Part shown: positions 1-40,309 of the stretch, in pieces | How positions within the stretch are numbered: the stretch's first letter is position 1 | How the letters are laid out: every line of letters begins with the position of its first letter | Origin: Candidatus Kuenenbacteria bacterium | Lineage (GTDB): Bacteria > Patescibacteriota > Patescibacteriia > UBA2196 > GWA2-42-15 | Direction of reading: 5' to 3' | Assembly: GCA_012798565.1 (NCBI GenBank) | Contig: JAAZMX010000036.1 | Coordinates: 1 to 40,309 of the forward strand | DNA: 40,309 nt | The notes under the pieces: generated by a model | What the model was told of the DNA's origin: nothing | Databases searched by the model: none | The model's input: only the letters and a program-made list of their open reading frames with translations | Program-made: the position numbers and the translations under genes

Positions 1-136
1 AAATCAGTAGAAGCGTTCCAGCCTGCCCCGCTTAGCGAAGCGGTGCGGGGAGACATAGCCAGGGACGGCTAGAAAACCACGGACATTTACATTTCAATAC
101 CAACCACCCCTTTATCCCCTCCTTAGCAAGGAGGGG
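1..136. repeat. GC-rich composite hairpin element, member of a dispersed family
   Basis: Hairpins ccgctt-agcg-aagcgg (28-43) and cccctcctt-agc-aaggagggg (116-136). Shares the modules tttatccc, ggagggg and gcggggcagg with the elements at 19.9 kb and 23.6 kb. Confidence 0.6.
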
Positions 137-144
137 AAATACTA

Positions 145-1107
145 TCACTTCCACCACCACTCGTGCTCCCTATACCACCTCACTGTCTTCTCCAAATATT
201 CGTCCAGTCCGAATAACGGCTCATAACCCAATTCCTTCTTCGCTTTTCCCCAATCAATTGCGTAGCGCCGGTCGTGGCCGGGCCGGTCTTTGACAAATTC
301 TATCATTTCCTCGCCCTTACCCAAAATATTTAATATCTTTCTGACGACTGTCAAATTATCATCCTCATTATCGTTCATTCCTCCAATACAATAAGTCTCC
401 CCCATCTTTCCTTTCTCTAAAACCAAATCAATCGCCCGGCAATGGTCTTCTACATACAACCAATCGCGCACATTCAGTCCGTCGCCATAGATGGGCACTT
501 TTTTATTTTCCAGTAAATTAATAATTATCTTAGGAATAAATTTCTCCCGATGTTGATAAGGACCATAATTATTAGAACAATTAGTGATCGTCACTGGCAA
601 ACCAAAAGTGCGCCCGTAGGCTTTGACTAGATGATCCGAACCAGCCTTGGAAGCTGAATAGGGTGAACTGGGATCATACAAAGTTTCCTCATCAAATTTT
701 TTATTGCTTCCCAGCTCCAAACTACCAAATACCTCATCAGTGGAAATATGATGGAATCTTTTTACGCCATTTTTCACCGCCGCTTCTAATAAAACCTGCG
801 TGCCGACCAAATTGGTCAGGATAAACGGTGCCGCGTCTTTGATAGAATTATCCACGTGGCTCTCCGCCGCGAAATGCGCCACTATCTCCATCCCGCTCAT
901 AATTTTATCCACCAACTCCTTATCAACGATATCTCCGTGAATAAAATGATAATTTGGTTGGCCTTCAATATCTTTTAAATTTTCCAGCCGCCCCGCGTAT
1001 GTTAATTTATCCAAATTAAAAATCTCGTCCTCCGGATGATTCTTCAGCCAATAATGTATAAAATTACTGCCGATAAATCCGCACCCGCCAGTCACTAATA
1101 TTTTCAT
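145..1107 (-). CDS. rfbB: dTDP-glucose 4,6-dehydratase
   Basis: 320 aa. GGCGFIGS Rossmann motif, YSASK catalytic motif, and CSNNYGPYQ and RDWLYVEDH blocks typical of RmlB. Confidence 0.9.
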   Translation of the reverse strand: MKILVTGGCGFIGSNFIHYWLKNHPEDEIFNLDKLTYAGRLENLKDIEGQPNYHFIHGDIVDKELVDKIMSGMEIVAHFAAESHVDNSIKDAAPFILTNLVGTQVLLEAAVKNGVKRFHHISTDEVFGSLELGSNKKFDEETLYDPSSPYSASKAGSDHLVKAYGRTFGLPVTITNCSNNYGPYQHREKFIPKIIINLLENKKVPIYGDGLNVRDWLYVEDHCRAIDLVLEKGKMGETYCIGGMNDNEDDNLTVVRKILNILGKGEEMIEFVKDRPGHDRRYAIDWGKAKKELGYEPLFGLDEYLEKTVRWYREHEWWWK

Positions 1108-1136
1108 AAAACAATATTTTTTAAATGTTTAAATGT

Positions 1137-1874
1137 CTAATGAGCTACGACAACATATTCCCCTTTCACCGGATCATCCTTCACTCTCTTCAAAACTTCT
1201 TCGATCGTCCCTCGATAAATCGTCTCAAATTTTTTGGTCAATTCTCTGCCCACCATAAACTCTTTTTTGCCATATCCTCGCTCGTCAGTTTTTTCATCCT
1301 CGCTCGTCAGTTTTTTTATTTCTTCCAGACATTTGACAATTCTATGGCATGATTCATAAAAAACTACTGTCATTCTCTCGCTCAAAACCTCTTTTAAAAA
1401 TGTCTGCCTGCCTTTTTTATGCGGGATAAATCCCTTAAATAAAAACTCGTCAGTTGGAAAACCGCTCACGCTCAAAGCCGCAATCGCCGCCGACGGCCCC
1501 GGGATCGTCACAATTTCGATATCCTCCCCTGGCAAGGGGAGGTGGCCCGCTCGAGCGGGCCGAAAGGGTATCGTCGGTTTTACCAATTCTCTAACCAACA
1601 ATCCTCCTGGATCGTTAATCCCGGGCGTGCCCGCGTCTGTCACCATGGCGACTTTATAATTTCTAACCAAATTAACCAGCTCCATTATTTTCCTCTCATC
1701 GCTGTGCTGATGGTAGCTGATCAACTTTTTATCTTTAATCTCATAATGATTTAATAAATTTTTTGTCACCCTGGTATCTTCGCACAAAATAAAATCCACC
1801 TCTCTCAAGGCTTCTAGCGCTCGAAGTGTAATATCCTTCAAATTCCCAATTGGTGTCGCTATTACGTATAACAT
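1137..1874 (-). CDS. rsmI: 16S rRNA (cytidine1402-2'-O)-methyltransferase
   Basis: 245 aa. N-terminal LYVIATPIGNLKDITLRA..ILCEDTR and GTPGINDPG..PGPSA blocks of the RsmI tetrapyrrole-methylase fold. Carries an in-frame GC-rich insertion at 1524-1561. Confidence 0.9.
   Translation of the reverse strand: MLYVIATPIGNLKDITLRALEALREVDFILCEDTRVTKNLLNHYEIKDKKLISYHQHSDERKIMELVNLVRNYKVAMVTDAGTPGINDPGGLLVRELVKPTIPFRPARAGHLPLPGEDIEIVTIPGPSAAIAALSVSGFPTDEFLFKGFIPHKKGRQTFLKEVLSERMTVVFYESCHRIVKCLEEIKKLTSEDEKTDERGYGKKEFMVGRELTKKFETIYRGTIEEVLKRVKDDPVKGEYVVVAH
1524..1561. repeat. Twin GC-rich hairpin element in-frame within rsmI
   Basis: ctcccct-ggca-aggggag (1524-1541) followed by ggcccgc-tcga-gcgggcc (1544-1561). 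The 10-mer ggtggcccgc is identical to the intergenic element at 19927-19937. Confidence 0.7.
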
Positions 1875-1987
1875 ACTAAATAACTCTCAATTGCTAATTT
1901 TGAACCAAATGTTTGATTGTTGATTTGCTTTAATGTTTTCATGTTTTAATGAGTTATTCGTATATTCGTAAATATTTGTAATTCGTA

Positions 1988-2818
1988 TTATTTATAAAAT
2001 ATCTTATCCGGGATTCTCAAATCAACATAGTGCAATTTCTTTGAATCAACCCCTTCTTGTCTCAAAAAATTATTCAAATTAGCTAGCGCTTTGCCAGTGT
2101 CACCCTCAATATCTAGTATTATATACCAACCCTCGTGGGTATAAAAATTTACTTCGCGGTTGGCGAAATCTTTCACTTCTATTTTTTTAATCGGCCAGCC
2201 GCGCAATCCTTCTTTTAATTCTTCCAGCGCCCCCTCAATAAAATCAACACTCTTCGAATCAATTATCTGTGCTCCCACTGCTATCGCCGTTGTTGTCCCG
2301 CGGTTAATCGTTGGCAAGTCATATTTGATCTCCCCTTTGGCCACTGCCGCCATTACCCAGCCGCTTTTGTCCAAATAATAATTTTGTTCGCCCTCCTGCC
2401 AAATCAAAACCGGTAACTTTTCCCGGCCCCCTATCTCCAAAGTTCTAAATTCCTTGCTAATAACCACTTCTTCTACCGGCGCGTTTTCATCTATGAATCT
2501 TGCTAGTTGATTTTTATTAATCAGCCAAATATTGTCCTTTGGCAAAATTCCAAATTTAAAACCCTTGGTATATTTCTGGACCGCCAATTGTACCGCGTTG
2601 AAATTATCCACCTCATTAATCCCCGAAATGACTATCTTTTCTATCCTGAAAATAGATGAATATACCAATAAATAAAGCAAAATACACACTAGCAATATCC
2701 CGGCCAACAAAAAAATAAGTGCCTTTTTTTTCTTGGCTTGTCTCTCCAACCTGTTTGGGGGCACTCTCTCTGACCAACTTTGCAGCTGGACTTTTGTTTT
2801 CAAAAATTTACGACTCAT
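1988..2818 (-). CDS. ftsQ: Cell division protein FtsQ-like (TM anchor plus POTRA domain)
   Basis: 276 aa. One N-terminal TM helix, then a POTRA-like IEKIVISGIN... segment. Lies directly downstream of ddl, as in dcw clusters. Confidence 0.65.
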   Translation of the reverse strand: MSRKFLKTKVQLQSWSERVPPNRLERQAKKKKALIFLLAGILLVCILLYLLVYSSIFRIEKIVISGINEVDNFNAVQLAVQKYTKGFKFGILPKDNIWLINKNQLARFIDENAPVEEVVISKEFRTLEIGGREKLPVLIWQEGEQNYYLDKSGWVMAAVAKGEIKYDLPTINRGTTTAIAVGAQIIDSKSVDFIEGALEELKEGLRGWPIKKIEVKDFANREVNFYTHEGWYIILDIEGDTGKALANLNNFLRQEGVDSKKLHYVDLRIPDKIFYK

Positions 2819-2824
2819 TAATTT

Positions 2825-3997
2825 TTATCTTGCTTTTAATTTTAATTTGGCCGACTCGGCATAATTCAAAATATCGGAGTCAAAATTCAAGATCAGCTTT
2901 CTCTTCACTTCATGGCGCTCTTCCGCCAGCCTAATCAGTTCGGCCAAAAGTTCTTTTAAACTTAGACCGCTCTTTTCCCACAAATGACTATAGAGCGTTC
3001 CGGGCAAGGTATTTATTTCATTGGCATAAAAACTACCATCATCTTTGTCATACAAAAAATCAAATCTGGCAATACCGCTGCAATCCAGGGCTTTAAAAAT
3101 TTTCACGCTCATTTCCTGTATTCCTTTAGTTGTCTTTTCGTCTAATCTGGCCGGTATAATTATATCTTTTTCCGCTCTACCAGTCTGTGCCCCTCCATCA
3201 TTCAAATATTTATCTTGATAGCTGAACAATTCATCTCGGAAAAGTGATTCTTGCAGCAAAGAGGCCCTGGGTTCATTATTGCCGATTACCGCACAAGTCA
3301 CATCCATCAAATTTTCCACGCATTTTTCTACCAATACTTTATCGTCATAATGCAAAGCGACCTCAATCGCCAATTCCAACTCTTTCTTCGTACGGACCTT
3401 GGCAATGCCGATTGACGAACCCAGTCTTGCCGGTTTGACGATCATTGGCCAGGTCAATTTATTTTCAATCAAAGCCACTGCTTTATCTGGTGACTCATCC
3501 CATCTTTGTTTGTCCAAGGGTACGAAATCTACTGCGGGAACACCCAGGCCCTGGAAAAAAATCTTGGTCAAAATCTTATCCATTGCCACAGCTGAACTTG
3601 CCACCCCGCAACCGACATAGGGTACATTCACTAATTCAAATACTCCCTGGACTGTCCCATCTTCGCCGTTTGTGCCATGCAGTGCCGGAAATGCCAAATC
3701 AATTTCAATCTTCCCGGGCATTATTCCGTCCCGGAAAAATACCATTTTATCCGTTGAAGCCTCCATATCCAGATGATAACTCTTCATCTGGCTCAATTTT
3801 TCTTCTTTATTCTTTTCTCGGAAAAACATCACCGAATCCAGTTGTTTGCCGATATACCAACGGCCATTTTTGCCAATATAAATTGGGATCGCTTCATGGC
3901 CCAAGTCGCGCAACCCGGAAATAATCATCTGCGCCGTAATAATAGACACGTCATGCTCTGGTGTCCGGCTCCCAAAAAAAATACCTATTTTTTTCAT
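2825..3997 (-). CDS. ddl: D-alanine--D-alanine ligase
   Basis: 390 aa. N-terminal GGxSxEHxVS-like motif (FGSRTPEHDVSI) and an ATP-grasp core (IVKPARLGSSIGI, EINTLPG). Confidence 0.9.
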   Translation of the reverse strand: MKKIGIFFGSRTPEHDVSIITAQMIISGLRDLGHEAIPIYIGKNGRWYIGKQLDSVMFFREKNKEEKLSQMKSYHLDMEASTDKMVFFRDGIMPGKIEIDLAFPALHGTNGEDGTVQGVFELVNVPYVGCGVASSAVAMDKILTKIFFQGLGVPAVDFVPLDKQRWDESPDKAVALIENKLTWPMIVKPARLGSSIGIAKVRTKKELELAIEVALHYDDKVLVEKCVENLMDVTCAVIGNNEPRASLLQESLFRDELFSYQDKYLNDGGAQTGRAEKDIIIPARLDEKTTKGIQEMSVKIFKALDCSGIARFDFLYDKDDGSFYANEINTLPGTLYSHLWEKSGLSLKELLAELIRLAEERHEVKRKLILNFDSDILNYAESAKLKLKAR

Positions 3998-4042
3998 ATT
4001 GATAAAGTTTAGTTAATATTCAACCTGTCCCGAGCAAATTTT

Positions 4043-5404
4043 TTAAAAATAAACGTCCGGCCAATCATTCTGAAAAAGTATCGTGTCACCTTTTTGTAAT
4101 ATATTTTTCAAATCTCCATGCGCTTCACTCGTACTATTATAGATTTTATAATTGATAAACCCCTGCCCTTTCAACGCCTCTAAAACCGCTTCTGTTTCTT
4201 TACTTTTTATTAATAACACCAAATCCACCTTCTGGGCGTACAACTCGCCAATCTGTTTATGAATTTCTTTCATTTTATCACCCAATTCCACCAAGGGCCC
4301 CGGTGTCAAAACAATCTTTCTGCCCTTAGCCCTATTGAGAACTTCAATTCCGCTCATCACGCCAGCTAAATTAGCATTATAACTATCATCAATCACCCAC
4401 ACATCAATCTGCGAATTACGAATCGGCTGTAATCTATGTGGCGCATATTCAATTTTTACCACCGCTCTTTTTATTTCTTCCGCTGTCAATCCCAGTTCTT
4501 TGGCCAATTGACCAGCCAATGCGATTAAAGATAAATTGTGTTCTGCCAACAACCGACAATCCATCTCTACTCCAAATAATTTAAATTCCAAGCCCTGGAA
4601 ATCAGGTTTTATCTTTACCTCACTGATCAATTTGTTACTTTCCACGCCCACCGCCTGATTAATTTTAAAATTTTTGTAATTATCCGCCACCCTTGCGTCA
4701 TCAAAATTCAAATAAGAAATTTTCTTGGTTGCCACTGGCAATTCAAATTTGGCCTGAATTGTATTCTCCAAAGAGCCAAATCTCTCCAAATGCGCTTCGT
4801 TTATACCTGTCAATATTGAATAATCAGGCGCGACGATCTGGCAAATACTTTTTATCTCCCCTTTTTTGTAAGCGCCCATTTCCACGATCAATATTTCTTC
4901 GTCTTTCAATTTGTCAATAATAAACTGGGCCACGCCAATTTCCGTATTAATATTTTCCGGCGTCTTCAAAACTTTGTATTTTTCTGACAGCATGCCAGCC
5001 AATATTTCCTTGGCCGAGGTCTTCCCATAACTGCCGGTAATCCCGATTTTAATTACTTTTTTCTGGCCGATAATTTTCTTCGCTTTACCAAAAATTCTCT
5101 GCTTTAACCAATAATCAATTGGCGAGACAATAATCAAAGCCAGTAGCGCCAGCCAAGGCAAAAGTATCATTAAAAATAAAACCATTATCACCGCCCACCA
5201 ACGCGTCAACCAAACGCCCACAACCAAAATTCCCAAAAACAAAATAATCGTCAAGGCGTAAATCAAAGTCGCCTTCTTGGTCCAAACAATTTTTTGCCTC
5301 TTCTGCAACCGCCACCAAGCTAAATGCTTATAAACATAACCAAGAAATCTTTTTGGCAAATAATTTTCACTCTGTAAAATATAAATCAAATTGGCAATAA
5401 TCAT
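4043..5404 (-). CDS. murF: UDP-MurNAc-tripeptide--D-Ala-D-Ala ligase (MurF) with a hydrophobic N-terminus
   Basis: 453 aa. Mur ligase P-loop GITGSYGKTS, ENINTEIGV and DDSYNAN motifs. The first ~100 aa are predicted TM helices rather than the usual soluble domain 1. Confidence 0.8.
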   Translation of the reverse strand: MIIANLIYILQSENYLPKRFLGYVYKHLAWWRLQKRQKIVWTKKATLIYALTIILFLGILVVGVWLTRWWAVIMVLFLMILLPWLALLALIIVSPIDYWLKQRIFGKAKKIIGQKKVIKIGITGSYGKTSAKEILAGMLSEKYKVLKTPENINTEIGVAQFIIDKLKDEEILIVEMGAYKKGEIKSICQIVAPDYSILTGINEAHLERFGSLENTIQAKFELPVATKKISYLNFDDARVADNYKNFKINQAVGVESNKLISEVKIKPDFQGLEFKLFGVEMDCRLLAEHNLSLIALAGQLAKELGLTAEEIKRAVVKIEYAPHRLQPIRNSQIDVWVIDDSYNANLAGVMSGIEVLNRAKGRKIVLTPGPLVELGDKMKEIHKQIGELYAQKVDLVLLIKSKETEAVLEALKGQGFINYKIYNSTSEAHGDLKNILQKGDTILFQNDWPDVYF

Positions 5405-6162
5405 ATTTGTGCCACAAAAATCTTTTTAAATTCTTCCTCTTTCTCCAAAAATGGAAAGTGTCCGGCATCTTTAATCACAAACAATTCCGAATTGGCAATC
5501 ATTTTTTTCATCAATAGTCCATCCGCCAAAGGCGTGGCTTTGTCTTGATCGCCCCAAATTAACACAGTTTTCACTTTTATTTTTTGCAAATCATCAGTCA
5601 AATCATTGCTAATAATTTTTTGATAAATTTGGCTCATTTCCCCAGCCTCCACGTAATCAACTGAATCGATTGCTTTATAAAACTTTTTTCTGATTGCTTG
5701 TTTATATTTTCTAATTACCGGCAACCACAAAAAAATCTTAACCACCTTGGCCCCTACGAAATAAATAAATTTTTTAAAACTTTTTCGTCTGATCCCCGCG
5801 CTATCAATCAAAATTATTTTTTTCGCCTGCCCGCCATTCACCACATATTTAATCCCCACACTTCCGCCAAATGAATGCCCGACCAAAACAGGATTAATAA
5901 TTTTCAATTTCCCCAAAAATTTTTTCAAAAAATCCGCATACTCTGTCAATCCCCAAATACTCGCCGGCTGTTCGCTTTCCCCAAATCCGGGCCAGTCAAT
6001 TGCTACGTAATTATCTACCGAATCAAAAATTTTTTTGAATACCTGGGCCTTCGCCTGCCAGCCAGGCAAAAAAACCAAAGTCCCGTCAGTTTTAAACTCC
6101 GGGCTTTGATAATAATTAATCAGCAAATTATCTATTATAATTTCTTTCTTAATCATCTTCAA
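5401..6162 (-). CDS. Alpha/beta-fold hydrolase
   Basis: 253 aa. GHSFGG nucleophile elbow and a C-terminal DAGHFP His motif. 4-nt overlap with murF. The ATG at 6156 is an alternative start. Confidence 0.75.
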   Translation of the reverse strand: MKMIKKEIIIDNLLINYYQSPEFKTDGTLVFLPGWQAKAQVFKKIFDSVDNYVAIDWPGFGESEQPASIWGLTEYADFLKKFLGKLKIINPVLVGHSFGGSVGIKYVVNGGQAKKIILIDSAGIRRKSFKKFIYFVGAKVVKIFLWLPVIRKYKQAIRKKFYKAIDSVDYVEAGEMSQIYQKIISNDLTDDLQKIKVKTVLIWGDQDKATPLADGLLMKKMIANSELFVIKDAGHFPFLEKEEEFKKIFVAQI

Positions 6163-6174
6163 TATTCTTAAATC

Positions 6175-6219
6175 CCCCGCCCGCCATGCAAGCCGAGCTT
6201 ATGGGGCGTTGCGGGCAGG
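6175..6219. repeat. GC-rich imperfect hairpin, family member
   Basis: Outer stem gcccgc (6179-6184) / gcgggc (6211-6216) with inner ccat/atgg and aagc/gctt pairs. Ends in gcgggcagg like the other copies. Confidence 0.5.
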
Positions 6220-6286
6220 TAAATCATAAATCTTTTCCCCTTCAATCTTTTGATTTCCCAATTTCTATTAGCCTGATTTCTAATTT

Positions 6287-7564
6287 CTAGTTTCTGATTT
6301 CTAATCTCTTCTTCCCCACCATTCCCTGCAATACTTCTGGCACATTAACACTACCATCTTCGTTTTGAAACTGCTCCAAAATCGCCGGGATCAATCTCGA
6401 GGTGGCTAGACCAGACCCATTCAAGGTGTGCACGAACTCATTCTTGCCGTTCTCGTTTTTATAACGAATATTCGCTCTTCTAGCTTGATAATCCAGCGCG
6501 TTAGAAACCGAGGAGACTTCTTTATATGTATTCATTGACGGAATCCAAACCTCAATATCAATTGTCTTGGCCATTGCCGCCGAAGCATCTTCCGCTGCCA
6601 ACTGCACGGTTTGAAAATTAAGCCCTAAGCCTTTAACCAACTCTTCGGCGTTTTTAACTAATTCATCAAACGCCTTCCAAGAATCTTCTGGCTTGGTGAA
6701 TTGGAACATTTCAATTTTATTAAATTGATGCCCGCGCACCATGCCTCTTTCTTCTTTGCGGTAACTGCCAGCCTCTCTTCTGAAGCAAGCGGAATAAGAA
6801 TAATATTTTTTGGGCAAATCTTCACCGTTCAAAATATCGTCACGATGAAAATTATTGATCATCATTTCCGAGGTTGCGTCCAAACACAAACCATCTTCCC
6901 CGCTTCGACTCGTCGAAGACGAGGCGAGCACCCAAAACAAATCTTCTCTAAACTTTGGCAAATGACCCGAAGCGTAGGCCGAGGCTTCGTTTAATAAATA
7001 TGGCAATAACAAAAATTCATAACCATTCTTTTTGTGAAAATCCACAAAATAATTTAGCAAAGCCCATTCCAGCATCGCGCCATCACCAGTGTAACACCAA
7101 AAACCTGCGCCACTCATCTTGGCCGCGCGCTCATAATCAATCAAACCCAAGCTGGTTGCCAATTCCACATGATCTTTAAACTTAAACCCAAACTCTGGTC
7201 GTTTGCCAAATGTTTTTAAAACTTTATTATTTTCTTTTCCACCAGCCACTACATCGGGAGCCGGAATATTTGGCAAAGCTGATAATTTTTCTTTCAATTC
7301 TTCTTCTATTTTTGCCAACTTTTCATCCATTTCCTTAATCCTCTCCCCTACTTTTTTCATCTCTTCAATAATTTCCGGCGTGGGTTTGGTCTTGGAAAAT
7401 TTATTTCTTTCTGCTTTTAATTCATCCGCCCGCTGAATTAATTCCTTGCGCTTATCATCCAACTTAATAATTTCCTCCAAGTCAAAACTCCCCGCCTCCA
7501 TTCTTTTAAGTAACGCTTTTTCGACCTCTTCCTTTTCATCACGAATTTTATTGATGTCTAACAT
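6287..7564 (-). CDS. serS: Seryl-tRNA synthetase
   Basis: 425 aa. N-terminal coiled-coil arm and class II motifs (FRREAGS, GHQFNKIEMF, TLNGSGLATSR). Confidence 0.95.
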   Translation of the reverse strand: MLDINKIRDEKEEVEKALLKRMEAGSFDLEEIIKLDDKRKELIQRADELKAERNKFSKTKPTPEIIEEMKKVGERIKEMDEKLAKIEEELKEKLSALPNIPAPDVVAGGKENNKVLKTFGKRPEFGFKFKDHVELATSLGLIDYERAAKMSGAGFWCYTGDGAMLEWALLNYFVDFHKKNGYEFLLLPYLLNEASAYASGHLPKFREDLFWVLASSSTSRSGEDGLCLDATSEMMINNFHRDDILNGEDLPKKYYSYSACFRREAGSYRKEERGMVRGHQFNKIEMFQFTKPEDSWKAFDELVKNAEELVKGLGLNFQTVQLAAEDASAAMAKTIDIEVWIPSMNTYKEVSSVSNALDYQARRANIRYKNENGKNEFVHTLNGSGLATSRLIPAILEQFQNEDGSVNVPEVLQGMVGKKRLEIRN

Positions 7565-7631
7565 ATCTTTACAATTTTAAATTTTTAATTTTAAATTTTA
7601 AAATAATTTTTAATGACCCAATTCTAAAACA

Positions 7632-8177
7632 TTATAACAAACCCGCCTTTTCCCTCAATCGCCTTAAATCATTTTTAAACCTTTCTGTAACTTGATGTTC
7701 TGCTGCTGTCCTCGGTATTTCATTTACATTAATATCATACAATTCCCACAGCCAACGTGCTATTGCTTCTTCATCTACTTCAAACATACTCCATGATGAT
7801 TTCTTACCTTCCTGAGCTAAATTTTTGTCTTCTTTAAACTGTTTGGCACATTGATAAAAAATTTCTTTCAATCTAGCGATTTCCTTATCAGAAAGATTAT
7901 CAATTCCATAATCGTCTTTCATTGTTTTTTTTGCTTCTTCTATCAAATAATCAATCTCTATTTTTTCTCTCTCTTCTTCTCCTGCTCCATTTTCTATCGC
8001 CATTTTCATGGTTATAGCAAACAATTTTCTAACTTCCGTGGTATATTTGCTTTTTTCATCCCTATCATACATAAGCCAAAGAGGTTTATCTTCCTCAGAA
8101 AGATGCCCAGGTAGCACTACTTCGTCTCCTATCTGCTCAATATCTTCGGCTTGTCCATTATTAAATTTTTCTGACAT
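7632..8177 (-). CDS. Hypothetical acidic protein
   Basis: 181-aa ORF in the operon orientation. No family recognised. Confidence 0.45.
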   Translation of the reverse strand: MSEKFNNGQAEDIEQIGDEVVLPGHLSEEDKPLWLMYDRDEKSKYTTEVRKLFAITMKMAIENGAGEEEREKIEIDYLIEEAKKTMKDDYGIDNLSDKEIARLKEIFYQCAKQFKEDKNLAQEGKKSSWSMFEVDEEAIARWLWELYDINVNEIPRTAAEHQVTERFKNDLRRLREKAGLL

Positions 8178-8252
8178 ATGTTTCTAGATTCCCGCTTTCA
8201 CGAGAATGACAAATCGAATAATGTTTTAAAATTAAAAATTTAAAATTGTATT

Positions 8253-8993
8253 TTATACTTTCTTCATCCCCTCAAACGCTCTCAAAACTTCCAAAGGAAT
8301 CGCGAACACCAACGTATTAGATTGATCCGATGACACGTCATTAATCGTCTGCAGAGTCCTCAGATGCAGCGCACCTTGCGTTGAAGCCAAAATAGTCGCC
8401 GCTTTGGCCATATTATCAGCCGCGATGACCTCACCTTCGGCCTTAATAATCACTGCTCTTCTTTCGCGTTCTGCTTCCGCTTGTTTGGCAATCACCCGCT
8501 TCATGTCTTCTGGCAAATTAATGTCTTTCAATTCCACCGAATCTACTTTTATGCCCCATGGATCAGTGGCCGCGTCTACTACCATCTGAATTCTTTTGGA
8601 AACCTCATCGCGATTGGATAATAATTGGTCCAAATCGACTTCGCCAACGGCATTACGCATGGTTGTTTGCGCTAACTGCGAAACCGCATAATAAAAATCC
8701 TGCACTTCAATTACCGCCTTGGCCGCGTCGGCAATTTTGTAATAAATCACCGCGTTTACTCTGACAGAAATATTGTCTTTGGTGATGGCCTCTTGATCCG
8801 GCACATCCACGGCTTTGACACGAATGTCCACTTTTTTCATTGACTGGAAAACCGGCCAGACAATTCTCCAGCCCGGGTTTTTCATACCCGTATAACGCCC
8901 CATGGTGAACATCACCCCACGCTCGTATTGATTCACTTGGCGCAAACTGGACAAAACAAGAACGATAACAATGGCCAAAATTGTGTACCACAT
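8253..8993 (-). CDS. SPFH/band-7 (stomatin-like) membrane protein
   Basis: 246 aa. N-terminal TM helix, then an SPFH core (VNQYERGV..., ITKDNISVRVNAVIYYKI, AEAERERRA). Confidence 0.85.
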   Translation of the reverse strand: MWYTILAIVIVLVLSSLRQVNQYERGVMFTMGRYTGMKNPGWRIVWPVFQSMKKVDIRVKAVDVPDQEAITKDNISVRVNAVIYYKIADAAKAVIEVQDFYYAVSQLAQTTMRNAVGEVDLDQLLSNRDEVSKRIQMVVDAATDPWGIKVDSVELKDINLPEDMKRVIAKQAEAERERRAVIIKAEGEVIAADNMAKAATILASTQGALHLRTLQTINDVSSDQSNTLVFAIPLEVLRAFEGMKKV

Positions 8994-9065
8994 ATGTTTT
9001 TTGTTAATTATTAATTAATATTAAATTCTTTTAAAAGCTCATTTTTAATTTCATCCACAATCTGT

Positions 9066-9701
9066 TCAACTTCTTTTTCCTGCAAATTCAAACCAATAAA
9101 TTCTTGTTCCAAAAAAAACTTTATTTTCTTCCGCTATCCTCAATATTTCTTCCTCTAGATTACCCTTAAAACTCTGTAATTGTTTTTTTAGTTCAGCAAT
9201 CGCTTTTTCATTTTCATTAAAAGCTTCCCGTCTTAATCTTGATAATTCATTTTCATCTACATTATCATGCAATGCCTTCCTATACTCCCTCATTTTTTCA
9301 TTTGCCTTCGCCATCATTTCACTTGTATCAACTCCCTGAATATCCAAATCCAACAAAATCATTACTTTAATATTTTCTTTTATTATCTCAATTTCCTGTT
9401 TTTTTATTTCTTGATAATTACTCGCCTTTTCTTCACACCCAGAATAAATGTCATGCACTTTATCTTTAATTTTAGCGAAAAGTTGATTTAATTCTACGGA
9501 TGTCTTCCATCCTTTTTTTACTTCATCTTCTTTGGCAATCTCTTGTGTTACTATTTCTTCATCATCTTCTTGAACCAAGATAGCCCAATCCTTTTCCAAA
9601 GAATTAATTTCTCTGTATACCTCTAATAATAACTCGCTCATTTTTTTATCTTTTTCTTCACCATCGCCAATCATAAAGACCCCGCCTCTTTGATTAAGCA
9701 A
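9066..9701 (-). CDS. Hypothetical coiled-coil protein, possibly interrupted by a stop
   Basis: 211-aa ORF rich in E/K heptads. The same frame stays open upstream to an in-frame TAG (9771-9773) preceded by an ATG at 9809. Confidence 0.45.
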   Translation of the reverse strand: MLNQRGGVFMIGDGEEKDKKMSELLLEVYREINSLEKDWAILVQEDDEEIVTQEIAKEDEVKKGWKTSVELNQLFAKIKDKVHDIYSGCEEKASNYQEIKKQEIEIIKENIKVMILLDLDIQGVDTSEMMAKANEKMREYRKALHDNVDENELSRLRREAFNENEKAIAELKKQLQSFKGNLEEEILRIAEENKVFFGTRIYWFEFAGKRS

Positions 9702-9832
9702 AGATTCTATTTTTGATAATCTCTCATACGCCTTTTGTCTTCTCGATAGTATATGCTCTATTTTTTCTTCCTATGTCTTTTCACCAGACTTCCCTATTTC
9801 ATTAATCATATTTTTATAAATTAATTATACAA

Positions 9833-10468
9833 TTAATTATTTACATGTTCCTCTGCTTCAGCCATAGCCGCTAACACAATGGCCACAAATTTCTCCTTCG
9901 GTATTCCGAGCTCACTCTCGCAAGTATAAATATTTTCCCTACTCACGGCTGCGGCAAAACGCGCTTCTTTAAATCTTTTCAAAACTGATTCTAATTTTAC
10001 TGAAGAAACTAATTTATCCGGCAAAATTTTTGATACAGCTACAATAAATCCAGTTAAACCATCAACCGCGAACAGTGCTTTGGCTAATCTGGAATCCCGC
10101 GGAATATTTTGCACTTCATTATGTGATTGAATCACGCGAATCAGATCATCAGGAAAATCAATCTCTTTTAAAAACTTTTCCGTCAGGGGTCCGCAATGTT
10201 CCTGCATGTGGGCCTCCATATTCTCCTTGCCAGTAATTTGTTCATAATCAATATCATGAAGTAAACCGCACATCGCCCAAGTGTGCTCATCCTCCCCGCC
10301 CTGTGCGGGTCCGCCTCGGGCGGAACGCCCATTAAAATATCTTGCCAATGCCCCCATCGCCGCTTCTGTATTCAACAAATGCAATCTACCTTCCGGCGAC
10401 ACGTATTTCTCCACCAACTGCCAGCATTTTTCTCTGGGGATTTGTAATTTTGATAAATTATTTTCCAT
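9833..10468 (-). CDS. HD-domain phosphohydrolase
   Basis: 211 aa. GLLHDIDYE HD motif. Contains an in-frame GC-rich hairpin insertion at 10290-10326. Confidence 0.7.
   Translation of the reverse strand: MENNLSKLQIPREKCWQLVEKYVSPEGRLHLLNTEAAMGALARYFNGRSARGGPAQGGEDEHTWAMCGLLHDIDYEQITGKENMEAHMQEHCGPLTEKFLKEIDFPDDLIRVIQSHNEVQNIPRDSRLAKALFAVDGLTGFIVAVSKILPDKLVSSVKLESVLKRFKEARFAAAVSRENIYTCESELGIPKEKFVAIVLAAMAEAEEHVNN
10290..10326. repeat. Twin GC-rich hairpin element in-frame within the HD-domain gene
   Basis: cccgc-cctgt-gcggg (10295-10309) and tccgcc-tcg-ggcgga (10310-10324). Shares atcctcccc with the rsmI copy. Confidence 0.65.
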
Positions 10469-10501
10469 AATTCCTTATTCATTATTCATAATTCATAATT
10501 C

Positions 10502-10843
10502 TTAATTCACTTCTTTCCTCGCCGCCAAGGCGTATTGCATAAAATATTTATCTAAGTCTTCTGGTGCGTAACCGTAATTCTCCCTTCCATAAAAAACTTC
10601 GGCGCAAATTTCTTTAGCTCTTAAAATTTCCCTCAAAGCGCCCCGAGCGTGCCACCGCTTGTCGTCAATTGTTAAATCAAATAAATCAAAGGCTCTTTCC
10701 ATAGCCATATTCATTCTTTCTTTTTCACCGCGTTTCAAATAAATTACTGCGCGTCCGATCTCACTGCCGATATTGCCCATTTGTTCGGCCAAAGACAACT
10801 GGAACCACCTGCCATTGGCTAAATTTTGATGTATGAAATCCAT
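10502..10843 (-). CDS. Hypothetical protein
   Basis: 113-aa ORF, abutting the next ORF with no gap. Confidence 0.45.
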   Translation of the reverse strand: MDFIHQNLANGRWFQLSLAEQMGNIGSEIGRAVIYLKRGEKERMNMAMERAFDLFDLTIDDKRWHARGALREILRAKEICAEVFYGRENYGYAPEDLDKYFMQYALAARKEVN

Positions 10844-11191
10844 TTAATTATTTTTTACGAATTTATTTACGATTTCGATTATTCTTTTTCTAATTGCTTC
10901 ATCTTCCACGTTACGCGAGCGATTATTTTGCTTAGGCCGGATATTTATCATGGAATCAAATTCTACAAAATTTTCTGTGCCAAAAAATTCCGGATATAAG
11001 TTTATGCCCCACAAATCTTTTTGCTCCGAACCATTTTCCAACATTATTTGCTCTAAATCAGCGTGCATATCAGCATCAAGAGCCATTTCCCCTTTCTCCA
11101 CATCCACCACCGCTTTAACCAAACCACCATACATCTTTTCTGACATCTGTTGCAATTCCGCTAAATTTATTTTTTCAGTAATTATTTGCAT
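10844..11191 (-). CDS. Hypothetical protein (DUF5674-like)
   Basis: 115 aa. The pattern KAVVDVEKGEMALDADMHADLE..DLWGINLYPE resembles DUF5674, recalled from memory and not searched. Confidence 0.45.
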   Translation of the reverse strand: MQIITEKINLAELQQMSEKMYGGLVKAVVDVEKGEMALDADMHADLEQIMLENGSEQKDLWGINLYPEFFGTENFVEFDSMINIRPKQNNRSRNVEDEAIRKRIIEIVNKFVKNN

Positions 11192-11195
11192 AAAA

Positions 11196-11540
11196 TTATT
11201 TTAAAATACTAGCACGCTCTAAAAACAAAATAATCTTTTCACTAATTATTTTCAAAAAAATAGGAACATCATCATAGACCAAAACTTTAAAAAATATCCA
11301 AGCAATACAAATTCCGCCGATCAAAAAAATAACAAGGTTAATTTTTTTCCTCCATGACATATTCCGCAGCTGCTCATTCAAATCAATAATGGACACCTCG
11401 CTAAAAAACAATAAATACGTGATCAGAAAAGCACAAAACAAAATAATGATAAAAATCAACGCTGGCGACAAACCAGTTGTAAGCAAAAATTTTAAAACTG
11501 GTGATAATGTTTCTGATACTGCGCTTTGCGGTTGATTCAT
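11196..11540 (-). CDS. Hypothetical membrane protein
   Basis: 114 aa with about three hydrophobic helices. Confidence 0.45.
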   Translation of the reverse strand: MNQPQSAVSETLSPVLKFLLTTGLSPALIFIIILFCAFLITYLLFFSEVSIIDLNEQLRNMSWRKKINLVIFLIGGICIAWIFFKVLVYDDVPIFLKIISEKIILFLERASILK

Positions 11541-11566
11541 AAAAATTAAATCCTGTTTTAATGTTT

Positions 11567-13051
11567 TTATGCTTTGATGCTCTCTTGCCCCTGCGGTCTC
11601 ATCAACGGAAACAACACTACATCTCGCAAATTCGTTTGCCCTGTCAAAAGCGTTAGCAAACGTTCTACCCCAAGTCCCCAGCCGGAAATCGGCGGCATAC
11701 CATATTCCATAGCCAAAATATAATCATCATCACCTGCCTGCGCTTCCGCGTCGCCTTTCTTGGCCGCTTCAGCTTGCTCTTTAAATCTCTCCGCTTGGTC
11801 TTTGGGATCCACCAATTCCGAATAAGCTTTCACGATCTCCCAGCCATTAATCAAAAGTTGGAACTGCTCCACTTTGGTTTTATCCTCATCGCTTCTCCTC
11901 GCCAAGGGTTGCAATTCCACCGGATAATTGTACAAAAACACCGGCCCGACAATATTTGGTCTGGAAACTTTTTTATAAAGCGCGTCCACCAAACTGCCAT
12001 AACCCATATTTTTCATTTCTTCAATTTCAATGCCCTGTTTTTTAATTTCTTTTTGTAATTCTTTGGCATCTTTTATTTTTTCAATATCAATGCCCGAATC
12101 TTTTTTTATCATAGCAATATAATCAACCCTTTTCCAAGGGGTGGTAAAATCCACTTCCCTTTCCTTTCCATCTTTGCCTATAACTTTCATTTTTTTAGGC
12201 AAATTCAATTTCTCAAATAAATAATCAAACATCCTCTCGGTAAATTTCATGTTATCTTCAAAATTCCAATAAGCTGCGTAGTGTTCCAAACTTATATGCT
12301 CAGGCAAATGCGACGGATCAAAACCTTCATTGCGAAAAACCTTGCCGAGTTCAAATACTTTTTCATAACCGCCCACGATTAATTCTTTTAAAGGCAACTC
12401 CAAAGAAATTCTAAGAAACACATCAATATCCAAACCATTATTATGAGTTTTATAAGGCTTGGCCGAAGCGCCGGTTGGTGAATGCATCAAAGTTTGCGTC
12501 TCTACTTCACTAAAACCCTCTCTCCAATAAAATTCCCGTAAAGCGCGCATCATTGCCGAGCGCAATTTGAATCTTTCTTTTGTTTCTTCATTGGCAATCA
12601 AATCCAAATATCTTTGGCGATAACACGCCTCTTCATCTTTCAATCCATGCCACTTTTCCGGCATCGGCCGCAAGGCCTTACCCAAAAATTCAAACTTTTT
12701 TACGAGCAATGTCTTCTCGCCTTTATGCGTGGTAAATACTTCGCCCTCAACCCCAATAAAATCACCCATGTCAAAAATCTCTTGAAACAATTTAAATTTT
12801 TCTTTCCCCACCTCATCAGCTTTAATGGCAATCTGCGCCCGAGCACTCCAATCTTGAAGATGCACAAAAATTAGCTTACCCATCGCCCTGATGGTCATAA
12901 TTCTTCCGGCCGTCTTCAACCTCCTGCCGTCCTCTGTGTTTTTTATCTCCCAAACCTTATTTTTCTTATCAAATTTAGCCGGATAAGGGTTTATCCCCAT
13001 CTCTCGTATTTTAGCCAATTTTTCTTGTCTTGTTTGTTGTTCGTCCAGCAT
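11567..13051 (-). CDS. lysS: Lysyl-tRNA synthetase (class II)
   Basis: 494 aa. OB anticodon-binding domain and class II motifs (FRNEG, GGLGIGxDRL-like GWGLGVERL). Confidence 0.95.
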   Translation of the reverse strand: MLDEQQTRQEKLAKIREMGINPYPAKFDKKNKVWEIKNTEDGRRLKTAGRIMTIRAMGKLIFVHLQDWSARAQIAIKADEVGKEKFKLFQEIFDMGDFIGVEGEVFTTHKGEKTLLVKKFEFLGKALRPMPEKWHGLKDEEACYRQRYLDLIANEETKERFKLRSAMMRALREFYWREGFSEVETQTLMHSPTGASAKPYKTHNNGLDIDVFLRISLELPLKELIVGGYEKVFELGKVFRNEGFDPSHLPEHISLEHYAAYWNFEDNMKFTERMFDYLFEKLNLPKKMKVIGKDGKEREVDFTTPWKRVDYIAMIKKDSGIDIEKIKDAKELQKEIKKQGIEIEEMKNMGYGSLVDALYKKVSRPNIVGPVFLYNYPVELQPLARRSDEDKTKVEQFQLLINGWEIVKAYSELVDPKDQAERFKEQAEAAKKGDAEAQAGDDDYILAMEYGMPPISGWGLGVERLLTLLTGQTNLRDVVLFPLMRPQGQESIKA

Positions 13052-13099
13052 ATTTTAATGAATTTTAATTGTTTCTATATATCCTAATTTTACTGGAAA

Positions 13100-13145
13100 A
13101 GCGCCAAAAAATCAAACAAAGCAAAAGAGCCGCAAACTATGCGGC
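13100..13145 (-). terminator. Rho-independent terminator after the dehydrogenase-like gene
   Basis: Stem gccgca / tgcggc (13129-13145), followed on the minus strand by tcttttgctttgtttgatttttt. Confidence 0.6.
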
Positions 13146-13178
13146 CCTGGCATTATTCATTATTCATAATTCATTATT

Positions 13179-13958
13179 CTAACTCATATACTTCTTGTTC
13201 GCCTCAATCACTTGCCTGATCAAACTCAAATCTACTCCCAACTCTTTGGCCCTTTCCACGATCGCTGCTGTATCTTTGGGCAAACAAGCCCCCCGCACAC
13301 CACGTTTACCGTCAAAAAATATCTGAAAATGTGAATCATTAATTCTTTTATCCAAAGCCATGCCCTTGTGCACCATCTCATAGTCAATCCCCAAAGCCTG
13401 GCATAAATCATAAAGCTCATTAGCAAAGATCACTTTCATAGCATAATAAGAATTAGTGGTATATTTTATCATCTCTGCTTCTGTCGCTTTGCAAATCAAG
13501 GTATTGCCCTTGGGCAAAATTTCTGCTACCTCTTTGGCGAGATCAGGATATTTCTTGGTATAACCGACCACGTTTTTGTCAGGATAGGCGAAATCTTCTG
13601 CCGCGAATTTGGCCGTCAAAAATTCCGGACAATACGCCAGCATCTTATTCGGATATTTTTCCTGCAACCTTTCCGTAGTTCCCGGTACTACGGTCGATTT
13701 AAGAATAATTTTTTTGCCCTCGGGAATTTTTTCTATGGTTTCTTCCACCGCCGTTAAATTTATTTTTCCTCCCTCGCCCATCGGGGTTGGCACTGACACA
13801 AAAATATAATCCTGCTCGCACACTTCTTCAAAACTATGCGTCGCCAGCTTTGGGTCGAGGTCATAAACCCGCGCATTTTTGTAATACTGTTTGGCCGCGC
13901 TACCCACCATGCCCCCGCCAATAATCCCGATCGAATATTTGTCTGTATAATCAGGCAT
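13179..13958 (-). CDS. UDP-glucose/GDP-mannose dehydrogenase family protein (short form)
   Basis: 259 aa. GIIGGGMVGS Rossmann motif and a GACLPKD catalytic-Cys motif. Lacks the usual C-terminal domain. Confidence 0.65.
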   Translation of the reverse strand: MPDYTDKYSIGIIGGGMVGSAAKQYYKNARVYDLDPKLATHSFEEVCEQDYIFVSVPTPMGEGGKINLTAVEETIEKIPEGKKIILKSTVVPGTTERLQEKYPNKMLAYCPEFLTAKFAAEDFAYPDKNVVGYTKKYPDLAKEVAEILPKGNTLICKATEAEMIKYTTNSYYAMKVIFANELYDLCQALGIDYEMVHKGMALDKRINDSHFQIFFDGKRGVRGACLPKDTAAIVERAKELGVDLSLIRQVIEANKKYMS

Positions 13959-14111
13959 ACATTAAAATTTTTAATTTCTAATTTTTAATTTTTAAATAAA
14001 TCTCAATTTTTAATTTCCAAATAATTCGTTAATAGATTAATCCGCTAATAAATAATTTCTTATACTTAATACTAAATACTATATACTATATACTATATAC
14101 AAATACTTGAT

Positions 14112-15038
14112 TTATCTTTGGCATTTTGGACAATACGCGGTCGTCCTAGAACCTTGTTTCATCGATTTGATAATATTTCGACATCTTGGACACTTCTCCC
14201 CTGATCGGTCGTACACTTTTAAATATTCTATCATATTTCCCTGTCGGCCAAAAGCATCCACATAATTGTCCGCCGAAGTTCCCTTCTTCTCTACTGCCAA
14301 TTTTAATATTCTTATCAAACAATCATACAATTCTTTTAACTCAGCGTTGCTAATATCTTTCACTCTCCGGTTGGGCACTATTCCGGCGCAAAAACACGCC
14401 TCCTGCGCGTAAATATTGCCTACGCCAGCGATGGAATCCTGCTCCATCAAGAGCGGCTTAATTACCTTGCCTTTTTTCTTTAACAATAATTCTTTAAATT
14501 TTTCAAAAGTAAATTCCTTCTCCAGTGGTTCCACCCCGAACTCCTTGTCAATCTTATTCAGCTCCTCCTTATCAACCAATTTGACCCACCCAAATTGCCG
14601 CAAATCATTAAAAAACAACCTGCTCCCATCATGAAAATTAAAAATCACATGTGAATATTTATTGGGTAAATTTATCAAAAGTTTATCCCGAGCGGAGTCG
14701 AGGGATCCCATTTTCGCCCCACTTTTTTTATCTTTAACATCCCCATATTTTATCGGGTGTCCACCCCCAGCCAGTTTACCGCTCCGATCCCGATAAATCA
14801 GCTGCCCGGTCATCTTCAAATGAAAAACCAAATGCCACCCATTTTGTAAATCAAAAATAAGCATTTTGGCTCTGCGCCTGACTGCAGTAATTTTTTGCCC
14901 CTGAACCAATTTCAAAAATTTTGCCTTGGGCGCTTTCACCTGCTTGGCCAAATTTATGTCAACCGATTTTATTTTCTTATTTCTAATCAGCTCGGCCAAC
15001 TCTCTTTTAATTGTCTCTACTTCTGGCAATTCGGGCAT
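14112..15038 (-). CDS. mutM: Formamidopyrimidine-DNA glycosylase
   Basis: MPELPEVE N-terminus (the catalytic Pro2 favours the second ATG at 15038 over 15044), H2TH region and a C-terminal CPRC..CPKCQ zinc finger. Has an inserted loop with a GC-rich patch at 14684-14708. Confidence 0.9.
   Translation of the reverse strand: MPELPEVETIKRELAELIRNKKIKSVDINLAKQVKAPKAKFLKLVQGQKITAVRRRAKMLIFDLQNGWHLVFHLKMTGQLIYRDRSGKLAGGGHPIKYGDVKDKKSGAKMGSLDSARDKLLINLPNKYSHVIFNFHDGSRLFFNDLRQFGWVKLVDKEELNKIDKEFGVEPLEKEFTFEKFKELLLKKKGKVIKPLLMEQDSIAGVGNIYAQEACFCAGIVPNRRVKDISNAELKELYDCLIRILKLAVEKKGTSADNYVDAFGRQGNMIEYLKVYDRSGEKCPRCRNIIKSMKQGSRTTAYCPKCQR
14684..14708. repeat. GC-rich patch in-frame within fpg, related to the 23.66 kb intergenic element
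   Basis: The reverse complement gggatccctc-gactccgc-tcgggataaa shares both 10-nt flanks with 23662-23698 (gggatccctc...tcgggataaa). Confidence 0.6.
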
Positions 15039-15145
15039 ACCCATTAATTTTCAATTACTAAATTTTCAATTTCCAAACAATTAAAAAATATTTTAATTTT
15101 AAAATTGATAAATTGAAACATTGTTTGAAAATTGAAAATTGAAAA

Positions 15146-15397
15146 TTATTTTTCCTCCTCCGCCTTCAATTTTCTCTCCTTTTCTTCTTGCCCCCGGTTA
15201 TACCCTCCCGCTTTCCCATCTGACCGAATCACCCGATAGCAGGGAATTCTGGGATCATAGTTCTTATTCAAAATATTTCCCACTGCTCGGTAAGCCTTCG
15301 ACCTTCCAGCTGATTTTGCCACTTGTTTATAAGTCAAAACTTTTCCTTTCGGTATTTTAGCAACCACTCTCAAAACTTTTTCTCTGAATCCTTTCAT
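15146..15397 (-). CDS. Single-domain Ogt/MGMT-like DNA-binding domain protein
   Basis: 83 aa. Helix-turn-helix YKQVA..AGRSKAYRAVGN and an active-site-like IPCYRV (canonical PCHR with His replaced by Tyr). No N-terminal domain. Confidence 0.7.
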   Translation of the reverse strand: MKGFREKVLRVVAKIPKGKVLTYKQVAKSAGRSKAYRAVGNILNKNYDPRIPCYRVIRSDGKAGGYNRGQEEKERKLKAEEEK

Positions 15398-15937
15398 TTA
15401 AAATTTAAGACTTAAAATTTTTTGATAATATGACCCTTCTGGCCTCAATTCTGATTCCATCAAATTCACGCCTTCCACCCAAAATTCCTTTTGGCCCAGC
15501 TCCGGTTGGCTCAACTCTATTTTTCTCATCGGTTCCTTGAACCGCGCCAAAGTCACATGTGGCACCTGCTTTCTACTGCTGCCAACCTCTATAAAATCAC
15601 GCACTGATAATCTGCTCGCCGCTACCAAATCATCAAATTCTTTACTAGCTTCAAATTCAGCCCAGATCATCCCATAATCTCTTTGCTCTGGCGACCAGAC
15701 TACCCTGTCAAATCTCAGAATAAATTTCTGTCCGCCAAACAACTCTGCTTTTAATTTATCTTCTAAATCGCCGAGCTTTTCCAGGGCCACCTCACCCAAA
15801 AATACCGTGGTAATATGCAAATTTTCCTTTGGCGTCCAGCGTGCTTTTAATATCTTGGCATGGCTTTCCTGCCAATTGACCAATTCTCCCTTCATTTTCT
15901 CTGGCAAATCTATTGCCAAAAATAATCTCTTTGTCAT
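15398..15937 (-). CDS. thpR: RNA 2',3'-cyclic phosphodiesterase (2H family, LigT/ThpR)
   Basis: 179 aa with two HxT motifs (HITTVF, HVTLAR). Confidence 0.85.
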   Translation of the reverse strand: MTKRLFLAIDLPEKMKGELVNWQESHAKILKARWTPKENLHITTVFLGEVALEKLGDLEDKLKAELFGGQKFILRFDRVVWSPEQRDYGMIWAEFEASKEFDDLVAASRLSVRDFIEVGSSRKQVPHVTLARFKEPMRKIELSQPELGQKEFWVEGVNLMESELRPEGSYYQKILSLKF

Positions 15938-16025
15938 AAAGTTATTCTAACAAAATAACCATTCACTGGCAAAATCTTGATTAAAATCAAAGTTTATGTT
16001 AATCTAAAACTAAATTTAAACTAGT

Positions 16026-16111
16026 GGGTCGGTACCAAAGCGGTCAACTGGGGCAGACTGTAAATCTGCTGGCATTCGCCTTCGTTGGTTCGAATCCAAC
16101 CCGGCCCACCA
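16026..16111 (+). tRNA. tRNA-Tyr (anticodon GTA), encoded CCA
   Basis: Acceptor stem gggtcgg/ccggccc, anticodon stem gcaga/tctgc with loop ctGTAaa, long variable arm, T-arm gttgg-ttcgaat-ccaac, discriminator A then CCA. Confidence 0.9.
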
Positions 16112-16161
16112 CCTGTTAAAATAATTACAAATAAAAAATCCAAAAAAATAAGGAGCGGACA

Positions 16162-17159
16162 ATGAGTAAGACAAGTAGAACAAATAGAGAACGGCATGTG
16201 GCCCTAGAAGGGTATTTCATGTATCTCAAAGAAACAGCCAAGCTTGTTGATCCTTATGTATATACACATATTGAAAAACAGTTTGGGCAACTACCTTGGC
16301 TGAAGGGCCTAATTATCGACCGATATCGCTTCGGTCAACCACAGCTTAGACCAGCAACAGTACGTATGGCATATGAACTTGCTGGTGGTAAAGACTGGCA
16401 ACAGATTATACCCCTTTGCGCAGCGATGGAAGTCAAAGATACTGGGTATTATTGCTTCGATGAAATGCTTGATGTATCTGGTATTAGCGAATCTCTATTA
16501 ATGACTGGCTATTCTACCATAATATGGTATGGACAATGCTCAATGATCTCCCCTACCCTACAAAGTTGATTACTCAAGTTCGCCAAGCAATTCATGAGTT
16601 GGATCTCGATAACATGAATGGAATTAAAATTGAAACCGAGATGGCAAAAACCAAGTGCATGAATGAAGCGCTATATATGGAAAGGGTTAAGGGGTATAAC
16701 TTCTGGGAGCATGTGTTCCATGCAGGCGCCATCCTGGCACAAGCAAACGCCGAGATAATAGCACTAATCCAAAAAATAGGCCAATTTATAGGTATTGCAT
16801 ATATAATTGCGAGTGATACTTATGAATTTGGCAAAAATAATCTTGAGGATTTCCAATCTGGAAAAATTACCCTGCCTATCATTCATGCGCTTAAACAGAC
16901 GAATTCTGACGACATACAAACTCTCAAATCTTTGCATGGACGGAAGCTTACGACTGAGCTTCAAGAAAAAATTTGCCTAATTATGGTCAAGTGCGGGGCA
17001 ATCGACTATGGGAAGAGTGTAGCAAGAGAATGGTGCCAACAGGCCTTAAATCTTCTAAGGGAATTCAAAGATTCGCCAGTAAAAAATATCATCGAATTCT
17101 CCACCACGATAACACAACGCAACCGGTATTATACTAAACTTGAAACTTATCGAGAATAA
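16162..17159 (+). pseudogene. Polyprenyl (trans-isoprenyl) diphosphate synthase homolog, frameshifted, with degenerate Asp-rich motifs
   Basis: Two overlapping ORFs (16162-16569, 16524-17159), offset by -1. Blocks alignable to IspA: LRP..GG..AA.E, FARM position = FDEMLD, SARM position = SDTYE, GK.TLP, C-terminal ITQRN. AAGGAG SD 7 nt upstream of the ATG. Confidence 0.6.
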
Positions 17160-17172
17160 AAAGGAGTTAATT

Positions 17173-17209
17173 AAACTGGGACACTTATTAATCAAGGTGC
17201 CCCAGTTTT
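17173..17209 (+). terminator. Rho-independent terminator after the polyprenyl synthase homolog
   Basis: Stem ctgggacac / gtgccccag (one mismatch), flanked by aaa/ttt, followed by tttt. Confidence 0.6.
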
Positions 17210-17255
17210 AATTCCGTTGGCTCAGGGCTCCGACCTGAACTTAAATATTTATCAA

Positions 17256-17292
17256 TAAAAAAAGCCGCGATGATTTTGTCACCATCGCGGCT
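17256..17292 (-). terminator. Rho-independent terminator after the 94-aa ORF
   Basis: 10-bp stem agccgcgatg / catcgcggct, followed on the minus strand by ttttttt. Confidence 0.75.
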
Positions 17293-17309
17293 ATGACGCA
17301 CAAAGCTGC

Positions 17310-17594
17310 TTACCCCCAAAAAGCTTCTAAGAAAGCCTTAATTGAACTCTCTAAATTATTTGTATCATGAGGGAAACCCAACGAACCATAAACCTTGTTC
17401 GGGGGATTAATCCCAGCCCATACTAAGGCTCTAATATAAGCCTTGTAAAAAGCTTCAAAAGCATCCCCATCCGAGGCAACCGCTCTCCTCCGCACAGTCG
17501 TTTGCCCCACCCGAAGATAAACCACTACCGAAATTGAAAAAAGCCTGCCAGATACTCCATGATGGATAGTGTACTTTATTATCTTGCCTTTCAT
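17310..17594 (-). CDS. Small protein (94 aa), possible stand-alone LeuA/CimA-type regulatory (LeuA_dimer-like) domain
   Basis: Strong SD AAGGAGGA (17599-17606). By-eye match of YTIHHGVSG..SISVVVYLRVG..AVASDGDAFEAFYKA to the LeuA C-terminal pattern Y.VVSG..A.ASVKL..G..AA.GNGPVDA.YQA. Confidence 0.55.
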   Translation of the reverse strand: MKGKIIKYTIHHGVSGRLFSISVVVYLRVGQTTVRRRAVASDGDAFEAFYKAYIRALVWAGINPPNKVYGSLGFPHDTNNLESSIKAFLEAFWG

Positions 17595-17612
17595 GGCATC
17601 CTCCTTTTCGTT

Positions 17613-17705
17613 AAACCCAAAAGACCTTCCACTACTGTGGAAGGCCCGGTTATTTATGTTAACTATTTTTCTTTTTATCTTAAGTTAAACAAAAACCTTC
17701 CACAG
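17613..17705 (-). promoter_or_regulatory. Three-arm attenuator (antiterminator/terminator), Ile unit
   Basis: In minus-strand order: arm1 ctgtggaagg (17705-17696), arm2 ccttccacag (17644-17635), arm3 gtggaagg (17632-17625), then tcttttgggttt (17624-17613). Arm2 pairs with either arm1 (10 bp) or arm3 (8 bp). Confidence 0.7.
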
Positions 17706-17760
17706 TTAACTGGGAAATAATAATCGCAATAATAATGCTGTTTCTGTGAAAGTTTTGCAT
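17680..17760 (-). CDS. Ile-rich leader peptide MQNFHRNSIIIAIIISQLTVEGFCLT
   Basis: 26 codons. Six ATT Ile codons within seven positions. The ATG lies 9 nt after the predicted -10. The ORF runs through arm1 and stops 14 nt beyond it. Confidence 0.6.
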   Translation of the reverse strand: MQNFHRNSIIIAIIISQLTVEGFCLT

Positions 17761-17769
17761 AATGAATAT

Positions 17770-17797
17770 ATTCTACTATACCTAGTTTTTTTGTCAA
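17770..17797 (-). promoter_or_regulatory. Sigma70-like promoter of the Ile unit
   Basis: TTGACA (17797-17792), 16 nt, TAGAAT (17775-17770). Shares the 14-mer ttttttgtcaaata (plus strand) with the promoter at 18.19 kb. Confidence 0.6.
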
Positions 17798-17799
17798 AT

Positions 17800-17831
17800 A
17801 AAAAAGGCGTCCAGATTTTCTTAGAACGCCT
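17800..17831 (-). terminator. Rho-independent terminator after the zinc-ribbon ORF
   Basis: Stem aggcgt / acgcct (17805-17810 / 17826-17831), followed on the minus strand by a T-run. Confidence 0.65.
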
Positions 17832-17839
17832 TTCACTCT

Positions 17840-18007
17840 TTACTTCTCCGCTGCCCCTAATGTGATTCTTGCTCCGGTATGGTGAGCAAATTCAGATCGC
17901 AAGTTGGTGCCACAAGCAGAGCATCGGCCCTTGTCATTAATCACAGTTTCTTTTTGACAGTTGGGGCACTGCACCTTCTTGCCATTCTCATCTCTTGGCT
18001 CTTGCAT
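17840..18007 (-). CDS. Small zinc-ribbon protein (55 aa)
   Basis: MQEPRDENGKKVQCPNCQ..x11..CSACG (CxxC-x11-CxxC). ATG at 18007 preceded by GAGGGA at a 7-nt spacing. The ORF-track TTG at 18043 lies in the terminator U-tract. Confidence 0.6.
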   Translation of the reverse strand: MQEPRDENGKKVQCPNCQKETVINDKGRCSACGTNLRSEFAHHTGARITLGAAEK

Positions 18008-18034
18008 TGAATTTTCCCTCACTTTTTTAGTTTT

Positions 18035-18111
18035 AAAAACCAAAAACCTAGCCCTTGTTCGGCTAGATTCGTTAATTTTCTTTTTATTTTAAATATCAAA
18101 ATCTAGCCGAA
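18035..18111 (-). promoter_or_regulatory. Three-arm attenuator (antiterminator/terminator), Leu unit
   Basis: In minus-strand order: arm1 ttcggctaga (18111-18102), arm2 tctagccgaa (18067-18058), arm3 ggctag (18053-18048), then gtttttggttttt (18047-18035). Same architecture as 17613-17705 but with different stem sequences. Confidence 0.7.
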
Positions 18112-18162
18112 TTGTCTTAATCCGAGCAACAACAAAGCTAAATTTTGGCTGTTTCTTATCAT
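18103..18162 (-). CDS. Leu-rich leader peptide MIRNSQNLALLLLGLRQFG
   Basis: 19 codons. Six Leu in eight positions. The ATG begins 6 nt after the predicted -10, so the mRNA is essentially leaderless. The last codons TTC GGC TAG form arm1. Confidence 0.6.
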   Translation of the reverse strand: MIRNSQNLALLLLGLRQFG

Positions 18163-18168
18163 AAAACT

Positions 18169-18197
18169 ATTTTATTCTCTCCCCTATTTTTTGTCAA
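18169..18197 (-). promoter_or_regulatory. Sigma70-like promoter of the Leu unit
   Basis: TTGACA (18197-18192), 17 nt, TAAAAT (18174-18169). Confidence 0.6.
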
Positions 18198-18262
18198 ATA
18201 CCACCTCGCTCTTTATGTTTAAATGTTTATATGCTTAAATGCTTTTATGCTAAAATGTTTAT

Positions 18263-19210
18263 ATGACTAAAAGCTTCTGGCACCAGATCAAAAAACCAAT
18301 CCTCGCTCTCGCTCCCATGGCCGGCTACACCGACTCGGCTTTTCGCCTGCTCTGCCGAGAATCTGGCGCCGATGTTGTCTATTCGGAAATGATCTCCGTC
18401 GATGGCCTCTGCCACACCAACCAAAAAACTTTGGACATGCTAAAATTTCGCCCCCAAGAAACTCCGATTGTCTTCCAACTTTTCGGCACTGATCCAAAAA
18501 AATTTGCCACAGCTACCACAATAATTAATAAAATAATTACTAGCTACAAGTTGCCAATTACTAGTTACTTTGGCATTGATCTCAATTTCGGCTGTCCCGC
18601 TCCCAAGGTCGCCAAAAACGGCGCCGGCGCCGCTCTCATGAATGAATTGGAAAAATCCCATCAAATCATCAAGGCCGTTTGCGACCACAGCCAATTCCCC
18701 GTTTCCCTCAAAATACGCGCCGGAGTCAAAAATGTCACTGCCTTTGATTTTATTAATAAGGTCAAAGACTTGCCTTGGACTGCAGTAATGGTTCACGGTC
18801 GCACCTTGAAGCAAGGCTTTGTCGGCGATATTGACTGTCAAATAATAAAAGAAATCAAAAAGCTCATACCAGATAAAATCGTTCTGGCCAATGGTGGTAT
18901 CAATAACCTAGTGACTACTCAAAAAATCCTCTCCAAAACAAATGCTGACGGCCTTGGCTTGGCTCGCGGCGTTATTGGCAGCCCCTGGCTATTCAAAGAA
19001 ATAAAACAAAATAAAAGCCTTACCATCTCTGCTACGGCTCGCCGTAAAGTAATACTCCGCCAGGCCGAATTATTTTTGGAAGATAACCCCAATCTTATTC
19101 CTTTGCGCAAACATCTTGTCCATTATTTCAAAGGACAAAAAAATGCCTCCGAAATGAGACAAAAAATTATCCAAGTCACCGCGTTTACTGAACTCAAAAA
19201 TATTCTGTAA
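18263..19210 (+). CDS. dus: tRNA-dihydrouridine synthase
   Basis: 315 aa. LAPMAGYTDSAFR, the FGCPAPKV catalytic Cys region and TIM-barrel flavoenzyme blocks. Confidence 0.9.
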   Translation: MTKSFWHQIKKPILALAPMAGYTDSAFRLLCRESGADVVYSEMISVDGLCHTNQKTLDMLKFRPQETPIVFQLFGTDPKKFATATTIINKIITSYKLPITSYFGIDLNFGCPAPKVAKNGAGAALMNELEKSHQIIKAVCDHSQFPVSLKIRAGVKNVTAFDFINKVKDLPWTAVMVHGRTLKQGFVGDIDCQIIKEIKKLIPDKIVLANGGINNLVTTQKILSKTNADGLGLARGVIGSPWLFKEIKQNKSLTISATARRKVILRQAELFLEDNPNLIPLRKHLVHYFKGQKNASEMRQKIIQVTAFTELKNIL

Positions 19211-19255
19211 TCCCTATTTTAACTTATTCAACTTTATTAACTTAATTAACTTCCC

Positions 19256-19828
19256 TTAATACGCCGGCGGTCGCCCGGCTTTTGTTTTATGGCGCAAAAA
19301 TATCAAACCCACCAAGGGCAAAACTGTCCACCAAAATCTGGCCCTCTCCCCCATAAACGCATTTAACGCCCAGGGTGAAAATTGAGTCAAAAATTTTACC
19401 GGCAGAAAAGATAATAAAACTCCTACTAATAGCCCCCCATGAAATATCCCATTGATAATTGCCGACCCCCAACGTGTCAAAAAATTATTCACATAAACCG
19501 CTCGAAATAAATGCGTTCGCGATAAAACTATAGCCACGGCCACCGCCACGGCCAAGAGAATAATCAACTGCGCCAGCCAAAAAGTCGTTCCAAAAACACC
19601 CCAAATCTCAAAGGGAAACTCCCCAACCACTGTCAAACCGGCATATAACGAAAATAAATTAATCAAAATATTGTGTGGATCCATCAAAAAACCATAAATC
19701 AAAATCAAAACTACAAAAACAATGGCAATCAAAATATTGCCCACGTAACTAGTGTTAGTCATCTGACCAGCCACCGCGCTCACACTCTCCGGCGCTTTGA
19801 CTGATAAGTCTAAAATAAATAACCACAT
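19256..19828 (-). CDS. Hypothetical polytopic membrane protein
   Basis: 190 aa with about five hydrophobic helices. Confidence 0.5.
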   Translation of the reverse strand: MWLFILDLSVKAPESVSAVAGQMTNTSYVGNILIAIVFVVLILIYGFLMDPHNILINLFSLYAGLTVVGEFPFEIWGVFGTTFWLAQLIILLAVAVAVAIVLSRTHLFRAVYVNNFLTRWGSAIINGIFHGGLLVGVLLSFLPVKFLTQFSPWALNAFMGERARFWWTVLPLVGLIFLRHKTKAGRPPAY

Positions 19829-19900
19829 ATATCTCTATTATAACACAACGACAATAAACAATGAACAATTAACAACTAACAATAAAAATTACGAGTCAGC

Positions 19901-19960
19901 GTTATTTCCCCTCCTCAGATGAGGAGGGGTGGCCCGCCGATTCGGCGGGGCAGGGTGGTG
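19901..19960. repeat. Intergenic twin GC-rich hairpin element (family archetype)
   Basis: cccctcctc-agat-gaggagggg (19908-19929), then cccgccg-att-cggcggg (19933-19949), then gcagggtggtggg. Confidence 0.7.
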
Positions 19961-20015
19961 GGACAGTGACGCCAGATAGATAAAAAGACGGGTATAAACC
20001 CGCCCCTAAATTTTA

Positions 20016-21140
20016 TTAATCTATTTCTTCCCTCAATTCTTCCATCAACTCCTTGGCTTTCCGACTCAAACCCTCCGGTGTTTTCACAATTATTTCCACT
20101 AACTGATCACCCCGTCCTCGGCCATGTAGTCTTTGCACTCCTTTATCTGACAATTTAAATACCTTGCCGCTCTGTGTTCCTGCTGGTATTTTCAAGCTTA
20201 CCCAGCCATCCAGTGTCTCTACTTCCACTTTATCACCCAACGAGGCCTGGGCAATATTAATCTCTTTTATGGTCAAAATATCGTCTCCCTCGCGTTTAAA
20301 TCCTTTCGCCGGTTGAACTCTAAAAGTAATATACAAATCGCCAGCCGGACTTCCTTTTTCGCCGGCCTCACCCTCGCCAGTTAATTTTATACTCTGGCCG
20401 TTATCAATGCCCGCTGGAATTTTTATCTTCAACTGCTTTTCTTTTATCACCCTGCCATCACCGCCACACGCCTTACATGGCCTATCAGGTTTTTTCCCCC
20501 CACCTTCGCATTCAGGGCAAAGCTGCTCGCTTTGATAAACGCCAAAAATCGTTCTTTGCTGCTTCATCACTCGTCCCTTGCCACCGCAGGTTTTACAGGT
20601 TTCCAATTTAGCCGTATCATCATATCCTTTCCCTTGACAATTTTCACAGGTGGTTTGTTTTTCCACGCTGATAACTTTTTCCGCGCCAAAAGCCGACTCT
20701 TTTAAACTGATCTCCATCGTATATTCCAAATCGCTACCCCTAGCTCTACTGCTACCACCTCTCCGCCCTTGTCCGCCTCTCCCACCGAAAAACTCTCCAA
20801 AAATATCGCCTAAATCAAATTCTTCGCCATTAAACGAAAAGCCACCAGTGTTAAAACCGCCAGTGCCCCCAGCCTGTCTGGCAAAATCCTGCCAATTGAA
20901 ACCGCCGCCGTAACTCTGCCCGCCAGCACTATTAAAAGTCTGCCCAAACTGGTCGTACTGTTTGCGTTTGTCTGGGTTATTCAGAACTTGATAAGCTTCG
21001 TTTATTTCCTTGAACTTGGCCTCATTACCGCTCGCTTTATCCGGATGATGTTCGTGCGCCAGCTTGCGAAAAGCTTTCTTTATCTCTTCCTGTGTAGCTG
21101 ATCTAGATACACCAAGGATATCATAATAATCTTTCGCCAT
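20016..21140 (-). CDS. dnaJ: Molecular chaperone DnaJ
   Basis: 374 aa. J domain with HPD, a G/F-rich region and four CxxCxGxG zinc motifs. Confidence 0.95.
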   Translation of the reverse strand: MAKDYYDILGVSRSATQEEIKKAFRKLAHEHHPDKASGNEAKFKEINEAYQVLNNPDKRKQYDQFGQTFNSAGGQSYGGGFNWQDFARQAGGTGGFNTGGFSFNGEEFDLGDIFGEFFGGRGGQGRRGGSSRARGSDLEYTMEISLKESAFGAEKVISVEKQTTCENCQGKGYDDTAKLETCKTCGGKGRVMKQQRTIFGVYQSEQLCPECEGGGKKPDRPCKACGGDGRVIKEKQLKIKIPAGIDNGQSIKLTGEGEAGEKGSPAGDLYITFRVQPAKGFKREGDDILTIKEINIAQASLGDKVEVETLDGWVSLKIPAGTQSGKVFKLSDKGVQRLHGRGRGDQLVEIIVKTPEGLSRKAKELMEELREEID

Positions 21141-21214
21141 GTAAAAACCATTTTCTAATTTTAAAAATTAAAAATTAGAATTTATTTAAAAATTACAAAA
21201 TTAAAAACTTAAAA

Positions 21215-21508
21215 TTATCCCTTAAACCCCATCTCTGCCGGCTCCTCTGCTATCTGCACTTTGCCAAAACCGCTCTCGTACTTCGCCATATTGTCCTGCA
21301 AAGCCGCGATCACTCTTTTCATGTGTCCCGGCGACATGATCACCCGACTGCCCACAATCCCGACTCCTTGTACTGGCGATAGATTCATAAAGTCCAGTAT
21401 AAACTCCTCTTTGGAGTGCATCACCTGCATGGCGTTGGCATAAAACCCTTTCAAAATCTCATCGGAGACTTTGATCTGGAGTTGCTTTTGCTGTTGATTG
21501 TTTTCCAT
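21215..21508 (-). CDS. DUF3467-like protein
   Basis: 97 aa. YAN.MQVMHSKEEFILDF...SRVIMSPGHMKR pattern recalled for DUF3467. Sits between dnaK and dnaJ. Confidence 0.55.
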   Translation of the reverse strand: MENNQQQKQLQIKVSDEILKGFYANAMQVMHSKEEFILDFMNLSPVQGVGIVGSRVIMSPGHMKRVIAALQDNMAKYESGFGKVQIAEEPAEMGFKG

Positions 21509-21591
21509 GTGTTTAATTAGTTAATAATAAACAAAAATATAATTTCTAGCGGGTTTTATTCACGCTCCAACGCCTTGAATTCTTTTACAAG

Positions 21592-23511
21592 TTACGAGTT
21601 ACTATCCTTCTTCACTTCCTCATACTGTGCCTCTTCCGCCTTTTTCTCCTCGCCAGCTGGTTGTTCCTCAGCCGATTGCTTGTCCGCCGTAGCCTCAGCA
21701 GGAGCTGATTGTTGGGCTTTATACATTGCCTCCCCGATCTTCTGTGCCGCCGTCGACAATTCTTCGGTCGCTTTTTTTATCGCTTCCATATCTTCACCGT
21801 CTTTGACTTTTTTCAAAGCTTCCAGTTTTTCTTCCACGTTTTTCTTTGTTTCGGCGTCCACTTTATCCCCTGCATCTTTCAGAGCCTTTTCCGTTGTATA
21901 ACTCAAAGTTTCCGCCATATTTTTGGTCTCAATCTGCTCTTTTTTCTTCTTATCATCTTCGGCGTGCGCTTCAGCTTCTTTCTTCATGCGTTCCACTTCA
22001 TCCTTAGACAAGCCAGTTGAAGCGGTAATAGTAATATGCTGTTCCTTGCCTGTGGCTCTATCTTTTGCTTTGACATTCAAAATGCCATTGGCATCAATAT
22101 CAAAAGTCACTTCAATCTGCGGAATGCCTCTTGGTGCTGGCGGAATACCGTCCAAAATAAATCTACCCAAAGTTTTATTATCCGCCGCCATCGGCCGCTC
22201 GCCTTGCAGGACATGGATTTCTACCGATGGCTGATTATCAGCTGCGGTGGAAAATACTTGCGACTTGGAAGTCGGAATTGTCGTATTTCTCTCAATCAAA
22301 GGCGTCGCTACGCTGCCCAAAGTTTCAATCCCCAGCGTCAATGGCGTCACATCCAAAAGCAACACATCTTTTACATCGCCTTGCAGTACTCCTGCTTGCA
22401 CTGCCGCGCCAGCCGCCACTACTTCGTCCGGATTCACGCTCATATTTGGTTTTTTACCAAAAAATTTCTCCACTGTCTGCTGTACTAAGGGCATTCTAGT
22501 CATACCGCCAACCAAAACCACTTCTTCGATATCACTCGCTTTAAAACCAGCATCAGCCAAAGCTTTTTTGGTTGGTTCTAGGGTTTTTTCTACTAAATCT
22601 CCCACCAATTCCTCTAGCTTGGCCCGGCTCATTTTAATCAACATATGTTTTGGGCCATCAGCACCCGAGGTAATAAACGGCTGGTTAATTTCTGTTTCCT
22701 GGGCTGTGGATAATTCAATCTTCGCCTTTTCCGCCGCTTCTTTGACTCTCTGCAAAGCCATCGGGTCTTTTGATAAATCAATACCTTCTTGTTTTTTAAA
22801 TTCCTCCAAAATCCAACCCATTATTCTTTGATCAAAATCATCACCGCCCAAATGCGTGTCGCCGTTGGTTGATTTGACTTCCACGGTATCGGCCGCCACA
22901 TCCAAAACGGAAATATCAAAAGTTCCGCCACCCAAATCATAAACCGCGATCTGCTGGCCTTGTTTTTTTTCAAAACCATAAGCCAAAGCCGCCGCGGTCG
23001 GCTCGTTGATAATTCTTTTCACCGTCAAACCGGCAATTTCGCCCGCTTCCTTGGTTGCTTGTCTTTGTGCGTCATCAAAATAAGCCGGTACGGTAATTAC
23101 CGCTTCAGTTATTTTTTCGCCCAACTTTTCTTCAGCATCCGCTTTGAGCTTCCCCAAAACCATGGCCGAAATTTCTTGCGGCGTATAGTCTTTACCAGAC
23201 ATTTCTACTTTTACGCCTGCGCCAGATTGTTTGATTTTAAAAGGTGTTGATTTCAAATCTCTCTGCACCTCTTCATCTTCAAAACGACGGCCAATTAAAC
23301 GCTTGATAGAAAACAAGGTATTCGTCGGGTTAGTTACCGCCTGGCGCTTAGCCAAAAGACCGACCAGTCTTTCCCCGGTCTTATTAATCGCCACAATCGA
23401 CGGCGTGGTACGATTGCCTTCTTTATTTTCCAAAATTTTTGGGGCTCCGCCTTCCATGATCGCCATGCAAGAATTAGTTGTCCCAAGATCAATACCTAAT
23501 ATTTTTGCCAT
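21592..23511 (-). CDS. dnaK: Molecular chaperone DnaK (Hsp70)
   Basis: 639 aa. [17 protein letters not shown] and [10 protein letters not shown] signatures. Confidence 0.97.
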
Positions 23512-23525
23512 ATATTTTTTATAAA

Positions 23526-23698
23526 GTTTATCCCAAGCGAGGAGCTACTGCGACGAATCGAAAGATTCCATCAGCCTATCACTTCGCTCTGAATAATTAA
23601 TAATAAATAAATTTATAAAATCCCCAAGGGATCCCGCAAAAATTAATCTCTTAACTCTCACGGGATCCCTCCCCGATATTAATCGGGGTCGGGATAAA
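23526..23698. repeat. Composite GC-rich hairpin element between hsp20 and dnaK
   Basis: Terminal inverted tttatccc (23527) / gggataaa (23691). Internal stems gggatcccg / cgggatccc (23628-23636 / 23661-23669) and ccccgat-atta-atcgggg (23671-23688). Confidence 0.6.
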
Positions 23699-23710
23699 TT
23701 TCAACCAACG

Positions 23711-24127
23711 TTACTTCTTCACCTCTACCTTTACCTTTTTCGGCTTGGCTCTTTCCTCTTTTGGCACGGTAATTTTCAAAATACCTTTCTCGTATTCTGC
23801 TTTGGCTTCGTCGCTTTTCACACTTGACGGCAGAGCCACTGCCCGGTGAAACGATCCAGAGCGTACCTCTTTACGATAATAATTCTTTTCCTCGACTTCA
23901 GTCTTCTTTTCGCTGGCGCCTTCAATCGTCAGTACGTCATTTTCAATCGAAATATTGACCTGCTCTGGATTAACGCCGGGAAGTGGTGTTTCTACATAAA
24001 CACTGTTCTCGTCCTCCCAGACATCAACCGCAGGCGCGAAACTGGCCATGCTGCCAGTCGGCCAATCTAGCCAACGCTCCATCTCGTTAAACGGATCAAG
24101 CATCGGCGTCCATTTTATAATTGACAT
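23711..24127 (-). CDS. Hsp20/alpha-crystallin small heat-shock protein
   Basis: Alpha-crystallin domain (PAVDVWEDENSVYVE..PGV...I....L.I.G, AEYEKGILKITVPK). The ATG at 24127 has an AGAGGA SD. The ORF-track TTG at 24163 is less likely. Confidence 0.85.
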   Translation of the reverse strand: MSIIKWTPMLDPFNEMERWLDWPTGSMASFAPAVDVWEDENSVYVETPLPGVNPEQVNISIENDVLTIEGASEKKTEVEEKNYYRKEVRSGSFHRAVALPSSVKSDEAKAEYEKGILKITVPKEERAKPKKVKVEVKK

Positions 24128-24188
24128 AATATCCTCTGTTTTTGCTCTTGACGCTCTGGTCAAAATAGCAAATTAATAATAATCAAAT

Positions 24189-24698
24189 TTATTCTACCGT
24201 CACTCGAGCCGGATATAGCACCTTGCCATATAATTTATAACCGCCACGCAATTCCTCTTTAATTTTACCCTTATGCTCTTCGTTTTTCGCGTTTTCCGCT
24301 GCGACAGCTTCATGCTCTTCTGGATTAAAATCTTCCCCCACTGTTTTTATCTCTTCTACTCCATTTTCGGCCAAAAATTTACCAAATTGATTTTTAATAT
24401 TTTCTACTCCTACTATCCAACTTTCTTTCTTTTTTTCTTCAGGCACGTGTTTCATCGCCAGCTTCAAATGATCATAAATCGGCAATAATTCTGTCAAAAG
24501 TCCCTGATTGGCAAATTTTATCCATTCTGCCTTTTCTCTTTCTGTGGTCTTCTGTAAGTTTAAATAATCGGCCTGCGCTCTTTTCCATCCAGCCAGATAC
24601 TCTGCGCACTTGCTCTCTGTTTTATTCTGTTCTTGTTCTCCAGTTATTTGCTCTTCAGCTTGTGTCTCATCCAACTGTTCGTCTTTTTTTGTCAACAT
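24189..24698 (-). CDS. grpE: Nucleotide exchange factor GrpE
   Basis: 169 aa. A coiled-coil N-terminal half and a C-terminal GYKLYGKVLYPARV motif. Confidence 0.9.
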   Translation of the reverse strand: MLTKKDEQLDETQAEEQITGEQEQNKTESKCAEYLAGWKRAQADYLNLQKTTEREKAEWIKFANQGLLTELLPIYDHLKLAMKHVPEEKKKESWIVGVENIKNQFGKFLAENGVEEIKTVGEDFNPEEHEAVAAENAKNEEHKGKIKEELRGGYKLYGKVLYPARVTVE

Positions 24699-24714
24699 AT
24701 TTTTTCTTTTTTTC

Positions 24715-25398
24715 TTAATTTAATAATTCTTTAGCAAAGTTTATCAAACCCAAATTTCTCTCATAATTCATACGCATTGGACCAATCAAACCCAATACTT
24801 GGCCGTCTTTTTTGGTAAAAATACTGGCACACATCGGTGAAAAATGATTTTCCTTGCCTATCCTGATTTCTGTTTCTTCGATCTGATCAAAAATCCTGTC
24901 TACCACCTCATCAATATTGTCCGCCACCGCAGCAATATTTTGAACTAAATTAAAATTATAAAATTCTGGTTGGGTCAAAAGATTAGACAAGCCGGTATAA
25001 TAAGTATTGTGTCTGCCCAAACAATAAACGGCCGCCACTTCGGATAATTCTGCCAAAACTTTTACTACATTTTTGGGCCCGATGTTTTCTGTCATCTTGC
25101 CTGCATTTTGCTTTGCTTTCTTAATCAAATTTTTATCCTTTTCACTAATCTTTCCTTCGTTTGATAAATAATTTTTAATAAAATAATTAAACCCTCTTTC
25201 TGTCGGTACCCGACCGGCCGAGGTGTGGGGTTGATAAATCAAACCGGCGTCCTCCAGCTCCACCATGTCATTTCTGATCGTGGCCGATGACACTCCTAGA
25301 TCATATTTTTCCGCCAAAAACTCGGAACCAACTGCTCTGGCTGACTCAACATACTCGCGCACAATATTTTGGAATAATTCTTTTTGTCTATCGTTCAT
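24715..25398 (-). CDS. hrcA: Heat-inducible transcription repressor HrcA (short form)
   Basis: 227 aa. N-terminal winged-helix R.ILF.IV.EY...A.PVGS-like block and SSATIRNDM.ELE..GL. A CIRCE operator lies directly upstream. Confidence 0.85.
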   Translation of the reverse strand: MNDRQKELFQNIVREYVESARAVGSEFLAEKYDLGVSSATIRNDMVELEDAGLIYQPHTSAGRVPTERGFNYFIKNYLSNEGKISEKDKNLIKKAKQNAGKMTENIGPKNVVKVLAELSEVAAVYCLGRHNTYYTGLSNLLTQPEFYNFNLVQNIAAVADNIDEVVDRIFDQIEETEIRIGKENHFSPMCASIFTKKDGQVLGLIGPMRMNYERNLGLINFAKELLN

Positions 25399-25424
25399 AA
25401 ATTAAAATTTTTTTACTCAAATAT

Positions 25425-25453
25425 ATTATATCGCACCGTTTAGCACTCGTCAA
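25425..25453 (-). promoter_or_regulatory. Sigma70-like promoter of the hrcA operon, overlapping CIRCE
   Basis: TTGACG (25453-25448), 17 nt, TATAAT (25430-25425). The -35 lies in the CIRCE spacer. A second candidate is TTGACA(25498-25493)-16-TATATT(25476-25471). Confidence 0.65.
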
Positions 25454-25466
25454 GTCTGAGTGCTAA
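25440..25466. promoter_or_regulatory. CIRCE operator (HrcA binding site)
   Basis: Perfect consensus TTAGCACTC-N9-GAGTGCTAA. Confidence 0.95.
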
Positions 25467-25537
25467 TTTAAATATATCACCTCCCAAAATTCTGTCAAAC
25501 CCAATAAGGCATGATTAATTCTAAATCAAAATATCAA

Positions 25538-25635
25538 AAGGCTGCCGATCTTTTCCAGGGCTCAGAAATTCTTTGAGTTTAATCCGAGATGTGTCGGACA
25601 TTGATTTCTGAGCCCGTTTTTTAATCGGCAGCCTT
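25538..25635. ncRNA. Candidate structured RNA: nested double 12-bp hairpin
   Basis: Outer stem aaggctgccgat / atcggcagcctt (25538-49 / 25624-35). Inner stem gggctcagaaat / atttctgagccc (25558-69 / 25604-15). Apical stem tccga/tcgga. T-runs follow on both strands. Confidence 0.35.
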
Positions 25636-25739
25636 CTGACTTAAAATATTAAATTTTAACCCTAAATATTATAACGCCAAAAACAAAACTCGGCAAGAGT
25701 CAAAAATCCCTTTGACCAATTTTGGCCAAAGGGATTTGA

Positions 25740-25931
25740 TTAAATTAAATAATTTGGAGGTTAAAGTCCACCATGGGTGGATTATTAACCATGGATAATA
25801 GCATGACTATAAAAAGGTGTAATGTAAGCTAAAAGCTTTATTACTAAAAATACTAATCAGCTGGTTAAATCCAGTCGAAACCAAATTATAACCAGTAACT
25901 AATATTTAAACCTCCAAATTACTTAATTTAA
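25740..25931. ncRNA. Candidate structured RNA or MITE-like element closed by a ~26-bp inverted repeat
   Basis: ttaaattaaataatttggaggttaaa (25740-65) against tttaaacctccaaattacttaatttaa (25905-31), with one mismatch and one indel. At least three internal hairpins. Confidence 0.35.
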
Positions 25932-26104
25932 CTCTGTTCTAGCTATTTTATTGTCAATTCAAAATATTATAACATATATATAAAATCTTGTCAATAGAAA
26001 ACAACAAAAAATATCTACTTAACCAAAAATTTTAACTAATTTTAGCCAAAATAAAAAACAGACAAAAAAATCAATTTTATCTGTTTTTTATTCTTTATTT
26101 CTTA

Positions 26105-26746
26105 TCAGCACTTTTCCCCTTTCTTGAAATCATGTTTACTGACAATTATTATATAAGCGTAAATAATATGCAAAGTAACCGCCACGTTGCTCACATATAA
26201 AACGCCGTTAGCAAACCCAAAGCTAAACCAGCCCGCCACCAATCCTACCGCCGCCGCATACAATGGCGATTTATAATAATTTAATTTAGCCACTGGCTTT
26301 ATCAGCCAGTCACTCGGCCGATTTTCATTTCTCTGAATTATAACCAATAAATAAACCACTGGCACTGCCAATAAATTATAAGCCAGAGCCTTAACGTTCA
26401 AAAGATCGATCCTGATCATCGCCAAAACTGCCAAAGTATAAACCGCCTGATCAGTCAGCACGTCAATAAATTTGCCTCGATCTGAATTTTGACCGCTATA
26501 TCGGGCTAACGATCCGTCAAAAACATCAAAAATGTAACTGGATAAAAAAATAACCACCGCGCCCGGCAATGAATACTTTACCACCCCAAGTGCAATTACC
26601 GCCAAAGCTACCTTGGCCGTGCTTATTATATTTCCGGTTAACCCCAGCTTATGCAAATAAAACAAGGGTCGCTTTAGCCACCCGTCTTTTGTTTTTTGTA
26701 TTTTTACATTCCAAACTTCTAGCTGCTTATCTAATTTTTCCCACAT
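26105..26746 (-). CDS. CDP-alcohol phosphatidyltransferase family protein
   Basis: 213 aa, polytopic. DVFDGSLAR-x8-G-x3-D-x3-D signature. Confidence 0.85.
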   Translation of the reverse strand: MWEKLDKQLEVWNVKIQKTKDGWLKRPLFYLHKLGLTGNIISTAKVALAVIALGVVKYSLPGAVVIFLSSYIFDVFDGSLARYSGQNSDRGKFIDVLTDQAVYTLAVLAMIRIDLLNVKALAYNLLAVPVVYLLVIIQRNENRPSDWLIKPVAKLNYYKSPLYAAAVGLVAGWFSFGFANGVLYVSNVAVTLHIIYAYIIIVSKHDFKKGEKC

Positions 26747-26750
26747 AAAA

Positions 26751-29492
26751 CTATTTTTCCTTTATCATCAACCCATAATATTTATCTGTTTCTAAATTCC
26801 ATTTTATGCCAAGAGAGCCATTATTTTCACTAACTATCCCTTCAGCGGGCAAATATTCTTCTATAAGCCAACGCCCTTCGAGCTTCAACGCCCCACTATA
26901 TTGGTCACTAGCACTTCCAGCCTGTTTTTGTACTAGTAAACCATAAATAAAACTCTCTTTGTTCTTTACGTTATTCGCTTCTTGTTTGCCAAAATACTTT
27001 TTTAGCAACTCCCAAATATTATCTTTTCCTTCTGGCTCGCCACTATTCCCCTCACCCAACCTCCATGGTAATAAATATTTTAATGTCACCCTTTTGGTTT
27101 GCCCCGGCTCCACAATAAACCAGCTGCCAAAAGATGTTTTACCGAATTCTTCTGTTATTCTCACCCCTGTCTCTTGGTCAATCAAGGTATTTTTTTCCCA
27201 TCTGGTCAAATCGGGATCCGCCTCTACCCCGCTTGTCGCCGTCAAAAACTGGCGCCCTGCCGGCAAGCTGTCAAAACCAACCGCCGATAAGAGCTTGCTT
27301 CCCTGCGGCACATAAAAACGGACATAATCAATATTTATTTGACCCTCAAAAACATCACCCGCCAACCCCTTGTGTTCTTTGGTCAAAATAACCGTATCCA
27401 CGATCTGACCGTCAGACAAAATCTCTACTTGATGTTCAATCTTATTACTCACCACCATATCAGTTTTTCCTCCGGCAATATTAGTATGAATAACCGACAA
27501 ATAATCCTTATCATATTGTTTTACCTTGCCAGACCAACCCAATCTGTCTACCGCTTCCTGATTATTCGCTTTTTTTAGATAAATCAAAATAGCCTTTTGT
27601 TCCAACGAGGTGAATATTTGTTCCCAGGCGCGCATCTTGCTCTCGCCCGTCAAAGACATGGTTTTTTCCATGACCTTGGGCAACAAATCGCCGATGAATT
27701 TCTTCGGCTTATTTTCCTCTTTATTATAATTAAATTCTACCTCTATCTGAGCCGTGCGAGTGAAATTATCACTGTCTACCGTCACCCCGTATTCCGGCAT
27801 TGTGATTGCCCCGGTTAATTTCAATAAGTCTGTCAAAACATCGGGTGTAAAGCTAATCACGCCGTCCACACTAGGACCCCCAGATTTATTATAAAACCAC
27901 ATTATTTTTTCAGCCGAAGCTGGCCAGTCTGGAAACCAGTTGGCATTCCACGGTTGCCAGATTGGCGAAAAGACGTGAAATGGATATGGCGCGTCAACCA
28001 TTGCTGCCAATGATCCTTTTAAATCATAAAACCCGCCGCCCGGTACTTCAATCTTTTTTATTTTCCCCTGGTCAATATCTACCACCGCGTAAGAACCCAT
28101 AAACCCGCCAGTTGGTCGTATCTCTGTATTATTTTGAAAAACAAATAACCATCTCCGCGGTTCATCCACGCCAAGCACCTCTGTGGCTAATTTAGTTAGA
28201 TCCTGATAACTTTCCAGCCAGCTGACTATTATTGGCATCTGGTTTCTCGCCTCTTCAATCTGTCCCTTATAATCAACCAATTTAGTATTTTCTAAATCAA
28301 CCTCCTGCAAAATTACCCCCACCTCCCTGGCTTTGATAAGTGCTTCGTCTAAATTTTTATTTAATTGTTGCCAATCAATTGACGCCTCTGTTTTATTCTC
28401 CACCTTTAATGTATCCCCCTCCATTGCTGTTTTTACTTGTTGGTAATCAACTTGTCCGGCCATATTACCAAGCGCCTTGCCTGTTTCCACCAAAAGCCGC
28501 CCAATCTCCGCTGATCTTATCGCCACCTCCAAAAGCTGTTTACCAGCCTTAACGTCAGGCACTAAAACTGAAGCCCCGTTGGCCGCCAATCCCAATTCTT
28601 TAAATCTTGCCTGAGCGCTGGCGAATTCCTGCCCCGCCAAAATAAATTCCTTATCCACTTCGTCTAAATTAAAATCCTTGGCGACCGTTCCTATGCTTGC
28701 TAAATGGCCTATACCTGATTCTGAAGCGCCCAGCACCTCGCCCTTGACCTGCTCTGCCTTTTGATAAAATAAATAACCCTGCAGTGGTAAAATTAAAAGC
28801 AATGCCACGCTCGCAAAAGCCAACACCGGCCGAAATCGTCTATAACCAATACTGCCCCTGGACACCATTTCGATCTCTTCATTCACCACTGCCACCGGCT
28901 CCAGCTCTTTCTCCTTTGTTAGTAGCCAGCTCAAATCACCAAAAAGATAAACAAAAATAGCATAAAAAGCTTTACCTATAGCCTGAAACAAAATTATTAC
29001 TCCTTTAATAAACTGATAGACCAAATCAGCTATTCCAATTACTGATTTGCCTACCACTGTGGTTGTCCCAACCGCTATGGCCAAAACCGCCCTGAATGGC
29101 CAGAGAAATATCTTGCCCATGGCCAGCCAAAATAAATTCCATTTTGTCTCCCGCAATTTTGGCGCCTTGGTCCATTCTATTATTTTTTGCGCTTGCAGTT
29201 TCTCCTCATTAAAAATAATACCTGAATCACGTTGATAGCTATTAATGTTCGCCTCATCATCTCTATGCCAAAAATCAAAATTTTGGCTCATCTCTCTTGG
29301 TTTATAACCACTATAATAATCACTAACATCCTCTTCTTTTTTTTCTTGTACTTTCACCGTCTGCTCCAAAATCATCTTTTCCTTTTCTTCTTTTTCTTTC
29401 AGCAAAAACTCCCAGGACAATTTCTCCAATTCCTGTTGTAGTTCGTCGCCAAATAATTTTTGGCTGTTTTTATCTACGTTTTCCTCGTTCAT
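26751..29492 (-). CDS. Large membrane-anchored DUF4012-like protein
   Basis: About 913 aa from the ATG at 29492 (the ORF is open to a GTG at 29543). TM segments, then a RPTGGFMGSYAVVD motif recalled as characteristic of DUF4012. Confidence 0.65.
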   Translation of the reverse strand: MNEENVDKNSQKLFGDELQQELEKLSWEFLLKEKEEKEKMILEQTVKVQEKKEEDVSDYYSGYKPREMSQNFDFWHRDDEANINSYQRDSGIIFNEEKLQAQKIIEWTKAPKLRETKWNLFWLAMGKIFLWPFRAVLAIAVGTTTVVGKSVIGIADLVYQFIKGVIILFQAIGKAFYAIFVYLFGDLSWLLTKEKELEPVAVVNEEIEMVSRGSIGYRRFRPVLAFASVALLLILPLQGYLFYQKAEQVKGEVLGASESGIGHLASIGTVAKDFNLDEVDKEFILAGQEFASAQARFKELGLAANGASVLVPDVKAGKQLLEVAIRSAEIGRLLVETGKALGNMAGQVDYQQVKTAMEGDTLKVENKTEASIDWQQLNKNLDEALIKAREVGVILQEVDLENTKLVDYKGQIEEARNQMPIIVSWLESYQDLTKLATEVLGVDEPRRWLFVFQNNTEIRPTGGFMGSYAVVDIDQGKIKKIEVPGGGFYDLKGSLAAMVDAPYPFHVFSPIWQPWNANWFPDWPASAEKIMWFYNKSGGPSVDGVISFTPDVLTDLLKLTGAITMPEYGVTVDSDNFTRTAQIEVEFNYNKEENKPKKFIGDLLPKVMEKTMSLTGESKMRAWEQIFTSLEQKAILIYLKKANNQEAVDRLGWSGKVKQYDKDYLSVIHTNIAGGKTDMVVSNKIEHQVEILSDGQIVDTVILTKEHKGLAGDVFEGQINIDYVRFYVPQGSKLLSAVGFDSLPAGRQFLTATSGVEADPDLTRWEKNTLIDQETGVRITEEFGKTSFGSWFIVEPGQTKRVTLKYLLPWRLGEGNSGEPEGKDNIWELLKKYFGKQEANNVKNKESFIYGLLVQKQAGSASDQYSGALKLEGRWLIEEYLPAEGIVSENNGSLGIKWNLETDKYYGLMIKEK

Positions 29493-29576
29493 TTTTCCTA
29501 ATCTAAAATTTCCTCGACCCTTTTGGTCCAGTCTTTTCCACACCTTTATTTTAGCACTTTTTTAAATAAAAATAAA

Positions 29577-29604
29577 AAGCAGTTAAACTTCATGTTAACT
29601 GCTT
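29577..29604 (-). terminator. Rho-independent terminator of the atp operon
   Basis: Stem aagcagttaa / ttaactgctt, followed on the minus strand by tttttattttt. Confidence 0.7.
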
Positions 29605-29620
29605 CTAAAAAACTTAGTCT

Positions 29621-30067
29621 TTAATTGTCAATTACTGTTCCCTTCTGGCTTCGGTGTCTTCTCGCCACTCGGAGTCTGGCCAATTCTCTCTGCAATTTAG
29701 CCGCCACCGCCGCGTAATCTTCAGCGTCTTCTCTCTTTTCTTTTAACAAATCTTCTGCTCGCTTTCTGGCCTCTTCCGCTCTTGCTTCATCAATTTCCTC
29801 AAAATGCTCTGCGGTGTCGGCCAAAACCACCACCTGATTATCTCCTTTTACTTCTGCCAATCCCCCAGAAATCGCCAAATAGTTCTCTTTTCCCTCTTTT
29901 CTAGTAATAACCTCGCCAGATTCTATAGACGATATCAAAGGAATATGATTAGGCAAAACTGTAATTTGTCCCATCTTGGTCGGCAGACTCACGCTATCGA
30001 CTTCATCACTAAAAACTACCCTTTCCGGCGTGGTTATTTCAAAATGTATTTTCTTATTCTCATTCAT
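29621..30067 (-). CDS. atpC: F1 ATP synthase epsilon subunit
   Basis: 148 aa. Beta-sandwich N-terminal domain plus a helical C-terminus. Last gene of the atp operon. Confidence 0.9.
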   Translation of the reverse strand: MNENKKIHFEITTPERVVFSDEVDSVSLPTKMGQITVLPNHIPLISSIESGEVITRKEGKENYLAISGGLAEVKGDNQVVVLADTAEHFEEIDEARAEEARKRAEDLLKEKREDAEDYAAVAAKLQRELARLRVARRHRSQKGTVIDN

Positions 30068-30168
30068 AAAATAAAATTAGCAATGAAATAATTTGCTGAC
30101 AAAACAATCAATCATTAAAACTTCTGCGTCAATTCTATATCTCTCTGGTTTCCGCGTATGCTACGTGG

Positions 30169-31572
<1,404 letters not shown>

Positions 31573-31609
31573 TTATAAGTTATCTATTTATAATAAATTA
31601 ATATTTAAA

Positions 31610-32530
31610 TTAATCTGCGCTGCTCATGGCCGCTTTGGTGCCAGAAATTTCAGCGATTTCTTGGGTAATGCCAGCCTGTCTTGCCTGGTTATAAGCCAAG
31701 GTAAGATCACCAATCAGATCATGGGCCGCCTCAGTCGCATTTTTCATCGCCACCATCCTGGCTGAATGTTCCGAAGCGTCAGATTCCAAAACGGCCTGAT
31801 AAATCTGGGTTTCTATTAACCTCGGCAATGTTTTTTCTAAAACGCTTTCAGCGTTTGGCTCAAATAAATATTCCCGCAAATCTTCGGGTGTTTCCGTGCT
31901 CTTGCTGTCAGTCTCTCCCACTGCGCCCAAGGCGACATCCCTCTCTTTCGTTATAGGTAAAAGCTGTTTAATCCTTGCTGTTTGTTTCAGTGATGAAATA
32001 TAATCAGTATAAGCCAAAATCACTCGATCATATTTTTTTTCCCGATAACCGTCAATCACCATTTTTGATAAAGCATAAATCTCTTCCACCTTAAGTGTCA
32101 CGTCAGGTTTTTCAAACTCTGCCACTGCTTCCTGCTTGTATTTCCAAACAATATCCTTTGATTTTTTTCCCAACAGTATAAATTCTATTCTCGGCTTCTC
32201 GCCAGAAGACTGCTCCAAAGCATATTTATATGCGCTGGCTACTATTTGGGTGTTAAAAGATCCGCACAAACCGCGGTTTGACGCTATCAAAACTACCGCT
32301 ATTTTTTTTACCGGCCTTTCCCGCAATAAGTCATGGTGCGCTCTATTCGTTCTCTTTGACAAATCGCTCACAATCTCCCAGGCCAAATTGGCATAACTGC
32401 GGCTGGCAAGCATATGATCCACAGCCTTGCGCATTTTAACAGCCGAAACCATCTCCATCGCCTTGGTGATTTTACCGGTGCTTTTAATCGATCTTATTCT
32501 TCTTTTTATTTCACGTGACGCTTGAGCCAT
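31610..32530 (-). CDS. atpG: F1 ATP synthase gamma subunit
   Basis: 306 aa. N-terminal I..RI.S...T.KITKAM.MV and a C-terminal ITQEI.EI motif. Confidence 0.93.
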   Translation of the reverse strand: MAQASREIKRRIRSIKSTGKITKAMEMVSAVKMRKAVDHMLASRSYANLAWEIVSDLSKRTNRAHHDLLRERPVKKIAVVLIASNRGLCGSFNTQIVASAYKYALEQSSGEKPRIEFILLGKKSKDIVWKYKQEAVAEFEKPDVTLKVEEIYALSKMVIDGYREKKYDRVILAYTDYISSLKQTARIKQLLPITKERDVALGAVGETDSKSTETPEDLREYLFEPNAESVLEKTLPRLIETQIYQAVLESDASEHSARMVAMKNATEAAHDLIGDLTLAYNQARQAGITQEIAEISGTKAAMSSAD

Positions 32531-32541
32531 ATAAACTTAAA

Positions 32542-34062
32542 TTATTTCTGAAAAGTCTTATTAAATTCCGTTACGGCTTTATTTAATGCTTCTTTTATCT
32601 TATCAGTGAAACCCTCAGGCTCTGTTAGCCCAGACATTTCTTTTTTATAATTATTATTACAATATTTGACAAAACCCGCTTCCCATTCTTTGATTTTTTC
32701 TACTGATATCTCATTGATCAAACCATTGACCGCCGCGTATAAAACAACCACCTGTTCCACTACCGGCATTGGTTCGTATTGCCCTTGCTTTAATATTTCC
32801 GACAACCGTTTGCCCAGTTCCAATCTTTTCTTGGTCTCCACGTCCAAGTCCGAACTGAATTGGGCAAAAGCTTCCAATTCTCTAAATTGCGCCAAGTCAA
32901 TGCGTAATTTACCAGCGACCTGTTTCATGGCCTTAATTTGAGCTGCCGAACCAACCCGCGACACTGATAAACCAATATTCAAGGCCGGCCGCACGCCTTG
33001 ATAAAACAAATCAGATTCCAAATAAATCTGGCCATCTGTAATAGAAATTACGTTAGTAGGGATATAAGCAGAAACATCACCAGCTTGAGTTTCGATAATC
33101 GGCAAAGCCGTCAATGAGCCACCACCAAAATCAGCATTCAATTTGGCCGAACGCTCCAAAAGCCTAGAATGTAAATAAAAAATATCACCCGGGTAAGCCT
33201 CGCGGCCCGGTGGCCGGCGCAGCAATAATGAAATCTCGCGATACGCCCAAGCGTGTTTGGACAAATCGTCATAAACAACCAAAACATCTTTGCCTTTATC
33301 CATGAAATATTCGCCCATAGCGCAACCAGCGTATGGCGCGATATATGACAATGAGGCTGGGTCTGAAGCGCCGGCTACCACCACTATAGTATTATCCATT
33401 GCCCCACGGCTCTGGAGTTCGGCTACAATTTTGGCTACCTTGGACTCTTTTTGACCAATCGCCACATAAATACAAATAACTCCCTTGTCCCGTTGATTGA
33501 TAATCGTATCAATAGCAATGGCGGTTTTTCCCGTCTGTCGATCGCCGATAATTAATTCTCTTTGACCGCGACCAATTGGTATCAGGGCGTCTATTGCTTT
33601 TAATCCGGTCTGGATAGGTTTATTCACTGATTGTCTGGTGATCACCCCTGGAGCAATTTTTTCCACCGGATAAAAAGTATCACTCTTAATTGCCCCCTTG
33701 CCATCCACTGCTTGACCCAAAGGGTTGACTACTCGGCCAATCATCTTGTCTCCCACTGGCACTTCCAAAATTTTACCCGTTGCATAAGCCAAGTCGCCCT
33801 CTTGAATCGCGTTGGCTTCACCCAAGATCATGGCTCCGACTGTTCCTTCATTAAGATTCAAGGCCACCCCCAAAACCGCTTCCTGATTATTCTTCCTAAA
33901 TTCAATCATTTCCGACATCTTCACCTGATTCAAGCCGGTCAAGCGGACTATACCATCACCCACTTCCATCACTCGCCCCACTTGCTCTTCTTGGGTCTCG
34001 GCCCGAAAATCAGCCAACTGTTGACGCAATTCTTTTAATATTTCTTCTTTGTTTATTTTCAT
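32542..34062 (-). CDS. atpA: F1 ATP synthase alpha subunit
   Basis: 506 aa. Walker A GDRQTGKT. Confidence 0.97.
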
Positions 34063-34074
34063 AAAACTATTAGA

Positions 34075-34485
34075 TTACTGTATTAAACTATTTTTTAAAT
34101 TAATAATTTGCTTTTTAATTGTTCCGTCCAAAAACAAATCTTCCGTCAATATCTTCACTCCGCCCAAAACCGCCGGCTCAACTGTTTCTTTTATTTCCCA
34201 ATTTTTAATCTCCGGTTTTGTTTTTTTCAAATAATCTTTTATCGTCCGCAATGTTTCCTCATCGAGCCGCCTTGCTGTCACCACTTCGGCTGCCAGCGTC
34301 TCCTCTTTTTTCTGACAATAAATCTCAAATGACCTGATAATATTTTCTATCTTGCCCAGATCTCCCTGACTGTCAACTAAACACAAAAAACCGTACAAGA
34401 GTTGCTCCGATTTCTTGTTTTTATTTCTTTCCTCTGTTAATAACGCGTAAAGCAATTGCGCGTATTCGTTTAATTTAACTTTCAT
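34075..34485 (-). CDS. atpH: F1 ATP synthase delta subunit (short)
   Basis: 136 aa. Position between atpF and atpA. C-terminal GG..I......DGT pattern. Confidence 0.75.
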   Translation of the reverse strand: MKVKLNEYAQLLYALLTEERNKNKKSEQLLYGFLCLVDSQGDLGKIENIIRSFEIYCQKKEETLAAEVVTARRLDEETLRTIKDYLKKTKPEIKNWEIKETVEPAVLGGVKILTEDLFLDGTIKKQIINLKNSLIQ

Positions 34486-35026
34486 TCTGATCTAATATTC
34501 TTTTGATAATTTTCTTGTCAGCCTTCTCTCCCAGCTGTTCGGGAATAATTTTTTGCAAAGCTTGGCCCACCAATTCCGCCACTTCCGTCTTTATTTCCTT
34601 GGCAATTTTATCCTTGTCTTCGGCTAGTCGCTGCCGGGCCATCTCCAACTGTTTATTAATCCGCTCTTCCGCTTCCTGAATCATTTTGCTCTTGTTTTCT
34701 CCGGCTTCTTTTTCCGCTCTCTCCAAAATCACTGCCGCTTCTGTCCTGGCTTCGGTCAAAAGTTCTTCTTGCTGTTCTTTGGTTGCCATCAAACGCTCTT
34801 CGATTTCTTTGGCTTCCTTCAGACCTTTTTCTATTTTCTTGCTACGCTCATTTAATGTCTTGACAAGTGGTTTGTAAACCCATTTCCACAAAACAAAAAG
34901 TACCAACCCAAAATTGATCAGCTGGGCGAGAAACAACTTCCAATCTATACCCAGCACCTGCGTCAATGATTGATTATGATTGGCTTCTTCGGCCGCTTGA
35001 GCGATGTTAATCAAGTGAATCATCAT
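34475..35026 (-). CDS. atpF: Fo ATP synthase subunit b
   Basis: One TM helix followed by a long charged helix. Start placed at the ATG pair 35026/35023. The upstream ORF extension overlaps the post-atpE hairpin region. Confidence 0.8.
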   Translation of the reverse strand: MMIHLINIAQAAEEANHNQSLTQVLGIDWKLFLAQLINFGLVLFVLWKWVYKPLVKTLNERSKKIEKGLKEAKEIEERLMATKEQQEELLTEARTEAAVILERAEKEAGENKSKMIQEAEERINKQLEMARQRLAEDKDKIAKEIKTEVAELVGQALQKIIPEQLGEKADKKIIKRILDQNES

Positions 35027-35176
35027 ATAAAATAAATTTATTTGGCAGACAATAAAATAATTCTTCCTTCCTTTCTTTTGCCATTTACCCTTTTCAGCCT
35101 TAGGCTGATCCGCCTTCCACAAATATGTACTATCTCTGTGGCGCTCGGCGGAGACTTTTGAATTATTTTCTTGTCT

Positions 35177-35201
35177 GCCGCTTTCTTAAAAAAGAAAGCG
35201 G
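35177..35201 (-). promoter_or_regulatory. Intercistronic stem-loop just downstream of atpE
   Basis: 11-bp stem gccgctttctt / aagaaagcggc with a 3-nt loop, 10 nt after the atpE stop. No U-tract. Confidence 0.5.
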
Positions 35202-35211
35202 CACCCTCTTT

Positions 35212-35502
<291 letters not shown>

Positions 35503-35530
35503 CTAATAGGTCAATTAATAATTAAAATAA

Positions 35531-36319
35531 TTAATGCGCGCCATGGGTCGCTACCTCCATAAAAACCAGAGTCAACATGGCAAAAATCGTCGCCTGGACT
35601 ACTCCCACCAATAACTCTAAAAACATAAAAGGAATCGGCACGATATAGGCCATGAGCGAAGCCATCACCGTCAAAAGCACTTCACCGGCAAAAATATTTC
35701 CAAACAACCGCAAAGATAGAGAAACCGTCTTGGCTATTTCTGAAAATACCTCGATCAAACCAATAAAAAAATTCACAATGCCGGTGAATATCTTTACTGG
35801 GTTGAGCGTCTTAAAAGCTTTTACTAATCCTGCAAAATTAAAAAACTTATTTACGTGCTTGAAAAACCCAATAGTAATTATCCCAAAAATATGCGTGCTG
35901 ATCACCGCAAATACTGCCAAAGCCAAGGTGGTGTTCAAATCACTCGTCCCCGGTCGAAGAAATGGTACCAATACCTTTGCCCCCTCTTTTACTTTCCACA
36001 AACCGATTGATCCTGTTCCGGGGAGTTGTCCCATCCAATTCAAAATCAGAACAAAGATAAAAATCGTAGCCACAATCGGCAAAAATTTTTCTGATTTCTT
36101 GCGGCTGTGCGTCACACCGTCAATAAAGCCAAGCAAAAATTCTATCAGATACTCTCCAAAATTTTGGGCTCCCTTGGGCACCAAAGTTATTTTTTTCACC
36201 CTTAAAATTACTACAAAAAGCACGATCACCACTATGGCTATCCACGTATTGATAATAGAATTGGTCACCGGGAAATCCCCGATATGGAAAACCGGTTCTG
36301 CCGCCAAACTCAAATGCAT
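35531..36319 (-). CDS. atpB: Fo ATP synthase subunit a
   Basis: 262 aa, polytopic. LSLRLFGNIFAGE motif with the essential Arg. Confidence 0.93.
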   Translation of the reverse strand: MHLSLAAEPVFHIGDFPVTNSIINTWIAIVVIVLFVVILRVKKITLVPKGAQNFGEYLIEFLLGFIDGVTHSRKKSEKFLPIVATIFIFVLILNWMGQLPGTGSIGLWKVKEGAKVLVPFLRPGTSDLNTTLALAVFAVISTHIFGIITIGFFKHVNKFFNFAGLVKAFKTLNPVKIFTGIVNFFIGLIEVFSEIAKTVSLSLRLFGNIFAGEVLLTVMASLMAYIVPIPFMFLELLVGVVQATIFAMLTLVFMEVATHGAH

Positions 36320-36331
36320 AAATAATAAAAT

Positions 36332-36616
36332 TTATTTTTTGCCGTAAAGATCGTCTCTGATTACTTCGGCCCGCTTATAAACAAAATGCATACCCAGACC
36401 AATACCAAAAGCTCCGCCCAATAAAATGAATAAAAATCTTTTATGTAATAAATTATCCAAATATTTACCCAACAATGTAAAAATTATAATCGGCATGGCC
36501 ATAATAGCTATCAAATTGGCCACCAAAGCCATACCGTCTGCTTTTTGTTTGTGAATATTTGTTGTTTCTTTCTTGTTCGCTTCACTTATTTTACCTTGTG
36601 TTCCATCATCACTCAT
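36332..36616 (-). CDS. AtpI/AtpZ-like small membrane protein at the head of the atp operon
   Basis: 94 aa with two TM helices. Assigned by position. Confidence 0.55.
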   Translation of the reverse strand: MSDDGTQGKISEANKKETTNIHKQKADGMALVANLIAIMAMPIIIFTLLGKYLDNLLHKRFLFILLGGAFGIGLGMHFVYKRAEVIRDDLYGKK

Positions 36617-36695
36617 TGTCTTTTTTTTAAAAAATAAATAGCCCCCTTGCAGGAAAGCCGACTTTCAAGCTTATTTTTCCACAATTTTCAACTTT

Positions 36696-36724
36696 ATTCT
36701 AAACTGTTTTCTTGAACTGGTCAA
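36696..36724 (-). promoter_or_regulatory. Sigma70-like promoter of the atp operon
   Basis: TTGACC (36724-36719), 17 nt, TAGAAT (36701-36696). Confidence 0.55.
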
Positions 36725-36797
36725 GGGTATTTTTTTACCAAAACACAAAATATTGAGCCCCAAATCACTCAAATAACACAACAAATTATTTATTCTG

Positions 36798-37889
36798 TCA
36801 AATACTTTTCCCCAAATCCTGTTCATCTTGCTCCAAATTTGGTTTCTCCAAAGCCAGGGGTTCTATCCTTTTTTCCCCTTCTGTGATTTTTACCACGTCC
36901 TTATCTATCTTGTTCAATTCCTTGTAAGCGGTATTGTAATTATTAATTGTCGTTCCCAAACTATTACCCAATTTCTTCATATACTCATCAAAGCTGGTGT
37001 AATGCCGACCCAGCTCTTCCACCCTCTTTCTAATTTCCTTGGCTGACTCTTCAATTTGTAAAGCGCGTAAACCTTGTAAAACAGTTTGTAAATAAGCCGC
37101 AAACGTCGTCGGTGAAACAATAATCACTTTTTTCTCCTTGAAAGCATAATCAATCAGTCCGCCGGTATCCACCTTAACGGCTCCAACTTCGTTGATTAAC
37201 AAATCATAATAGATCCCCTCAGCCGGAATAAACATAAAAGCGAAGTCTAGCGTCTCTTCGGTCGGTCGGATATATTTTGCTGTTTCGTCAATTCTCTTCT
37301 TCAGATCATTTTTAAATTCCTTTTCCAACTCTCTCTTTCTTGCCTCGCTCGCCTCATTCAAAATCCGTCGATAATTTTCCAGCGAAAATTTGGCATCCAC
37401 TGGTAATAATTTATCTTTTATCTTTACCACCGCGTCCACCGCTTCGCCGTTCTTAAATTTATATTGCATCTCATAACTCTGTGGCGGCAAAATATTACTC
37501 AAAATCAATTCTAGGCTCGCCTCGCCCAAAGACCCGCGATTTTTGGAGTTGGTCAAAACCCGCTCCAAATTTTGCAGCTGGTCAGTAAAGCTGATCACCT
37601 GCTTGTTCGTCGCTTCCAATTTTTCCAGCTTACTCGTCACATCCTGCACAATCCGGCTGGTGCTGAATGACTGCTTTTGAATAAAATCAATATTTTTTTC
37701 CAAACTGCCCTTCATCTCCTCGCGGATCTGCCCAATCTCTTTCCTCATCATCTCGCCCATCTCTTCCTTCATTCTAAATAATTCTTCTTTGTGTTCGCCG
37801 GGTTTGTTATTTTTCATTAACACGAATAAAACCAGCCCAAATCCCCCAGCCAGAATCACTAAAATAATAATTTGCAAAGTTGTTGACAT
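36798..37889 (-). CDS. rmuC: DNA recombination protein RmuC
   Basis: 363 aa. N-terminal TM helix, a coiled coil and a C-terminal nuclease-like core (VDA....LPVDAKF, FMFIPAEG). Confidence 0.85.
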   Translation of the reverse strand: MSTTLQIIILVILAGGFGLVLFVLMKNNKPGEHKEELFRMKEEMGEMMRKEIGQIREEMKGSLEKNIDFIQKQSFSTSRIVQDVTSKLEKLEATNKQVISFTDQLQNLERVLTNSKNRGSLGEASLELILSNILPPQSYEMQYKFKNGEAVDAVVKIKDKLLPVDAKFSLENYRRILNEASEARKRELEKEFKNDLKKRIDETAKYIRPTEETLDFAFMFIPAEGIYYDLLINEVGAVKVDTGGLIDYAFKEKKVIIVSPTTFAAYLQTVLQGLRALQIEESAKEIRKRVEELGRHYTSFDEYMKKLGNSLGTTINNYNTAYKELNKIDKDVVKITEGEKRIEPLALEKPNLEQDEQDLGKSI

Positions 37890-37979
37890 AACTAATCAAT
37901 TTTCAATTTTTAATTTTCAATTCTTAAACAATTTTACAATGTTTTAATTTTAAAATTTAACCCTGTGCCAATTCTAGTT

Positions 37980-39446
37980 TTATTTATTCCCACTTTTCAT
38001 AATAGTTACAACCCCATTGTTTGCGTCTACCTCTATATAATCACCATCATGCAATACCTTGGTGGCTATTTTTGTACCAATAATACAAGGTTTTTTCATT
38101 TCCCTTGCGATTATAGCTGCGTGGCAGGTTATACCACCCTCATCAGTCACAAAAGCTACCGCCTTTTCCAAGGCCGGAAGATAATTTAAAGTTGTCATAT
38201 TAGTTACAACAATATCGCCCCTTTTCACTTTGGCAACATCAGCATTTTTTTTGAGTAACCTCACTACGCCCTGGGTTTTTCCATAATAGCCAACTTGTCC
38301 AACAAAATTTGCAGCCTTCCGAATTTTGTTTTTAAGAAAGGAATGGCTCTTCAAAAATCGTGGAACTTCTAAGCCTGATAAAATTTCACGCCCGCCAATG
38401 TCGTAGTAAATAATAAAATTGCTTTTACGTCTTTTAATTAACTCTAAATAATTTATCTCCCCTCTTAGCGCCAGAGCAATCTCCCTAATATTTAAATGTA
38501 ATAAATCATTATAGACAACCCCCAATTCGCGAGCAATCCTATTTAATAGTGGCCTAATATGATACGCCGTTTCATTTAAAAAATCTACTCTTTGTGTTCT
38601 CAAAAAAACTAATTGTCGGACCTGTTTTATTATCCTCCTGTCTTCAATATTAAATCCTGCGATTGTTTGACTTATCATCTTCTTATTCTGTTCACGAATA
38701 ACCAATTTATTTCTAAGTTGAATTTCAGCCTCCTTCTTACTAATCCCCCGGAGTCTACCCAATACATCTTTGGCTGTCCAGGCGTCTCCTATAAAATATC
38801 GGATGGACAACCAGCCATATTTTTTTGCATGCTTTTCTACTAATTCTTTTCTTCTGTTCTTGTCTCGTATAGCTATCCTCAAAAAATCGTCCTGCTCCTT
38901 TTCCGCCTCGGTCAAACGGTAAGAAATAGTAATTAAATCTAATAACTGCTGACAAGCCAGCTTATCGCCTTTTACATATTTGTTTACCATTTCCTGGCTC
39001 AACCTCATTACGGGGTCTTCAAAAAAAGTTATTTGGTAATATACAGTATAATCCAAAACTACCTTTTCGTATTCTAAAATTGCCCTAATTATCTCTTCTT
39101 TTGTGGTAAAAAATTCCGCCATTTTACCTAAAAACACTGATCTCTTTTGTAATATCTTTCCAGCTCCAAGACATCCCTCAACCAAACGACTAACATATTG
39201 GCCACCAAATCTCCTTATATTTTTTGTTATTTCTTTTTCAATGGCCAGCAAATCGGAGGTAAGTTGATAAAAATAATCATTAACCTGAAGCCACCTAACA
39301 ATTGATTTTATATTAAACAGCTTAATTGATTTTTTCCGATCCTGCATCCCAGTTATTGTCAACGATGGGATAAAATATGGCTCAACCCTTTCACCAAAAT
39401 AAAATAGATCATTTTTTCTTATATCTTTTAATTTAATTCTCTTCAT
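37980..39446 (-). CDS. PEP-utilizing-enzyme mobile (swivel phosphohistidine) domain protein without an ATP-grasp domain
   Basis: 488 aa. The C-terminal ~90 aa match the PEP-utilizers swivel domain (AFVTDEGGITCHAAIIAREMKKPCIIG). The N-terminal ~390 aa are helical and unassigned. ATGA overlap with ruvX. Confidence 0.7.
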   Translation of the reverse strand: MKRIKLKDIRKNDLFYFGERVEPYFIPSLTITGMQDRKKSIKLFNIKSIVRWLQVNDYFYQLTSDLLAIEKEITKNIRRFGGQYVSRLVEGCLGAGKILQKRSVFLGKMAEFFTTKEEIIRAILEYEKVVLDYTVYYQITFFEDPVMRLSQEMVNKYVKGDKLACQQLLDLITISYRLTEAEKEQDDFLRIAIRDKNRRKELVEKHAKKYGWLSIRYFIGDAWTAKDVLGRLRGISKKEAEIQLRNKLVIREQNKKMISQTIAGFNIEDRRIIKQVRQLVFLRTQRVDFLNETAYHIRPLLNRIARELGVVYNDLLHLNIREIALALRGEINYLELIKRRKSNFIIYYDIGGREILSGLEVPRFLKSHSFLKNKIRKAANFVGQVGYYGKTQGVVRLLKKNADVAKVKRGDIVVTNMTTLNYLPALEKAVAFVTDEGGITCHAAIIAREMKKPCIIGTKIATKVLHDGDYIEVDANNGVVTIMKSGNK

Positions 39447-39844
39447 ATATAATTCTTTTCCCTGTCCAAATAGCTCTGCAAAATAATCCTTGCTGCTTCC
39501 TCATCTCTTCCATGGCCACTCCCGGTTTTATCCGCCTCCACACTCGACAAGCGCTCATCCTGCGTCTCTACCAAAAGTTTGGTCTGGTTTTCCAACTCTT
39601 CAACAAAATAAACCACCTCCTCCGTTTTCTTCGTATATTCACCCTTGAGCGACAGTGGCAAGCCGACCACGATCTTATCGATCTTTTCTTTTTCGCAGAT
39701 TTCTACCAATTGCTCCCAAAATTTGGCTGTCATTTTCAAAGTATCATAAACAAAAGCCTGATTTTGCTCCCGATCAGAAATCGCCAGCCCGACATTTTTT
39801 GTGCCATAATCAATACCCAAAATTCTCGCACCCTGTTTCTTCAT
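39443..39844 (-). CDS. ruvX: Holliday junction resolvase-like RuvX/YqgF
   Basis: 133 aa. ILGIDYGTKNVGLAISD N-terminus and a VVGLPL..G motif. Confidence 0.9.
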   Translation of the reverse strand: MKKQGARILGIDYGTKNVGLAISDREQNQAFVYDTLKMTAKFWEQLVEICEKEKIDKIVVGLPLSLKGEYTKKTEEVVYFVEELENQTKLLVETQDERLSSVEADKTGSGHGRDEEAARIILQSYLDREKNYI

Positions 39845-39912
39845 AACTATCTACTAATTTAAAAATAATTTCTTTCTAACGCACTAACTCTTTAACTCGT
39901 TAATAAATAATT

Positions 39913-40203
39913 CTATTTAGTCAAAATCCTACACCCCTTCTTCTCCACCACAATCGTATTTTCATAATGCGCTGAAAGCGACCGATCGCGCGTCACTGCG
40001 GTCCAACCGTCATCCAAGGTCTCCAAATCATATTGCCCGGCCGCGATCATCGGTTCTACCGCTAATACCATCCCCTCTCGTAATACTTCGCCAGTTCCTT
40101 TCTGCCCAAAATTCATCACCTTAGGATCCTCATGCACCGCGTATCCGACGCCATGTCCGCACAAACTCCGGATAACCGCATAACCTGGTTTTATCGGAAA
40201 CCA
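39913..40203 (-). pseudogene. map: Methionine aminopeptidase type I, C-terminal remnant only
   Basis: CGHGVGYAVHEDP, EPMI and DGWTAVTRDRSLSAHYENTIVV match the last ~95 residues of MetAP. The frame is closed upstream by a TAG at 40204-40206, and the N-terminal ~60% of the protein is absent. Confidence 0.65.
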
Positions 40204-40309
40204 CTATGGCAATGTTGTTGTATTTATCCTTATCCGAAGGTAAAAGCTGCTGAAGATCAGCAACAAAACCTTCCCTGGAAATCCGGTATTCAGGTTCGGT
40301 AAACACCGG
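40133..40309 (-). CDS. Partial ORF of unknown function running in from the window edge
   Basis: 59 codons, PVFTEPEYRISREGFVADLQQLLPSDKDKYNNIAIVVSDKTR..., in a different frame from the map remnant and overlapping it. Confidence 0.3.

Follow-up and report, generated by a model that had tools for sequence, protein, structure and literature searches.

On the minus strand of the window, by which we mean the whole 40,309-nt stretch of DNA analysed here, a small gene of 94 codons is preceded by a promoter, a very short open reading frame (ORF) and a set of RNA segments able to form alternative helices. This unit, hereafter the Ile unit, starts with a promoter at 17770..17797 (TTGACA at 17797-17792, a 16-nt spacer and TAGAAT at 17775-17770) and is closed by a strong intrinsic terminator at 17257..17292, in which a 12-bp stem is followed by U7. 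An earlier note on this locus had pointed out the promoter, and it is indeed present, matching the consensus at 11 of 12 positions; it ranks among the top two of the window's first 20 kb, and the conservation of the unit between lineages starts just upstream of the -35 element. The leader ORF (17680..17760, minus strand; 26 codons plus stop, MQNFHRNSIIIAIIISQLTVEGFCLT) has its ATG at 17760, 9 nt past the -10, with no Shine-Dalgarno sequence (SD), and the mRNA is predicted to be near-leaderless. Codons 9-15 (17716..17736) constitute the putative regulatory run ATTATTATTGCGATTATTATT, that is, three ATT codons, one GCG and three further ATT codons. Both the 9-nt spacing and the six ATT among seven positions had been noticed before, and even when 2 mismatches were tolerated the pattern occurred nowhere else in the window, the chance expectation being 0.03 matches. 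The SD and the 94-aa ORF said to follow were confirmed as well: the SD AAGGAGGA (17599..17606) is one of the few strong ones in the window, and the ORF occupies 17310..17594.

Three complementary arms had been recognized in this leader, arm1 CTGTGGAAGG (17705-17696), arm2 CCTTCCACAG (17644-17635) and arm3 GTGGAAGG (17632-17625), and we found all three at these positions on the minus strand, each as part of a longer segment. Segment 2 (17686..17706) extends arm1 to a core ACUGUGGAAGGUUU (17706-17693) plus the extension UUGUUUA (17692-17686), with the UAA stop codon of the leader ORF at 17682-17680. Segment 3 (17634..17656) extends arm2 and consists of UAAAUAA (17656-17650) and GGGCCUUCCACAGU (17647-17634), and segment 4 extends arm3 to GUGGAAGGUCU (17632-17622; 17613..17632 with the U-tract included). 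The 10-bp arm1:arm2 helix described earlier does exist, but the antiterminator formed by segments 2 and 3 is longer, with 14+7 bp. Likewise, the design is one of four segments rather than three, the one overlooked being a 5' protector, segment 1 (CTTTCACAG, in RNA CUUUCACAG), which lies at 17744..17752 and pairs with segment 2 (CUGUGGAAG). Segments 3 and 4 form a terminator-like hairpin of 11 bp (17647-17622), followed by an interrupted U-tract UUUGGGUUU (17621-17613; also written TTTGGGTTT) and, 15 nt beyond the hairpin, by the SD of the 94-aa gene. The tract, UUUUGGGUUU, is broken by GGG, and the same interruption is seen in the Leu unit described below (UUUUUGGUUUUU). As had been proposed for arm2, the 2:3 antiterminator and the 3:4 terminator are mutually exclusive.

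When intergenic short ORFs in which 5 or more of 6 residues are identical were collected from the 40-kb window, only the Ile leader ORF and a neighbour 400 nt upstream were obtained. This neighbour, to which the earlier note had not drawn attention, is the leader of a second unit on the same strand, the Leu unit. Its promoter (18169..18197) reads TTGACA-17-TAAAAT, and the ATG of the leader ORF (18103..18162; 19 codons plus stop, MIRNSQNLALLLLGLRQFG; Leu codons at 18141-18118) lies 6 nt past the -10, again with no SD and with a predicted leaderless mRNA. The attenuator RNA (18035..18147) comprises segment 1 (18147-18128), which holds the Leu codons, segment 2 (18116-18097), within which the UAG stop sits, segment 3 (18070-18058) and segment 4 (18053-18044), followed by UUUUUGGUUUUU down to 18035; the pairings are 12+6 bp for 1:2, 13 bp for 2:3 and 10 bp for 3:4. 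An SD, GTGAGGGA (18022-18015), and a 55-aa zinc-ribbon ORF (18007-17840) follow, together covering 17840..18022, and the terminator of the zinc-ribbon gene (17830-17800) directly adjoins the promoter of the Ile unit. The sequences of both units can be aligned over their whole length. In homologous columns of the paralogues, 97.3% of the cells of the 2:3 helix are paired and 6 of 14 pairs have changed on both sides, whereas slid controls gave 26-47% pairing and 0-2 double-changed pairs. Judged from their sequences, the Ile and Leu units are tandem paralogues, the upstream copy having the textbook 1:2/2:3/3:4 arrangement. A scan of the window and of the relatives' loci found no further such units. 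A promoter-rich region at 25399-26104 contains structured RNAs without leader peptides.

Both regulated genes fall outside the classes of amino-acid biosynthesis, transport and aminoacyl-tRNA synthetase genes and so have no independent physiological link to isoleucine, bar a non-significant fold resemblance. For the 55-aa protein, PADLOC and PHROGs returned generic zinc-ribbon noise only, and a search of a viral fold library was without meaningful result for the products. The 94-aa protein is an orphan with four known variants, for which a beta-beta-beta-alpha-alpha fold is modelled. No Pfam, NCBIfam, PADLOC or PHROG family matched it at threshold; a search of PDB sequences yielded colicin S4 only, a chance match of 22 residues. 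A word-indexed homologue search gave 2 clusters. When 1.84 billion representatives were searched exhaustively with HMMER, the only additions were P0003 and P0004, the latter a repeat-protein hit that is probably spurious, and a profile search for homologues brought nothing further. The only Pfam family that registered, below threshold, was the allosteric domain of LeuA (PF08502, LeuA_dimer), with 13-14 bits against a cut-off of 24.9 and E values of 0.05-0.1 for three near-identical members; P0003 alone had no Pfam hit. With hhalign, the probability was 0.13% against E. coli LeuA alone and 4.6% (P 0.009) against a profile of 19 LeuA-domain sequences. The top PDB fold matches for the models of the window protein and of a 39%-identical orthologue were LA regulatory domains (1sr9, 3f6g, 3f6h; TMq 0.51-0.53, rmsd ~3 A over 59-66 columns, E 0.04-0.05), Foldseek giving no hit at E<=0.001, and dsRBD, ribosomal S5 N-domain and HPF folds scored nearly as well (E 0.05-0.3). 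The LA domain of LeuA consists of two beta-beta-beta-alpha units, whereas the modelled 94-aa protein has one such unit plus an extra helix. A relationship to the Leu/Ile-binding domain of LeuA and citramalate synthase is suggested by these Pfam and fold matches, as a non-significant lead rather than a finding. What the earlier note had called a tiny non-biosynthetic protein may be kin to a Leu/Ile-binding regulatory domain.

We consider it likely that the Ile unit is a ribosome-mediated leader-peptide transcription attenuator sensing charged tRNA-Ile. That an Ile-codon leader peptide sets the choice between antiterminator and terminator had been the central proposal of the earlier note, and it is the best-supported explanation in view of the conservation, the pairings, the Leu paralogue and the decision-point folds presented below. 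From promoter geometry alone we infer a leaderless start for both sensor mRNAs. In this genome, an SD is present in only ~5 of 42 genes, a rarity that had also been overlooked, and a -10-like hexamer ends 6-9 nt before the ATG in 13 of 42, including LigT; with so few SDs and so many apparently leaderless genes, a near-leaderless leader ORF is normal here. We further infer the transcription start, leader translation, termination, Ile specificity and the roles of the products as follows. Transcription would start at the leader AUG or within ~3 nt of it, and the 26-codon ORF would be translated while RNA polymerase transcribes the leader. If Ile-tRNA is plentiful, the ribosome would pass segment 2 (17706-17686) and reach the stop codon, leaving segment 3 free for segment 4, and the hairpin and U-tract would end transcription before the 94-aa gene. 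If Ile-tRNA is scarce, the ribosome would stall on the six AUU codons (17736-17716) with its leading edge just short of segment 2, which would capture segment 3 on emergence (14+7 bp); the terminator would then be blocked, and the 94-aa gene would be transcribed and subsequently translated from its strong SD. The Leu unit would use Leu codons as the sensor and have the zinc-ribbon miniprotein as its target, and both units together would let a Patescibacteria cell, presumably an auxotroph, respond to branched-chain-amino-acid (BCAA) starvation.

The Ile unit was found in all four known species-level lineages of one Patescibacteria clade. Between genomes, nucleotide identity is 87-88% in the leader, as compared with 74-76% in the flanking DnaJ, Dus and Fpg genes. 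The four lineages agree in the start codon, in the frame and in having an Ile codon at all six positions of the run, where the single change is the synonymous ATT>ATC. The Leu run behaves similarly, being kept as a run of one amino acid across the four lineages with synonymous changes only. On the other hand, residues 2-5 of the Ile leader vary freely, and the C-terminus of the peptide is frameshifted in one lineage (L007). The public annotation of one genome (L001) places a '209-aa gene' upstream of the 94-aa gene, suggesting that there is no leader, but this is a spurious call reading across the leader. Two plus-strand ORFs over the leader (17559-17720 and 17569-17688) were also rejected, their frame or length not being conserved in L016. 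This pattern of codon conservation bears on whether the units might be general sensors of translation stress, induced by any slowing of elongation (antibiotics, starvation or cold), the Ile and Leu runs being merely hydrophobic or slow. The architecture needs only a ribosome that lags behind the polymerase, and no connection between the regulated genes and the metabolism of Ile or Leu could be demonstrated. Such a sensor nevertheless seems unlikely, because each paralogue has retained its single-amino-acid run in four lineages, because in-run changes that are only synonymous while neighbouring residues vary are hard to explain without codon-specific sensing, and because ATT is not a slow codon but the one that this genome uses most often for Ile.

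Besides the sequence elements, we directly observed their conservation, their covariation and the mutually exclusive pairings. As the earlier note had suggested checking, we compared orthologous loci, and the Ile run, ORF, frame and all pairings were retained in 4 of 4 lineages. The 2:3 pairing is kept in every lineage (14/14 in the core and 7/7 in the extension), and the 3:4 stem is paired at 11/11 positions, its three substitutions (G.U>A-U, G.U>G-C and U-A>U.G) all being pairing-neutral. The covariation within the unit is thin, given four closely related lineages, and most of the signal comes from the single paralogue split. Genome and metagenome collections were also searched for further copies of the leader with a DNA pattern, which returned only the same four variants, so a broader covariation analysis was not feasible; hits in Pseudomonas and Gemmatimonadaceae and in two repeat arrays were judged to be chance matches.

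Since the 2:3 and 3:4 alternatives exist with or without translation, one may also imagine a switch set by a protein or a small ligand, with the short ORFs being incidental. The 94-aa product itself would be a candidate, as its fold search also lists the RNA binders dsRBD, S5 and HPF (E 0.05-0.3), and the sequence common to arm1 and arm3 extends past the stem. We regard this as quite improbable: the extended 2:3 helix explains the extra similarity of arm1 and arm3, and a switch of this kind would leave unexplained the conserved ATG 6-9 nt past the -10, the frame, the stop position, and the single-amino-acid runs of both paralogues with their synonymous-only changes. Nor is there an Rfam match to support it. 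At gathering score over the whole window, tRNA was the only match; under permissive settings, the best leader family over the Ile leader was Phe_leader, with 19.4 bits against a gathering score of 55 (E 1.7), and nothing relevant was found over the Leu leader. The conserved ORFs, with their hydrophobic IIIAIII and LALLLL stretches, could alternatively encode functional micropeptides such as a membrane peptide or a type I toxin, the hairpin being a leaky terminator and the 94-aa gene being expressed by constitutive readthrough. This is very unlikely, as the hydrophobic stretch of 7-13 residues falls short of the length needed to cross a membrane, the residues at both termini drift (with the C-terminus frameshifted in L007), and the competition of a conserved, covarying antiterminator with the terminator would be left unexplained. 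Finally, although the organism comes from a reduced-genome lineage and the product faintly resembles the LeuA/CimA regulatory domain, we think there is hardly any chance that the units are remnants, now without function, of an ancestral ilv/leu operon whose biosynthetic genes were lost in genome reduction, as the leaders are more conserved than flanking housekeeping genes, their pairings survive substitutions, their promoters are the best in the region, and every one of the four lineages has kept its downstream ORFs intact.

We then return to the leader-peptide attenuator and its energetics. The fold of the Ile leader has z = -3.0 against dinucleotide shuffles. In the four Ile leaders, the antiterminator 2:3 (14+7 bp) amounts to -23 to -25 kcal/mol, the terminator 3:4 (11 bp) to -18 to -21 kcal/mol, and the 1:2 protector hairpin, with 8-9 of 9 bp formed, to -11 to -15 kcal/mol. 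The earlier note had proposed weighing arm1:arm2 against arm2:arm3. By these values 2:3 is the stronger helix. The full-length Ile leader at equilibrium favours the terminator, which appears in the minimum free energy (MFE) structure whatever is masked, the antiterminated fold being ~3 kcal/mol worse. The preference for the terminator at equilibrium means that the switch must be kinetic. Masking the full-length Ile leader with a ribosome at equilibrium failed to tell the states apart, and this test was replaced by a decision-point test, in which the transcript was folded as it stands before segment 4 emerges, with a ribosome mask of -15/+12 nt, in 8 leaders (4 Ile and 4 Leu). An MFE helix of the window's own leader, GUUAACUGU/AUAGUUAAC, was dropped, as it is not conserved in the other lineages.

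In the decision-point test, 2:3 stays fully formed in 8/8 leaders when the ribosome is stalled at any codon of the run. A ribosome at the stop codon abolishes 2:3 in all four Leu leaders. In the Ile leaders the effect is partial: 2:3 drops from about -25 to about -12 kcal/mol in 3 of 4, which is below the -18 to -21 kcal/mol of the terminator; the extension is lost in 3 of 4, and 8, 0, 10 and 8 of the 10 core pairs persist. The Ile stop codon lies ~13-14 nt past the arm1 core, and it had been claimed that a ribosome at this stop covers arm1. It would cover the 3' edge of the core and the 7-bp extension, but most of the 10-nt core is left uncovered. In L007 the claim fails, as the stop is 6 nt further downstream (19 nt past the core) and the antiterminator is not blocked at all. 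The 1:2 helix is weaker than 2:3 and is absent from the MFE structure of 7 of the 8 leaders once segment 3 is present; because 1:2 loses to 2:3 in this way, untranslated transcripts would probably read through according to the folding models, unlike in the trp paradigm. The SD of the 94-aa gene is free in both folded states.

A bolder and more tentative reading, which we hold as a possibility well short of an even chance, is that the locus encodes two leaderless paralogous sensors of Leu and Ile starvation in a BCAA-auxotrophic, host-dependent cell, whose effectors would be the zinc ribbon and a free-standing descendant of the LeuA/CimA domain that may bind Ile itself, providing feedback or a relay. 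In isolation, the LA domain of CimA forms stand-alone dimers or tetramers that bind Ile (PMC13381585). If this is true, it would represent a previously unknown type of amino-acid starvation response in an organism without the usual pathways. Should the attenuators work as proposed, these ultra-small, presumably auxotrophic symbionts would monitor tRNA charging directly, the locus would provide a rare entry point into gene regulation in a phylum for which such knowledge is almost nonexistent, and the two orphan proteins would be likely amino-acid-starvation effectors. At ~170 nt each, the units would also amount to two compact, mutually orthogonal amino-acid sensors of natural origin, and the Ile/Leu pair would offer a clean natural experiment on attenuator specificity and on the co-evolution of helices after duplication.

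Leader-peptide attenuation is textbook knowledge and tunes biosynthetic, transport or aminoacyl-tRNA synthetase genes in amino-acid producers. The present units resemble the enterobacterial leuL-leuABCD, ilvL-ilvGMEDA, ivbL-ilvBN and trp paradigm in having a short ORF with clustered codons of the sensed amino acid, four segments with exclusive 1:2/2:3/3:4 pairings, a terminator just before the first structural gene, and a stop codon in or beside segment 2, the geometry of the Leu unit being almost identical. They differ in that they occur in Patescibacteria, in that the leader ORFs lack an SD and start 6-9 nt past the -10, and in that, in the Ile unit, the loop that separates segment 1 from segment 2 holds the control codons and the protector is weak. 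In E. coli, leuL lies upstream of leuA. The units described here have a 55-aa zinc ribbon and a 94-aa orphan as their targets in place of biosynthetic enzymes.

Leader peptides related to BCAA are also found in Gram-positive and actinobacterial species, such as the Leu-rich attenuator peptide of Staphylococcus aureus ilv-leu (PMC5794164), the Listeria ilv leader/Rli60 (PMC5864092), the Corynebacterium ilvBNC uORF (PMC10272879) and actinobacterial attenuators (PMC1262725). They likewise sense Leu, Ile or Val via a short upstream ORF; they control biosynthetic operons in BCAA producers, whereas here there is no biosynthetic gene and two single-amino-acid units stand in tandem. An established precedent for leaderless sensory sORFs is the mycobacterial 'Cys ribulon' with its polycysteine leaderless sORF attenuators (bioRxiv 10.1101/834739): there, as is predicted here, a leaderless sORF with a run of one amino acid is the first-cistron sensor, and several units share an amino-acid dependence. 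The mycobacterial control is reported to be translational, stalled ribosomes blocking a structure that sequesters the ribosome-binding site, and its targets are Cys-metabolism loci; here a terminator hairpin with a U-tract precedes a free SD, and the targets are not of that kind. A search of the full-text literature on leader peptide, attenuation and Patescibacteria found no paper. What distinguishes the present units from these known systems is the phylum, the predicted leaderless sensor ORFs, the tandem Leu/Ile pair and the non-biosynthetic targets.

Every element that the earlier note had placed upstream of the 94-aa gene in the Ile unit (promoter, Ile-codon leader ORF and attenuator RNA, 17797-17613, minus strand) was confirmed. 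The promoter TTGACA-16-TAGAAT (17797-17770) has 11/12 matches, and the 26-codon leader ORF MQNFHRNSIIIAIIISQLTVEGFCLT starts with the ATG at 17760, 9 nt past the -10, and ends at 17680. The Ile run ATT ATT ATT GCG ATT ATT ATT (17736-17716) was the sole match to its pattern within the window even when 2 mismatches were permitted, compared with 0.03 matches in shuffles. Arm1 (17705-17696), arm2 (17644-17635) and arm3 (17632-17625) all lie where they had been claimed, the terminator hairpin (17647-17622), of 11 pairs, leads into UUUUGGGUUU, and the 94-aa ORF (17594-17310) comes after the SD AAGGAGGA (17606-17599). The leader folds with z = -3.0 relative to shuffles, and Rfam holds no family for it, the nearest, Phe_leader, scoring 19.4 bits where the threshold is 55.

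The description as a three-arm attenuator held for the arms but not for their number, as the RNA has four segments (1:2, protector; 2:3, antiterminator; 3:4, terminator) and the antiterminator is longer than claimed. Segment 1, CUUUCACAG (17752-17744), corresponds to codons 3-6 of the leader ORF; segment 2 (17706-17686) extends arm1 to ACUGUGGAAGGUUU plus UUGUUUA; and segment 3 (17656-17634) is the partner of either segment 2 or segment 4. The 2:3 helix forms 14+7 bp at -23 to -25 kcal/mol in all four lineages examined, the 3:4 terminator 11 bp at -18 to -21 kcal/mol, and the 1:2 pairing 8-9 of 9 bp at -11 to -15 kcal/mol.

Only three relatives of the 94-aa protein, P0001 (90% identity), P0002 (87%) and P0003 (39%), were found in collections of ~15 billion proteins, and all members come from syntenic loci (DnaJ, a 190-aa gene, Dus, the region of interest, tRNA-Tyr and Fpg), giving four leader variants from four lineages: the window and loci L001, L007 and L016. 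In some records a "209-aa gene" is annotated ahead of the 94-aa gene; this call runs through the leader and is spurious. Compared with the window, L016, the source of P0003, has 75-76% DNA identity in the flanking housekeeping genes and 88.5% in the Ile leader, and its 94-aa gene is too diverged for DNA alignment. Alignable DNA starts just upstream of the -35 of the Ile unit, and farther upstream are insertions differing by lineage. The leader ORF keeps its start, its frame and its six Ile codons in every lineage, the sole substitution at these codons being the synonymous ATT>ATC; the Ala interrupting the run is Ser in one lineage, residues 2-5 are variable, and a frameshift alters the C-terminus in L007. 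Such a pattern is expected if nothing beyond reading frame and control codons matters. The terminator stem carries three substitutions (G.U>A-U, G.U>G-C and U-A>U.G), each keeping the pairing. The orthologous leaders, to which the earlier note had looked for a check, thus kept both the Ile run and the alternative pairings in four closely related lineages.

The same loci showed two other kinds of divergence. Three lineages share 87-90% identity in the 94-aa gene, against 39% for L016 (window 17310-17594 versus L016 4001-4288), despite flanking genes that are about equidistant among the four lineages and an adjacent leader still at 88%; possible causes are accelerated evolution and an allele replacement that begins ~17 nt into the gene. 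Inverted-repeat-rich insertions lie between the zinc-ribbon terminator and the Ile promoter in L001 (2700-2790), L007 (2550-2780) and L016 (3545-3780) and are absent from the window lineage. The L007 and L016 copies lie in a block that is 87% identical, above the 74-77% of neighbouring coding genes, suggesting a mobile MITE-like element or a recent exchange.

The most informative result of the analysis is a second, Leu-codon unit (18197-18035, minus strand), which neighbours the Ile unit on its upstream side and precedes a 55-aa zinc-ribbon ORF (18007-17840, minus strand). Its promoter TTGACA-17-TAAAAT (18197-18169) is followed 6 nt past the -10 by the ATG of a 19-codon leader ORF, MIRNSQNLALLLLGLRQFG (18162-18103), with Leu codons within segment 1 and the UAG stop within segment 2. 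The pairings are 12+6 bp for 1:2, 13 bp for 2:3 and 10 bp for 3:4, followed by UUUUUGGUUUUU and the SD GTGAGGGA. The leader peptide, M....Q(N/K)L(A/S)LLLL(E/G)(L/Y)(K/R)QFG, is kept in 4/4 lineages, and the Leu codons changed only synonymously (CTC/CTT, TTA/TTG) apart from one Leu>Tyr at the edge. The two units are alignable end to end, through the promoter, segment 2, the A-rich spacer AUAAAAAGAAAA, segments 3 and 4 and the interrupted U-tract, and therefore are paralogues. In homologous columns, pairing of the antiterminator reached 97.3% across the 8 sequences and 6/14 pairs had changed on both sides, which, because the eight sequences are related, represents one duplication with compensated divergence at six positions. 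When the partner strand was slid by 1-3 columns, pairing fell to 26-47% with 0-2 both-side-changed pairs. We take this comparison as strong evidence that the antiterminator helix is under selection. The 3:4 hairpins use homologous segment-3 columns in a register off by one column, because their loops differ (4 vs 7 nt), and when tabulated by hand show four positions changed on both sides. Among intergenic short ORFs of the window, only the two leader ORFs have at least 5 identical residues in 6, and their promoters are the top two in the first 20 kb.

To mimic the footprint of a ribosome, we then masked the RNA over the 15 nt before and the 12 nt after the first nucleotide of the A site. In equilibrium folding, the full-length Ile leader retained the terminator under every mask, and the Leu unit gave the textbook pattern in 3/4 lineages. 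As for the relative energies of the two arm pairings of the Ile leader, 2:3 is the stronger alone, but the full-length leader at equilibrium favours the terminator, a forced antiterminator being just ~3 kcal/mol worse; the two states thus differ little in energy, and any switching would have to be kinetic, like that of classical attenuators. At the decision point, where segment 3 has emerged and segment 4 is still absent, a stall at any run codon left 2:3 complete in 8/8 leaders, in agreement with the proposal that a stalled ribosome leaves arm1 free so that the antiterminator forms. The companion proposal, that a ribosome at the stop covers arm1, was borne out only in part. With the ribosome there, 2:3 was lost in 4/4 Leu leaders and the fold weakened from ~-25 to ~-12 kcal/mol in 3/4 Ile leaders, but 8/10 core pairs stayed in the window and L016 (none in L001), and 2:3 survived in L007, whose stop lies 6 nt farther on. 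Arm1 is covered while the ribosome translates codons 19-26 of the Ile leader. Without a ribosome, the MFE structure at the decision point was 2:3, not 1:2, in 7/8 leaders, and readthrough is the probable outcome for untranslated transcripts.

Neither leader ORF has an SD, because only 6-9 nt separate its ATG from the -10. Among 42 gene starts of the window, ~5 have an SD and 13 show a -10-like hexamer whose end lies 6-9 nt ahead of the ATG, as at the LigT start (15937; TTGCCA-17-TAGAAT-6-ATG), so leaderless or SD-independent initiation looks normal here, and its widespread use in this genome is suggested. The 94-aa and zinc-ribbon genes, each preceded by a structured leader, belong to the small set of ORFs with a good SD. 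In mycobacteria, sensory sORFs that are leaderless and carry codon runs are established (bioRxiv 10.1101/834739).

Neither Pfam nor NCBIfam has a family for the 94-aa protein. AlphaFold models of the window protein (pLDDT 81, pTM 0.76) and P0003 (pLDDT 83.5), which are not independent because one alignment is common to both, are beta-beta-beta-alpha-alpha. Their top PDB matches were the regulatory domains of M. tuberculosis LeuA and Leptospira citramalate synthase, the latter crystallised with isoleucine (TM ~0.5, E 0.04-0.05); neither model had a PDB hit at E<=0.001, and dsRBD, S5 and HPF folds scored nearly equally. PF08502, the LeuA allosteric domain, was the sole Pfam family to register (E 0.05, 14 bits, below the cut-off of 24.9), for the three near-identical members and not P0003, and hhalign against 19 LeuA domains gave a probability of 4.6% (P 0.009). 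The isolated CimA domain binds Ile on its own (PMC13381585). A structural relationship to the LeuA regulatory domain is an intriguing lead, not a finding, with the chances for and against it about balanced. The zinc-ribbon product (window 17840-18007; L001 ~2470-2645; L007 2300-2497; L016 3342-3512) matches generic zinc-ribbon models only and keeps its CxxC...CxxC motif but is otherwise very different among lineages, whereas the Leu leader is well conserved.

Other features were noted on the way. A consensus promoter with TG, TTGACA-17-TATAAT (25994-25966, minus strand), precedes a ~230-nt RNA (25700-25960) with a long closed fold (MFE -89.5 kcal/mol, z = -9.7), a terminator hairpin at its end and no Rfam family match. 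More near-consensus promoters lie at 25696-25668, 25498-25471 and 25453-25425 (minus strand), and upstream of a 227-aa gene lies another candidate structured RNA, which includes a long hairpin, AGAAGGCUGCCGAU...AUCGGCAGCCUUUU (~25640-25535, minus strand). Convergent with the 94-aa gene, a polyprenyl synthetase (16162-17159, plus strand) is split into overlapping ORFs of 135 and 211 aa, with a PF00348 match in the second only, and may be a frameshifted pseudogene; no such gene is called at the corresponding position in L001, L007 or L016. Apparent leader copies on two unrelated metagenome contigs, L030 (~1500-1760) and L029 (~1000-1250), were rejected as chance hits of the arm pattern to tandem short-hairpin arrays, the former repeating CCGTCCAC-GCGY-GTGGAAG stems with a T-run and CTTGACA after each and the latter CCTTCCAC/GTGGAAGG hairpins.

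The Ile unit has most of the structural features by which leader-peptide attenuators are recognised, and the evidence, all of it computational and from four closely related lineages, supports its reading as an Ile-codon attenuator, corrected in that it has four segments and an antiterminator longer than proposed, would switch kinetically and is incompletely occluded by a ribosome at the stop. A full-text literature search combining leader peptide, attenuation and Patescibacteria found nothing. Branched-chain amino acid leader peptides in Staphylococcus (PMC5794164), Listeria (PMC5864092), Corynebacterium (PMC10272879) and other Actinobacteria (PMC1262725) all control biosynthetic operons. The Ile and Leu units resemble the enterobacterial leu, ilv and trp attenuators in working type, the Leu unit being nearly canonical, but differ from known attenuators in having no Rfam match and in having putative target genes with no evident link to the metabolism of the sensed amino acid.

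Follow-up and report, generated by a model that had tools for sequence, protein, structure and literature searches.

The window, as we call the entire stretch of 40,309 nucleotides analyzed here, carries two regulatory units of similar design on its minus strand, each of them followed by a single small gene (Table 1). The first one, termed Leu unit (18197-18033), consists of a promoter, a short leader ORF, a set of pairing regions and an intrinsic terminator, and is located directly upstream of a gene encoding a 55-aa protein with a C4 zinc ribbon. The second, paralogous one, termed Ile unit, precedes a gene for a 94-aa protein.

Table 1. Positions of the Leu unit, the Ile unit and the genes downstream of them in the window.
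Feature	Position	Strand	Description
Leu-unit promoter	18169..18197	(-)	-35 TTGACA 18197-18192, 17-nt spacer, -10 TAAAAT 18174-18169
Leu leader ORF	18103..18162	(-)	19 codons and TAG, encoding MIRNSQNLALLLLGLRQFG; ATG at 18162
Leu regulatory codon run	18124..18141	(-)	TTA GCT TTG TTG TTG CTC, encoding L A L L L L
Region 1 (CAAAATTTAGCT)	18136..18147	(-)	pairs with region 2; putative anti-antiterminator; directly 5′ of Leu run
Region 2 (TTCGGCTAGATTTTG)	18097..18111	(-)	last two codons and TAG; pairs with region 1 or 3; arm1 (18111-18102) of the original prediction
Region 3 (GAATCTAGCCGAA)	18058..18070	(-)	3′ strand of putative antiterminator, 5′ strand of terminator; arm2 (18067-18058) of the original prediction
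Region 4 (GGCTAGGTT) and T-run TTTGGTTTTT	18033..18053	(-)	intrinsic terminator together with region 3
Zinc-ribbon gene	17840..18020	(-)	Shine-Dalgarno sequence GAGGG 18020-18016, ATG at 18007, stop at 17840; 55-aa C4 zinc-ribbon ORF
Zinc-ribbon 3′ hairpin and T-run	17799..17829	(-)	terminator-like, ends transcription unit, directly before Ile promoter
Ile unit	17617..17797	(-)	promoter 17797-17770
Ile leader ORF	17760-17680	(-)	encoding MQNFHRNSIIIAIIISQLTVEGFCLT
Ile-unit regions	1 = 17753-17744; 2 = 17706-17690; 3 = 17649-17634; 4 = 17632-17617	(-)	
Ile-regulated gene	17310..17594	(-)	94-aa protein with beta-beta-beta-alpha core

Architecture of the Leu unit

The promoter TTGACA-17-TAAAAT, which the original prediction had placed at 18197-18169, was borne out and matches the consensus at 11 of 12 positions. 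Its hexamers, their spacing and the distance of 6 nt from the -10 element to the ATG are unchanged in L001, L005, and L009, which together with the window represent the four Patescibacteria lineages compared in this study. The 14-mer TATTTGACAAAAAA, described as being shared with the promoter of the Ile unit, is indeed present exactly twice in the window (18187-18200 and 17787-17800), and the two units are also the only two sites of the window at which a consensus promoter is followed by an ATG no more than 12 nt downstream. A Shine-Dalgarno sequence is absent in front of the Leu leader ORF. Judged from the spacing between the -10 element and the ATG, the start codon lies approximately at the predicted transcript start, and the ORF is likely to be leaderless or nearly so. 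The leader ORF had been read correctly as well, including its ATG 6 nt past the -10 element, the encoded peptide and the presence of Leu at six of eight codons, and the same applies to all other coordinates and sequences initially given for the Leu unit. The regulatory run is mostly composed of TTG, the commonest Leu codon (50%), while rare codons such as CTC (4%) are few.

Regions 1 to 4 show the full layout of mutually exclusive 1:2, 2:3, and 3:4 helices, with calculated energies of -16.1, -17.1, and -13.2 kcal/mol, respectively. Helix 2:3 spans 12 bp and is more stable than helix 3:4, which forms a terminator (18070-18044) with 10 pairs, a loop of 7 and a subsequent T-run 40 nt upstream of the ATG of the zinc-ribbon gene. 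All three arms named by the original prediction, the third one being ggctag followed by the T-run, were found as described, but the layout derived from them was incomplete, since a fourth region (region 1, 18147-18136) pairs with arm1. Across the Leu family, 90% of the cells in helix 1:2 (five sequences), 98% in helix 2:3 and 100% in helix 3:4 (five sequences) are paired. The units exceed chance expectation in four respects: in addition to the combination of promoter and ATG mentioned above and the alignment of the paralogues described below, the Leu unit has a fold z-score of -5.25 and the Ile unit one of -3.43, and only these two among the 17 terminator-like hairpins of the window are preceded by a complement of at least 7 nt to the 5′ arm.

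Counted from the Leu ATG, region 1 occupies nt 16-27, and the Leu run extends over nt 22-39, of which nt 28-39 are codons 10-13. Region 2 is located at nt 52-66, with the stop codon at nt 58-60. A ribosome typically covers about 12-15 nt 3′ of its A site. Assuming this standard footprint, stalling on codons 10-13 places region 1 under the ribosome and keeps region 2 accessible; once the ribosome has reached the stop codon, it covers region 2 itself.

Conservation of the units and search for further copies

At the nucleotide level, the Leu units of the four lineages are 80-89% and the Ile units 87-91% identical, as compared to 50-53% at four-fold degenerate sites of dus, the gene adjacent to them (values for the three more distant pairs), and 50-68% for the downstream regulated ORFs, meaning that the leader units are much better conserved than the genes behind them. 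The orthologues of the Leu leader peptide (MTRNSQKLALLLLELKQFG, MNIINQNLALLLLELKQFG, and MNRIDQNLSLLLLEYKQFG) all comprise 19 codons without any indels. Codons 2-5 vary freely in these ORFs, but frame and length are fixed. Leu8 and the Leu codons 10-13 are invariant in the four lineages, and codon 9 encodes Ala in three of them and Ser in L009. Synonymous changes are found in codons 13, 15, and 18 of the Leu ORF (CTC/CTT, TTA/TTG, and TTC/TTT) and as AGA/AGG, AAC/AAT, CCA/CCG, and TTA/TTG in the Ile ORF. Each of the lineages has an intact promoter, frame and codon runs together with the complete set of four arms, and the layout of peptide plus arms, the preservation of which in orthologues had been put forward as a test of the original prediction, is kept in L001, L005, and L009. 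Between regions 2 and 3, the AT-rich loop shows more conservation than an attenuator model strictly needs, and an extension of helix 2:3 accounts for this only partly. In relatives whose Dus proteins are about 52% identical (L011-L013), no unit was found next to dus.

The Ile unit carries a run of six Ile codons (IIIAIII; IIISIII in L009), and its alignment with the Leu unit reaches z = 7.5 over dinucleotide shuffles. An exact match of the spacer sequence ATAAAAAGAAAA, said to be common to both units, occurs solely at these two positions. With the two paralogues in register, all 12 pairs of helix 2:3 are formed in both, 4 of 12 being identical and 5-6 differing on both sides. The earlier statement that the stems are completely different and still complementary consequently holds for the complementarity, but not for the complete difference. 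The argument from covariation rests on this comparison of Leu and Ile paralogues, because the stems of the Leu orthologues are invariant and covariation among them is almost nil: the single compensatory pair within the Leu family was equaled or exceeded in 179 of 500 shuffles and is not significant.

A scan with a terminator-plus-antiterminator descriptor, covering the window, L022, L009-L016, L023-L024, and L027-L029, yielded Leu and Ile units only. As L022 adds 10 kb of this contig to the window, the scan covered about 50 kb of the host genome. The original prediction had suggested a covariance model of the two leaders as a means to look for further copies with other amino-acid runs; a search over 215 kb with a covariance model returned nothing new. 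The model was built from the Leu family alone, MAFFT misaligning region 3 between the Leu and Ile paralogues, and under this model the Ile units reach just 18-21 bits. Two marginal matches were discarded, since the L012 match is an ordinary terminator region and the L013 match, when read, lacked a leader-ORF/attenuator layout. When the window, L024, and L009 were compared with Rfam, both at gathering thresholds and with permissive settings, no leader, riboswitch or T-box family was found, and tRNA-Tyr was the only gathering-level match in the window. The best leader match of the permissive scan of 17550-18260 was Phe_leader (RF01859), which scored 19.4 bits at the Ile unit compared to a threshold of 55 (E = 1.4). 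Leu_leader (RF00512) and T-box (RF00230) gave no gathering-level match at the units, T-box giving no match at all. A scan of viral contigs for the Ile arms led to unrelated GC-rich repeats, which were discarded; patterns consisting of arms only can apparently match by chance. In the literature searched, no description of leader-peptide attenuation in Patescibacteria/CPR was found.

The regulated genes and a Leu-rich leader upstream of leuA

In Pfam, the zinc-ribbon ORF matches generic zinc-ribbon families only, all of them below the cut-off, and among 5.8 billion proteins no homologue besides itself was found. Its AF2 model has a pLDDT of 85, and the structural matches are generic zinc fingers, none of them being specific. 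The positional counterparts in L001, L005, and L009, at the nucleotide identity of 50-68% given above, retain the CxxC...CxxC arrangement. The 40-nt gap between the T-run of the Leu unit and the ATG offers no space for a separate promoter, and the Shine-Dalgarno sequence of the gene falls outside the helices of the Leu unit. The hairpin at the 3′ end of the gene, which was read by eye and had been missed by the terminator scan owing to its 11-nt loop, is present in a better-paired version in L001, L005, and L009. Genes for the cognate amino acid are the usual, though not strictly defining, targets of this class of attenuators; as the zinc ribbon could not be assigned to a family, this usual feature, namely a target in leucine synthesis, transport or charging, is missing from the Leu unit and is seen only in the analogous leader of L024 described below.

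The protein encoded downstream of the Ile unit belongs to a family with three further members only. Its single Pfam match is LeuA_dimer (PF08502; E = 0.05, 14 bits vs. a cut-off of 24.9), and its AF2 model (pLDDT 85.5) shows a beta-beta-beta-alpha fold, for which Foldseek ranked the regulatory domains of M. tuberculosis LeuA and Leptospira CMS best (probability about 1, E 0.02-0.1, TM about 0.5). Comparison with the LeuA C-terminus of L024 by hhalign gave E = 0.002 at a probability of 14%, and a sequence-profile search of the PDB did not find LeuA. The predicted structure may thus be said to resemble weakly one repeat of the allosteric, Leu/Ile-binding domain of LeuA/citramalate synthase. A ChW-repeat match (P0005) proved to be spurious, and searches with PADLOC and PHROGs yielded nothing meaningful.

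A pattern scan of metagenomes detected the Leu arms behind a Leu-rich leader upstream of leuA in a distant organism, represented by two independent assemblies (L024, Ga0155991_148; L028, ERZ4903072 k141_2417498). The leader (MMSHKHNAVVILSLLLLKRG) comprises 20 codons including LSLLLL, has a very short 5′ leader and ends with an in-frame GGC TAG inside the corresponding arm. Its arms, which were fixed in advance in the search pattern, are identical to those of the Leu unit (GGCTAG / CTAGCC / GGCTAGG and T-run). The layout with helices 1:2 and 3:4 is alike, and one compensatory A-U to G-C change lengthens helix 2:3. The leader precedes a 74-aa orphan ORF, which is followed by a full-length isopropylmalate synthase gene (leuA). 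The distance between the hosts is illustrated by their DUF4012 proteins, which are 27% identical. Outside the fixed arms, the similarity between the L024 element and the Leu unit of the window is not significant (z about 0). The element may therefore be a convergent Leu attenuator instead of a homologue. The nearest relatives of the L024 LeuA (P0007-P0009) are encoded in ordinary GC-rich ilv-leu operons, for which no such leader was seen in the upstream region of P0007 or, as judged from gene tables alone, for P0008 and P0009.

Proposed mechanism, alternatives and known systems

Taken together, the anatomy and geometry of the Leu unit, its conservation across lineages, the coding signal of the leader ORF and the analogous leader upstream of leuA support the original prediction of a paralogous Leu-codon leader with attenuator, and we consider it likely that the unit is a ribosome-mediated leader-peptide transcription attenuator reading the supply of charged tRNA-Leu. 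From the sequence we infer that the small ORF is translated, that ribosomes stall on it and that the unit responds to leucine. According to this model, the strong sigma-70-type promoter would give rise to a transcript starting at, or a few nucleotides from, the AUG of the 19-codon ORF, and a ribosome could therefore load once the 5′ end emerges. With ample Leu-tRNA, the ribosome would reach the TAG within region 2 and mask this region, so that regions 3 and 4 would pair and RNA polymerase would terminate at the T-run, 40 nt short of the zinc-ribbon gene. In the complete absence of translation, region 1 would pair with region 2, again resulting in termination. When Leu-tRNA is scarce, the ribosome would stall at codons 10-13 (UUG UUG UUG CUC), covering region 1 and ending approximately at the start of region 2. 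The latter would be available for the 12-bp pairing with region 3, which is more stable than the terminator helix and would preclude it, and transcription would read through into the zinc-ribbon gene. The Ile paralogue is expected to act in the same way on the 94-aa gene by means of its six Ile codons.

Instead of controlling the downstream gene, the unit might primarily deliver a product acting elsewhere, i.e., an abundant and constitutively terminated RNA of ~125 nt and/or the 19-aa peptide, with read-through into the zinc-ribbon gene being secondary. The near-consensus promoter would be in line with this, as would the fact that the entire unit, with the loop connecting regions 2 and 3, is conserved above both the neutral level and the downstream ORF, and there is a precedent in Sinorhizobium, where the trp attenuator RNA rnTrpL and the peptide peTrpL act in trans (PMC7298713; PMC7968998). 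Nevertheless, read-through appears to matter, because the zinc-ribbon ORF keeps a Shine-Dalgarno sequence, its own terminator and, in all lineages, its cysteines without having its own promoter. Since, in addition, positions 2-5 of the peptide drift freely, unlike what is expected of a functional peptide, and no target is known, we regard this explanation, which would also be compatible with attenuation in cis, as improbable. A type I toxin was dropped as a candidate for the peptide, whose hydrophobic stretch comprises 6-8 residues and whose positions 2-5 are unconstrained.

It is also conceivable, though quite improbable, that the unit senses the general state of translation, similar to erm/cat leaders or to leaders responding to general stress, with a hydrophobic nascent peptide or any kind of slowing (antibiotics, general starvation, cold) stalling the ribosome. 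For the layout as such, it is sufficient that the ribosome stalls before the last third of the small ORF, the codons of the run are mostly common ones, and the targets are not genes of Leu/Ile biosynthesis. However, the adjacent paralogues keep distinct and pure runs (LALLLL, or LSLLLL in L009, vs. IIIAIII, or IIISIII in L009), the Leu and Ile codons of these runs are invariant in all lineages while others drift, leuA in L024 is preceded by a similarly designed Leu-rich leader, and no known arrest motif is present. Finally, the idea that the leaders are functionless relics of lost leu/ilv operons followed by incidental small ORFs, to which the general lack of amino-acid biosynthesis in Patescibacteria, the LeuA-type regulatory-domain appearance of the 94-aa protein and the leader-leuA arrangement in L024 might point, is very improbable and largely refuted by the conservation data. 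Decay cannot account for units that are 80-91% identical when identity at neutral sites is about 50%. None of the lineages has lost the promoter, the frame, a codon run or any of the four arms, and the downstream ORFs still have their start codons and Shine-Dalgarno sequences, the residues that define the fold, and their terminators.

Under the preferred reading of the Leu and Ile units as attenuators, our best guess is that the zinc ribbon and the 94-aa protein are effectors of branched-chain-amino-acid starvation in a host that probably has to import its amino acids. A more far-reaching and rather doubtful speculation would be a clade-specific starvation regulon of Patescibacteria that presumably cannot make their own branched-chain amino acids, in which stalling reads the outside or host supply and switches on fast-evolving micro-proteins, with the 94-aa protein as a free-standing, ligand-sensing descendant of a LeuA/citramalate-synthase regulatory domain that outlived the enzyme behind the original attenuator, and with the terminated leader RNAs possibly acting in trans. 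If the units work as proposed, ultra-small and probably auxotrophic bacteria would monitor the charging of tRNA-Leu and tRNA-Ile directly and couple it to non-biosynthetic genes, which would provide a concrete entry to nutrient-supply sensing in such organisms. The units moreover flag two otherwise invisible micro-proteins, of 55 and 94 aa, as candidate starvation effectors. Because the conservation of the units far exceeds that of the genes under their presumed control, a structure-descriptor or covariance search of CPR genomes could define the regulon.

Leader-peptide attenuation as such is a textbook mechanism; what is unusual here is the (nearly) leaderless start and the nature of the targets, one of them an orphan zinc ribbon, the other a miniprotein with weak resemblance to the Leu/Ile-binding regulatory domain of LeuA. 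The classical attenuators of E. coli and Salmonella (leu, ilvGMEDA, ilvBN, trp, his, thr) have in common with the Leu unit a short ORF with a run of cognate codons, the choice between helices 1:2, 2:3, and 3:4, an intrinsic terminator that precedes the first structural gene and a stop codon placed such that a non-stalled ribosome masks region 2. The Leu-rich ilv attenuator of S. aureus (PMC5794164) and the one of ilvBNC in Corynebacterium (PMC11857589) are classical leader-peptide attenuators, too. In contrast to this class, the Leu and Ile units are found in a host from the Patescibacteria (CPR), match no Rfam leader and precede monocistronic micro-ORFs (55 and 94 aa) instead of biosynthetic enzymes, and the small ORF of the Leu unit has no Shine-Dalgarno sequence and a start codon at about +1.

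With respect to the start, the mycobacterial polycysteine sORFs (Canestrari et al., bioRxiv 10.1101/834739) are similar, as these are likewise leaderless sensory sORFs with a run of codons for a single amino acid, and several independent units are tied to amino-acid supply in what has been called a "ribulon". There, however, the stalled ribosome frees a ribosome-binding site and thereby acts on translation, and the targets belong to cysteine metabolism. Such unmasking does not apply to the Leu unit, as its output is a terminator with T-run, the downstream Shine-Dalgarno sequence lies outside the helices and the targets are non-metabolic. The leader ORFs of mgtCBR and mgtA in Salmonella (PMC3641672) resemble the Leu unit in that translation of a short ORF selects between stem-loops upstream of non-biosynthetic targets; they differ in using Pro and other codons, in their long leaders and in ORFs led by Shine-Dalgarno sequences, have no sequence relation to it, and control targets that are known (a virulence factor and Mg2+ transport). 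A further comparable element is the leader in L024 and L028, which is like the Leu unit in its arms, its Leu run (LSLLLL) and the GGC TAG end, and differs from it in its targets, leuA together with the 74-aa ORF, and in its distant host.

Organization of the Leu and Ile units

The Leu unit is a predicted attenuator of classical anatomy (see table). As the original prediction had stated, its near-consensus promoter is followed after 6 nt by the ATG of the leader ORF, and all coordinates proposed there proved correct when the minus strand was read. No Shine-Dalgarno sequence was found upstream of this ATG in the minus-strand sequence, and the ATG presumably coincides with the transcript start (+1), since the 6-nt distance from the -10 is conserved. 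The RNA of the unit folds with a z of -5.25 against shuffles, and segment folds defined four regions, with helix energies of -16.1 (1:2), -17.1 (2:3, 12 bp) and -13.2 kcal/mol (3:4). Counted from the ATG, region 1 spans nt 16-27, the Leu run 22-39, region 2 52-66 and the stop codon 58-60. In the proposed mechanism, a ribosome stalled with Leu codons 10-13 in its A site would cover region 1, with its edge about at the start of region 2; region 2 would then be free to pair with region 3 and polymerase would read through. A ribosome at the stop codon would occupy region 2, so that helix 3:4 forms and transcription stops, while in untranslated leader RNA pairing of 1:2 would likewise let 3:4 form and stop transcription. 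The same logic would apply to the Ile unit.

Features of the two units and of related loci (window positions unless a fetched locus is named)
Feature	Position	Strand	Remarks
Leu-unit promoter	18197-18169	minus	TTGACA-17-TAAAAT, 11/12 match to consensus
Leu leader ORF	ATG 18162; TAG 18105-18103	minus	19 codons, MIRNSQNLALLLLGLRQFG; read from sequence
Leu unit, region 1	18147-18136	minus	CAAAATTTAGCT, directly 5' of Leu run
Leu unit, region 2	18111-18097	minus	TTCGGCTAGATTTTG, holds last codons and stop
Leu unit, region 3	18070-18058	minus	GAATCTAGCCGAA
Leu unit, region 4	18053-18044	minus	GGCTAGGTT, then TTTGGTTTTT
Zinc-ribbon ORF	18007-17840	minus	55 aa, C4; Shine-Dalgarno GAGGG; starts 40 nt past Leu-unit T-run
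Hairpin and T-run ending zinc-ribbon unit	17829-17799	minus	
Ile-unit promoter	17797-17770	minus	
Ile-unit terminator	17647-17622	minus	
94-aa ORF behind Ile unit	17594-17310	minus	
Terminator of 94-aa ORF	17292-17263	minus	
Split polyprenyl synthetase	16162-16569; 16524-17159	plus	overlapping ORFs, 135 aa and 211 aa
tRNA-Tyr	16026-16111		
P0004-type remnant and second terminator module	L005 3276-3497		
	L005 3304/3520		
Extra membrane-protein gene	L005 1836-2078		
	L009 ~5904-5590	minus	
	L016 2806-3120		
Hairpin insertions	L001 ~2690-2790		
	L005 ~2545-2790		
	L009 ~5170-4935	minus	
Promoter and mini-ORF sites	L012 10268-10360	plus	
	L012 8350-8280	minus	
Lone leuA	L024 5601-7241 = L028 6001-7641		

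The nearby Ile unit (leader peptide MQNFHRNSIIIAIIISQLTVEGFCLT) is of like architecture, as predicted, and the two are paralogues, as their alignment scores z = 7.5 over dinucleotide-preserving shuffles. The sequences said to be common to both were recovered as a 14-mer and a 12-mer, with exact copies at these two sites only. Within the window, a consensus promoter followed by an ATG within 12 nt occurs in these two units only, and only their hairpins, 2 of 17 terminator-like ones, have an upstream complement of at least 7 nt to the 5' arm. With the units aligned in register, helix 2:3 is paired at 12/12 positions in both, with 5-6 pairs altered on both sides and 4 identical; helix 3:4 contains five double changes. 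The compensatory pattern is real, and regions 1-4 must have changed in concert. The description of the stems as "fully covarying" was nevertheless overstated, since 4 of the 12 pairs of helix 2:3 did not change.

Conservation among relatives

Relatives were located via contigs encoding homologues of the 94-aa protein (only three in libraries of 5.8 billion and 1.84 billion proteins), a divergent-dus synteny search and a DNA-pattern scan of metagenome contigs. Four lineages were recovered, namely the window and the fetched loci L001, L005/L010 and L009/L016/L027, and two GTDB records bear the name Patescibacteria group. Both units lie at the same place in all four lineages; neither was found beside dus in relatives with about 52% Dus identity. 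Nucleotide identity amounts to 80-89% for the Leu units and 87-91% for the Ile units, compared with 50-68% for the zinc-ribbon ORFs, 59% for the 94/95-aa ORFs (window versus L009) and, for distant pairs of dus, about 76% over the coding sequence and 50-53% at four-fold degenerate sites. Since the identity of the units (80-91%) exceeds that of the downstream ORFs and of the dus four-fold sites, the leaders are evidently under strong purifying selection, stronger than that on the genes behind them. Frame and 19-codon length of the Leu ORF are constant and Leu8 and Leu10-13 invariant, while codons 2-5 drift freely; its synonymous changes are CTC/CTT, TTA/TTG and TTC/TTT. Similarly, the Ile codons of the Ile-ORF run are retained, with Ala or Ser at the central position and four synonymous changes in L009.

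In some lineages, dus and the Leu unit are separated by an additional gene for a small membrane protein (80-104 aa), which has its own promoter; the window and L001 lack this gene. Relatives also contain insertions of 120-260 nt with long perfect hairpins (e.g., gtctactttctttttagaaaagaaagtagac) in the stretch from the zinc-ribbon terminator to the Ile promoter, where the window has just a 38-nt spacer; these insertions have no Rfam match and look like MITE-like elements or structured RNA. At locus L012, from a relative whose Dus is about 53% identical, promoters of the TTGACAAAA type lie a few nt ahead of the mini-ORFs MLIIIL* and MMIKL*, which end about 15-35 nt 5' of small ORFs with a Shine-Dalgarno sequence. 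These sites lack both a terminator and alternative hairpins, and could be due to chance or represent a different, translational kind of leader.

The search was limited to about 50 kb of this genome and to some 175 kb from other loci, which came from relatives and from a few unrelated contigs that carry leuA; further units may therefore exist.

Genes behind the leaders

The zinc-ribbon ORF yielded only sub-threshold, generic zinc-ribbon matches to families, no match to defence and phage families and no homologue among 5.8 billion proteins; its AF2 model (pLDDT 85) has no specific structural neighbour. Across the lineages CxxC...CxxC is retained and the remainder is divergent, with the L005 protein essentially unrelated to the others.

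For the 94-aa protein, the sole Pfam match is LeuA_dimer at E = 0.05, with the alignment falling on the second repeat. Its AF2 model (pLDDT 85.5; beta-beta-beta-alpha plus C-terminal helix) best matched the regulatory domains of M. tuberculosis LeuA and of isoleucine-bound Leptospira citramalate synthase in Foldseek (prob about 1, E 0.02-0.1, TM about 0.5), and hhalign against the LeuA C-terminus of metagenome contig L024 gave E = 0.002 at a probability of only 14%. On balance, we slightly favor a resemblance to this regulatory domain, which is suggestive and not established; it is intriguing in view of the Ile leader that precedes the gene. In the protein (17313-17594, minus strand), the helices at residues 44-59 and 77-92 have similar motifs (D-A-F-E-A-F-Y-K-A-Y-I-R-A-L / N-L-E-S-S-I-K-A-F-L-E-A-F), and each is reminiscent of the TDIIEASVKAYLDAL helix in the regulatory domain of L024 LeuA, which may point to a partly degenerate internal repeat.

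In L005, the 94-aa gene is directly followed by a C-terminal remnant of about 38 residues of the other variant (type of protein P0004, about 85% identical), and 3' of this remnant the terminator module occurs once more, which points to an exchange of alleles or cassettes downstream of a conserved leader. The window also contains, in the interval from the 94-aa gene to tRNA-Tyr, an apparently split polyprenyl synthetase, probably a frameshift or pseudogene, with a PF00348 match in the second ORF only; no such gene was seen at the corresponding position in L001, L005 and L009.

The metagenome-contig scan, whose query fixed three arms plus a T-run, recovered, besides the known clade, a single outsider, L024, of which L028 is an independent assembly. 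Here, a promoter (TTGACT-16-TATAGT) lies 11 nt 5' of the ATG of the leader ORF MMSHKHNAVVILSLLLLKRG, whose end is the GGC TAG arm also seen in the window's Leu unit; 1:2 and 3:4 fold as there (z = -5.6). Behind this leader come an orphan ORF of 74 aa and a full-length isopropylmalate synthase with the domains HMGL-like, HCS_D2 and LeuA_dimer, and thus the design occurs where a Leu attenuator is expected. Neighboring genes are DUF4012/MreB/uridine-kinase-like, with a terminator and a holB-like gene 3' of leuA. The host is distant, as its DUF4012 protein is only 27% identical to that of the window. The 70-73% identity of its LeuA to those of ordinary large-genome bacteria (e.g., Latescibacteria, Gemmatimonadetes) suggests that leuA was horizontally acquired and set behind the Leu leader and orphan ORF. 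Outside the fixed arms, no significant similarity to the window's Leu unit was found. Common descent of the two leaders is plausible, not proven, given that they agree in frame, stop and sORF length and that one compensatory change extends helix 2:3.

Relation to known attenuators

Scanning the window against Rfam at gathering thresholds gave no leader family match at either unit, and a permissive scan returned noise only; its best leader match, Phe_leader, fell on the Ile unit and scored 19 bits versus a threshold of 55. No T-box was found in either scan. Leader-peptide attenuation in Patescibacteria was not described in any paper found in the literature searched. The Leu unit would work in the manner of the leu, ilv, trp and his attenuators and has all their structural features, but its targets, contrary to what is usual in that class, are not known to act for the cognate amino acid. 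A leaderless sensory sORF, as predicted here, is also present in the mycobacterial Cys units (10.1101/834739), although those act on translation, and non-biosynthetic targets are shared with the mgtCBR leaders (PMC3641672). For the attenuator class, both the host and the targets of the Leu unit are unusual.
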